From: Bacillota bacterium | GTDB lineage: Bacteria > Bacillota > Thermincolia > Thermincolales > CAZWUW01 | DNA length: 38,947 bases | Direction of reading: 5' to 3' | Assembly: GCA_049324975.1 (NCBI GenBank) | Contig: JBMOPI010000238.1 | Span: 1 to 38,947, forward strand | Made by a program: the position numbers and the translations under genes | Notes under the pieces: generated by a model | Databases searched by the model: none | What the model was told of the DNA's origin: nothing | The model's input: the letters and a program-made list of their open reading frames with translations, nothing else | Shown here: positions 1 to 38,947 of the stretch, piece after piece | How the letters are laid out: every line of letters starts with the position of its first letter | Position numbering within the stretch: position 1 is the first letter of the stretch

Positions 1-617
1 TGGGGCTGGAAAAGGTCCTGGATGCGGATAAAGTGGTGAATGTACCGGGGTGCCCTGCCCATCCCGACTGGATTGTCGCCACCCTGCTGCATGCGGCGCT
101 GTACGGGAAGCCGGAAATAGACGATTTTGGCAGGCCGCGGGTTTTTTTCGGTGGGTTGATCCATAATAATTGTCCCCGCCGGCAGTATTTTGACAACAGT
201 ATTTTTGCCGAAAATTTTGGTGAAGAGGGCTGCCTTTTGGAGCTCGGCTGTAAAGGACCGCTGACCCACGGCGATTGCCCCACCAGGTTATGGAACCGGG
301 GCCGGAACTGGTGTGTGGGCGGGGAAGGCCCGTGTACCGGTTGCACAGAACCGAGTTTCCCCCAGCTGATGATGCCTTTTTACAGCCGGATGCCGGATAT
401 CTCGGGACCGGGTATCCGCTCTTCGGCAGATACTGTCGGCATTGCCCTCGGGGCCGCCACCGGTGTGGGACTGGCCGCCCACCTGGTTGGGAACATACTG
501 ACCGGGCGGGTAGGGTCCCGTCGTGGGAGGTATTCGCTTAAGTCGAATACCGGTACGCCGGCAGGTGTTCCGGACAAGACCCTGGCCGTCGCGCCGGATA
601 AGGACGGTGAAGCCTGA
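1..617 (+). CDS. [NiFe]-hydrogenase small subunit, C-terminal part (5'-partial, enters from upstream)
   Basis: Frame 3 is open from nt 3 (GLEKVLDADKVVNVPGCPAHPDW...), so the GTG at 33 in the ORF track is not the true start. Small-subunit FeS motifs are present: GCPxxP, HNNCPRR, GCLLELGCKGPLTHGDCPTRLWN, CTGCTEPSFP. A C-terminal hydrophobic anchor is present (VGIALGAATGVGLAAHLVGNIL). The stop overlaps the next start (TGATG). Confidence 0.85.
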   Translation, partial: GLEKVLDADKVVNVPGCPAHPDWIVATLLHAALYGKPEIDDFGRPRVFFGGLIHNNCPRRQYFDNSIFAENFGEEGCLLELGCKGPLTHGDCPTRLWNRGRNWCVGGEGPCTGCTEPSFPQLMMPFYSRMPDISGPGIRSSADTVGIALGAATGVGLAAHLVGNILTGRVGSRRGRYSLKSNTGTPAGVPDKTLAVAPDKDGEA

Positions 618-1954
618 TGGGCCAATGGGTTACAATTCATCCCATTCTCCGGGAAAACATCCCCTACTCCCTGGAGGTGGAAATTGACGGGGGCAGGGTA
701 ATCAATGCCAGGTGTGGAGCTGCCGCCTTCTGGGGGTTGGAAACGGCTTTGGCCGGGAAGCATCCTTTTGATGCGCTGCAGGTGGTCCAGCGGTTCAATG
801 CCAACGCCGGGGTATCCCATGCCATTGCGGCGGCAGCAGGTTTTGAAAGGCTGCTACAGGTAGCCCCTGCCGGCAACAGCCGGCTGCTGCGGAATATTTT
901 GCAGGGCCTCGAGTTTATCCACTCCCATATTACGCATTTTTATCAGGGGGTGCTGCCGGATTTCCTGGACATTGCCGGTGCTCCCGCGGCGGGGGAAAAC
1001 CTACCGCCGGCGGTTGGCAAAGACTTAAGGGAGCATTACTGGCAGTCCTTTGAAACACTGGCTGTTATACACCGGGCCATGGCCGTATTCGGCGGCAGGA
1101 TGCCCTGCCTGACGAGCATCGTCCCCGGCGGGGTGGCGGTGCGGCCGGATTACCAGAAGGTTTTTGAAATACAGTCACACAGAAAGGCCGTTTTGCGATT
1201 TATCCGGGATACATACATAAAAGATGTGGAAAACCTGTTTGTTATTTTCCGCGAATATACAGGGGTCGGGGCCGGATCCCGGCGGATGCTGGCTATGGGA
1301 GCTTTTCCGTTGAGGGACGGGAAGGATGGCCGGCAGATGTTTTTCCCGCCCGGGACATCCCCCGGTGCCAGTGCGCCGCCGGATATTAATAAGCTGTCCG
1401 AAGACACGGCTTATACCTGGTTTAAGGGCGTTTCCGGCAGTCCGGGGGCGCTGCCCGAACCGGAGTTGAAGGACCGGGCCTATTCGTGGCTGCCTGTGCT
1501 AAAATTTGAAGAACAGCGCTGGGAAACAGGGCCCCTGGCCAGAATGACCATGGCCGGGGAAGAGAGGACGGCCCGGTTGGGTGTTCAGGCATACTCAGCG
1601 GCGGGCCGGCACTTGGCCAGAGCCTACGAAAGCTTATGGCTGGCAGAAAAAATGGAAGAATGGATAGACGGGCTCAAGCCCGGAAAGCCTGCGCTAACCG
1701 GAGAATTTAAGGTGCCGGAGGAAGGGGAAGGCTGGGCGGTGGCGGAAAGTCCCGCCGGATCAGTAGTCCACCGTTTCCGCCTGCAGGCCGGAAGGATAGA
1801 ATTTTACCGGGTTTTTGGCGCCGCGGCCTGGAACCTTTCCCCGCGGGACAGCGGTGAGCGTATGGGCCCGCTGGAAGAAGCCCTCATCGGTACACCGGTG
1901 GCCAATCCGCAGGACCCTGCGGAGGTGCTGAGGGTATTCAGGGCGTTTACTTAA
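617..1954 (+). CDS. [NiFe]-hydrogenase large-subunit homolog lacking the Ni-Fe cysteine ligands (445 aa)
   Basis: The ORF is colinear by eye with group-1 large subunits (VTIHPILRE..LEVEIDGGRVINA..FWGLETALAGKHPFDA...). The RxCGxCxxxH box reads RFNANAGVSH (nt 791-820). The ORF ends ...PAEVLRVFRAFT-TAA, just where DPCxxCxxH should start. It is translationally coupled to the small-subunit gene. Confidence 0.8.
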   Translation: MGQWVTIHPILRENIPYSLEVEIDGGRVINARCGAAAFWGLETALAGKHPFDALQVVQRFNANAGVSHAIAAAAGFERLLQVAPAGNSRLLRNILQGLEFIHSHITHFYQGVLPDFLDIAGAPAAGENLPPAVGKDLREHYWQSFETLAVIHRAMAVFGGRMPCLTSIVPGGVAVRPDYQKVFEIQSHRKAVLRFIRDTYIKDVENLFVIFREYTGVGAGSRRMLAMGAFPLRDGKDGRQMFFPPGTSPGASAPPDINKLSEDTAYTWFKGVSGSPGALPEPELKDRAYSWLPVLKFEEQRWETGPLARMTMAGEERTARLGVQAYSAAGRHLARAYESLWLAEKMEEWIDGLKPGKPALTGEFKVPEEGEGWAVAESPAGSVVHRFRLQAGRIEFYRVFGAAAWNLSPRDSGERMGPLEEALIGTPVANPQDPAEVLRVFRAFT

Positions 1955-1966
1955 GGAGGGTGCCTG

Positions 1967-2611
1967 ATGGGTCAGGGGATACTTTACCATACCGCCACAG
2001 CGCGGATTCTGCATTGGATAAATACGCTTTCTGTAGTTATGCTGACACTGACCGGTTTTTATATCCACTGGCCGTTGAAGTTTTCCCTGTTTTCCGGGAT
2101 GGATTCGGCACGCAAGCTGCATTTCATTTTTATGTATGTCGTTGTTTACGGTATAGTGATACGTGTATACTATGCCTGGGTGTCCGGGGATTATAGGGAT
2201 ATTATGTTTCGCCCGGCCGATATCAGGGGTCTGCCTGCGCTGGCCAGGTACTACTTTTTTATGACAAAAAGCCTGCCTGATTTCGGCAAGTATAACCCGG
2301 GCCAAAAACTGACTTATACCGGCTGGACGCTGTTGATTATAGTGCAGGCTGTAACCGGCTTTATTCTCTATTGGCCTACACGGCTGGCCTGGTTGGCTGA
2401 GCCCCTGGGTGGCATGATGATGATGCGTCAGGTCCACTACCTGGTTACCTGGATTTTCGTTGCTACCGTGGGTTTACATGTCTACCTGGGTTTCCTTGGC
2501 GGGCCGGCGGTGCTTAAATCAATAATCACCGGTTATATGTCTGCAGGGGCACATATGCAGCCTGATTCCGGGGAGGCCGGTACCGACCGGCTGATGACTT
2601 TGAGGAGCTGA
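1967..2611 (+). CDS. Ni/Fe-hydrogenase b-type cytochrome subunit (HyaC/CybH family)
   Basis: The 214-aa protein has about four TM helices. The N-terminus YHTATARILHWINTLSVVMLTLTGFYIHWP is typical of the family, with conserved His residues in the helices. An AAGGAGGG RBS lies 6 nt upstream. The position after the small and large subunits fits. Confidence 0.8.
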   Translation: MGQGILYHTATARILHWINTLSVVMLTLTGFYIHWPLKFSLFSGMDSARKLHFIFMYVVVYGIVIRVYYAWVSGDYRDIMFRPADIRGLPALARYYFFMTKSLPDFGKYNPGQKLTYTGWTLLIIVQAVTGFILYWPTRLAWLAEPLGGMMMMRQVHYLVTWIFVATVGLHVYLGFLGGPAVLKSIITGYMSAGAHMQPDSGEAGTDRLMTLRS

Positions 2612-2616
2612 AATAA

Positions 2617-2958
2617 ATGCACGAGATGTCCCTTATGGCCAGTATTTTTGACATTATCGGCCGCAACCTGGAAGCATACCCGGGGGCCAGGGTGAAAAAA
2701 GTGAAGCTGGTGGTGGGCGCCATGACTAACGTGGTGCCCGATGCCATGCAGATGGCCTTTGAAGCTATGGTCAGGGGCACGCCGGCTGAAGGGGCCGAAT
2801 TGACCATTGAGGAAGTTCCGCTGACTGCCCGCTGTCACGAATGTAAGTGGCAGGGAGAGATCGAAGAGTACAGGTTTTTTTGCCCCGCCTGTTCGTCACC
2901 GCAGCTGGAGCTTCTGACCGGCCGGGAACTATACATTGAAAGTCTGGAGGTTGAGTAA
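2617..2958 (+). CDS. hypA: hydrogenase nickel-insertion protein HypA
   Basis: The 113-aa protein has the N-terminal MHE Ni-binding motif (MHEMSL) and the zinc site CHEC-x12-CPAC. A GAGGAG RBS is present. Confidence 0.9.
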   Translation: MHEMSLMASIFDIIGRNLEAYPGARVKKVKLVVGAMTNVVPDAMQMAFEAMVRGTPAEGAELTIEEVPLTARCHECKWQGEIEEYRFFCPACSSPQLELLTGRELYIESLEVE

Positions 2959-3617
2959 TGGAAATAAAAATTGGCGCAGGCATTCTGGATGTAAATCAGG
3001 CAACTGCGGAGAGCAACCGGCAGGTTTTTGACCGGCACGGCGCCGTGGCGGTCAATTTGATGGGCTCACCGGGAGCGGGTAAAACAACCCTGTTGGAAAA
3101 AACCATCGACACATTGAAAGACCGGCTAAAGATGGCGGTAATTGAAGGAGATATTTATACTTCCAAAGACGCTGTGCGCATTGAAAAACACGGCATCCCC
3201 GTCAGGCAGATCAACACCGGCGGGGCCTGTCACCTGGATGCCCGCATGGTGGAGAAGACTCTGCCCCACTTTGACCTGGCCGGCATCGATTTAATGGTTA
3301 TTGAAAACGTCGGGAACCTGGTTTGCCCGGTGGAATTCAACCTTGGCGAACATTATAAAATTGCGGTGCTCAGCATTACCGAGGGAGACGATAAGCCGCT
3401 GAAATACCCCCTGATCTTTAAAGAGTCGGCGGCGGTGGTATTGAACAAAGTTGACCTGCTCGACTTTACCGATGTGAATATGGATAACCTGCAAAAGGAT
3501 ATTTTAAGCATTAATCCGCAAATCAGGATTTTCCAGGTTTCCGCCCGAACCGGGGCCGGTATCGGTGAATGGGCCGGCTGGCTGGAGGAAATTGCGGGGC
3601 AGCCCGGAGGGGAGTAA
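2958..3617 (+). CDS. hypB: hydrogenase nickel-incorporation GTPase HypB
   Basis: The sequence shows the P-loop GSPGAGKTT, ENVGNLVCP, GGACHLDA (Cys/His metal site) and NKVDL (G4). A TAATG overlap with hypA is present. There is no N-terminal CxxCGC or His-rich tract. Confidence 0.9.
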   Translation: MEIKIGAGILDVNQATAESNRQVFDRHGAVAVNLMGSPGAGKTTLLEKTIDTLKDRLKMAVIEGDIYTSKDAVRIEKHGIPVRQINTGGACHLDARMVEKTLPHFDLAGIDLMVIENVGNLVCPVEFNLGEHYKIAVLSITEGDDKPLKYPLIFKESAAVVLNKVDLLDFTDVNMDNLQKDILSINPQIRIFQVSARTGAGIGEWAGWLEEIAGQPGGE

Positions 3618-3621
3618 GGCG

Positions 3622-4338
3622 ATGAATATCGTTGACCTGATTATTTTGGCGGTGCTTGGTTACGCGTTTTACAAAGGGTACAAAAAAGGGTTGGCGGCGA
3701 GTATCGCCGGCTTAGTAGGACACCTTGTCGGCCTTGTTACGGCTTATATATTAAGCACACCGGTGGCCCGCGTGCTGGACCGTTCTTTTAACCTGGTGAA
3801 AGGGCTTATACCATGGTTTAATGAACAGTTAGCCCTGCCGGTTGGGGCAAGACCGGTTAAGATTTCACGTATTCCTTTTGATCAGGCGGAAAAAATGATT
3901 AATGACTACGATCTGCCGGCAATATTTAAGAATATTATGCTGAGTTACATAGATGAAGTGGAACAAATGCCCGTCACCCACGGCATCAACACCTTGGGAG
4001 AGGCCGTAGCTTACCTTGTAGGTAACTTTATTTTGACGTCAATCGTTTTTCTTTTGGTTTTTGGTATAACCTCCTGGATTATCGGCAGGGTTATCCCCCG
4101 TTTTTTGAAGAAGGCCAGTCCTGCCCCGGTTAACCTGTTTGACCATCTTGCCGGCGCGGGATTAAGAACGGTAGGTGCGGCTGTAAGCATAGCGGTTTCC
4201 CTTGGCGTGGTCCTGCCCATTTTTTCCGTTGGTTTGCTTAAGGACCGCGGTTCGATATTATCCGCCTTCGCCGTGCTTATCCAAAACTCGAAAATTGCCA
4301 ATATGTTCACACAGGCCGTTATACAGGTAATATCCTGA
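3622..4338 (+). CDS. CvpA-family integral membrane protein
   Basis: The N-terminus MNIVDLIILAVLGYAFYKGYKKG is typical of CvpA, and several TM helices follow. I chose the ATG at 3622 (GGAGGGGAG RBS upstream) rather than the ORF-track start at 3565, which lies inside hypB. Confidence 0.65.
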   Translation: MNIVDLIILAVLGYAFYKGYKKGLAASIAGLVGHLVGLVTAYILSTPVARVLDRSFNLVKGLIPWFNEQLALPVGARPVKISRIPFDQAEKMINDYDLPAIFKNIMLSYIDEVEQMPVTHGINTLGEAVAYLVGNFILTSIVFLLVFGITSWIIGRVIPRFLKKASPAPVNLFDHLAGAGLRTVGAAVSIAVSLGVVLPIFSVGLLKDRGSILSAFAVLIQNSKIANMFTQAVIQVIS

Positions 4339-4401
4339 TTTATTGCTTTAAAAAACGGTCTGCAGGGTCATACTAAGGCATATTATAATTTGGAGGTTAC
4401 C

Positions 4402-5853
4402 ATGGATAAAGAAGGCAAAAAAAAGGTTAATAAAATTAAAGAACAATTGAGTTTTGACCAGCAACTGGTATGGGACCGCCTTTCCCCCGCCGAGCGGGAG
4501 GAGGTCCTGCGGTTTTCGGAGGACTATAAAAAGTTTTTGGATACCGGGAAAACTGAGCGGGAATCGGTCCGGGAAATCATCCGCCGGGCAGAAGAAGCCG
4601 GCTTTGTATCCCTTGAAGAAATATTGTCCAAGGGCAAGAAAATCCGTCCGGGTAACAAGGTTTACACCCAAAACCGGGAAAAGAACGTGGCCCTGGCAGT
4701 TATCGGCAGTGAACCCTTATGGCACGGGATGAATATTATTGGATCGCATGTGGATGCGCCGCGGCTGGACTTAAAACCCAACCCCCTTTATGAGGACCAG
4801 AACCTGGCCTTAATGAAAACCCATTATTACGGCGGCATCAAAAAGTACCAGTGGCCGGGTGTGCCGCTGGCCCTGCATGGTGTGGTGATCAGGGAAAACG
4901 GTGAAAAGATAACCATTATCCTGGGAGAAGACGGTACAGACCCGGTATTTACCATTACTGACCTGCTGCCGCACCTGGCCAAAGAACAGATGGAGAAAAA
5001 ACTGAGTGAAGCTATACCGGGTGAGGGTTTGAATATTATCGTGGGCGGCCTGCCGCTGGAGGACAAGGAGGCCAAGGAACGCATCAAAATGGCCGTGCTG
5101 CAGGCGCTGAACAAAAAATACGGTATTGTGGAAGAGGATTTCATCAGCGCCGAACTGGAACTGGTTCCGGCGGGACCGGCCAGGGATATCGGCTTTGACC
5201 GCAGCCTGCTGGGCGGGTACGGTCAGGATGACCGGGTATGTGCCTATACTTCCCTGCGGGCGGTACTGGACCTGACGAACCCGGCGTATACTGCCGTGGC
5301 ACTGTTTGTCGACAAGGAGGAGATCGGCAGTACCGGCAACACCGGGATGCGGTCCCGTTTCTTTGAAAATACCGTGGCCGAACTCCTGTACCTGGCTGCC
5401 GGGGATTACAACGAAATATACTGCCGGCGGGCGCTGGCCGATTCCCGCGCTTTATCTGCTGACGTAAGTGTGGCAGTGGACCCTAACTACGAGGGTGTAC
5501 TGGATAAATACAACGCCGCCAGGATGGGCGCCGGGGTGGTTATGACCAAGTATACCGGGGCTGGCGGCAAAGTCTCCACCAGTGACGCCAATGCCGAGTT
5601 TGTGGCTGCCGTGCGCCGGGTATTCAACGGGAACAAAGTAGTCTGGCAGTCCGGTGAACTGGGTAAAGTGGACGCCGGCGGCGGGGGCACTATCGCCCAG
5701 TTTATTGCCCGCTACGGCATGGATGTGCTGGACTGCGGCGTGGCGCTGCTGGGCATGCATTCTCCCTTCGAGGTGGCGCATAAGGCTGATATTTACATGT
5801 GTTATAAAGCATACCTGGCTTTTTATGAGGATATGAAAAGAAATCCAGTCTGA
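4402..5853 (+). CDS. M18-family aminopeptidase
   Basis: Motifs GSHVDAPRLDLKPNP, YGQDDRVC, DKEEIGS and GMHSPFE match the M18 aminopeptidase pattern. The ATG at 4402 lies 5 nt after GGAGG (4392-4396). The TTG at 4390 in the track sits on the RBS itself. Confidence 0.8.
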   Translation: MDKEGKKKVNKIKEQLSFDQQLVWDRLSPAEREEVLRFSEDYKKFLDTGKTERESVREIIRRAEEAGFVSLEEILSKGKKIRPGNKVYTQNREKNVALAVIGSEPLWHGMNIIGSHVDAPRLDLKPNPLYEDQNLALMKTHYYGGIKKYQWPGVPLALHGVVIRENGEKITIILGEDGTDPVFTITDLLPHLAKEQMEKKLSEAIPGEGLNIIVGGLPLEDKEAKERIKMAVLQALNKKYGIVEEDFISAELELVPAGPARDIGFDRSLLGGYGQDDRVCAYTSLRAVLDLTNPAYTAVALFVDKEEIGSTGNTGMRSRFFENTVAELLYLAAGDYNEIYCRRALADSRALSADVSVAVDPNYEGVLDKYNAARMGAGVVMTKYTGAGGKVSTSDANAEFVAAVRRVFNGNKVVWQSGELGKVDAGGGGTIAQFIARYGMDVLDCGVALLGMHSPFEVAHKADIYMCYKAYLAFYEDMKRNPV

Positions 5854-5868
5854 CCGGCTGGATTTTCT
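5842..5868 (+). terminator. putative rho-independent terminator of the aminopeptidase gene
   Basis: The stem AATCCAG/CTGGATT is followed by TTTTC and overlaps the stop codon. Confidence 0.5.
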
Positions 5869-5869
5869 T

Positions 5870-5904
5870 ATGGCTGCCCCCGCGCTTCGCTCCGGCGAAG
5901 CCAT
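5870..5904. repeat. palindromic intergenic repeat, variant copy (family described in findings)
   Basis: The sequence ATGGCT-GCCCCCGC-GCTTCGC-TCCG-GCGAAGCCAT has the same nested architecture as the copies at 10271 and 33272. Confidence 0.55.
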
Positions 5905-5978
5905 CGGCAGGATTTGGCCCGGTAACGTCGAAGATAGACTTAAATTCGTGGTAACGTCAGTCGGGGGAGGAAACGGTT

Positions 5979-7016
5979 TTGTGGTATTTTGCGGTGTTGG
6001 TCCTGGCGGCCGGAGCCTTCTTTTGGTGGTTCCGCCGTAAAAAAAGTTCAGCTGGGGCCGGTGGTCAGAACACTGCCGGCCAAAAGGTCTTATCCGATCT
6101 GGAGCGGGGCGTGCCGGAAAAATTTTTGGCCGCAGTAAGGAAATCAGATATGGAAACCGTTGGCCTGGTAGTGGATAATCTTGACAAATACGAACCGGCC
6201 GTCCGCAGCCGGGTTATCCTTCAGCTAGAGCAGGAAGGCGTGGTTGAAAGTTATATCGACTGGCTCCGAGGTAAAGATATTGAACAGAAGAAGGTTGCCG
6301 CCCGCAGACTTGCGTATATCGGTTCTCCCCGGGCGGTAATGCCACTGGTAGAGGCCGTCGCTGACAAAAACGAAGAGGTCCGTCTTACGGCAGCCGGTGC
6401 ACTCAAGCGCATAAAAGATCCGGCCGGTATCGAGCCCCTTATCAGGGCGCTCAAGGAACCCATGAAATGGCTGCCGGCCAGAATTGCGGAGGTGTTGGTG
6501 GAACTGGGGCCGTTGGCTTTGCCGGCTCTGCTTGCCGGCTTGGATGACCCGGACCCGGAATTCAAATGCTATATTATTGAAATTCTCGGGGAGACAGGTA
6601 ATCCGGAGAGTTTAAGCAAACTGGCCGGGGTCTTGCGGGACCAAAACCCCGTAATCCGGGCAAAGACAGCTGCAGCTATGGGCAATATCGGCAGCAGCGG
6701 GGCCGTACAAGCGCTCCTCGGGGCGCTTTTGGATACTGATAAAAATGTGCGGAACCAGGCGGTGCTGGCTCTGCGGCGGATTGGCAGCCCGGCGGCGGTG
6801 GCCGGCTTGGCCGGTGTGACAACCGACCCGGATAAATTTGTGCGTACCAATGCGGTGGAGGCGCTGGGCAAACTCGGTGATACCGGCCGGGCAGTATTGC
6901 GGCAGATTGCCGGCGATCCCGGGCATCCCGAAAAAGACCGTGCCATAGCCATCTTGCAGAAACAGGGTAGCAAAAATGAAGCAAAGGTTAATATTTTATA
7001 CCATAGGAAAGTATAA
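5979..7016 (+). CDS. HEAT-repeat (PBS-lyase-type) protein with N-terminal TM anchor
   Basis: An N-terminal helix WYFAVLVLAAGAFFWWF is followed by repeated ~31-aa units of the form D.D..VR..AA.ALG.IG...AV..L (at least 6). The start is TTG with a GGGGGAGG RBS upstream. Confidence 0.75.
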   Translation: MWYFAVLVLAAGAFFWWFRRKKSSAGAGGQNTAGQKVLSDLERGVPEKFLAAVRKSDMETVGLVVDNLDKYEPAVRSRVILQLEQEGVVESYIDWLRGKDIEQKKVAARRLAYIGSPRAVMPLVEAVADKNEEVRLTAAGALKRIKDPAGIEPLIRALKEPMKWLPARIAEVLVELGPLALPALLAGLDDPDPEFKCYIIEILGETGNPESLSKLAGVLRDQNPVIRAKTAAAMGNIGSSGAVQALLGALLDTDKNVRNQAVLALRRIGSPAAVAGLAGVTTDPDKFVRTNAVEALGKLGDTGRAVLRQIAGDPGHPEKDRAIAILQKQGSKNEAKVNILYHRKV

Positions 7017-7040
7017 ACGCGCCAGCGAAGCCTTTTTAAT
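7006..7040. repeat. palindromic intergenic repeat, internally deleted copy overlapping the HEAT-gene stop codon
   Basis: GGAAAGTATAAACGCGC+CAGCGAAGCCTTTTTAAT equals the two ends of the 33272-33342 copy, joined at a CGCGC pentamer. Confidence 0.7.
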
Positions 7041-7086
7041 ATAAATAGAATAGGTACGGTAAAGTAGTTTTACACAGGAGGGGACA

Positions 7087-7965
7087 ATGAAAATAGCTGT
7101 CTTGGAATTATGGCACAACCAGGTTTTCAGGGAGTATTTACTGCCTATCGCGGGCTACCTGGTGGCGGCTTTCATAGGCATTAAGATCGGTGACTTCATT
7201 ATCAACAAAATCTTCCGGCCACGGGAAAAACTATATTTCGACGAGCGCCGGGTCAACACCATGCGTACTCTGCTGCGCAGCGTGCTCAGGTACGCCGTTT
7301 ATTTTATTTTGATTTTTATGATACTTGAGACGACCGTTAAAGACATCAAAGGGTTTCTGGCCGGCGCCGGGATTATCGGGGTGGCCCTCGGTTTTGGCGC
7401 CCAGAGCCTGGTCCGGGATGTGATTACAGGATTCTTTATTTTATTTGAAAACCAGTATGCTGTGGGGGAATATGTCACCATCGGCAACCTCTCCGGTTTT
7501 GTAGAGGAGATGGAACTTAGGGTGACCAAGCTCCGGGACTGGGGCGGCGAGATGCATTTCATCCCCAACGGCCAGGTGACCACAGTGACAAACTTCAGCC
7601 GGGGCAGTATGCGGGCGTTGGTGGAAATAAGCATTGCTTACGAGGAGGAAATTGACCGGGCCCTGTCGGTATTAAAAAGGGAAGCAGCCGAAATTGCCGG
7701 TGAACTTAAAGAAGTTGTCGAAGAAGGTCCGGAGGTATTGGGAGTAGTGGCTTTAGGCCCTTCGGAAGTGGTGATCAGGGTCGTGGCCAAAACCAAGCCC
7801 ATGGAGCAATGGGCGGTGGAGCGGGAAATGCGGAAGCGGTTCAAAGCGGCCTTTGACCGGGAAGGCATTGAAATTCCTTATCCTAAACGGGTGATGATAA
7901 CACCGCTCGGCAACAATGCGCCGGGCCCGGGCAGGGCCCCGGAAAAACTGAAGGCGCCCGAGTAA
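7087..7965 (+). CDS. mechanosensitive ion channel (MscS family)
   Basis: Three N-terminal TM helices are followed by GAQSLVRDVITGFFILFENQYAVGEYV and a beta-domain (HFIPNGQVTTVTNFS). An AGGAGGGG RBS is present. Confidence 0.85.
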   Translation: MKIAVLELWHNQVFREYLLPIAGYLVAAFIGIKIGDFIINKIFRPREKLYFDERRVNTMRTLLRSVLRYAVYFILIFMILETTVKDIKGFLAGAGIIGVALGFGAQSLVRDVITGFFILFENQYAVGEYVTIGNLSGFVEEMELRVTKLRDWGGEMHFIPNGQVTTVTNFSRGSMRALVEISIAYEEEIDRALSVLKREAAEIAGELKEVVEEGPEVLGVVALGPSEVVIRVVAKTKPMEQWAVEREMRKRFKAAFDREGIEIPYPKRVMITPLGNNAPGPGRAPEKLKAPE

Positions 7966-7979
7966 GGGGGAAAACGGAT

Positions 7980-8192
7980 ATGACTCATAAGTATTTAGTT
8001 GGCGATATAGTAAAAATGCGTAAACAGCATCCCTGCGGCAGCGACGAGTGGGAAGTCATGCGCACAGGGATGGATTTCCGGATTAAATGCCTGGGCTGTG
8101 GGAGACAGGTCATGCTGCCCCGGCCGAAATTTGAAAAAGGTGTGAAGAAGGTGCTGGCGGCTGCTGCCGGGGATGCTACCGGCGGGGAATAA
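7980..8192 (+). CDS. DUF951-family small protein
   Basis: The 70-aa sequence VGDIVKMRKQHPCGSDEWEVMRTGMDFRIKCLGCGRQVMLPRPKFEK has the CxxxxxW...CxxC pattern. It sits in the ychF neighbourhood, as in other Firmicutes. Confidence 0.7.
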   Translation: MTHKYLVGDIVKMRKQHPCGSDEWEVMRTGMDFRIKCLGCGRQVMLPRPKFEKGVKKVLAAAAGDATGGE

Positions 8193-8268
8193 CAGCTGCA
8201 GCGAAGAGATGTTATTTGATACCTTGTTCTTTGTCATAGGTTGACCAACCTAACATGTCCAATACGAT

Positions 8269-8445
8269 TCAGTAGCCGGAAACTGCTTCGACCAATAGGA
8301 ATCCGGCGATGATATACAATACTGCGGCCGTGAACGGCCTGATGTTGATGATTCCGAAGTAGGTCAGGCCGGCAAGGGCCAAGGCTGCCAGCAGCCTGAC
8401 GGTTCTGTCTATGGGGCCGATATTGTGTTTAAAACCTAGTTCCAT
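8269..8445 (-). CDS. small two-TM membrane protein, DUF2892 (YgaP-like) type
   Basis: The sequence is MELGFKHNIGPIDRTVRLLAALALAGL...FLLVEAVSGY. The ATG at 8445 lies 6 nt after GAGGTG (8452-8457 on the complement). The longer track start at 8463 has no RBS. Confidence 0.5.
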   Translation of the reverse strand: MELGFKHNIGPIDRTVRLLAALALAGLTYFGIINIRPFTAAVLYIIAGFLLVEAVSGY

Positions 8446-8520
8446 GCGAATCACCTCAAACATAGTATCTGTTTGCGGTGTTTTTTACATGCACTGTAAT
8501 AGAAAGTTACGGGAGGTCAA

Positions 8521-8901
8521 ATGTTGTTTTTTGCCGTTATCACCATGTTTGGAGCCTTAATATTCTATTCCTACGCCGTTTTGAACGGGCGCAAAGAGGG
8601 TCTCCGCCTAAAGCACCTCTTTGCTTTTGGAACGGGACTGCTGCTTGACTACCTGGGCACCGCCCAGATGAATATTTTTGAGCAGACATACGGCAAAGCG
8701 CCGGACTGGCATAATTATTCCGGGGCCATTTCTTTTTGGGGTATGGCCTTCCACTTTTTCCTTGCCCTGCTGGCCACTGCATTTGGCCGGGCACGTCAGG
8801 CCAACCGGGTTTTCCACAAGGTTAGTGTGATTATTTACTCAATATGGCTATTTGCGTTTATCAGCGGTGCTATTGCCGGGATTGGTAAAATAACGGATTA
8901 A
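8521..8901 (+). CDS. hypothetical integral membrane protein (about 4 TM)
   Basis: The 126-aa product is hydrophobic, and a GGGAGG RBS is present. I do not confidently recognise a family. Confidence 0.5.
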   Translation: MLFFAVITMFGALIFYSYAVLNGRKEGLRLKHLFAFGTGLLLDYLGTAQMNIFEQTYGKAPDWHNYSGAISFWGMAFHFFLALLATAFGRARQANRVFHKVSVIIYSIWLFAFISGAIAGIGKITD

Positions 8902-9002
8902 AAAAATATAATACTGACTAGCGCGGGATTACGAGAAGGTCGTCATTAAGACGGCAGCGCGTAATGCGTGGGATCCTTCTTCCCGGGGTCTGTATTATAT
9001 TA

Positions 9003-9029
9003 ACCCACCCTTTAAAGAGTGGGTTTTTT
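9003..9029 (+). terminator. rho-independent terminator
   Basis: The stem ACCCAC/GTGGGT is followed by TTTTTT. Confidence 0.6.
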
Positions 9030-9030
9030 G

Positions 9031-9059
9031 TTGCACAAAATGGTCGAATTCGGTATAAT
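9031..9059 (+). promoter_or_regulatory. sigma-A-type promoter of ychF
   Basis: The arrangement is TTGCAC, 17 nt, TATAAT. Confidence 0.55.
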
Positions 9060-9096
9060 TTTTTAAGTGATATAAAACCGAAAGGATGAAGTATTA

Positions 9097-10191
9097 ATGC
9101 AACTAGGTATAGTCGGACTGCCTAACGTGGGCAAGTCCACTTTATTTAACGCCATCACCCAGGCCGGCGCGGAAGCCGCCAACTACCCCTTCTGTACCAT
9201 TGATCCCAACGTAGGGGTGGTGGAGGTGCCTGACCCCAGGCTGGATAAGCTGGCCGAAATGGTTAAGCCGGAACGGGTGGTGCCCACGGTTACCGAATTC
9301 GTAGATATTGCCGGGCTGGTCCGGGGCGCCAGTAAAGGAGAGGGTTTGGGCAACAAGTTCCTCTCCCATATTAGGGAAGTGGACGCTATCGTGCATGTGG
9401 TGCGCTGCTTCCGGGATGAAAACGTAACTCACGTGGAGGGTGATGTCGGTCCGCTCAGGGACATCGAAACCATCAACATGGAACTGGTGCTGGCGGATAT
9501 GGAAACCATGGAGCGTAGGATAGACCGCACCAGAAAAATGCTGAAGACCCACGATAAAAAATATGAAGTGGAACTGCAGCTTCAGGAGCGCATCCAGGCT
9601 TCTCTTGACGCCGGGCATCCGGTGCGGGGGATGGACTTCTCTGAAGAAGAAAAAGAAATGCTTAAAGAATACAACCTGCTTACTGCCAAGCCGGTATTAT
9701 ATGCCGCCAATGTAGGCGAGGAGGACCTGCCTGATGCCGCCGGCAACCCCCTGGTGGCGGAAGTACGGGCACTGGCCGCTAAAGAGAAAGCGGAGGTAAT
9801 TGTGGTCTGTGCCAAGATCGAAGCTGAGATTGCTGAGCTGGCCGATGATGAGAAAGAGGCCTTTCTGGCTGACTTAGGGCTTACAGAGTCAGGCCTTGAC
9901 AGGTTAGTCAGGGCCGGTTACAAACTGCTGGGACTGATGACCTTCTTTACCGCCGGGCCGCAGGAGGTACGGGCCTGGACCATCAAAAAAGGGACTAAGG
10001 CGCCCCAGGCCGCCGGCAAGATTCATACAGACATTGAACGGGGTTTTATCCGGGCGGAAACAGTGTCTTACGATGACCTGACGGCCTCCGGCTCCCAGCT
10101 GGCTGCCAAGGAAAAGGGCCTGGTGCGGTTGGAAGGCAAGGAATATGTAATGCAGGACGGAGATGTGGTGTATTTCCGGTTTAATGTGTAA
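9097..10191 (+). CDS. ychF: redox-regulated ribosome-binding ATPase YchF
   Basis: The sequence begins [16 protein letters not shown], contains DIAGLV and NKFL, and has a C-terminal TGS-like region ([39 protein letters not shown]). Length is 364 aa. Confidence 0.93.
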
Positions 10192-10270
10192 ACAATATGC
10201 TGAGGGGGCTGGTGACCGGCGCCCTCTTTTAATTTACACTAATTAAGTATAAAATTCCTGACAGTATTAG

Positions 10271-10311
10271 TAAGGCTAACTCGGCGCTTCGCGCCAGCGA
10301 AGCCTTTTTAA
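10271..10311. repeat. palindromic intergenic repeat, near-complete 3' module
   Basis: The sequence is TAAGGCTAAC-TCGGC-GCTTCGC-GCCA-GCGAAGCC-TTTTTAA. Confidence 0.7.
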
Positions 10312-10351
10312 GAGGAACATTCCCCTCAACTGAAAAATTGATGAATGAACT

Positions 10352-10380
10352 ATTGACAAAACCAATTTTAGCTAATACAA
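10352..10380 (+). promoter_or_regulatory. sigma-A-type promoter of metY
   Basis: The arrangement is TTGACA, 17 nt, TACAAT. Confidence 0.6.
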
Positions 10381-10415
10381 TAAAATTTAACAAAAAATAC
10401 CCAAGTAAACAGACA

Positions 10416-10433
10416 AAAATACTAGGAAATAAA
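10416..10433 (+). promoter_or_regulatory. candidate operator AAAATACTAGGAAATAAA (copy 1 of 2)
   Basis: An identical 18-mer recurs at 15978-15995. Both copies lie between a consensus promoter and a sulfur-metabolism gene. Confidence 0.4.
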
Positions 10434-10481
10434 GGTGTCTATAGCTGCAGAAAATCTTTTAATAATAAGAACGAAAAATAA

Positions 10482-11783
<1,302 letters not shown>

Positions 11784-12829
11784 GTGATGCAGATGAAAAC
11801 AATTTACCTGGACCATAATGCCACTACCCCGGTGGATGAGCAGGTTTTTGGGGCTATGGTGCCGTTTTTGCGGGATAACTTCGGGAACCCCTCGAGTAAC
11901 CATATTTTCGGTAAGGTGAACAAAGCAGCCATTGCCAAAGCCCGGAATCAGGTGGCGCAGTTACTGGGGTGCGACCCGGGGGAAGTCGTCTTCACCAGCG
12001 GCGGAAGTGAGTCCAATAATCATGCGATAAAAGGCGTGGCCTGGGCCAACCGGCATAAAGGGAAACACATTATTACCAGTATTGTGGAACACCCGGCAGT
12101 GCTTAACCCCTGCCGTTACCTGGAACAACAGGGTTACCCGTCACTTATCTTCCCGTAGATGAATACGGCCGGGTTAACCCGGCTCAGGTTGAAGCGGCGG
12201 TTACTAATGAAACCATACTCATCACGATCATGCACGCCAATAATGAGGTTGGGACCATCCAGCCTATAGCCGCTGTAGGTGAAATTGCCCGGCGTAAAGG
12301 CATTGTTTTCCATACCGATGCTGCCCAATCCGTAGGTAAGATTCCCACCAAAGTGGACGAACTAAAGGTTGACCTGTTGACGGTGGCCGGCCATAAATTT
12401 TACGGACCTAAGGGCGTAGGTGCGTTGTATATCCGTAAAGGTACGAACATAGAGTCATTTATCCACGGTGCCGGCCACGAGCAGGGCCGCAGGGCCGGTA
12501 CGTAGAATGTAGCATACATTGTAGCCCTGGGTACGGCCAGCGAACTGGCTTATATTGAACTGCAAAAGAATATGGAGCGGCTGGTGACTTTGCGGGACAA
12601 GCTCCATCAACTGATTGTGGAAAACGTCGATGATGTTGATTTAAACGGACATCCTGTTGAACGGCTGCCTAATACCTTAAATTTAAGCTTCAAAGGCGTA
12701 TTTGGAGCAGCGGTGCTGGCAGAGCTGCCGGAAATTGCAGCTTCACGGGTGCAGGAAACAAAAATGCCCCTATTACGGGGGCTAAAGTTATTTATAGTTT
12801 CTTTCCAGATTAAGCAGTTTTTGTTTTAA
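11784..12829 (+). pseudogene. cysteine desulfurase (NifS/IscS family) pseudogene
   Basis: Three ORF-track pieces (11784-12158, 12230-12505, 12572-12829) together read as one NifS (IYLDHNATTP...SGGSESNN...IMHANNEVGTIQPI...FHTDAAQSVGK...VAGHKFYGPKG...RRAGT*NV...). A 1-nt deletion lies near 12136-12142. An in-frame TAG sits at 12503-12505, where Glu is conserved. Homology ends at 12745, before the catalytic SGSAC loop. Confidence 0.8.
12755..12782 (-). terminator. rho-independent terminator of ogt
   Basis: On the minus strand, GCCCC-loop-GGGGC is followed by ATTTTTGTTT, 6 nt after the ogt stop. Confidence 0.6.
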
Positions 12830-13294
12830 ATCCAAGCCGCACCCAAAGCCTACCAAAGCGCCGTTGCTGCCGATTACCCGGTGACAGGGCACCAGCAGCA
12901 GGACCGGGTTGGCGTGGTTTGCCATGCCAACGGCCCTGGCCCCTTTGGGGGTGCCGGCCGCCCTGGCAATTTCACCGTAGCTGGCTGTTTCCCCATAGGG
13001 AATTGTCCGTAACTGGTCCCATACCCTTAACTGAAAAGGGGTCCCCCGCAGGTCAAGGGGCAGGTCAAACTGTTTTCGATGCCCCAGCAAATATTCCGTT
13101 AGTTCCCCGGCGGCGTCCCGCAGTACCCGCAGGTTGAGGATTCCGCGGGAACCAAGGTTTTTTTTCAGCCAGGCAAAAAAACTTTCGGCATCATTACGCA
13201 GAAAGTGAACCTGGCATATTCCTTTTTCCGTAGATGCTATCATGAAGGTGCCCCAGGTTGTTTCCACCGGGGCATAATATACCTTTTCGGGCAC
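12788..13294 (-). CDS. ogt: methylated-DNA--protein-cysteine methyltransferase
   Basis: The active site PCHRVIGSNG is present, along with TPFQLRVW and IPYGETASYGEIA. The GTG at 13294 lies 7 nt after GGAGGTG (13302-13308 on the complement). The track start at 13339 has no RBS. Confidence 0.85.
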   Translation of the reverse strand: MPEKVYYAPVETTWGTFMIASTEKGICQVHFLRNDAESFFAWLKKNLGSRGILNLRVLRDAAGELTEYLLGHRKQFDLPLDLRGTPFQLRVWDQLRTIPYGETASYGEIARAAGTPKGARAVGMANHANPVLLLVPCHRVIGSNGALVGFGCGLDLKQKLLNLERNYK

Positions 13295-13346
13295 AGAGTA
13301 ACACCTCCCATACTGTAAATATTCTATGGCCAAAACCAATTACCCT

Positions 13347-13376
13347 TTGACATAGGGGGGTAAACTGTAATATAAT
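13347..13376 (+). promoter_or_regulatory. sigma-A-type promoter of the S-box operon
   Basis: The arrangement is TTGACA, 18 nt, TATAAT. Confidence 0.6.
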
Positions 13377-13397
13377 ATCCCTAAAATCTTATAAGAA

Positions 13398-13510
13398 TAC
13401 TCTCTTATCAAGAGCGGCGGAGGGACTGGCCCTGTGAAGCCCGGCAACCATCTCGTTATTTTGAGAAAGGTGCTAATTCCTGTAGGAGTAATCCTAACAG
13501 ATGAGAGGAT
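13398..13510 (+). promoter_or_regulatory. SAM-I (S-box) riboswitch aptamer
   Basis: The sequence CTCTTATCAAGAGCGGCGGAGGGACTGGCCCTGTGAAGCCCGGCAACC...GGTGCTAATTCC...AGATGAGAG matches the S-box core. The P1 stem is CTCTTATC/GATGAGAG. Confidence 0.93.
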
Positions 13511-13521
13511 TAAAGTGAAAT

Positions 13522-13553
13522 AAAATCTCTTCATCTGAAGAGATTTTATTTTT
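13522..13553 (+). terminator. riboswitch expression-platform terminator
   Basis: AAAATCTCTTC-ATCT-GAAGAGATTTT is followed by a T-run. The 5' arm can alternatively pair with the P1 3' strand as an antiterminator. Confidence 0.85.
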
Positions 13554-13603
13554 AAATGAACTAGCCCGTTTCGACGGGCGGCGAGATGAAAGGAAGGACA
13601 AAA

Positions 13604-14737
13604 ATGGGAAAGAACACGGAGTTAGTAAGGATTGGTCTGGCCACAGACAGACGGACAGGAGCCCTCAGCACGCCCATTTACCAGTGTGCCACCTTTGCCC
13701 ACCCGGCCCTGGGTGAAAGCACGGGTTACGACTACTCCCGGACCTGCAACCCCACCCGGGAGGTACTGGAAGAGGGCATCGCCCGGCTGGAGGGAGGGTG
13801 CCGCGGCTTTGCTTTTTCGACAGGCATGGCGGCTATTACCACCCTGCTCCTGCTCTTTAAACAGAGTGATCACCTTGTGGTTACGGAGGACTTATACGGG
13901 GGAACTTACCGACTGCTGGACAAAATATTTACAAATTTCGGGTTATCTGTTTCATATGTTGATACCAGTGACCTGCGGCAGGTTCAAGATGCTATACAGG
14001 ACAATACAAAAGCCATTTTTATCGAAACACCGACCAACCCCCTGCTCAAGATTGCCGATATCGCCGCCATCGCAGATACAGCTAAACAAAAGGGGCTGCT
14101 GACCATTGTTGACAACACCTTTATGACCCCGGTATTACAGCGTCCCCTGGAACTGGGCGCCGACATCGTGGTGCACAGCGGCACCAAATACCTGGGCGGC
14201 CATAACGACCTGCTGGCCGGTCTTGTGGTGGCCAAAGACGCGGCCCTGGCCGAAAAAATCGGTTTTCTCCAGAACGGCGCCGGCGCAGTATTAGCCCCCT
14301 TTGATTCCTGGCTGCTTATCCGCGGTCTGAAAACCCTGGGCCTCCGGGTAGAGCGGCAGGAACAAAACGCCCGGCAGCTGGCCGAATGGCTTGATGAACA
14401 CCCCTCTGTAACCAAAGTGTATTATCCCGGCTTAAGTACACACCCGGGCCATTTTACTGCCCGGAAACAGGCTTCCGGTTACGGGGCAATGGTTTCTTTC
14501 TTAGTAAAGGAGCAACTGCTTGTAGAGCAGGTTTTAAAACGGGTGCAGGTATTTTCTTTTGCTGAGAGCCTGGGGGGCGTTGAGAGTCTGGTTACTTTTC
14601 CGGCTGTCCAGACCCATGCCGATATCCCGCCGGAAACCAGGGCCAGGCTGGGTATTGACGACTGCCTGCTGCGGATTTCCGTCGGGGTGGAGGATATTGA
14701 CGACCTTATCGCAGATTTGGTCCAGGCCCTATCATAA
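13604..14737 (+). CDS. metI: cystathionine gamma-synthase / O-acetylhomoserine thiolyase-type PLP enzyme (MetI-like)
   Basis: The Cys/Met PLP family is indicated by YSRTCNPT, DNTF.TP and HSGTKYLGGHND. It is the first gene after the S-box, as in the B. subtilis metI-metC operon. The ATG at 13604 lies 6 nt after AAGGAAGG. The symbol is assigned by analogy only. Confidence 0.75.
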   Translation: MGKNTELVRIGLATDRRTGALSTPIYQCATFAHPALGESTGYDYSRTCNPTREVLEEGIARLEGGCRGFAFSTGMAAITTLLLLFKQSDHLVVTEDLYGGTYRLLDKIFTNFGLSVSYVDTSDLRQVQDAIQDNTKAIFIETPTNPLLKIADIAAIADTAKQKGLLTIVDNTFMTPVLQRPLELGADIVVHSGTKYLGGHNDLLAGLVVAKDAALAEKIGFLQNGAGAVLAPFDSWLLIRGLKTLGLRVERQEQNARQLAEWLDEHPSVTKVYYPGLSTHPGHFTARKQASGYGAMVSFLVKEQLLVEQVLKRVQVFSFAESLGGVESLVTFPAVQTHADIPPETRARLGIDDCLLRISVGVEDIDDLIADLVQALS

Positions 14738-14758
14738 TATGAAAGTGAGGATACTCCC

Positions 14759-15895
14759 ATGAAATTTGGAACTAAGGTGCTGCACACCGGCAACGAAATA
14801 GATCCCGCCACCGGGGCGGTAAGCATCCCCATTTTCCAGGCTTCCACCTTCAAACAGCCTTCCGTCGAAAATTTCGGACCCTACGATTACGCCCGTTCCG
14901 GCAACCCCACCAGGGATGCCCTGGAAGGAATAATCGCTGAACTTGAGGGTGGGGTCAGCGGGTTTGCCTTCGCCTCCGGGATGGCGGCTATATCAAGTGT
15001 ATTCCTGCTGTTTTCACCCGGCGATCACCTGATAGTTTGCGAGGACGTTTACGGCGGGACTTATCGCGCGCTGACCAAACTGTTCAGCAGGCTGGGCATC
15101 CGGACAACTTTTGTGGACACTACCGACCCGGAAAAAGTCCGGACGGCCATCACCCCGGGAACTAAGGCCATTTACCTGGAGTCGCCGTCTAATCCCCTGC
15201 TGAAAATAACCGACTTGGATGCCATGGTAGCTATCGCCAAAGAAAAAGAACTCCTCACCATCATCGATAACACCTTTATGACGCCATATTTTCAAAAACC
15301 CCTTGACCTCGGCATTGACATCGTCATCCACAGCGCCACCAAATACATCGGGGGCCACAGCGATGTGCTTGCCGGTTTGGTGGTGGTAAAAGACCGCAGG
15401 CTGGCCGGGGAAATTAAGTTCATCCAGAACTCCATCGGGGCCGTTTTGGGTCCGCAGGATTGCTGGCTCCTGATGCGGGGCATCAAAACCCTGAAGGTGA
15501 GGATGGACCAGCACCAGGCCGGGGCGTTGGCCATCGCGCAGTGGCTCAGGGAACAGCCGGAAATCACCGAGGTTTTTTACCCCGGCCTGCCCGGCCACAC
15601 CGGCTACGAAATCAACAAAAAACAGGCCACCGGCTTTGGCGGTATTGTTTCTTTCAAAACGGAAACAGAAGAACTGGCCAGGCAGATCATGAACAATGTA
15701 AAGCTGCCGGCCCTGGCGGTAAGCCTTGGGGCGGTGGAAAGCATTATCTCCTTCCCGCCGAAGATGTCTCACGCCGCCATGCCGCCGGAAGTAAGGCATG
15801 CTCAGGGGATAACGGATAACCTGATCCGCTTCTCGGTTGGACTGGAAGAGCCGGCCGACCTTATCGAAGACCTGCGGCAGGCGATAAAAGGGTAA
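14759..15895 (+). CDS. metC: cystathionine beta-lyase-type PLP enzyme (MetC-like)
   Basis: This paralog of the preceding gene shows YARSGNPT and HSATKYIGGHSD. The N-terminus MKFGTKVLHTG..TGAVSIPIFQASTFKQ resembles the MetC type. The symbol is assigned by analogy only. Confidence 0.75.
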   Translation: MKFGTKVLHTGNEIDPATGAVSIPIFQASTFKQPSVENFGPYDYARSGNPTRDALEGIIAELEGGVSGFAFASGMAAISSVFLLFSPGDHLIVCEDVYGGTYRALTKLFSRLGIRTTFVDTTDPEKVRTAITPGTKAIYLESPSNPLLKITDLDAMVAIAKEKELLTIIDNTFMTPYFQKPLDLGIDIVIHSATKYIGGHSDVLAGLVVVKDRRLAGEIKFIQNSIGAVLGPQDCWLLMRGIKTLKVRMDQHQAGALAIAQWLREQPEITEVFYPGLPGHTGYEINKKQATGFGGIVSFKTETEELARQIMNNVKLPALAVSLGAVESIISFPPKMSHAAMPPEVRHAQGITDNLIRFSVGLEEPADLIEDLRQAIKG

Positions 15896-15929
15896 TCCGG
15901 CGTCAGAGAATTATTTTTCTTAAAAAGTA

Positions 15930-15958
15930 TTGACATGGATTTTTTGTTAAAATATAAT
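15930..15958 (+). promoter_or_regulatory. consensus sigma-A promoter of the ABC-transporter operon
   Basis: The arrangement is TTGACA, 17 nt, TATAAT. Confidence 0.65.
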
Positions 15959-15977
15959 ATAACCATAAATACCAATC

Positions 15978-15995
15978 AAAATACTAGGAAATAAA
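15978..15995 (+). promoter_or_regulatory. candidate operator AAAATACTAGGAAATAAA (copy 2 of 2)
   Basis: This is identical to 10416-10433 and starts 20 nt after the -10 box. Confidence 0.4.
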
Positions 15996-16168
15996 AAATG
16001 CGGGGTGGGCAAGAGTGGAATATGCCTGTCCCACCGATGTTGATGATTGGCGTTAGTTGGCCAGAAAAACTGGAGGCTAAGCTAGTCACCTTAATTAAGA
16101 TTATTTTAGGTGATTACTTGGCTTCTTTATTTTGATATGAGTTTTTATACTGGGAGAGGTGAACGTTA

Positions 16169-17224
16169 ATGTATAGAAAAATAATTGCGCTGTTGGCGAT
16201 ACTTGGTTTGCTGGCAGGCGCCCTGGTTTATGCCGGCTGCGGCGGTAAAGACGCACAAAAAGCCGGTAGGGCAAGTAATGGAAAAACAGTTATCAGAGTA
16301 GGCCATTTTCCCAATATCACCCATTCCCAGGCCCTGGTTGGGCTGGCGGACGGATCCTTCCAGAAGGCGCTGGGTGACAATGTTGTTATCGACAGGAAGC
16401 TTTTTAATGCCGGGCCTTCGGAAATCGAAGCCCTGCTGGCCGGGGAAATCGACCTCGGGTATATCGGTCCGGTGCCGGCCATCAACGGTTTTGTAAAATC
16501 CCGGGGCGGGCTTCAGATTATTGCCGGTGCCACCAATGCCGGTGCAGTGCTGGTGGTGCGGGAAGATGCCGGGATTAAGAGCATTAAGGATTTAGCCGGC
16601 AAGAAAGTCGCTGTGCCGCAGTATGGCAACACCCAGGATATCTCCCTGCGGAAAATACTTGCCGATGCCGGCCTTAAGGCCGTTACCAAGGGCGGCAGTG
16701 TAAACGTGCTGCAGGTGGATAACCCGGATATATTAACCGGTTTTGCCAATAAGGAACTGGATGCCGCCATCGTCCCGGAACCATGGGGTTCCCGGCTGGT
16801 GAAAAAAGCCGGCGGCAGCATACTGCTAGACTGGAACCAGGTTTGGCGGGATGGCAGCTATACCACCGCAGTAGTCATCGTAAGCAAAAAGTTCCTGCAG
16901 GAACACCCTGACTTAGTGGAAAAATGGCTGCAGGCCCACTTGGAAATCACCGAGAATATTATACAGGACCCTGAAAAGAACAAAACCCTGGTTAATGCCC
17001 AGCTTAAGGCATTAACCAAGAAAGAATTGTCCAAAGACATTCTTGACAGCTCCTTTGTCCGGTTAACAGCGACTTATGACCCGGTAGCCGATTCCATCAA
17101 AGAATTTGTCGGGTTGTCCGTTGCAAACGGTTACCTTAAAAAAACCCCGGATATCGAGGGTCTGATTAACCTGGAACCGTTAAACAAAGTCTTAAAAGAA
17201 AAGGGTTTAAGCGAGATCAAATAA
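16169..17224 (+). CDS. ABC transporter substrate-binding lipoprotein (NitT/TauT, SsuA-like family)
   Basis: A lipobox is present (LLAGALVYAGCGG). The fold looks NMT1/SsuA-like (IRVGHFPNITHSQALVG, GEIDLGYIGPVPAING). A GGAGAGGTG RBS is present. Confidence 0.85.
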   Translation: MYRKIIALLAILGLLAGALVYAGCGGKDAQKAGRASNGKTVIRVGHFPNITHSQALVGLADGSFQKALGDNVVIDRKLFNAGPSEIEALLAGEIDLGYIGPVPAINGFVKSRGGLQIIAGATNAGAVLVVREDAGIKSIKDLAGKKVAVPQYGNTQDISLRKILADAGLKAVTKGGSVNVLQVDNPDILTGFANKELDAAIVPEPWGSRLVKKAGGSILLDWNQVWRDGSYTTAVVIVSKKFLQEHPDLVEKWLQAHLEITENIIQDPEKNKTLVNAQLKALTKKELSKDILDSSFVRLTATYDPVADSIKEFVGLSVANGYLKKTPDIEGLINLEPLNKVLKEKGLSEIK

Positions 17225-17252
17225 ACGACCGAACAGACCGGAGTTGAAGACA

Positions 17253-18011
17253 ATGATTAACCGTATCCAGACAATGTTGTTTTATATTGCCCTGCTGGCA
17301 GTCTGGCAGCTTATTTACAAACTTGGTGTCTGGCCGCCTTATGTTTTTCCTTCCCCTTTTGAGGTAATGGAAACATTGAGGCAGGGTATCGCTGACAGAT
17401 CATTACCTATCGCGATTTATACGAGTATGCTCCGCATTTCAAAAGGTTATCTTATCGCTTTAACGCTGGGGCTACCCCTGGGGATACTGATTGCCCGGGT
17501 CAAATTATTGAAAAACACCGTGGGTTCCTTAATAGCCGGCCTCCAGCCCCTGCCCAGCATCTGCTGGCTGCCGCTGGCAGTGCTCTGGATCGGTTTGAAT
17601 GAAAACGCCATTATTTTCATCATCCTGATCGGGGCAACTTTTTCTATTACCACGGCCACCGAAGCCGGCGTCCGGAATGTGCCGCCGCTTTTTGTCCGGG
17701 CAGCCCGCACCATGGGGGCCAAGGGGTGGCGGATTTATAGCGATGTCCTGCTGCCGGCCGCCCTGCCTACCGTTATCACCGGCATGAAACTGGCCTGGGC
17801 TTTTGCCTGGCGGGCGCTGATGGCCGGGGAACTGCTTTCGTCCGGTGTCGGCCTGGGCCAGGTATTGATGTATGGCAGGGATCTGGCCGATATGAGCATG
17901 GTTATTTCTGTAATGATTATCATCGCGGTTTTGGGGCAGCTCATCGACCGGTTTATCTTCAGCAACATGGAAATAAAAGTGCGTAGAAAATGGGGCCTGG
18001 AGCGCGCGTAG
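17253..18011 (+). CDS. ABC transporter permease (NitT/TauT, SsuC-like family)
   Basis: There are six TM segments and an EAA-type loop (ATEAGVRNVPPLFVRAARTMGAKGWRIYSDVLLPAALP). The ATG at 17253 lies 9 nt after GGAG. The track's TTG at 17244 abuts the RBS. Confidence 0.85.
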   Translation: MINRIQTMLFYIALLAVWQLIYKLGVWPPYVFPSPFEVMETLRQGIADRSLPIAIYTSMLRISKGYLIALTLGLPLGILIARVKLLKNTVGSLIAGLQPLPSICWLPLAVLWIGLNENAIIFIILIGATFSITTATEAGVRNVPPLFVRAARTMGAKGWRIYSDVLLPAALPTVITGMKLAWAFAWRALMAGELLSSGVGLGQVLMYGRDLADMSMVISVMIIIAVLGQLIDRFIFSNMEIKVRRKWGLERA

Positions 18012-18055
18012 CGCACAGGCCTTTTCGCGCCCCGCCAGCCTTTTCCAACATTTCC

Positions 18056-18084
18056 TTGCATGAGCATGTCATTCATGTTATAAT
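18056..18084 (+). promoter_or_regulatory. sigma-A-type promoter of rpsF-ssb-rpsR
   Basis: The arrangement is TTGCAT, 17 nt, TATAAT. Confidence 0.55.
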
Positions 18085-18169
18085 AATAAACCGAGACTAC
18101 AGAGTCTCATACATCCCTGCTCTATCCTGGAGATAGGGCCGTTAGTCCGAGGGGAGGAGGTGAACAGTT

Positions 18170-18457
18170 GTGCGAGCATACGAAGTTATGTACATCATTA
18201 ATCCTGAACTGGACGAAGAACAGACCACTGCCGTAACTGAGAAGTTTAAGGGCATCATAGAGAACAACGGCGGTGAACTCGTCAAACTGGACAAGTGGGG
18301 TAAGCGGCGGTTGGCCTATGAAATCAACCGTAAGCGCGAAGGCTTTTATATCCTGATGCATTATAAAGGGAAGCCGGAAATTGCCCATGAACTTGACCGG
18401 GTTTTCAAGATTACTGACGAAGTCCTGAAGCACATGATTCTCAGGGAAGAAGAATAA
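18170..18457 (+). CDS. rpsF: 30S ribosomal protein S6
   Basis: The sequence is [17 protein letters not shown]...[19 protein letters not shown]. The start is GTG after GGAGGAGGTG. Confidence 0.95.
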
Positions 18458-18496
18458 CTGTTGTCTGGGAGAGATAAAACGCTAGGTGGTGTTTAG

Positions 18497-18901
18497 ATGT
18501 TAAACCGGATTGTTCTTATCGGCCGGCTGACCAAGGACCCCGAGCTGCGCTATACGCCGAACGGCAAAGCTGTTGCCAGCTTTACCCTGGCTGTGGACCG
18601 GCCTTTTAAAAACCAGCAGGGTGAACGGGAAGCGGATTTTATCAATATCGTAGTCTGGGGTACGCAGGCCGAAAACTGCGCCAACTACCTGTCTAAGGGT
18701 AAACTGGCCGCTGCGGACGGCCGCCTGCAGATCCGCTCTTTTGAAGGGCAGGACGGGCAGCGCCGCTGGATTACCGAAGTGGTAGCCGATACCGTAAGAT
18801 TTTTAAGTCCCAAAAGCTCCGGCGAACAGGGCTCCGGTTACATGAATCCCGACAGCATAGGCAGCGAAATTGAGTTTTCCGATGACGATATTCCGTTCTA
18901 G
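18497..18901 (+). CDS. ssb: single-stranded DNA-binding protein
   Basis: The sequence begins [33 protein letters not shown], contains an OB fold, and has the acidic tail DDDIPF. Confidence 0.95.
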
Positions 18902-18915
18902 ACAGGAGGGGTAAC

Positions 18916-19146
18916 ATGAAACGCGAGCGTGGGCGGCGCCCCCGGAAACGGGTGTGCTCTTACTGCATAGACAAGGTCGAGTCCATCGATTACAAAGACG
19001 CCAACAAACTCCGGAAGTACATAACCGAGCGGGGCAAGATTCTTCCCCGGCGGATTTCCGGTAACTGTGCCAAACACCAGCGCCAGCTGACTATAGCTAT
19101 CAAACGGGCGCGCCATATGGCTTTACTGCCGTTTACGGCGGAATAA
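18916..19146 (+). CDS. rpsR: 30S ribosomal protein S18
   Basis: The sequence contains [59 protein letters not shown]. Confidence 0.95.
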
Positions 19147-19160
19147 GCGGAAAAGATGAG

Positions 19161-19185
19161 AAGGGAGCACTTGTGCTCCCTTTTA
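19161..19185 (+). terminator. rho-independent terminator after rpsR
   Basis: AAGGGAGCAC-TT-GTGCTCCCTT is followed by TTAT. Confidence 0.8.
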
Positions 19186-19301
19186 TGGTATCCAGGGAGT
19201 ATAACGCTCCTACGGCATTAAAAAATTGGATTGGAGTTACAGGAGGAAAACGGGTTTTATCTGCAGAATACTATTAGGATACTATGTTACCGGGAGGTTT
19301 T

Positions 19302-19622
19302 ATGATGGCTTCGTCTAATCAGGAAGTAGACATAGCCAAGAATATCCGTGTCATTGAGTGGCTTAAAACGGAACTGCTGGGTACGGTTTCGACCCTTTTC
19401 AGGGCCATGTTGAAGGGCAGTGAAGAGGTGATCCTGGAGGCGCTGGCCGGGATTGTGATCATGACTTATGTACTGGCCAGGCGTTTGGGGATCAATTTTG
19501 CCCGGCTGGACATCAAGATTGAGAGCAAGCTTCGCAGCACGATCAAGGATAACCACGAGGTAGAGCAGTGGTACGGTGATCTGACGGCAATGCTGAAATA
19601 CGTCAGCGACAAGAAGAGGTGA
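19302..19622 (+). CDS. small MazG-like family protein (commonly precedes yybS in Clostridia)
   Basis: The ~106-aa helical protein has GGAGG at 19293-19297. The ATG at 19302 or 19305 is the likely start, not 19284. The family call rests on recollection and position only. Confidence 0.5.
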   Translation: MMASSNQEVDIAKNIRVIEWLKTELLGTVSTLFRAMLKGSEEVILEALAGIVIMTYVLARRLGINFARLDIKIESKLRSTIKDNHEVEQWYGDLTAMLKYVSDKKR

Positions 19623-20593
19623 ACTTTTTGGTCCAGCAGCAAAGGCTCCGGCCCCTGATTGAAGGTGCGCTTCTGGCGGCAATCACGGCTTTATTCGGAA
19701 TGCTGTCCCTTAACCTGCCACTGGTCAGTTTTTTTACTGATTTTTTATGGGGTGTCCCCATTGTTATAGTTTTTATCCGGCATGGCTGGCGGATTGGGCT
19801 GATGGCCCTTACAGTCGCCGGGATGCTTACATTGATGTTTACAGAACCTGTAATGGCCGGGCTGCTTTTTCTCCAGTTGGCGCCGGTGGCGGTGGTATAC
19901 GGGGTGATGTTCAGGAACAGGTTCCCCGCCGGACCGGTCCTGCTTTCCGGAATAGTGATGACTGTAATCGCGGAAGCTGTTGTTTTGGTGTTATATTTTT
20001 ACACCCAAAGAAGTGTTTTTAACCTTAACCAGGAAATCGGCCGCATGACCGGTTACGTTATAGAAATTTACAGAACCGCCGGCGTTTTGGAGCATTTTGC
20101 CAGACAGGGCATGGATGAGCCGGAAGTAAGAAAACTTATAGGCAGTGTAATCATCCTGCTGCCCGGCTTTTTTGTTGTTGCCGCGATGATCAAAGCGCTG
20201 CTGAGTTACCTGGTTTCCGTCCGGGTATTGGACCGCCTGGGGCTCGGCCGTTTCCGCCTGCCGGCCTTCGGTGAATGGCACTTGCCCTGGTATTCCGTAT
20301 GGGTTTTTATGTCCGGCCTCTTGCTTACACTGGCCGGGGACCTTTACAAGATGCCAGTTCTTGCGGCCATTGGAAAAAATATTGTCTTTATTTGTTTCCC
20401 GATTTTCTTTATTATTGGATTAGCGGTAGGCGTCCACTTTTTCCGGCGGTGGCTGCTGCCGGGCTGGGTTAAAATCCTGTTAGTGGTCATTGCCGTTCTG
20501 AATTTGACAGGTACGGTGCTGCTTTTGACCGGACTGGGAGTATTTGACCCCCTGGTCACTTTCCGCAGCCGCGGAAAGAAGCAGGATCAGTAA
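19619..20593 (+). CDS. DUF2232 (YybS-like) polytopic membrane protein
   Basis: The 324-aa protein has at least 8 TM helices. It sits between rpsR and rplI, as B. subtilis yybS does. A 4-nt overlap (GTGA) with the upstream gene is present. Confidence 0.7.
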   Translation: MNFLVQQQRLRPLIEGALLAAITALFGMLSLNLPLVSFFTDFLWGVPIVIVFIRHGWRIGLMALTVAGMLTLMFTEPVMAGLLFLQLAPVAVVYGVMFRNRFPAGPVLLSGIVMTVIAEAVVLVLYFYTQRSVFNLNQEIGRMTGYVIEIYRTAGVLEHFARQGMDEPEVRKLIGSVIILLPGFFVVAAMIKALLSYLVSVRVLDRLGLGRFRLPAFGEWHLPWYSVWVFMSGLLLTLAGDLYKMPVLAAIGKNIVFICFPIFFIIGLAVGVHFFRRWLLPGWVKILLVVIAVLNLTGTVLLLTGLGVFDPLVTFRSRGKKQDQ

Positions 20594-20606
20594 GGAGGTT
20601 TGATAA

Positions 20607-21053
20607 ATGAAAGTCATTTTGCTTGAAGATGTCAAGAAGCTTGGCCGGAAGGGCGCGGTGCTTGAGGTGGCTGAAGGCTATGCCCGCAATTTCCTTTTTC
20701 CCAGGAAACTGGCAGCGGAGGCCAGCACCGGCAACCTTAAAAACCTTGAACATATAAAAGAGGCCGAAAACCGGAAAAAAGAAGCCGTCCTTCAGGAAGC
20801 CCGGGAAATGGCCAAAAAAGTGGAAAGCATTGTATTGCAGGTGGCTACTAAAGTAGGCGAGGGAGGCAAACTTTTCGGTTCCGTCACCAGTAAGGATGTG
20901 GCCGAGGCGCTGGCCCGGGTGCATAAAATCGACGTGGACAAGAAAAAGGTGGAAATCGAAGGTGCCGTCAAAGCCCTTGGCACTTACAACGTTACAGTAA
21001 AGCTTCACCCTGAGGTCCAGGCTCAGTTCAGGCTCCAAGTTGTGCAGGAATAA
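20607..21053 (+). CDS. rplI: 50S ribosomal protein L9
   Basis: The sequence begins [36 protein letters not shown]. An AAGGAGG RBS is present. Confidence 0.95.
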
Positions 21054-21067
21054 GAAAGGGGAACAAG

Positions 21068-23023
21068 ATGAAAAGCTTTTTGGATAAGTTCATTAGCCGG
21101 AGCGAGAAGCCGGACCTGGTGGAAAAATTCAATGAACTTGAACAGATGAAGCGCCAGGTGGCAGCGATTTTCGGGTTGTTGACCAACCTTTTCGGTTCAG
21201 ACAAAATCGTGCTCAAGGCCAGTAAACTGGAGGCCCTCAACCTGATGCGGTCCGAAGTGCTGGAAGAGAGGGTGCTGGCTTTACAGCGGATTGTTTTTGA
21301 AGACCCGACTATCGACAAGGTGCCGGCTATTGAAGAAATACCGGGCATTATCAACGACGTGGAAGATGAAATCGCGGACATTATCGCCCGCAAATCTGTT
21401 GAGGACAAGCTGGAAAAAAAGATTGCCGAACGCATGCAGCAGCGTCATGATGACTATGTAAAAGAAATCAAGATGCAGATTATGAAGGAAACGGCCGGCC
21501 CGGAAAATGCGCAGACATTGAAGAAACTGGCCATCCTGGAAAAACTGGAACAGAAGAAGCTGGCCCGTTCAGCCATGGAGGCCCTGCGGCCGCAGACTTT
21601 TGAGGAAGTGGTGGGCCAGGAGCGGGCTATCAAATCCCTGGTAGCCAAAATCGCCTCTCCCTTCCCACAGCATATCATCCTTTACGGCCCGCCCGGAGTA
21701 GGTAAAACCACGGCGGCCCGGATTGCCCTGGAAGCGGTGAGGGAAATTTCCGGCTCACCTTTTGCCGAGGATGCTCCTTTTGTGGAAGTGGACGGCACGA
21801 CCCTGCGCTGGGACCCGCGGGATGTGACTAACCCCCTGCTCGGCTCGGTTCATGACCCTATTTACCAGGGGGCCCGCCGGGACCTGGCGGACACCGGTGT
21901 GCCGGAGCCCAAACTGGGCCTGGTCACCGATGCCCATGGCGGAGTGCTGTTTATCGACGAAATCGGCGAACTCGACCCGATGTTGCAGAACAAGCTGCTC
22001 AAAGTGCTGGAAGACAAGCGGGTCTCCTTTGATTCCGCTTATTATGAACCGCATGACCCGAACATTCCCCAGTATATTAAAAAGATCTTTGAGGAAGGCG
22101 CTCCTGCCGACTTTATCCTTATTGGCGCCACCACCAGGGAACCCCATGACATTAACCCCGCTATCCGCTCCCGGTGCGCGGAAGTCTATTTTGAACCCCT
22201 CACCCCCGGGAGTATCCGGAAGATAGTCACTAAAGCGGCGCAAAAACTGGATATTGTGCTGGATGAAAAAGTCCCGGAAATGATCAGCGAGTATACCATT
22301 GAAGGCCGGAAGGCTATCAATATCCTGGCTGATGCTTACGGCATAGCCCTTTACAAGCGGCATCACGGCGAACCTGGCCCGGAGGAGAAGGTAAGGGTAG
22401 GGGTTGAAGAAGTCCTGGAAGTGGTGCAGGTTAGCCGGCTGTCCCCGCATATAACCCTGAAAGGTTCGCCCACCGCTGAGGTCGGCAGGGTCTTTGGCCT
22501 GGGGGTCCTCGGTTTTGTCGGCTCAGTGCTCGAGATTGAGGCCGTAGCCTTCCCGGCCCGGGCCGAAGGCAAAGGGACTATCAGGTTTAACGATACCGCC
22601 GGGAGTATGGCCAAAGATTCGGTTTTCAATGCCGCTTCGGTAATCAGGAAACTTACCGGCGAAGATATCAGCAACTATGACATCCATGTCAACATTGTCG
22701 GCGGCGGCCGGATTGACGGGCCTTCTGCCGGTACCGCCATCCTTACGGCCGTCATCAGCGCCCTGGAGAAGCGGCCTTTGCGGCAGGACGTGGCCCTGAC
22801 CGGTGAAATCTCCATTCAGGGCAAGGTCAAAGCCGTGGGCGGTGTTTTTGAAAAAATATACGGCGCTAAACAGGCCGGCATGAAGGCCGTGGTTGTGCCC
22901 AAAGAGAATGAAAAGGACGTGCCGGTGGACCTGAAGGGGATTGAAGTCAGGCTGGCGGCCACTATTGAAGAAGTGCTGGAAGTAATCCTGGAATTGCCGG
23001 AAGAGCAGGTCAGGGTAAGTTAA
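21068..23023 (+). CDS. lonC: Lon-family ATP-dependent protease, spore-former LonC type
   Basis: Walker A (GPPGVGKTT) and Walker B (VLFIDEIGEL) are present. The Lon protease domain has the catalytic Ser (DGPSAGTA) and Lys (GKVKAVGGVFEKIYGA). The position between rplI and dnaB fits. Confidence 0.8.
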   Translation: MKSFLDKFISRSEKPDLVEKFNELEQMKRQVAAIFGLLTNLFGSDKIVLKASKLEALNLMRSEVLEERVLALQRIVFEDPTIDKVPAIEEIPGIINDVEDEIADIIARKSVEDKLEKKIAERMQQRHDDYVKEIKMQIMKETAGPENAQTLKKLAILEKLEQKKLARSAMEALRPQTFEEVVGQERAIKSLVAKIASPFPQHIILYGPPGVGKTTAARIALEAVREISGSPFAEDAPFVEVDGTTLRWDPRDVTNPLLGSVHDPIYQGARRDLADTGVPEPKLGLVTDAHGGVLFIDEIGELDPMLQNKLLKVLEDKRVSFDSAYYEPHDPNIPQYIKKIFEEGAPADFILIGATTREPHDINPAIRSRCAEVYFEPLTPGSIRKIVTKAAQKLDIVLDEKVPEMISEYTIEGRKAINILADAYGIALYKRHHGEPGPEEKVRVGVEEVLEVVQVSRLSPHITLKGSPTAEVGRVFGLGVLGFVGSVLEIEAVAFPARAEGKGTIRFNDTAGSMAKDSVFNAASVIRKLTGEDISNYDIHVNIVGGGRIDGPSAGTAILTAVISALEKRPLRQDVALTGEISIQGKVKAVGGVFEKIYGAKQAGMKAVVVPKENEKDVPVDLKGIEVRLAATIEEVLEVILELPEEQVRVS

Positions 23024-23045
23024 GCAGGATTTTGGAGGTACCGGA

Positions 23046-24380
23046 ATGAGTCTCCCGCTGGAAAAAATCCCCCCCCAAAACCTGGACGCGGAGCAATCTG
23101 TCCTGGGGGCCATGCTAATTGACAAAGAGGCTGTCCTGCGGGCCATGGAGTTCGTGCGCCCGCAGGATTTTTACCGTGATGCCCATAAACATGTCTTTGA
23201 GGCCATGCTTGATCTGACTGAGCGCGGTGAGGCCATCGACCTGATTACAGTGACAGAGGAGCTGCGGCAAAAAGGCGTCCTTGACCAGGTGGGCGGCGCC
23301 GCATACGTCGCCGGGCTTGCCAACCTGGTGCCTACGGCGGCCAATGTGGAGTACTACGCCCGGATTGTCGAGGAAAAAGCCCTGCTGCGGACGCTGATTA
23401 GCGTGTCCAGCCGCATTGCCGCCATGGGTTATGAAGGAAATGAAGAGATCGATACCCTTCTGGACCGGGCCGAGCAGATGATTTTTGAACTCACTCAGCG
23501 CAAGGCCAGTACGGGGTTTGCAGCCATAAAAGCCATCCTGATGGATACCTTTGAACGCATCGAATACCTGCATAACAACAAGGGTCAAATTACCGGCGTA
23601 ACCAGCGGCTTTGTTGACCTGGACCGGTATACGTCAGGTTTTCAGCCTTCAGACCTGATCATCGTGGCAGCCAGGCCCAGTATGGGTAAAACGGCCCTTT
23701 GCACTAATTTCTGTCAAAATGCTGCTGTCAGAAATAATCTGCCGGTAGCTATCTTCAGCCTGGAAATGTCCAAAGACCAGCTGGTGCAGCGCATGCTGTG
23801 CGGCGAGGCGATGGTAGACCAGCAAAAAGTCCGTACCGGCCAACTGGAAGAGGCCGACTGGAACAAACTCACCCAGGCCGCCGGGCCGCTGTCCAAAGCG
23901 CCCATTTTTATTGACGACACCCCCGGCATTTCTGTGATGGAAATGCGGGCCAAAGCCCGCCGCCTGAAAGCCGAAAAGGGTTTAAGCATGATTGTTATCG
24001 ACTACCTGCAGCTGATGACCGGCAGCCGGAAAACGGAGAACCGGCAGCAGGAGATATCCGAGATATCCCGGTCTTTAAAAGGCCTGGCCAGGGAGCTGGA
24101 TGTGCCTGTAATTGCCCTCTCCCAGCTCAGCCGGGCAGTGGAACAACGCAGCGACAAAAAGCCGATGATGTCCGACCTCAGGGAAAGCGGCAGCTTGGAG
24201 CAGGACGCAGACCTGGTCATGTTTATTTACCGTGATGAGTATTATAACCCCGAATCCGAAAAGCGGGGCATCGCCGAAGTTATCATCGCCAAGCAGCGGA
24301 ACGGCCCCGTAGGCTCAGTGGAATTGGGATTCCTGAAGGAGTTTACCCGGTTTGTCAACCTGGAAAGACGGCATGATTAA
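23046..24380 (+). CDS. dnaB: replicative DNA helicase
   Basis: The sequence shows PPQNLDAEQSVLGAML, ARPSMGKTA (Walker A), IVIDYLQLM and ALSQLSR. At 444 aa there is no intein. Confidence 0.95.
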   Translation: MSLPLEKIPPQNLDAEQSVLGAMLIDKEAVLRAMEFVRPQDFYRDAHKHVFEAMLDLTERGEAIDLITVTEELRQKGVLDQVGGAAYVAGLANLVPTAANVEYYARIVEEKALLRTLISVSSRIAAMGYEGNEEIDTLLDRAEQMIFELTQRKASTGFAAIKAILMDTFERIEYLHNNKGQITGVTSGFVDLDRYTSGFQPSDLIIVAARPSMGKTALCTNFCQNAAVRNNLPVAIFSLEMSKDQLVQRMLCGEAMVDQQKVRTGQLEEADWNKLTQAAGPLSKAPIFIDDTPGISVMEMRAKARRLKAEKGLSMIVIDYLQLMTGSRKTENRQQEISEISRSLKGLARELDVPVIALSQLSRAVEQRSDKKPMMSDLRESGSLEQDADLVMFIYRDEYYNPESEKRGIAEVIIAKQRNGPVGSVELGFLKEFTRFVNLERRHD

Positions 24381-24403
24381 GGGGCGCTAAAGGCGCCCCT
24401 TTA
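24379..24403 (+). terminator. rho-independent terminator after dnaB
   Basis: AAGGGGCGC-TAAAG-GCGCCCCTT is followed by T. Confidence 0.6.
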
Positions 24404-24499
24404 CAATACCCAACCACTCTGATAAAATAATACTGTTTGGGTTATTTTTATGCCCTTCTGCACATAGTAAAATTAACCGGAAACTGAGGGGGGACGTTC

Positions 24500-25894
24500 G
24501 TGAACCGCCAGCATTATGACGTGATTATTATCGGCGCCGGTCCGGCCGGGATTTTTACCGCCCTGGAACTGGTCGCTGCCCGAACAGACCTGCGCATACT
24601 GATCCTGGAAAAGGGCCGGGACATTGACCGGCGCACCTGCCCGGCCAACGAAAGAAGCGCCTCCTGTGTCAACTGCGCCCCGTGTTCAGTCCTGTGCGGC
24701 TGGGGTGGCGCGGGGGCATTCAGTGACGGCAAAATCACCCTCTCCACTGAAGTTGGCGGAATGCTGGAACAGTATATTGGGGAGCAAAAGCTTCAGGAAC
24801 TGATTGACCATGTGGATAAGATCTATCTGCAGTACGGCGCTCCTGATAAAGTTTACGGAGTAGACCAGGAGGACAGCATCCGGCAGATTCAGCGCAAAGC
24901 TGCTTTTGCCGAATTAAAACTGATCCCCGCGCCCATCAGGCACCTGGGAACCGGCCGCTGTCAGCAGATCCTGGAAAGAATGAAGGATTACCTGCTCTCC
25001 CAGGGCGTGGAAGTACGCCACTGTATGGGAGTAAAAGACATAGTAGTGGAGAATAAGGTTGTTAAGGGAATAGAAACGGCCGACGGTCAGCTTATCTACA
25101 GTAAATACGTTGTGGCCTCCCCCGGCCGGGAAGGCTCCGAATGGCTGACCAACCAGGCCCAGCGGCTGGGACTGAACACGGCTATCAATCCCGTGGACAT
25201 CGGAGTCCGGGTGGAACTGCCAGCAGCTATAATGGAACATCTGACAAGTGTGATTTATGAATCAAAATTCATTTATTATTCGAAATCCTTTGACGATAAA
25301 GTCCGCACCTTCTGTATGAACCCATACGGCGAGGTAGTGGCGGAAAACAACGACGGGCTGATCACGGTCAACGGCCACAGTCATGCCCATAAGAAGACGG
25401 ATAACACCAATTTCGCCATTTTGGTCAGCAAGACTTTTACCGAGCCGTTTAAGGAGCCTATCGCTTACGGAAAATATGTATCCAGACTGGCCAACCTGTT
25501 AGGCGGCGGAGTTATCGTCCAACGGCTGGGTGACCTGGTGGCAGGACAGCGCACGGACAGTGAGCGCCTTAAAAAATGCCTGGTCCGGCCCACTCTGGCG
25601 GATGCCACTCCGGGGGACTTAAGCCTTGTTTTCCCCTACCGGCACCTGATGAGTATTGTTGAGATGCTGAAGTCCCTGGATGTGATTGCGCCGGGTGTAT
25701 ATTCAAAACATACGCTTTTATACGGAGTCGAGGTTAAATTCTACTCCTCACGCCTGGAACTTACTCCGGACCTGGAAACCATGATCACCAACCTTTTTGC
25801 CGCCGGTGACGGCGCCGGGGTAACCCGGGGACTGGCCCAGGCCTCGGTGGCGGGGGTCCTTGCCGCCAGGGGCATCCTTAACCGGGTAGGATAA
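24500..25894 (+). CDS. FAD-dependent oxidoreductase of the uncharacterised COG2509 type
   Basis: A Rossmann motif (VIIIGAGPAGIF) is followed by a Cys cluster (CPANERSASCVNCAPCSVLCGWGGAG) and a C-terminal AAGDGAG. The start is GTG after GAGGGGGGA. Confidence 0.7.
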   Translation: MNRQHYDVIIIGAGPAGIFTALELVAARTDLRILILEKGRDIDRRTCPANERSASCVNCAPCSVLCGWGGAGAFSDGKITLSTEVGGMLEQYIGEQKLQELIDHVDKIYLQYGAPDKVYGVDQEDSIRQIQRKAAFAELKLIPAPIRHLGTGRCQQILERMKDYLLSQGVEVRHCMGVKDIVVENKVVKGIETADGQLIYSKYVVASPGREGSEWLTNQAQRLGLNTAINPVDIGVRVELPAAIMEHLTSVIYESKFIYYSKSFDDKVRTFCMNPYGEVVAENNDGLITVNGHSHAHKKTDNTNFAILVSKTFTEPFKEPIAYGKYVSRLANLLGGGVIVQRLGDLVAGQRTDSERLKKCLVRPTLADATPGDLSLVFPYRHLMSIVEMLKSLDVIAPGVYSKHTLLYGVEVKFYSSRLELTPDLETMITNLFAAGDGAGVTRGLAQASVAGVLAARGILNRVG

Positions 25895-25951
25895 TACATG
25901 GTAAACCTGTCGGGGTATACGCCCGGCAGTGAAATATGGAGGTGCTGTTAA

Positions 25952-27235
<1,284 letters not shown>

Positions 27236-27258
27236 ACTGTTCAACAAGATACGGAATC

Positions 27259-27294
27259 AAAAAATAACCGTTTTGGCAACGGTTATTTTTTTTT
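27259..27294 (+). terminator. rho-independent terminator after purA (A-run/T-run flanked, possibly bidirectional)
   Basis: AAAAAATAACCG-TTTTGGCAA-CGGTTATTTTTTTTT. Confidence 0.85.
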
Positions 27295-27299
27295 GACAA

Positions 27300-27352
27300 A
27301 CCCATTTGTGTCATTATATAACCCGTTTATGTTTCACTACGACCCGTTTAGC
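27300..27352 (+). repeat. three direct ACCCRTTTR iterons spaced exactly 21 bp
   Basis: The copies are ACCCATTTGTG at 27300, ACCCGTTTATG at 27321 and ACCCGTTTAGC at 27342. Confidence 0.6.
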
Positions 27353-27492
27353 CATTTCGGTACAAAAACCATGTTCAATATGATATAAAAGAATTACCAT
27401 TTAAAAAATTTTTTTCAAATAATACAGCAACTGATTTTATTAAGAACGGTAAAAATGAAGTATTTAAACTTAATGCCGGTGAAAGTTATTTA

Positions 27493-27798
27493 GTGCAAAC
27501 TACAGCTTATCTTAATTCAAACAATAGAGTAGTAGAGTTTGATATTGGTCTGAATACATATGTTCCGTGGGGAAATGGAGATCCATACCTATACGATGTA
27601 CAAAATGCTTTTACTCACGAATTTGGGCATGCTTTATATGCTGGCGACGTACTATTTCCTAATGACGTGAGTAGCAAATACCCTAATTCGTATACCGAGG
27701 TTACGATGTATGTATGGATGGATGTGGGAGAAACGAAAAAACGTACTCTTCATGCGGACGATTCAGACGGTTTAATAGAGGCCTATAGATTTTATTAA
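27493..27798 (+). CDS. zinc-metalloprotease-like ORF (HExxH; matrixin/snapalysin-like C-terminal half), probably 5'-truncated or frameshifted
   Basis: THEFGHALYAGD, a Met-turn-like TMYVWMD and LHADDSDGLIEAY (compare matrixin DDxxGIQxLY) are present. The frame is open back to 27352, but only a GTG at 27493 is available as a start. No signal peptide is present, and the region is AT-rich. Confidence 0.45.
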   Translation: MQTTAYLNSNNRVVEFDIGLNTYVPWGNGDPYLYDVQNAFTHEFGHALYAGDVLFPNDVSSKYPNSYTEVTMYVWMDVGETKKRTLHADDSDGLIEAYRFY

Positions 27799-27817
27799 AA
27801 AAGAGAGGTGATTACTT

Positions 27818-28438
27818 GTGAAAAAAACAATAATGATTTTTGCAATTTTGGCTGTTTTTTTAGCTGGGGTAAGTATCTTTGTATCCAACCATAAAGCTAT
27901 TAGTGATAATAATGTTACTAAAATAATTCAATCGGCAAGTTATCCCAAGTTTGACTTGCCTGATTTGGTTTCCTATTCTCAACTTATTGTTACTGGGGTT
28001 GTAGAAAAAATAGGTCAACCAATGTGGAATAATCGGGATAACAAAAAACCGGATACTATCACAGGAAGCGACACCATTTACAGAGACATCATCATAAAGG
28101 TTTCTAATGTGGAAAAAGGTTCAATAAAAGGTGATAAAGTAATTGTTAGATTATTTGGAGGAACGATCGATGGATTTATTATTGATAACACTTCACAACC
28201 TGAATTAACTGAAGGAATGGAAATTGTAGCATTTTTGATACCAGACTCAACTCCTTATAATAAAGAAAAAAGTGCTGACCACTATATTTTTAAAGGAGCT
28301 GCTCAAGGTGTTTATAAACTGCAGTCAGATCAAGCCGAAAATGTTCATGGAAAAATTAAATTATCAGATTTTAGGAGTATTGAAAAAGAATATTTGGCGA
28401 AGCCCAAAGTTAAACAGCCTGTAGTATCGCAAGAATAA
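27818..28438 (+). CDS. hypothetical exported/membrane-anchored protein (AT-rich islet)
   Basis: The start is GTG, 7 nt after GAGAGGTG. The N-terminal signal/anchor is KKTIMIFAILAVFLAGVSIFV. I do not recognise a family. Confidence 0.6.
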   Translation: MKKTIMIFAILAVFLAGVSIFVSNHKAISDNNVTKIIQSASYPKFDLPDLVSYSQLIVTGVVEKIGQPMWNNRDNKKPDTITGSDTIYRDIIIKVSNVEKGSIKGDKVIVRLFGGTIDGFIIDNTSQPELTEGMEIVAFLIPDSTPYNKEKSADHYIFKGAAQGVYKLQSDQAENVHGKIKLSDFRSIEKEYLAKPKVKQPVVSQE

Positions 28439-28457
28439 ATCACAAAGGTCGGAACGC

Positions 28458-28486
28458 TTGACACCGGAAAACTCTTTTGCTAGACT
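28458..28486 (+). promoter_or_regulatory. candidate sigma-A promoter of pabB
   Basis: The arrangement is TTGACA, 17 nt, TAGACT. Confidence 0.45.
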
Positions 28487-28554
28487 AAATTTAACATTAT
28501 ACGCTTTATGTCGTTCGGTATGTTCTGGTCCGCCGGTTATACGCGGGCATCCCA

Positions 28555-28583
28555 CCGGATAGGCTTTGCCTATCCGGTTTTAT
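28555..28583 (+). terminator. strong intrinsic terminator inside the pabB leader
   Basis: CCGGATAGGC-TTT-GCCTATCCGG is followed by TTTTAT and ends 21 nt before the pabB start. Confidence 0.8.
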
Positions 28584-28603
28584 CTTGTCGCAGGAGGTTG
28601 GTC

Positions 28604-30136
28604 ATGCATACGCCCACTCTGAACGAGTTCCTTAACCTTTTTGAACCGGGGATAAGAATTCCGGTGATGCTGGAGGTCCCTCTGGAAAATGAGAATCCGG
28701 TGTCCATTATTGAAAACCTGGAACTGGCCGGACAGCCCCTTGTTCTATTAGAAAGCGGCAAAGGCACGGAAAATCTGGCCCGTTACACGCTTCTGGGGTT
28801 CCGGCCATGTCTTACTTTCCGTTCCCGGGGTTACCGCTCTGAAATAACAGCAGAAGGCGAGACGGAAATTATTGAGGGAGATCCATACGAGACCTTGCAG
28901 GGAGTGCTGGCGCGTTGTCCGGTGCGGAAATACCCCGGCCTGCCTAAGTTTTACGGTGGGGCCATGGGCTATTTCAGTTACGATTTCGGTCGGTACTTCG
29001 AAGAACTGCCGGAACTGACGGAGGACGACCTGGCCCTGCCCGAGAGTTACTTTTTGTTCATGGACCGGGTAATCTGCCTTGATCATTTTGAAAAAAACAT
29101 CAAAATCATTGTTAATAAAAAATGTACCGCCGGGCAAAACCCGGCGGAAATCTACCGGGCTGCTGCCGCCGAGACCGAGGCCATTGCCCGGGCCCTCAGG
29201 GCGAAACCACCGGCCGCCGCCCCTGACATCGAGGACCACCGGCTTCAGCACAGCCTGCAGCCGGTATGCAACATGACCAAAGAACAGTTTGAAGGCATGG
29301 TGGTAAAAGCCAAGGAATATATCCGGGCCGGCGACATCTTCCAGGCCAACCTCTCCATCCGGGTGGGCAACAGGATCAGCGCCCATCCCTTTGAACTGTA
29401 TAAGGTTTTGCGGGAGGTCAATCCTTCCCCGTATATGAGTTTTATCGATTTCGGCGATATGCATATAGTCAGTTCCTCGCCTGAACTGCTGGTCCGGGTC
29501 AAGGGTGACCTGGCTGAGACCCGTCCTATTGCCGGTACCCGGCGGCGCGGCCTGGACCGGGAAGAAGACCTGGCCCTGGCCCGGGAACTGGTTTCCAATG
29601 AAAAGGAACGAGCTGAGCATATTATGCTGGTAGACCTGGAGCGCAACGACCTGGGCCGGGTCTGTCGCTACGGGACTGTAGAAGTTAATGAGCTGATGGT
29701 AATTGAAGAATACTCCCATGTCATGCACATTGTCTCCAATGTCCGGGGCCGGCTGGCTCCCGGCAGGGACTGTTTTGACCTCTTTAAGGCCTGTTTTCCC
29801 GGCGGGACCATCACCGGAGCGCCCAAAATCCGTTCCATGGAAATCATCGAAGAACTGGAACCCACCCGCCGCGGCCCGTATACCGGCTCCATCGGTTTTC
29901 TGGGCTATGATGATGAGATGGAAATGAATATTGTTATCCGCACCCTGGTGATCAAAGACGGTATGGCCTATGTTCAGGCCGGGGCCGGCATTGTGGCCGA
30001 TTCCGTGCCGGAACGGGAATATTTTGAATCCATGAAAAAAGCGGAAGCGCTGCTCAGGGCTATTGAGATCACTGAAACCCTGGCGGCTGAAAAAAGGGCT
30101 TCTGCAGGCGAAAAGGAGGCCGCCGCCAGTGTCTGA
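28604..30136 (+). CDS. pabB: aminodeoxychorismate synthase component I (chorismate-binding, TrpE/PabB family)
   Basis: The sequence shows SPELLV, PIAGTRRRG, KERAEHIMLVDLERNDLGRV, FPGGTITGAPKIRSMEIIEELE, RGPYTGSIG and GAGIVADS. The ATG at 28604 lies 6 nt after AGGAGG. The pabB (not trpE) assignment rests on the adjacent class IV lyase gene. Confidence 0.82.
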   Translation: MHTPTLNEFLNLFEPGIRIPVMLEVPLENENPVSIIENLELAGQPLVLLESGKGTENLARYTLLGFRPCLTFRSRGYRSEITAEGETEIIEGDPYETLQGVLARCPVRKYPGLPKFYGGAMGYFSYDFGRYFEELPELTEDDLALPESYFLFMDRVICLDHFEKNIKIIVNKKCTAGQNPAEIYRAAAAETEAIARALRAKPPAAAPDIEDHRLQHSLQPVCNMTKEQFEGMVVKAKEYIRAGDIFQANLSIRVGNRISAHPFELYKVLREVNPSPYMSFIDFGDMHIVSSSPELLVRVKGDLAETRPIAGTRRRGLDREEDLALARELVSNEKERAEHIMLVDLERNDLGRVCRYGTVEVNELMVIEEYSHVMHIVSNVRGRLAPGRDCFDLFKACFPGGTITGAPKIRSMEIIEELEPTRRGPYTGSIGFLGYDDEMEMNIVIRTLVIKDGMAYVQAGAGIVADSVPEREYFESMKKAEALLRAIEITETLAAEKRASAGEKEAAASV

Positions 30137-30992
30137 TTTTGTATACCTGAACGGGGACCTGGTGCCGGCTGAAATGGCCCGGATTTCGGTGTTTGACCAC
30201 GGCTTCTTATACGGCGACGGGCTTTTTGAAACTATGCGGTCCTATAAGGGAAAGGTTTTTAAGCTTGGGGAACACCTGGACAGGCTGGAGAAATCGGCGC
30301 GGCTGCTGGAACTCAACCTGCCCTGGGAACGGGAAGAGTTAAACAGCGCGATTTATGCAGTGCTGGCCGAAAACAGGCTGGACAATGCCTATATCAGGCT
30401 TACCGTGACCCGCGGCGAAGGCCCGGTTGGCATCGACCCGACCCTCTGTGCCAGGCCGAACCTGGTGATCATGGCCAGGGAAATGCCTCCTTACAATGAA
30501 CAGGTTTATACCAAAGGGGTCAAAATCATCATTGTCAGCACCCGGCGTAACCTTCCGGAAGCCTGCCCGCCGGAAATAAAGTCCCTTAATTTCCTGAACA
30601 ATATTTTTGCCAAAATGGAACTGAACAAGGCCGGGATTACCGAAGGTATCATGCTGAATTACCGGGGGGAAGTTACGGAAGGTACGGTGAGCAACGTATT
30701 TATTTACAAAGCCGGGCGGCTCTTGACACCTGCCAGGGAATGCGGCATCCTGCCGGGGATAACAAGGGACACAGTGCTTGATATAGCCTCGGACACGGGG
30801 ATTTCTGCGGCCGAAGCGGTTCTTGCGGCGGAAGACCTGCTTGATGCAGAGGAAGTTTTTCTGACCAATTCCGGTTCGGAAATCACACCTGTGGTGCAGA
30901 TAGGGGACACTGTGATCCGCAATGGCCGGCCGGGTCCCGTCACCCGCCTGGTCCTTAACCGGTACCGTAAACTGGCCTGGGAAAAGAACTAA
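30129..30992 (+). CDS. pabC: class IV aminotransferase-fold enzyme, probable aminodeoxychorismate lyase
   Basis: The sequence shows FVYLNGDLVPAEMARISVFDHGFLYGDGLFET, IRLTVTRG, EIKSLNFLNN and EGTVSNVF. The GTG at 30129 overlaps the pabB stop by 8 nt, with AAGGAGG 11 nt upstream. Confidence 0.78.
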   Translation: MSDFVYLNGDLVPAEMARISVFDHGFLYGDGLFETMRSYKGKVFKLGEHLDRLEKSARLLELNLPWEREELNSAIYAVLAENRLDNAYIRLTVTRGEGPVGIDPTLCARPNLVIMAREMPPYNEQVYTKGVKIIIVSTRRNLPEACPPEIKSLNFLNNIFAKMELNKAGITEGIMLNYRGEVTEGTVSNVFIYKAGRLLTPARECGILPGITRDTVLDIASDTGISAAEAVLAAEDLLDAEEVFLTNSGSEITPVVQIGDTVIRNGRPGPVTRLVLNRYRKLAWEKN

Positions 30993-31023
30993 AACTTTCC
31001 TCTATAATTTTCTTTTGGCGGTG

Positions 31024-31052
31024 TTGACAGAACGAATTATCTATAGTAATAT
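31024..31052 (+). promoter_or_regulatory. sigma-A-type promoter of tRNA-Lys/tRNA-Glu
   Basis: The arrangement is TTGACA, 17 nt, TAATAT. Confidence 0.6.
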
Positions 31053-31073
31053 TTATATCTGTGAGACGACTTT

Positions 31074-31149
31074 GAGCCATTAGCTCAGTTGGTAGAGCAC
31101 CTGACTTTTAATCAGGGTGTCGCTGGTTCGAGTCCAGCATGGCTCACCA
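31074..31149 (+). tRNA. tRNA-Lys (anticodon UUU), CCA encoded
   Basis: The cloverleaf was folded by hand. The acceptor stem is GAGCCAT/ATGGCTC, the anticodon loop is CTTTTAA, and the T-loop is TTCGAGT. Confidence 0.95.
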
Positions 31150-31155
31150 TTTTAC

Positions 31156-31231
31156 GGCCCCTTGGTCAAGCGGTTTAAGACACCGCCCTTTCACGGCGGT
31201 AACACGGGTTCGAATCCCGTAGGGGTCACCA
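31156..31231 (+). tRNA. tRNA-Glu (anticodon UUC), CCA encoded
   Basis: The acceptor stem is GGCCCCT/AGGGGTC (one G-U pair). The anticodon stem CCGCC/GGCGG carries the loop CTTTCAC, and the T-loop is TTCGAAT. Confidence 0.95.
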
Positions 31232-31243
31232 TATCAGTAAACT

Positions 31244-31270
31244 AAAGGAAATGCTCCGGCATTTCCTTTA
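31244..31270 (+). terminator. terminator after tRNA-Glu
   Basis: AAAGGAAATGC-TCCG-GCATTTCCTTT is followed by A. Confidence 0.6.
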
Positions 31271-31280
31271 CTTGTACCCC

Positions 31281-31323
31281 AGGAACGCATAGCGCTCCTG
31301 CGGCATAAAAAAGGCTAACGCGG
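31281..31323. repeat. palindromic intergenic repeat, 5' module only
   Basis: AGGAACGCATAGCGCTCCTGCGGCATAAAAAAGGCTAACGCGG parallels 33272-33313 (GGGAAAGTATAACGCGCTGCGGTATAAAAAAGGCTAACGCCGG). Confidence 0.6.
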
Positions 31324-31333
31324 CCCAAACCCC

Positions 31334-31362
31334 TTGCATAAAGTGCCGCTTTTGCATATAAT
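31334..31362 (+). promoter_or_regulatory. sigma-A-type promoter of tRNA-Gly (and probably scfA-scfB)
   Basis: The arrangement is TTGCAT, 17 nt, TATAAT. Confidence 0.55.
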
Positions 31363-31381
31363 ATATATTAGACCAAAACGG

Positions 31382-31456
31382 GCGGAAGTAGTTCAGTGGT
31401 AGAATAACGGCTTCCCAAGCCGCAGGTCGCGGGTTCGAATCCCGTCTTCCGCTCCA
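31382..31456 (+). tRNA. tRNA-Gly (anticodon CCC), CCA encoded
   Basis: The acceptor stem is GCGGAAG/CTTCCGC, the anticodon loop is TTCCCAA, and the T-loop is TTCGAAT. Confidence 0.95.
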
Positions 31457-31505
31457 TTTTCATTTTCATCCATTGCTGAGAATCATATTTAGGGGAGGCG
31501 TTCCG

Positions 31506-31652
31506 ATGTCCAAGCATATTCAAACCTTAAACAAGAAGAGTCTGCAGGATACCATTAAAAAAGGCGGCTGTGGTGAGTGCCAGACTTCCTGCCAGTCAGC
31601 CTGCAAGACATCCTGCACCGTGGGCAACCAGGTTTGCGCTAGCAAACAGTAA
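31506..31652 (+). CDS. scfA: six-cysteine ranthipeptide precursor SCIFF (48 aa); not in the supplied ORF track
   Basis: The ATG lies 7 nt after GGAGG (31494-31498). The translation is MSKHIQTLNKKSLQDTIKKGGCGECQTSCQSACKTSCTVGNQVCASKQ. The GGCGECQTSCQSACKTSCTVGNQxC core is the SCIFF signature, and the cognate rSAM gene lies immediately downstream. Confidence 0.9.
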   Translation: MSKHIQTLNKKSLQDTIKKGGCGECQTSCQSACKTSCTVGNQVCASKQ

Positions 31653-31676
31653 AATTAAACATATTGATTTAAAGCC

Positions 31677-31704
31677 AACCCGATCCATCCGGATTGGGTT
31701 TTTT
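31677..31704 (+). terminator. intercistronic rho-independent terminator between scfA and scfB
   Basis: AACCCGATCC-ATCC-GGATTGGGTT (one G-U pair) is followed by TTTT. Confidence 0.75.
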
Positions 31705-31734
31705 AACTTACAAAAAAATTAGGGAGAGAGCAAG

Positions 31735-33087
31735 TTGATACATAAATTTACCATTGACGGGGTTAAAATCCTGCTGGATGTCAACAGCGGGGCGGTACAT
31801 GTCCTGGACGACCTGGCCTGGGAAATCGTTGACCAGTATCAAACCGTTCCGGAAGAGGAACTGGTCGCCAGGTTTGCGGGGCAGTATCAGGCCGGGGAAG
31901 TCCGGGAAGTGCTGGCTGAGCTGCGCCGGCTGGAAGCGGAGGGCCTGCTTTTGGCAGCGGATAACCAGGAAGAACACTATGTACTGCCGGAAGAACCGGT
32001 GGTCAAATCCCTCTGCCTCCATGCGGCCCACGACTGCAATCTCCGCTGCCGCTACTGCTTTGCCGGCAAGGGCAAATTTGGCGGCGCCGGGGGGCTGATG
32101 CCTGCAGCCACCGGCCGGGCGGCCATCGATTTCCTGATGCGGGCGTCGGGGGCCAGAAGGCATTGTGAAATCGATTTTTTCGGTGGCGAGCCGCTGCTTA
32201 ATTTGGATACAGTAAAAGAACTGCTCGCTTACGGGCGGGAACAGTCGGCCAAACATGGCAAAGAAATAAAATTTACCCTAACCACCAATGCCCTGCTGCT
32301 TGATGAAGACACCGCGGCATTCCTGGACCGGGAAGGTATCAGTGTGGTGCTCAGCCTGGACGGGCGGCCGGAGGTTCATGACCGGATGCGGCCTGCCCCC
32401 GGAGGGAAAGGCAGTTACCGTGAGGTGGCGGACCGCATCTGCAGTTTTACTGCCGGTCGCGGCCATGATAATTATTATGTGCGGGGGACATATACCCGCT
32501 TTAACCTTGATTTTGCCGCGGATGTTTTACATATGGCCGGCCTGGGTTTGCAGCACCTTTCTGTGGAGCCGGTGGTAGCCCTGCCCCGGGAGGAATGGGC
32601 TTTCCGGGAAGAGGACCTGCCGGCCATCGGCCGGGAGTATGAAAAACTGGCCCGGGAATATATCCTGCGGCACGAAGCCGGCGAGACTATTGACTTTTTT
32701 CATTTTAACCTGGACCTGGACCAGGGCCCCTGCCTGCCCAAGCGCCTTACCGGCTGCGGCGCCGGGCACGAATACCTGGCCGTGACGCCGGCCGGTGACC
32801 TGTACCCCTGCCACCAATTTGTCGGGCGGGGACAATACCGGATTGGCGATGTCTGGCGCGGCCTCAATAAACGGGATGTGATGAAGGAGTTTCAGCGGGC
32901 CCACATCTATAACAAGGAAAAATGCCGGTCCTGCTGGGCCAAATTCTACTGCAGCGGGGGCTGCCATGCCAACGCCGAGGCGGCTAACGGCACTATATAT
33001 GAGCCTTACGAGCTTGGCTGCGCAATAACCCGGAAGCGGTTGGAATGTGCAATTTACGTGCAGGTTAAAAAGGCTGCGCTAGCCTAA
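31735..33087 (+). CDS. scfB: SCIFF radical-SAM/SPASM maturase
   Basis: The start is TTG after AGGGAGAGAG. The N-terminus is MIHKFTIDGVKILLDVNSGAVHVLDD, and the rSAM motif is CNLRCRYC. The C-terminal SPASM cysteines are present (CGAGHEYLAVTPAGDLYPCHQF, CRSCWAKFYCSGGCHANA). Confidence 0.9.
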   Translation: MIHKFTIDGVKILLDVNSGAVHVLDDLAWEIVDQYQTVPEEELVARFAGQYQAGEVREVLAELRRLEAEGLLLAADNQEEHYVLPEEPVVKSLCLHAAHDCNLRCRYCFAGKGKFGGAGGLMPAATGRAAIDFLMRASGARRHCEIDFFGGEPLLNLDTVKELLAYGREQSAKHGKEIKFTLTTNALLLDEDTAAFLDREGISVVLSLDGRPEVHDRMRPAPGGKGSYREVADRICSFTAGRGHDNYYVRGTYTRFNLDFAADVLHMAGLGLQHLSVEPVVALPREEWAFREEDLPAIGREYEKLAREYILRHEAGETIDFFHFNLDLDQGPCLPKRLTGCGAGHEYLAVTPAGDLYPCHQFVGRGQYRIGDVWRGLNKRDVMKEFQRAHIYNKEKCRSCWAKFYCSGGCHANAEAANGTIYEPYELGCAITRKRLECAIYVQVKKAALA

Positions 33088-33120
33088 GAAAATGAAACAT
33101 AATTGACGAAAAACCATGAA

Positions 33121-33145
33121 AAAGGCGCTTATTTCGAGCGCCTTT
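33121..33145 (+). terminator. putative terminator after scfB
   Basis: AAAGGCGC-TTATTTCGA-GCGCCTTT is present, but the T-run is weak. Confidence 0.45.
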
Positions 33146-33167
33146 GCCGTTTGTCGAAAATTCGGGG

Positions 33168-33196
33168 TTTACGGAAAAACCTTCCTATGCTATAAT
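33168..33196 (+). promoter_or_regulatory. candidate extended -10 promoter of the M23 peptidase gene
   Basis: The arrangement is TTTACG, 17 nt (ending in TGC), TATAAT. Confidence 0.45.
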
Positions 33197-33271
33197 ATAT
33201 TTGGGTTTACCATAATTTAGAGAGATTCCGAAGTCGACATATTGTAGAAACATGTCTTTTTTTGCACCATT

Positions 33272-33342
33272 GGGAAAGTATAACGCGCTGCGGTATAAAA
33301 AAGGCTAACGCCGGTGCTTCGCGCCAGCGAAGCCTTTTTAAT
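33272..33342. repeat. palindromic intergenic repeat, most complete copy (~70 nt)
   Basis: GGGAAAGTATAACGCGCTGCGGTATAAAAAAGGCTAACGCCGGTGCTTCGCGCCAGCGAAGCCTTTTTAAT contains the hairpin GCTTCGC-GCCA-GCGAAGC nested in AAAAAGGCT...AGCCTTTTT. Confidence 0.75.
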
Positions 33343-33374
33343 CAAAAAACTTAGTTTGTCGAAGAAAGGAGCGA

Positions 33375-35051
33375 ATGATGAGGTCGAAAAAGGAAATAAT
33401 CAGTGCGTTGTTGGAGAAACTTCGCAGCATTTTTACCAACATCCAATCCGCAAAAATTCCTTTGGTAAGACTAACGCAAAAAGAAAAGCATCAAATAAAC
33501 CATAAGAAATCAAACAGAAAAAGCAAAAGAAAATTAAAATATGCACAGCAATTTTACGCAAAAAAGAAAGGGCATAATCCCAAATTCACGGTTCCAAAGG
33601 TAACCATCCCCAAAGTAACCATCCCCAAAGTAACTATTCCCAAAGTGACTATTCCTAAAATAACAATTCCCAAAATCGAAATCACCAGGTTGATACCTGC
33701 TAAATTTAATTTTGCTCAACTGCATTCCCGGACCGGGATTGTCGTTGCGGCAGCGCTGGCCCTGGTCGTGCTGGCCGGTGGTTTGGTGGTGGCCAATACC
33801 GAGAAAAAGGCTTTTGCGGTAATTCTGAACGGGAAGCAGATAGCGCTGGTGGAGAACCGCCAGGAAGCAGAAAAGGCGCTTGCCGACCTGAAGGCAGATA
33901 AAGCAAAAACCTGGAACCGCAGTGTGGAGATTAAAGAGAGCGTGACTTACCGGGAAACGGAAGCCCGCCTCTACAAAATCGACAGCGCATCGGATTTGAC
34001 GGAAATTCTGGATGACAAGATTACCTTTGTGGCGGCAGCCACCGGCATCAGGGTTAACGGCAAGGTCAGCCTGTTGGTTAAAGATGTTGAGACCGCTGAA
34101 GATATCCTGAAAAGGCTGAAAGAATCCTTTGTTAAGGACGGCATGGACATCGGTTCTGTCAAGTTTGAGGAAACGGTGGAGATTGTTCAGGTCCCCGCCG
34201 ATTTGAAAGAAATCCTGGAGCCAGACAAGGCGCTGGAAGTCATTAAAAACGGCCGGCAGAAAAAAGTTGTGCACGTAGTTTCAGAGGGGGATTCCCTGTG
34301 GATGATCGCCCGTAAAAATGATATGCGTGTAGCCGAACTGAAAGCGGCCAACCCGGATTTAAAGGGCGAAAAACTGTCTCTCGGCCAGGAACTTAACCTC
34401 GTTAAGCTGGAGCCGCTGATTAACGTATTAACTGAAGCCCGGGTCACGCTGAACGAAACCGTGCCCTACGATGTTGTGGTGGAAAAAAGCAGCAGCATGT
34501 GGCGGGGCAGGCAGAAAATCAAGCAAAAAGGGGAAAACGGTTCCCGTGAGGTCACCTATAAATTAGTACTGAAAAACGGTGCTGAAGTAAGCAAAGCGGT
34601 ACTTGCGGAAAAGGTGCTGAAACAACCCAAGAACCAGGTTGTGGTCAAAGGTTCCCGGATGGTCGTCGCTTCCCGTGGCGGCGGCGGCCTGGTCGGCTGG
34701 CCGACAGGCGGCAAGATCACCTCAGGTTATGGCCGCCGCTGGGGCAGGATGCATACAGGCATCGATATTGACGGCCATACCGGCCAGGCTATCGGCGCTG
34801 CTGCCGACGGCCGGGTGATTTCCACCGGCTGGGACGGCGCATACGGAAAGGCAGTGGTTATCAGCCACGGCGGTGGTCTCGTCACCAAGTATGCGCACTT
34901 GTCCAAGATTGAGGTTGAAGTGGGTCAGAAAGTTTCCCGCGGCGACCTGATCGGTTTGATGGGCAACACGGGGCGCAGTACCGGTTCACACCTGCATTTT
35001 GAAGTTATCGTCAACGGTTCCTTCCAGAACCCCATGAGGTATTTGAGATAA
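33375..35051 (+). CDS. membrane-anchored LysM + G5 + M23 (LytM-type) peptidoglycan metalloendopeptidase
   Basis: A TM helix is present (GIVVAAALALVVLAGGLVVA). The LysM domain reads HVVSEGDSLWMIARKNDMRVAELKAANP, and the G5 domain reads RQKIKQKGENGSREVTYKLVLKNG. The M23 motifs are HTGIDI and GNTGRSTGSHLHFEV. The start may instead be the second ATG at 33378. Confidence 0.85.
   Translation: MMRSKKEIISALLEKLRSIFTNIQSAKIPLVRLTQKEKHQINHKKSNRKSKRKLKYAQQFYAKKKGHNPKFTVPKVTIPKVTIPKVTIPKVTIPKITIPKIEITRLIPAKFNFAQLHSRTGIVVAAALALVVLAGGLVVANTEKKAFAVILNGKQIALVENRQEAEKALADLKADKAKTWNRSVEIKESVTYRETEARLYKIDSASDLTEILDDKITFVAAATGIRVNGKVSLLVKDVETAEDILKRLKESFVKDGMDIGSVKFEETVEIVQVPADLKEILEPDKALEVIKNGRQKKVVHVVSEGDSLWMIARKNDMRVAELKAANPDLKGEKLSLGQELNLVKLEPLINVLTEARVTLNETVPYDVVVEKSSSMWRGRQKIKQKGENGSREVTYKLVLKNGAEVSKAVLAEKVLKQPKNQVVVKGSRMVVASRGGGGLVGWPTGGKITSGYGRRWGRMHTGIDIDGHTGQAIGAAADGRVISTGWDGAYGKAVVISHGGGLVTKYAHLSKIEVEVGQKVSRGDLIGLMGNTGRSTGSHLHFEVIVNGSFQNPMRYLR
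33579..33683 (+). repeat. in-frame 15-bp tandem repeat x7 (PK[VI]TI pentapeptide repeats)
   Basis: The units are CCCAAATTCACGGTT, CCAAAGGTAACCATC, CCCAAAGTAACCATC, CCCAAAGTAACTATT, CCCAAAGTGACTATT, CCTAAAATAACAATT and CCCAAAATCGAAATC. Confidence 0.9.
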
Positions 35052-35062
35052 AATTTTTAAGC

Positions 35063-35093
35063 AGCCCCGTGGTAGTTTGCCGCGGGGCTTTGT
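35063..35093 (+). terminator. putative terminator after the M23 gene
   Basis: AGCCCCG-loop-CGGGGCT is followed by TTG. Confidence 0.5.
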
Positions 35094-35228
35094 CGCGGCA
35101 TATTGGAGAAAAATGCCCTGTTTTTGGGAATAATGCCGTACTTTTTGTCTTTCAAAGAAATTATGACTATGCTATAATTAGCGTTGGACGAAGGACCATG
35201 ACAAAATTTATTCTGGGAGAGATGCTAA

Positions 35229-35777
35229 ATGGCTTTCATGAATAAAAAAAAGAACAAGTATGTTTTCTGGGTGCTGGTAGGCATGATTTCCATCGGTCTG
35301 GTCGGCCCGGTTTCCATCGGTTACTGGACCAATTACTCCACATCGCAGTCCCAGGCCGGGACAGCGACTGTAGCCGGCGAGGCTAAGGGCCACGGCCTTT
35401 TTGAAGATGGCATAAAATTGCTTAACAATAAACCGGAAAAGGCTGCGGATAAATTCAAACTGGCCATTACCGAGTATGAGGCGGTACTCCGGACCAGTCC
35501 CAAGAATACCGCGGTATTGGGCAACCTGGCAACTTCTTATTTCTATACCGGCAATACCGACAAAGCCATTGAGACCGTAAAAAAAGCCCTGGAAATCGAC
35601 CCTAACTTCAGCCAGGCCCGGATGAACTATGCCATTTACCTGGGCAATGGCAAAGGGCAAACCCAGGATGCTATTAAGGAACTGCAGAAAATAAAAGTGG
35701 GCGACCCGAATTACCAGCAGGCCCAGCAGCTGATGGCCAGCTTTTCCAAACCGGCGCCCTTTGCGCCGAAGAAATAA
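35229..35777 (+). CDS. membrane-anchored tetratricopeptide-repeat protein
   Basis: An N-terminal TM helix (YVFWVLVGMISIGLVGPVSIGYW) is followed by TPR-like units (A...Y...L...P.N..AL.NLA..Y...G..DKAIE...KALEIDPN). Confidence 0.75.
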   Translation: MAFMNKKKNKYVFWVLVGMISIGLVGPVSIGYWTNYSTSQSQAGTATVAGEAKGHGLFEDGIKLLNNKPEKAADKFKLAITEYEAVLRTSPKNTAVLGNLATSYFYTGNTDKAIETVKKALEIDPNFSQARMNYAIYLGNGKGQTQDAIKELQKIKVGDPNYQQAQQLMASFSKPAPFAPKK

Positions 35778-35875
35778 CCTGACTGTTCTTTCTCATTTAT
35801 TACCACTAGGTTACCCTATCCTGCCGTTGTATAATGTTGTTGGGAGAGTAGTTACACGGAGGGGAGGGGTAACCC

Positions 35876-36775
35876 GTGGCTTTAGTTACGCAATGGGTAA
35901 CCGGGCCCCTTTTTGGCCTTCACAGGAGCGCCAAAATCGGCCTGGTTTTATTTTTGCTGGTCATTTTTGCGTTGTCGGTTGTGTTGACAAAAAGTCCTAT
36001 GCTGCCCAAGTCCCGGGTCTACGAGGTTTTCCGTGAGCTGGCGAAAATCCAGATGCAGTGGAAGACCCGGCATTGGGAGCAGGCAGAAAGCGCACACTTT
36101 GTAGTCCGCTACCAGCCTGCTGACGCCGGCGTCGCCTCGCTGGTGCTGCAGACCGCCGAACAGAGCTACCGTCCGGTGGCTGATGCATATAAATTTGCAA
36201 AGACAGAAAAAAGCCTGGTAATCATTTACCCCACCCGGGAGGAACTCGGCCGGAGCTTTGGCTGGGCAGCCGACGAGAGCGCCATGGGCGTATACTGGGC
36301 AGGGGTAATCCGGGTGCTGTCGCCCCGGCAGTGGATCGATACCGATGATCCACAGGATATGGCGCGGGTATTTGCCGAAAACGGGCCGATGGCCCATGAA
36401 TTCGCTCACATGGTGGTGGATTACCGGACAGATGGCAATTACACCCGGTGGTTTACCGAAGGGATTGCGCAGTATGAGGAATACCGGCTGACCGGTTTTA
36501 AGCTGGAAAACGAGCGGGAGTTAACCGCTGACCTGCTCTATCCTTTTGCTCAGATGGACAGGACCTTTGATGACCTGCCGGATCAGGGCAGGGCTTATCA
36601 GCAGTCCCTGGAGGCCGTCAACTACCTGGTGGAGGTGTACGGCCGGGCAAAACAGGATGAAATCCTGGATGCCCTGGCCGGCGGCAAAACCCTGAATGAG
36701 AGTTTCAGGTCTGCGCTAGGCGTTGACCTCCGGCAGTTTGAAGCGGATTTCCGTAATTGGGTAGCAGCGAAATAA
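35876..36775 (+). CDS. membrane-anchored gluzincin-type (peptidase MA-like) protein
   Basis: The start is GTG after GGAGGGGAGGGG, and a TM helix is present (IGLVLFLLVIFALSVVL). The HEFAH motif with a downstream EGIAQYEE gives the HExxH...E arrangement. Confidence 0.6.
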   Translation: MALVTQWVTGPLFGLHRSAKIGLVLFLLVIFALSVVLTKSPMLPKSRVYEVFRELAKIQMQWKTRHWEQAESAHFVVRYQPADAGVASLVLQTAEQSYRPVADAYKFAKTEKSLVIIYPTREELGRSFGWAADESAMGVYWAGVIRVLSPRQWIDTDDPQDMARVFAENGPMAHEFAHMVVDYRTDGNYTRWFTEGIAQYEEYRLTGFKLENERELTADLLYPFAQMDRTFDDLPDQGRAYQQSLEAVNYLVEVYGRAKQDEILDALAGGKTLNESFRSALGVDLRQFEADFRNWVAAK

Positions 36776-36835
36776 GATGCATCTTTCCTACCAACCGGGC
36801 AAATACTAATGCCTGAAAAAGAAAGGAGAGGTGGC

Positions 36836-37708
36836 ATGGAGACCAACGATACTATGCTTCAGCGGGAAGTGGAAGACGCCCTCAAAGATTCCCGGCTGTT
36901 GAGGACAACGGATATCCGGATTGATACCCATAACGGTGAAGTTACCCTTTACGGGTTGGTGGACGTGCTTGCCGAAAAATGGCGGGCGGCGGAGATCGTC
37001 AGCAAGGTGCCGGGGGTCCGGGCAGTGGATAACAGCCTTACGGTGGCTATGGACCGGCCGGTTGACGACAAAGAAATAGCCTCCATGGTCCGGGAGAGGT
37101 TGGCCGCCGATCCGCGGGTGGACCTGCAGCGGATAGCGGTAAGGGCGGAAGAGGGCGTAGTCTGGCTGGAAGGTGACGCCGGGACCGTCGCTGAAGCTGA
37201 GGCGGCCAAAGAACAGGCGGCCGGGGTAATGGGAGTAAAAGAAGTTATTGTCAATATAAAGATTGGCGCCGGGGAATTTGCCCGGGATGACGCTACCATT
37301 GCAAATGATGTGGAAACGGCATTTTCCCGGAGTCCGCGGGTGAGCCCGCGCAACATAAAGACACTGATTGACAACGGCGTCGTGACCCTTGAAGGGACGG
37401 TCGACACCACCGACCAGATTGAGGAGGCTGTAAGAATGGCTTCCCAGGTGCCCGGGGTAAGAAAAGTAATCGCCAGGTTAAATGCGAGGCATGGAGAAAC
37501 ATCTGAAGACGCCCACATGACCAATGCGTTAAGGAAACTGCTTGGGCAGCAGGGCCTGGGCAGCGTGCGCGGCTTTGTGGTGAACGGGAGCGCCTTTCTT
37601 GATGGAGTGGTGGGCACACCGGACAAGAAACACCGGGCGGAAGAGCTGGCCGGCCAGGTTCCGGGCATCAGGGGCATCAATAACGGTATCCAGATCCAGC
37701 AGCACTAA
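36836..37708 (+). CDS. BON-domain protein (about 4 BON repeats)
   Basis: Repeated units of the form V.L.G.V......AE..A..V.GV..V.N.I are present. The ATG at 36836 lies 7 nt after AAGGAG. The track start at 36809 lacks an RBS. Confidence 0.8.
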   Translation: METNDTMLQREVEDALKDSRLLRTTDIRIDTHNGEVTLYGLVDVLAEKWRAAEIVSKVPGVRAVDNSLTVAMDRPVDDKEIASMVRERLAADPRVDLQRIAVRAEEGVVWLEGDAGTVAEAEAAKEQAAGVMGVKEVIVNIKIGAGEFARDDATIANDVETAFSRSPRVSPRNIKTLIDNGVVTLEGTVDTTDQIEEAVRMASQVPGVRKVIARLNARHGETSEDAHMTNALRKLLGQQGLGSVRGFVVNGSAFLDGVVGTPDKKHRAEELAGQVPGIRGINNGIQIQQH

Positions 37709-37726
37709 AAAGCTGCTGGGTTTTTT
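37696..37726 (+). terminator. rho-independent terminator after the BON gene
   Basis: CCAGCAGC-ACTAAAAA-GCTGCTGG is followed by GTTTTTT, with the stop codon in the loop. Confidence 0.75.
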
Positions 37727-37809
37727 CTGTCCGGCAGGAATAAATCTACATACCTAGAATATACAATAAGTGTAATATTTCGACGGACGAGCTATGAGGA
37801 GGATAAGGG

Positions 37810-38947
37810 TTGAACAAAATGATTATTACAGGGGGCACTCCCCTGTTTGGCACAGTTAGGGTAAGCGGCGCCAAAAATGCCGCCCTGGCCATTATGGCGG
37901 GAGCGCTCCTGGCCACCGAGCCGGTGGTGCTGGAAAACATCCCTGATATCAGTGATGTCCATGTTTTTTTAAACATTTTAAAGGAACTGGGCGTGGAGGT
38001 CGGCACAAAAAGCGAAGGCCGCATAGAAATCTCCACCCCCGGTCAGGTGGAGACTTCCACACCATACCGGCAGGTTAAAAAACTCCGGGCGTCAAATTTA
38101 CTTTTGGGTCCGCTGCTGGCCCGTTTTGGCAAAGCCGAAATCGCCCTGCCCGGGGGCTGCAACATCGGCAGCCGCCCCATGGACCTGCATATCAAGGGCA
38201 TGCGGAGTATGGGCGCCGAAATAATTTTGGATCACGGCTTTATCAAGGGCAGCTGTAACCGGCTGAACGGGGCCAAGATATATTTGGACTTCCCCAGTGT
38301 AGGGGCCACAGAAAACATTATGATGGCCGCGGTGTTGGCCAAGGGCCAGACAATAATAGAAAACGTGGCCAAAGAACCGGAAATCGTTGACTTGGCCAAC
38401 TTTTTGAACTCACTTGGGGCCAAAGTGCGCGGCGCCGGCACCGACGTAATCAAAATTGAAGGGGTGGAGCGGCTAAACGGGGGATTCTATTCCGTGATTC
38501 CCGACCGGATCGAAGCCGGTACTTTTATGGTTGCAGCGGCAGCCACCGGCGGCCGCCTTGTTTTGGAAAATGTCATTTCTACCCATTTAGAGCCGCTAAT
38601 CGCCAAACTCAGGGAAGCCAATGCGGAAATAGTTGAAGAAGACGAGAATCTTACCGTATCCGCCGCCGGGCCGTTAAAGCCGATCGATATCAAAACCCTT
38701 CCCTACCCTGGCTTTCCGACTGATATGCAGTCTCAGATGATGGCTTTACTCACTGTAGTTAACGGAACCAGTGTGATTACGGAAAATGTTTTTGAAAACC
38801 GGCTGCAGGTAGCTGACGAGTTCAAACGCATGGGGGCCAAAATCAAAGTTGAGGGCCGCAGCGCTGTCGTTCAGGGCGTTAAAAAACTGCAGGGGGCGCA
38901 GGTTAAGGCTTCCGACCTGCGGGCCGGCGCAGCTTTGATTATCGCCG
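37810..38947 (+). CDS. murA: UDP-N-acetylglucosamine 1-carboxyvinyltransferase (3'-partial, runs off the window)
   Basis: This gene is absent from the ORF track because no stop is reached. The TTG at 37810 lies 7 nt after GAGGAGG and gives MNKMIITGGTPLFGTVRVSGAKNAALAIMAGALLA...LRASNLLLGPLLARFG...LPGGCNIGSRPMDLH (catalytic Cys loop). The frame stays open to 38947. Confidence 0.93.
   Translation, partial: MNKMIITGGTPLFGTVRVSGAKNAALAIMAGALLATEPVVLENIPDISDVHVFLNILKELGVEVGTKSEGRIEISTPGQVETSTPYRQVKKLRASNLLLGPLLARFGKAEIALPGGCNIGSRPMDLHIKGMRSMGAEIILDHGFIKGSCNRLNGAKIYLDFPSVGATENIMMAAVLAKGQTIIENVAKEPEIVDLANFLNSLGAKVRGAGTDVIKIEGVERLNGGFYSVIPDRIEAGTFMVAAAATGGRLVLENVISTHLEPLIAKLREANAEIVEEDENLTVSAAGPLKPIDIKTLPYPGFPTDMQSQMMALLTVVNGTSVITENVFENRLQVADEFKRMGAKIKVEGRSAVVQGVKKLQGAQVKASDLRAGAALIIA

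Follow-up and report, generated by a model that had tools for sequence, protein, structure and literature searches.

We were interested in a locus whose large subunit appears to lack the residues holding the Ni-Fe centre, and asked whether it is a broken gene or a unit retained for another role. The locus opens contig JBMOPI010000238.1 of a Bacillota bacterium of the order Thermincolales (assembly GCA_049324975.1), and the whole stretch analysed, 38,947 nucleotides, is referred to here as the window. A preliminary description of this DNA had proposed that all four cysteine ligands are missing from the large subunit of an otherwise intact membrane-bound hydrogenase operon, and that the operon was either recently inactivated or repurposed as an FeS/quinone electron-transfer or scaffold module.

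The open reading frame at positions 617–1954 of the forward strand encodes a group-1a/[NiFeSe]-like hydrogenase large subunit of 445 residues, running from an ATG start to a TAA stop (1952–1954). As described earlier, it is coupled to the small-subunit gene through the sequence TGATG at 615–619, in which the small-subunit stop TGA (615–617) overlaps the large-subunit ATG (617–619). The protein matches the Pfam family NiFeSe_Hases (PF00374) with an E-value of 2.4e-63 and 215.3 bits against a gathering threshold of 25.8. Its best sequence and fold matches are group 1a [NiFe(Se)] uptake hydrogenases, such as those of D. vulgaris Hildenborough, Dm. baculatum and a canonical Firmicutes relative (L014), with 6z8m_B as the best match in the PDB (E = 6.7e-64). 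The AF2 model of the monomer has a pLDDT of 93.5, and Foldseek aligned it to the [NiFeSe] large subunit of D. vulgaris Hildenborough with a TM-score of 0.94 (TMq). The protein had been thought about 100 residues shorter than typical group-1 large subunits; compared with its nearest relatives (group 1a/[NiFeSe], 470–500 residues), it is only about 25–50 residues shorter.

We set the register by a phmmer alignment with the D. vulgaris [NiFeSe] large subunit. At L1, the window protein reads QRFNANAGVSH where the reference reads QRICGVCPTAH, with RFNANAGVSH (791–820) replacing the RxCGxCxxxH motif. Cysteine is absent from both L1 Ni/Fe-ligand positions in all 12 family members aligned. The residues found at the former ligand positions vary across the family (N/H/Q/S and A/Q/L/D); neither a replacement ligand set at these positions nor a Cys/His-rich site in place of the lost ligands is conserved in the family alignment. 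RENIP (650–664) stands for RIEGH, with Asn replacing the proton-gate Glu and Pro, invariant in 12 of 12 aligned members, replacing His. Ala380 (1754–1756), within ESPAGSVVH, stands where PRGxxxH has its invariant catalytic Arg, and Trp39 where the FRGxE motif has its invariant Arg. The C-terminus, ...RVFRAFT, aligns with ...RLIRAF of the reference, immediately N-terminal of DPUxxCxxH; the TAA stop follows directly after RAFT, and DPCxxCxxH and any protease-cleaved tail are gone. All family members end at this same point, and a search of the window in six frames gave no separate DPCxxC peptide. The only cysteines left, C33 and C164, are not at ligand positions. The profile and phmmer alignments thus bear out the preliminary description regarding the four lost ligands, the two replaced motifs and the two remaining cysteines.

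The losses extend beyond the ligands. Canonical relatives have 55 alignment columns with a conservation of 90% or more; the cysteine-less family has lost 27 of them, all catalytic columns included, and the protein scores far below the NCBIfam equivalog cutoffs for NF033181 and NF045518 (HysA), with 305.9 against 600 and 286.1 against 780, respectively. The second-sphere residues R59, H68 and H385 of the old site remain strictly conserved in the family, which also has invariant residues of its own (W39, W142, R223, Q55/Q110 and E369). Because the four ligand cysteines, the proton-gate Glu, the catalytic Arg, and the C-terminal His with the tail have all been lost, the large subunit keeps the hydrogenase fold yet cannot bind the NiFe(CO)(CN)2 centre.

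The partner genes have been retained. The small-subunit gene is represented by its 3' part (3–617, forward strand), coding for the C-terminal 204 residues, its 5' end lying beyond the contig end. The fragment matches Pfam NiFe_hyd_SSU_C (1.3e-31) and the TIGR00391 hydA model. Within positions 3–614 we found, in agreement with the preliminary description, the last proximal-cluster cysteine (PGCPAHP), the distal HxxC...CxxxxxC and medial Cys motifs, and a C-terminal hydrophobic anchor (residues 144–165 of the fragment). Full-length orthologues supply the N-terminal part: they carry a twin-arginine Tat signal, (T/S)RRxF(I/L)K, and all their proximal-, medial- and distal-cluster Cys/His residues align with those of the Dm. 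baculatum small subunit (1cc1_S, the best match, E = 8.6e-76). The Tat signal, all cluster cysteines and the anchor are kept in the small subunits of four loci (L001, L006, L010 and L011), and the four proximal-cluster cysteines never vary between sublineages whose large subunits are only about 35% identical. The gene for the Ni/Fe-hydrogenase-type (HyaC-type) cytochrome b (1967–2611, forward strand, 214 residues) is intact and preceded by a good ribosome-binding site (GGAGGG, 6 nt upstream), as had been noted; it matches Pfam Ni_hydr_CYTB (1.3e-31) and TIGR02125 (132.1 bits, above the cutoff of 121.5), and four His residues are conserved across the family.

Two maturation genes follow on the same strand. 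hypA (2617–2958, 113 residues; Pfam HypA, 2.2e-34) begins 5 nt past the cytochrome b stop, encodes an N-terminal MHE motif and two CxxC pairs, and occupies the same position in all syntenic loci examined. The start of hypB (2958–3617, 219 residues; Pfam cobW/HypB, 1.6e-23), coding for a GTPase, overlaps the hypA stop. We found no maturation endopeptidase of the HycI family in the window or in any of 10 syntenic loci, and the gene is present in the canonical relatives L014 and L015; in L014 it comes after cytochrome b, the place taken by hypA-hypB in the cysteine-less loci. The view of an otherwise intact hydrogenase operon therefore holds for the small subunit and cytochrome b but not for the endopeptidase gene. 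Lacking the ligand cysteines, the catalytic Glu and Arg, the tail and the endopeptidase gene, and scoring below the equivalog cutoffs, the unit cannot be an H2-activating enzyme.

The same cysteine losses and the same truncation point recur in 14 distinct sequences that form three sublineages, one of which includes the cultured Thermincola potens JR (large subunit ADG83819.1, from a complete genome, CP002028) and T. ferriacetica. The window protein has eight large-subunit orthologues at 65–100% identity, after which identity drops to 34–36% for canonical proteins; between the three sublineages the large subunit is only 33–37% identical. The sublineages are reciprocal best relatives and share the derived residues W39, P16 and R223. 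In all loci examined the order is Tat small subunit, large subunit, cytochrome b, hypA and hypB, and T. potens/T. ferriacetica and the third lineage carry the truncated cysteine-less gene in the same yyaC...cvpA-M18-ychF position. Over about 65% sequence divergence, the large subunit remains 440–450 residues long, with identical end point and synteny. These features are common to independent assemblies from Logan, ENA, JGI and NCBI, ruling out an assembly or sequencing artefact.

Pairwise dN/dS of the large subunit within the window's clade ranges from 0.10 to 0.24 (median 0.15), with dS up to about 2, well away from the neutral value that the preliminary description had named as the mark of a pseudogene, and a pseudogene is thereby ruled out. 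The medians of the partners are 0.12 for the small subunit, 0.17 for cytochrome b, 0.13 for HypA and 0.08 for HypB. Between sublineages, the large subunit is 33–36% identical, compared with 55–56% for the small subunit, 56–61% for cytochrome b and 64–72% for HypB. In a canonical control, consisting of a single pair, the large subunit was the better conserved (44% against 32% for the small subunit), and this order is reversed in the cysteine-less family. By these sequence comparisons, the large subunit evolves about twice as fast as its operon partners, and constraint has shifted away from it. The operon itself is ancient and kept under selection. The 14 sequences, three sublineages, synteny and median dN/dS refute the suggestion of a recent inactivation. 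The alternative suggestion of a repurposed module fits the conserved FeS ligands, Tat signal, anchor and cytochrome b histidines beside a faster-evolving large subunit. The operon is not a broken gene, because it has been kept under selection together with its FeS and cytochrome b partners across Thermincola and its relatives.

Several further undescribed group-1-like large subunits without L1 and L2 cysteines are found in the databases: a family of about 490 residues with the motif SFAFSxxDAVH (one member named SAR324), P0131, P0129 and P0139/P0142. They branch separately from the Thermincola-type family in a rough NJ tree and have different gene contexts, without cytochrome b or hypAB. P0131 is linked to cytochrome c3, is also truncated at ...RSF and adjoins a small subunit with intact clusters. 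In the family of about 490 residues, the partner small subunit has also lost the proximal cluster.

Among known systems, group 1a uptake hydrogenases share with the window unit a three-cluster small subunit bearing a Tat signal, and their cytochrome b is of the same type; what sets the window unit apart is the absence of the L1/L2 cysteines, the catalytic Glu and Arg, the C-terminal tail and the endopeptidase gene. A hydrogenase large-subunit fold without NiFe ligands is well known from NuoD/NuoB of complex I and from Ehr complexes, which keep the adjacent [4Fe-4S] cluster and have non-H2 roles; in complex I, the quinone site lies at NuoD/NuoB next to cluster N2. The window unit resembles them in pairing a ligand-less large subunit with a retained small-subunit [4Fe-4S] cluster. 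They are nevertheless a different lineage, as the matches of the NuoD and FpoD models to the window large subunit span about 90 residues and reach only E = 0.0037 and 0.0011, respectively. Unlike a NuoB-type partner, the window small subunit is of group 1, with three clusters and a Tat signal, and the unit would face outward instead of the cytoplasm, with a cytochrome b in place of antiporter-like subunits. The MBS/Mbx complexes of Thermococcales are likewise hydrogenase descendants without a functional NiFe site, and their proximal FeS cluster has been proposed to reduce sulfane sulfur. They differ from the window unit in their Mrp-type membrane arm, cytoplasmic orientation and group-4 ancestry, and the relationship is at the superfamily level only; no Mrp/Nuo membrane genes occur in the window. 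Regulatory hydrogenases of group 2b (HupUV/HoxBC) have the four cysteines, no Tat signal and a linked histidine kinase. The window family has none of these features, and no histidine kinase is present in the syntenic loci inspected.

We consider, at about an even chance, that the unit descends from a membrane-bound uptake hydrogenase of group 1a (Firmicutes/[NiFeSe]-like), has been conserved without H2 activity and works as an FeS/cytochrome b module in which the large subunit is a structural pseudo-enzyme. The Tat pathway would export the complex, which would then sit on the outer side of the membrane and transfer electrons linked to the quinone pool, probably menaquinone, from the cytochrome b hemes through the distal, the medial and finally the proximal FeS cluster. 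The large subunit would persist mainly as an obligatory folding and assembly partner capping the small subunit. A pure wire ending at a buried proximal cluster, however, has no obvious purpose, and an outward redox partner is not encoded in the operon. The strict conservation of the proximal-cluster ligands and of R59, H68 and H385 could mean that activity persists there. The different cysteine-less family of about 490 residues (L013) has lost its proximal cluster, which shows that the cluster is dispensable when truly unused. These points lead to another possible, though rather unlikely, reading, in which a substrate, for instance a quinone-like shuttle, sulfane sulfur or some other small oxidant, enters the emptied pocket at the subunit interface and is reduced or oxidised by the proximal [4Fe-4S] cluster. 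By analogy, this would be a group-1 repeat of the step from group-4 hydrogenases to complex I and MBS. The invariant proximal cysteines, which an independent family has lost, are consistent with it, as are the purifying selection still acting on the large subunit (median dN/dS 0.15), the retained R59, H68 and H385, and the family-specific W39, W142, R223, Q55/Q110 and E369. The family-specific residues may, however, do no more than occupy the space vacated by the cofactor and the C-terminal strand, and neither RENIP nor the former ligand positions are conserved from one sublineage to another. No other protein of the operon evolves as fast as the large subunit, and the gene context points to no candidate substrate. 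In its extended form, this reading would make the vacated NiFe pocket a new site outside the cytoplasm for catalysis or substrate binding, connected with the quinone pool by way of the three FeS clusters and cytochrome b, and with soluble quinone/humic-type shuttles or sulfur species as conceivable substrates; this we regard as doubtful.

The surroundings of the operon bear on a further reading, in which the large-subunit-like protein would handle nickel, assist maturation or regulate, as a Ni-binding, storage or scaffold protein or as a regulatory or sensor component, instead of taking part in respiration. Every locus examined has hypA-hypB in tight linkage with cytochrome b, genes for LarB/LarE(/LarC), of the Ni-pincer cofactor, lie 4–6 kb upstream in most relatives, and the T. 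potens locus (L010) has one perfect sigma-54 site at 11590–11605 and a sigma-54 activator whose sensor domain resembles [FeFe]-hydrogenases. A relaxed, two-mismatch sigma-54 scan of this locus was not enriched (8 matches against 11 expected). The window starts inside the small-subunit gene, and the upstream regions that we compared are those of relatives; their alignment contains conserved AT-rich boxes. We judge a nickel role improbable: the lost ligands were not replaced by a conserved Cys/His-rich site, the Tat signal and anchor of the small subunit would place the complex outside the cytoplasm, away from cytoplasmic maturation, and such a role would need neither cytochrome b nor three FeS clusters. 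In our preferred reading of an electron-transfer module, hypA and hypB would probably be an ancestral linkage serving other Ni enzymes, e.g., the Ech hydrogenase of Thermincola. Thermincola has CODH-Ech clusters that require Hyp proteins (PMC13000667). The T. potens locus also contains an extra small-subunit gene that is truncated, which points to rearrangement in the past. This extra gene, together with the loss of every catalytic determinant and of the endopeptidase gene, might suggest a dead, unexpressed operon drifting to loss, which is very improbable and already largely refuted by dN/dS: the reading frames are intact in 14 distinct sequences with dN/dS of 0.10–0.24 at dS up to about 2, length, end point and synteny are constant over about 65% divergence, and the partner genes are equally constrained. 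Just as implausible is a hydrogenase still functioning through non-cysteine ligands or a C-terminal peptide supplied in trans, as in the split VhuA/VhuU of methanococci. HypA, HypB and the intact fold would allow it, but a split gene does not explain the absent L1 cysteines, and the catalytic Arg and Glu are gone with variable residues in their place. Selenocysteine read-through and a VhuA/VhuU-like split were considered separately for the window gene and rejected, as the stop is TAA and not TGA, the L1 cysteines are missing and the six frames of the window contain no DPCxxC.

To our knowledge, the ligand-less hydrogenase descendants known so far (complex I, Ehr and MBS) all derive from group 4. 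Full-text literature searches found no description of a ligand-less unit of small subunit, large subunit and cytochrome b, in agreement with the preliminary description, and the family is apparently the first conserved, selected ligand-less derivative of a group-1 hydrogenase of this composition to be found. Public databases annotate these proteins as "nickel-dependent hydrogenase large subunit", the window protein (MFZ5641187.1) among them; where H2 uptake is inferred from the genomes of Thermincola-like bacteria or from their metagenome-assembled genomes, the inference is therefore likely wrong at this locus. Such "pseudo-hydrogenases" may be a recurrent class, and motif-based curation would tend to filter them out. 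As the cultured, electroactive T. potens JR has the gene, metal content, activity, localisation and role are directly testable. If the vacated pocket does serve as a new reaction site, the family would represent an unrecognised class of respiratory enzymes in electroactive Gram-positive bacteria.

The Cys-less large subunit is encoded on the forward strand as a 445-residue ORF (617–1954), of which the ATG (617–619) overlaps the TGA of the small-subunit gene (615–617) and which ends with TAA (1952–1954). The protein (MFZ5641187.1) matches the Pfam model NiFeSe_Hases (E = 2.4e-63), and its best NCBIfam matches are [NiFeSe]/nickel-dependent large-subunit equivalogs, at or below half of the curated cutoffs (306 against 600 and 286 against 780). 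The register was set by phmmer alignment to solved structures, with the [NiFeSe] large subunit from D. vulgaris Hildenborough as the reference (E = 6.7e-64). In this alignment, QRFNANAGVSH (nt 791–820) takes the place of QRICGVCPTAH, RENIP occupies the position of RIEGH, and the C-terminus ...RVFRAFT coincides with the exact point where the reference runs into DPUxxCxxH. Ala380 replaces the catalytic arginine of PRGxxxH and Trp39 the invariant arginine of FRGxE; Cys33 and Cys164 are the only remaining cysteines. No DPCxxC peptide is encoded in any frame of the window. The TAA stop codon excludes selenocysteine read-through as well as a split arrangement of the VhuU type. The preliminary description of the register, the two cysteines, the stop codon and the missing DPCxxC was thus correct in all particulars. 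The protein is also shorter, as had been noted, but the shortening is modest because its nearest relatives are group-1a enzymes of 470–500 residues.

The large subunit is predicted with confidence (pLDDT 93.5), and the model aligns with the [NiFeSe] large subunit at a TM-score of 0.94. Sequence and fold place the protein in the NiFeSe_Hases superfamily, as a descendant of group-1a enzymes. It has none of the catalytic features of a functional [NiFe]-hydrogenase and falls short of the NCBIfam equivalog cutoffs. Proton and base residues and the C-terminal tail are missing, and it has no means of ligating NiFe(CO)(CN)2 in the known way.

Among 5.8 billion proteins, we found eight relatives of 441–447 residues with 65–100% identity, below which the identity falls at once to the 34–36% of canonical large subunits. 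All eight lack the cysteines of the L1 motif (RxCGxCxxxH) and stop at RAF(T/S), and the gene order on their contigs is invariant (yyaC, small subunit with Tat signal, large subunit, cytochrome b, hypA, hypB, cvpA, M18 peptidase, HEAT, MscS, DUF951 and ychF). Searching 1.84 billion representatives with a profile added two Cys-less sublineages, one consisting of Thermincola ferriacetica and T. potens JR (WP_052217699.1; ADG83819.1/WP_013121807.1) with the uncultured relative P0295, and the other of P0122/P0274 (GCA_016841725.1). The loci examined from both carry the same operon at the same syntenic position, and their large subunits lack the ligand cysteines and end in RAFE, RSFE or RSF. The large subunits of the three sublineages are only 33–37% identical. 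Trp39, Pro16 and Arg223 are nonetheless derived residues common to all three, as is the C-terminal end point; the three are also mutual best matches and cluster in a rough NJ tree. The simplest reading is one ancient loss of the ligands followed by long retention. Orthologues share the cysteine loss and the RAF/RSF-type end, but not consistently the Asn and Ala substitutions of the preliminary description: the residues at the former ligand positions vary among the sublineages and also inside them (N/H/Q/S and A/Q/L/D), and the alignment of the Cys-less family contains no new conserved ligand set there.

Pairwise dN/dS values (NG86) within the window's clade have medians of 0.15 for the large subunit (range 0.10–0.24; dS up to about 2), 0.12 for the small subunit, 0.17 for cytochrome b, 0.13 for HypA and 0.08 for HypB. 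These values refute a plain pseudogene as well as the recent inactivation that had been considered initially; that the operon is a silent relic seems highly improbable. The Cys-less feature is genuine, of ancient origin and under selection. Constraint is now distributed differently: in the one canonical pair used as control (L014/L015), the large subunit is more conserved than the small subunit (44% against 32% identity), whereas the order is reversed between the Cys-less sublineages (large subunit 33–36%, small subunit 55–56%, cytochrome b 56–61%, HypB 64–72%). The family has lost 27 of the 55 columns conserved at 90% or more in canonical relatives, including every catalytic residue. The FeS and cytochrome components, in contrast, remain intact and under constraint. 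In a comparison of four small subunits from the three sublineages, each keeps the twin-arginine signal, all proximal, medial and distal cluster ligands and the C-terminal anchor, and the four cytochrome b histidines are conserved in the same comparison.

The window is an entire 38,947-bp MAG contig, whose end cuts the small-subunit gene (window 1–3). Upstream of 617, the C-terminal 204 residues of this group-1 subunit show the motifs for the medial and distal clusters as well as the hydrophobic anchor. The Tat signal and three proximal-cluster cysteines (of four) fall beyond the cut and were inferred from orthologues, where both features are present. The large-subunit gene is followed by a HyaC-type cytochrome b gene (1967–2611; TIGR02125 above cutoff) and tightly packed hypA (2617–2958) and hypB (2958–3617). 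The window has no gene for a maturation endopeptidase, for HypCDEF or for another hydrogenase, whereas the canonical L014 and L015 operons include a HycI endopeptidase gene, in L014 directly 3′ of cytochrome b. Origin-proximal housekeeping genes make up the remainder (ychF, dnaB, Lon-like protease, purA and Cys/Met PLP enzymes). A SAM riboswitch (13402–13507, 92.9 bits) lies 5′ of two tandem Cys/Met-metabolism PLP enzyme genes (13586–14737 and 14759–15895), with a third paralogue at 10497–11783. A DUF3800-VII RNA (Rfam; 8912–8999, 71 bits) lies 5′ of ychF, a position without a DUF3800 protein gene in the window; the relative L007 has such a gene (12314–13150) just 5′ of ychF (13434–14534). A tRNA cluster (31074–31456) comprises tRNA-Lys(ttt), tRNA-Glu(ttc) and tRNA-Gly(ccc).

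In T. potens JR (L010, CP002028), a sigma-54 activator with a fused sensor that resembles the [FeFe]-hydrogenase H-domain (Fe_hyd_lg_C, Sigma54_activat and HTH_8; 6726–8921) is encoded directly 5′ of the Cys-less operon; it is absent from the window's clade. A perfect −24/−12 consensus, TGGCACAAATATTGCA (11590–11605), lies within the operon just 5′ of a second small-subunit gene, followed by cytochrome b, hypA and hypB. Activator and consensus together suggest H2- or redox-responsive control of the T. potens operon. The second small-subunit gene (11640–12374), located between the large subunit and cytochrome b, encodes a truncated 244-residue protein that keeps the proximal-cluster cysteines and lacks the twin-arginine signal and the C-terminal FeS domain. 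It may be a duplication remnant or a distinct one-cluster subunit. LarB, LarE and LarC serve the nickel-pincer nucleotide cofactor. Genes for LarB (AIRC), LarE-like and in some loci LarC (Ni_insertion) proteins lie 4–6 kb 5′ of the operon in most relatives (L001 2808–5589; L004 3990–5574; L006 4089–5670; L010 692–3539; L011 2199–3774), with the [FeFe]-hydrogenase maturases HydE/G/F further 5′ in L001, L002 and L006. This placement is known from the relatives' loci, as the window begins inside the small-subunit gene.

Further undescribed Cys-less group-1-like lineages surfaced among the representatives, so the cysteine loss is recurrent, which weakens a claim of uniqueness and widens its relevance. 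A separate Cys-less family of group-1-like large subunits of about 490 residues has 13 representatives at 50% clustering (P0194, P0196, P0199, P0201, P0210, P0214, P0225–P0227, P0231, P0243, P0251 and P0267), one of which carries the name SAR324. Its L1 motif resembles QQISGDSGVSH and its C-terminus is full-length, SFAFSxxDAV(H/Q); at its locus L013 (7019–9461), the adjoining small-subunit-like protein lacks the proximal-cluster cysteines. P0131, P0129 and P0139/P0142 are more independent cases. P0131 (L012 6456–9437) belongs to a cytochrome c3, small-subunit and large-subunit cluster and is also truncated, at ...RSF, next to a small subunit whose clusters are intact; in P0129 the tail persists as DPNITAAVH.

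The Cys-less complex does not belong to the group-4-derived ligand-less modules (complex I, Ehr and MBS). NuoD and FpoD models match the large subunit marginally only, and, unlike those modules, the operon combines a three-cluster, Tat-exported small subunit with cytochrome b as the membrane subunit. In the literature searched, neither a cysteine-less group-1 unit nor the Thermincola locus is described, which is an absence of evidence within that literature only. The complex fits best among redox complexes that derive from hydrogenases but are not hydrogenases, in this case from group 1.

As for its role, we give an even chance to an electron-transfer module that would be exported by the Tat pathway, anchored to the outside of the membrane and linked to quinone, probably menaquinone, with the large subunit retained chiefly as a partner that the small subunit requires for folding, assembly and shielding of the proximal cluster. 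The main rival, a new reaction site in the vacated pocket next to the proximal cluster, which is strictly conserved, paralleling complex I and MBS of the group-4 lineage, is conceivable yet clearly less probable. The proximal ligands are fully retained here yet lost in the independent 490-residue family, purifying selection on the large subunit persists, and so do the second-sphere residues R59, H68 and H385; against this reading, residues in the pocket vary, and no other protein of the operon evolves as fast as the large subunit. The hypAB genes suggest a nickel-handling or regulatory role, which we regard as improbable; the simplest explanation for them is an ancestral linkage kept to serve other nickel enzymes, and CODH-Ech clusters are present in Thermincola genomes (PMC13000667). 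A hydrogenase with unconventional ligands is very unlikely for a family with such varied residues at the ligand positions.

The function of the complex is experimentally tractable in T. potens JR. The Cys-less genes carry the annotation 'nickel-dependent hydrogenase large subunit' and should, despite this name, not be counted as H2-uptake capacity.

Follow-up and report, generated by a model that had tools for sequence, protein, structure and literature searches.

A frame of only 48 codons, lying ahead of a radical-SAM gene in a 38,947-nucleotide stretch of Bacillota DNA (hereafter the window), raises the question of whether the two genes form a pair that makes a modified six-cysteine peptide of the SCIFF type and, if so, how the pair is expressed and what its product does. 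SCIFF peptides and their ScfB enzymes were defined bioinformatically in 2011. The locus is almost certainly a canonical SCIFF (ScfA/ScfB) ranthipeptide cassette, a reading that takes in the biosynthesis, expression and role proposed below. The analysis shows the identity of both genes, the cofactor ligands, the coding nature of the small frame and the recurrence of a hairpin across loci, whereas the linked residues, the transcript structure and the role are inferred. An earlier note on this DNA had described a SCIFF peptide accompanied by a thioether-forming radical-SAM/SPASM maturase, and this description was borne out, as both products score above the curated equivalog cut-offs. The system is already known, and the instance in the window shows no departure from the definition of the SCIFF family.

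The precursor gene scfA and the maturase gene scfB

The precursor gene, scfA, occupies positions 31506-31652 on the plus strand, where direct reading of the sequence gives an ATG at 31506-31508, 48 codons and a TAA at 31650-31652. The product, MSKHIQTLNKKSLQDTIKKGGCGECQTSCQSACKTSCTVGNQVCASKQ, is 48 aa long, compared with approximately 45 residues in the family, and comprises a leader (residues 1-21, encoded by 31506-31568 on the plus strand) and a Cys-rich core (residues 22-48, encoded by 31569-31649 on the same strand). The six Cys residues, at positions 22, 25, 29, 33, 37 and 44, display the spacing of the SCIFF core, C-x2-C-x3-C-x3-C-x3-C-x6-C. ScfA scored 87.5 bits against TIGR03973 (cut-off 50; E = 4e-25) and 88.2 bits against PF13165, the Pfam SCIFF model (cut-off 27; E = 3e-25). 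A GGAGG Shine-Dalgarno sequence at 31494-31498 (plus strand) is located 7 nt ahead of the ATG, and the region around it, GGGAGGCG, is unchanged across four relatives. The earlier note was accurate in reporting a 48-codon ORF with a GGAGG ribosome-binding site, and also in placing the gene beneath the length cut-off of the ORF track; the mechanical ORF containing scfA runs from a TTG at 31473 and encodes 59 aa, and it would be absent from a default ORF list, as the tool's default cut-off is 60 aa. Within the window there is neither a second scfA copy nor a second maturase gene, and an exact-sequence look-up of the ScfA peptide returned no record; the identical ScfB sequence turned up on a single 1.9-kb Logan contig only.

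Relatives of the cassette were collected by scanning a single genome for each species, which yielded at least 593 loci encoding relatives of the maturase, of which 80 (L001-L080) were kept for comparison. An scfA-like ORF was present upstream of the maturase gene, on the same strand, in 76 of these 80 loci; in two of the remaining four the flank is too short to judge. Across 77 loci a 23-residue stretch of the core displays a mean identity of ∼94%, compared with 66% for the leader and only ∼47-57% for the maturases. The window core, CGECQTSCQSACKTSCTVGNQVC, fits the consensus and retains the donor Cys as well as the two Thr residues that are candidate acceptors; it agrees with the 77-locus consensus at all well-conserved positions, the sole departure being a Val in place of the commonest residue, Ser, at a variable position.

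The maturase gene, scfB (31735-33087, plus strand), opens at a TTG at 31735, 82 nt past scfA on the same strand, and encodes a 450-aa radical-SAM/SPASM protein. A Shine-Dalgarno-like GGGAGAG at 31722-31728 (plus strand), 6 nt ahead of the TTG, is also found in one close-relative contig (L085), while a related sequence, GGAGCGA, is found in another (L084). Residues 101-108 of ScfB read CNLRCRYC and the C-terminal third of the protein is rich in Cys, in agreement with the earlier account of a 450-aa radical-SAM gene, 82 nt downstream, with this motif and a Cys-rich SPASM end. ScfB scored 598.8 bits (E = 7e-180) against TIGR03974, the model entitled ‘thioether cross-link-forming SCIFF peptide maturase', which exceeds the cut-off of 425 by 174 bits, and it also scored above the gathering thresholds of the Pfam models Radical_SAM, Fer4_12 and SPASM. 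The closest named relatives, as judged by ScfB, are from Thermincola, Peptococcaceae, Desulfotomaculum and Pelotomaculum, with ∼57-62% identity.

The best match to ScfB among solved structures is CteB (5WGG/5WHY), to which residues 1-445 align with an E value of 1e-157. The alignment runs unbroken through the N-terminal domain of CteB over residues 1-90 of ScfB, a putative RRE-like domain; the Pfam PqqD model gave 20.6 bits over residues 12-72, which is below its gathering score of 23.4. In CteB the radical-SAM cluster is ligated by C104/108/111, auxiliary cluster 1 by C344/362/413 and auxiliary cluster 2 by C400/403/409/432 (PMC10177961). All ten of these Fe-S ligand Cys residues are present in ScfB, the CteB number being the window number plus three: C101/C105/C108 (CX3CX2C) for the radical-SAM core cluster and, within a SPASM region spanning residues 333-438, C341/C359/C410 for auxiliary cluster 1 and C397/C400/C406/C429 for auxiliary cluster 2. 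The ten residues are invariant across a 14-sequence alignment.

In the proposed biosynthesis ScfA would be translated as a 48-aa precursor whose leader (KHIxTLN...L...KKGG, approximately residues 1-21) would bind to the putative RRE (PqqD-like) domain at the N-terminus of ScfB. The enzyme would cleave S-adenosylmethionine at its radical-SAM [4Fe-4S] cluster, and the 5'-deoxyadenosyl radical would take a hydrogen from the side chain of a core Thr, predicted by homology to be Thr38 or Thr35 of the KTSCT sequence. The resulting carbon radical would then form a bond with the sulfur of Cys33, the fourth Cys, which would be bound at the open iron site of auxiliary cluster 1, while the second electron would be carried off by auxiliary cluster 2. 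The expected product is a peptide lighter by 2 Da that contains at least one Cys-Thr thioether.

Orthologous enzymes provide the background to this scheme. Tte1186 and CteB each make a single Cys-Thr link (PMC8326336; PMC10177961), during which auxiliary cluster 1 is the binding site of the substrate Cys (PMC10177961). The acceptor is disputed, being Thr37 in vitro and Thr34 on co-expression in E. coli, in CteA numbering (PMC8326336). The SCIFF link was later found to be a C-gamma thioether, a finding that led to the present placement of SCIFFs among the ranthipeptides (PMC8326336, PMC10114670). The earlier assignment of the window pair to the ranthipeptide class, with a Cys-to-side-chain thioether, agrees with this literature on orthologues (PMC8326336, PMC10177961).

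The CteA/CteB pair from C. thermocellum (Hungateiclostridium), whose product is ‘thermocellin' (PDB 5WGG, 5WHY), resembles the window pair in the full-length homology of the enzymes and in their ten shared ligand Cys residues. The 21-residue leader of CteA co-crystallised with CteB (5WGG chain B) aligns to leader residues 3-22 of the window peptide, and the CteA core motif, CxxCxxxCxxxCKTSCT, is also present in ScfA. In contrast to CteA, the window precursor has one additional N-terminal residue and is encoded in a different gene neighbourhood. The C-terminal tail of ScfA is ASKQ, while most related loci display an E-x-K-type tail, such as ENK. Tte1186a/Tte1186 from Caldanaerobacter subterraneus, the first SCIFF to be reconstituted in vitro, is a member of the same family that forms a single Cys-Thr thioether with the substrate Cys on auxiliary cluster 1 (PMC10177961). 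The same cluster-ligand pattern is present in ScfB, and the sequence likeness to Tte1186 is drawn through the shared models and CteB.

Transcription of the cassette

A tRNA-Gly gene with the anticodon CCC (31382-31456, plus strand; ARAGORN, and Rfam RF00005 with 70.3 bits) ends 49 nt before the start codon of scfA. A gap of 46-49 nt between this tRNA gene and scfA is also found in three close-relative contigs (positions 1-73 in L083, 191-313 in L084 and 1-74 in L085), in which ScfB identity to the window is 80-84%. Upstream of the tRNA gene, a promoter-like TTGCAT-17 nt-TATAAT was read by eye at 31334-31362 (plus strand). The site agrees with the consensus at 9 of 12 positions, including the whole -10 hexamer, and was not listed by the promoter scan because it falls below the rule of at least four of six matches in each hexamer. 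L084 shows the same TTGCAT-17-TATAAT layout ahead of the tRNA gene, at 143-171. The 31334-31362 site is the probable promoter of a transcript containing tRNA-Gly and scfA. The promoter scan found no promoter-like site in the 49-nt gap itself, and a separate scfA promoter at this position was rejected, as the only -10-like hexamers visible by eye would start transcription inside the Shine-Dalgarno sequence.

Co-transcription with the tRNA gene is preferred instead; in the lineage of the window scfA and tRNA-Gly(CCC) probably form a co-transcript, which would begin at the tRNA promoter and from which the tRNA would then be cut out. Proximity to a tRNA gene was rejected as a general trait of SCIFF loci, since any tRNA gene within 1.5 kb upstream was found in only 3 of 76 loci; the adjacency of tRNA-Gly and scfA is lineage-specific. 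In the more distant locus L001 the same tRNA gene is 197 nt away and scfA has a separate TTGCCA-17-TATAAT promoter. A search of the locus at Rfam gathering thresholds returned three tRNAs only, with no other known RNA elements.

The 82-nt gap between scfA and scfB folds with an energy of -16.9 kcal/mol (z = -2.35) and contains an intrinsic-terminator-like hairpin (31677-31706, plus strand; terminator scan and fold) with a 10-bp stem, a 4-nt loop and a TTTTTT run. A hairpin with a T-run occupies the scfA-scfB gap in 59 of 75 loci (∼80%), compared with a mean of 6.6 in shuffled gaps, and under a stricter rule in 44 loci, compared with 0.1 in the shuffles. The recurrence is strand-specific, with counts on the opposite strand of only 19 (basic rule) and 3 (strict rule). 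The hairpin sequences are unrelated among distant loci. Four close relatives, by contrast, share the stem but differ in the loop, and one A-T pair of the stem is replaced by G-C through changes on both sides.

The promoter scan found no promoter-like site between the hairpin and scfB. A hairpin between the two genes, together with the lack of a promoter-like site ahead of the second, suggests attenuation, and the 31677-31706 hairpin is probably an attenuator. The precursor gene would be expressed in excess as a short transcript stopping at the hairpin, and scfB would be expressed through read-through. In lanthipeptide operons, for example nisA-nisB, the highly expressed precursor gene is separated by a terminator-like hairpin from the gene for the modification enzyme. 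The placement of the hairpin between scfA and scfB is the same and, by analogy, would yield an excess of precursor over read-through enzyme, although nisA-nisB belongs to another RiPP class. No description of an inter-gene hairpin was found in the SCIFF literature cited here.

In two of the close-relative contigs (L082 and L083), an IS605-family OrfB/TnpB gene is located at 397-1497, directly past the scfA terminator hairpin. The insertion contains the domains HTH_OrfB_IS605, OrfB_IS605 and Cas12f1-like_TNB, and scfA (74-214) and scfB (1728-3080) are 1.5 kb apart on the same strand; the ScfB encoded there displays 84% identity to that of the window. Beyond the scfB stop codon in the window, folding revealed a further hairpin, with a 10-bp stem and a weak T-tail (33121-33145, plus strand), which is possibly the end of the scfAB unit; the fold of the 83-nt stretch past scfB (-21.3 kcal/mol, z = -1.72) is by itself not significant.

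Cellular role and gene neighbourhood

SCIFF peptides are among the most widespread RiPPs with a poorly understood physiological role. The modified peptide is proposed to act as a conserved regulatory peptide. When the pair was disrupted in C. beijerinckii, the expression of sporulation genes fell and that of agr quorum-sensing genes rose (Chen et al. 2020, as relayed in PMC8102284), a study in which, by the same second-hand account, C. ljungdahlii was also examined, and a review gives the role of SCIFF as quorum sensing (PMC8326336). The view that the role of the pair is unknown, expressed in the earlier note, is therefore too strong, as a knock-out phenotype has been published, although the role is still poorly defined. 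A 2026 preprint reports at most one such cluster per clostridial species.

A role in quorum sensing, which derives from a single knock-out study covering two Clostridium species, is hard to reconcile with the ∼94% invariance of the core across orders, and with the lack of a dedicated exporter or leader peptidase. It is possible, although this must be viewed as tentative, that the biosynthesis is as described above but that the product is a cell-associated housekeeping factor, for example one linked to the membrane or Sec machinery or to redox or metal binding via free Cys residues, rather than a diffusible quorum signal. Pheromones usually diversify, while the SCIFF core is nearly identical in the 77 loci and its maturases are not. 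The single copy of scfA in the window is in keeping with a housekeeping factor, as is the absence of exporters and leader peptidases from the recurrent neighbours, as judged from the ORF clusters that were annotated. The same can be said of the position of the pair between yajC/TIGR04086 and secDF in most loci (see below), and of the window scfA being apparently driven from a tRNA promoter. The wide spread of SCIFF, in addition, has been taken in a review to argue against an antimicrobial role (PMC8326336). Conversely, the sole genetic data, as relayed in PMC8102284, indicate effects on quorum sensing and sporulation, and the yajC/secDF vicinity, which is absent in the window, may be mere conserved gene order. 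A more specific form of the idea, somewhat more doubtful again, is that in this uncultured lineage a tRNA promoter drives a tRNA-Gly(CCC) transcript of which scfA forms the 3' portion, with the widespread SCIFF terminator limiting read-through into scfB, and that SCIFF, given a core more conserved than its own enzyme, would be a constitutive housekeeping peptide coupled to growth rate, with a conserved cellular target, and not a species-specific pheromone induced by cell density. The reading retained here is that of a conserved regulatory peptide.

The usual context of the cassette in the comparison set is tgt - yajC - TIGR04086 membrane protein - scfA - scfB - secDF - recJ - apt. TIGR04086 immediately precedes the pair in 31 of 76 loci, and SecDF is encoded downstream of it in 42 of them. 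The window resembles the canonical clostridial locus in the order of scfA and then scfB, in the intergenic hairpin and in a gap within the range of ∼60-200 nt. It differs in that the cassette is located behind a tRNA gene instead of among tgt, yajC, TIGR04086, secDF and recJ, none of which gave a tblastn match anywhere in the 39-kb window. The gene order runs from purA through two unannotated ORFs and the genes for a PabB-like chorismate-binding enzyme and a class IV aminotransferase (pabC-like) to tRNA-Lys/Glu/Gly and scfAB, beyond which are encoded, in turn, a LysM/G5/M23 peptidase and TPR, Peptidase_MA_2 and BON-domain proteins. The only unusual features of this instance are its chromosomal position and its probable tRNA-linked transcription.

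The statement that no protease accompanies the cassette is literally incorrect, as the LysM/G5/M23 peptidase gene begins 288 nt downstream and the Peptidase_MA_2 gene 2.8 kb downstream; these peptidases are probably unrelated to SCIFF. It could be argued that the M23 peptidase, the TPR protein and the Peptidase_MA_2 protein are partners of SCIFF in leader removal or export, replacing the yajC/TIGR04086/secDF context, since the three genes follow scfB not only in the window but also in L001, L003, L004 and L082 to L085, and single members follow it in L014 and L041. This is improbable, however, as the trio is missing from the other ∼70 loci, and as the M23/LysM/G5 proteins score as peptidoglycan hydrolases. 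Furthermore, the 33121-33145 hairpin and a promoter-like site at 33168-33196 stand between scfB and the M23 gene, and the synteny continues to the BON and EPSP synthase genes downstream and, in L014, to purA-pabB-pabC upstream, which looks like a conserved chromosomal order of related lineages rather than a cassette. The trio was left out of the cassette because it is lineage-limited, is part of a longer synteny and lies behind a hairpin and a promoter-like site.

Competing identities, annotation and other features of the window

The identity of the enzyme could in principle be other than that of a SCIFF maturase, as ScfB achieves strong partial scores against the models of related radical-SAM/SPASM families. 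These comprise 494.9 bits for NF040492 (‘not_ScfB', the exception model for ScfB-related orphan maturases), 262.9 for TIGR04064, 259.2 for PapB (NF047865) and 255 for QhpD (TIGR03906), and SCIFF maturases were originally described as sactipeptide enzymes (PMC10114670). That ScfB is in fact such a ‘not_ScfB', PapB/freyrasin, QhpD, CcpM or C-alpha sactipeptide enzyme is nevertheless highly improbable. All four scores are below the curated cut-offs (855, 518.7, 340 and 453, respectively), in contrast with the wide margin over TIGR03974, and a bona fide SCIFF peptide is encoded immediately upstream; the linkage in the orthologous CteA/CteB system is, moreover, C-gamma and not C-alpha (PMC8326336). 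PapB, which makes freyrasin from PapA in Paenibacillus polymyxa, is homologous to ScfB as a radical-SAM/SPASM ranthipeptide maturase and likewise forms thioethers to a side-chain carbon (PMC8326336, PMC10177961). Its products, however, are six Cys-Asp C-beta links in CX3D repeats, whereas ScfA lacks CX3D repeats, its only Asp residue being part of the leader.

The pattern of substitutions in the precursor gene provides evidence of its translation. When the 26-codon core of the window was compared with 76 loci, differences per site came to 0.053 at the first codon position, 0.096 at the second and 0.513 at the third; substitutions at position 3 thus exceed those at positions 1 and 2 five- to ten-fold, a bias that points to a translated gene under strong purifying selection. 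That scfA is an unexpressed chance frame and that the enzyme has another substrate is barely credible: the frame has only 48 codons, and generic gene callers skipped or mis-framed it on three of five close-relative contigs, but this is set against the strength of the TIGR03973 match, the canonical Shine-Dalgarno sequence 7 nt from the ATG, the retention of the ORF in 76 of 80 loci, where the core is better conserved than the enzyme, and the excess of third-position changes. By this comparative evidence, scfA is a real gene.

The proposal that automated annotation misses scfA holds only in part. The SCIFF peptide is easily overlooked in structural annotation but readily recognised by TIGR03973 (PMC5300114). 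A search with the window peptide matched 5,780 protein clusters, many of which are titled ‘six-cysteine ranthipeptide SCIFF' (NCBI) or ‘predicted ribosomally synthesized six-cysteine peptide SCIFF' (JGI), showing that both resources name SCIFF routinely. Generic gene calls on the five close-relative contigs, by contrast, were correct for scfA in L083 and L084, missed the gene in L081 and L082 and mis-framed it in L085. In L082 the gene was not called even though the first 300 bases, including scfA, are identical to those of L083, while in L085 an out-of-frame ORF of 51 aa (146-301) was called in place of scfA (75-215). The equivalent of this shadow ORF in the window lies at 31570-31722. These data show that an scfA of 46-48 codons is still lost or placed in the wrong frame by generic gene callers.

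The identification made in the earlier note is correct, but the pair is ordinary, occurring in thousands of Clostridia-type genomes, and SCIFF already has curated HMMs, a crystal structure, an in-vitro reconstitution, a knock-out study and automatic naming by NCBI. The intergenic hairpin, the contrast between a near-invariant core and an enzyme of ∼50% identity, and the relocation from the yajC-secDF context offer modest leads on expression and on the question of a quorum signal.

Several other features of the window merit description. An ORF for the large subunit of a [NiFe]/[NiFeSe]-type hydrogenase (617-1954) ends in ...VLRVFRAFT followed by a TAA, at approximately model position 471 of 485, which we take to be just ahead of the expected C-terminal DPCxxCxxH nickel-binding motif; the ORF may be truncated or an unusual variant. 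It is followed by HypA and HypB genes at 2617-3617. A 124-aa ORF at 11784-12158 matches just the N-terminal ∼118 residues of the NifS/IscS cysteine desulfurases, which are ∼350-400 aa in length, and looks like a gene fragment directly behind the homocysteine synthase gene (10497-11783). Two ORFs (101 and 206 aa) at 27493-28438, between purA and the PabB-like gene, had no Pfam match, no NCBIfam match above cut-off and no homologue among the 80 comparison loci. A DUF3800-VII RNA motif (RF02967, 71 bits) at 8521-8999 is located immediately downstream of an ORF of the HsmA family (TIGR03987), and a SAM riboswitch (RF00162, 92.9 bits) at 13402-13507 precedes two tandem genes of the cystathionine gamma-synthase/beta-lyase family (13586-15895).
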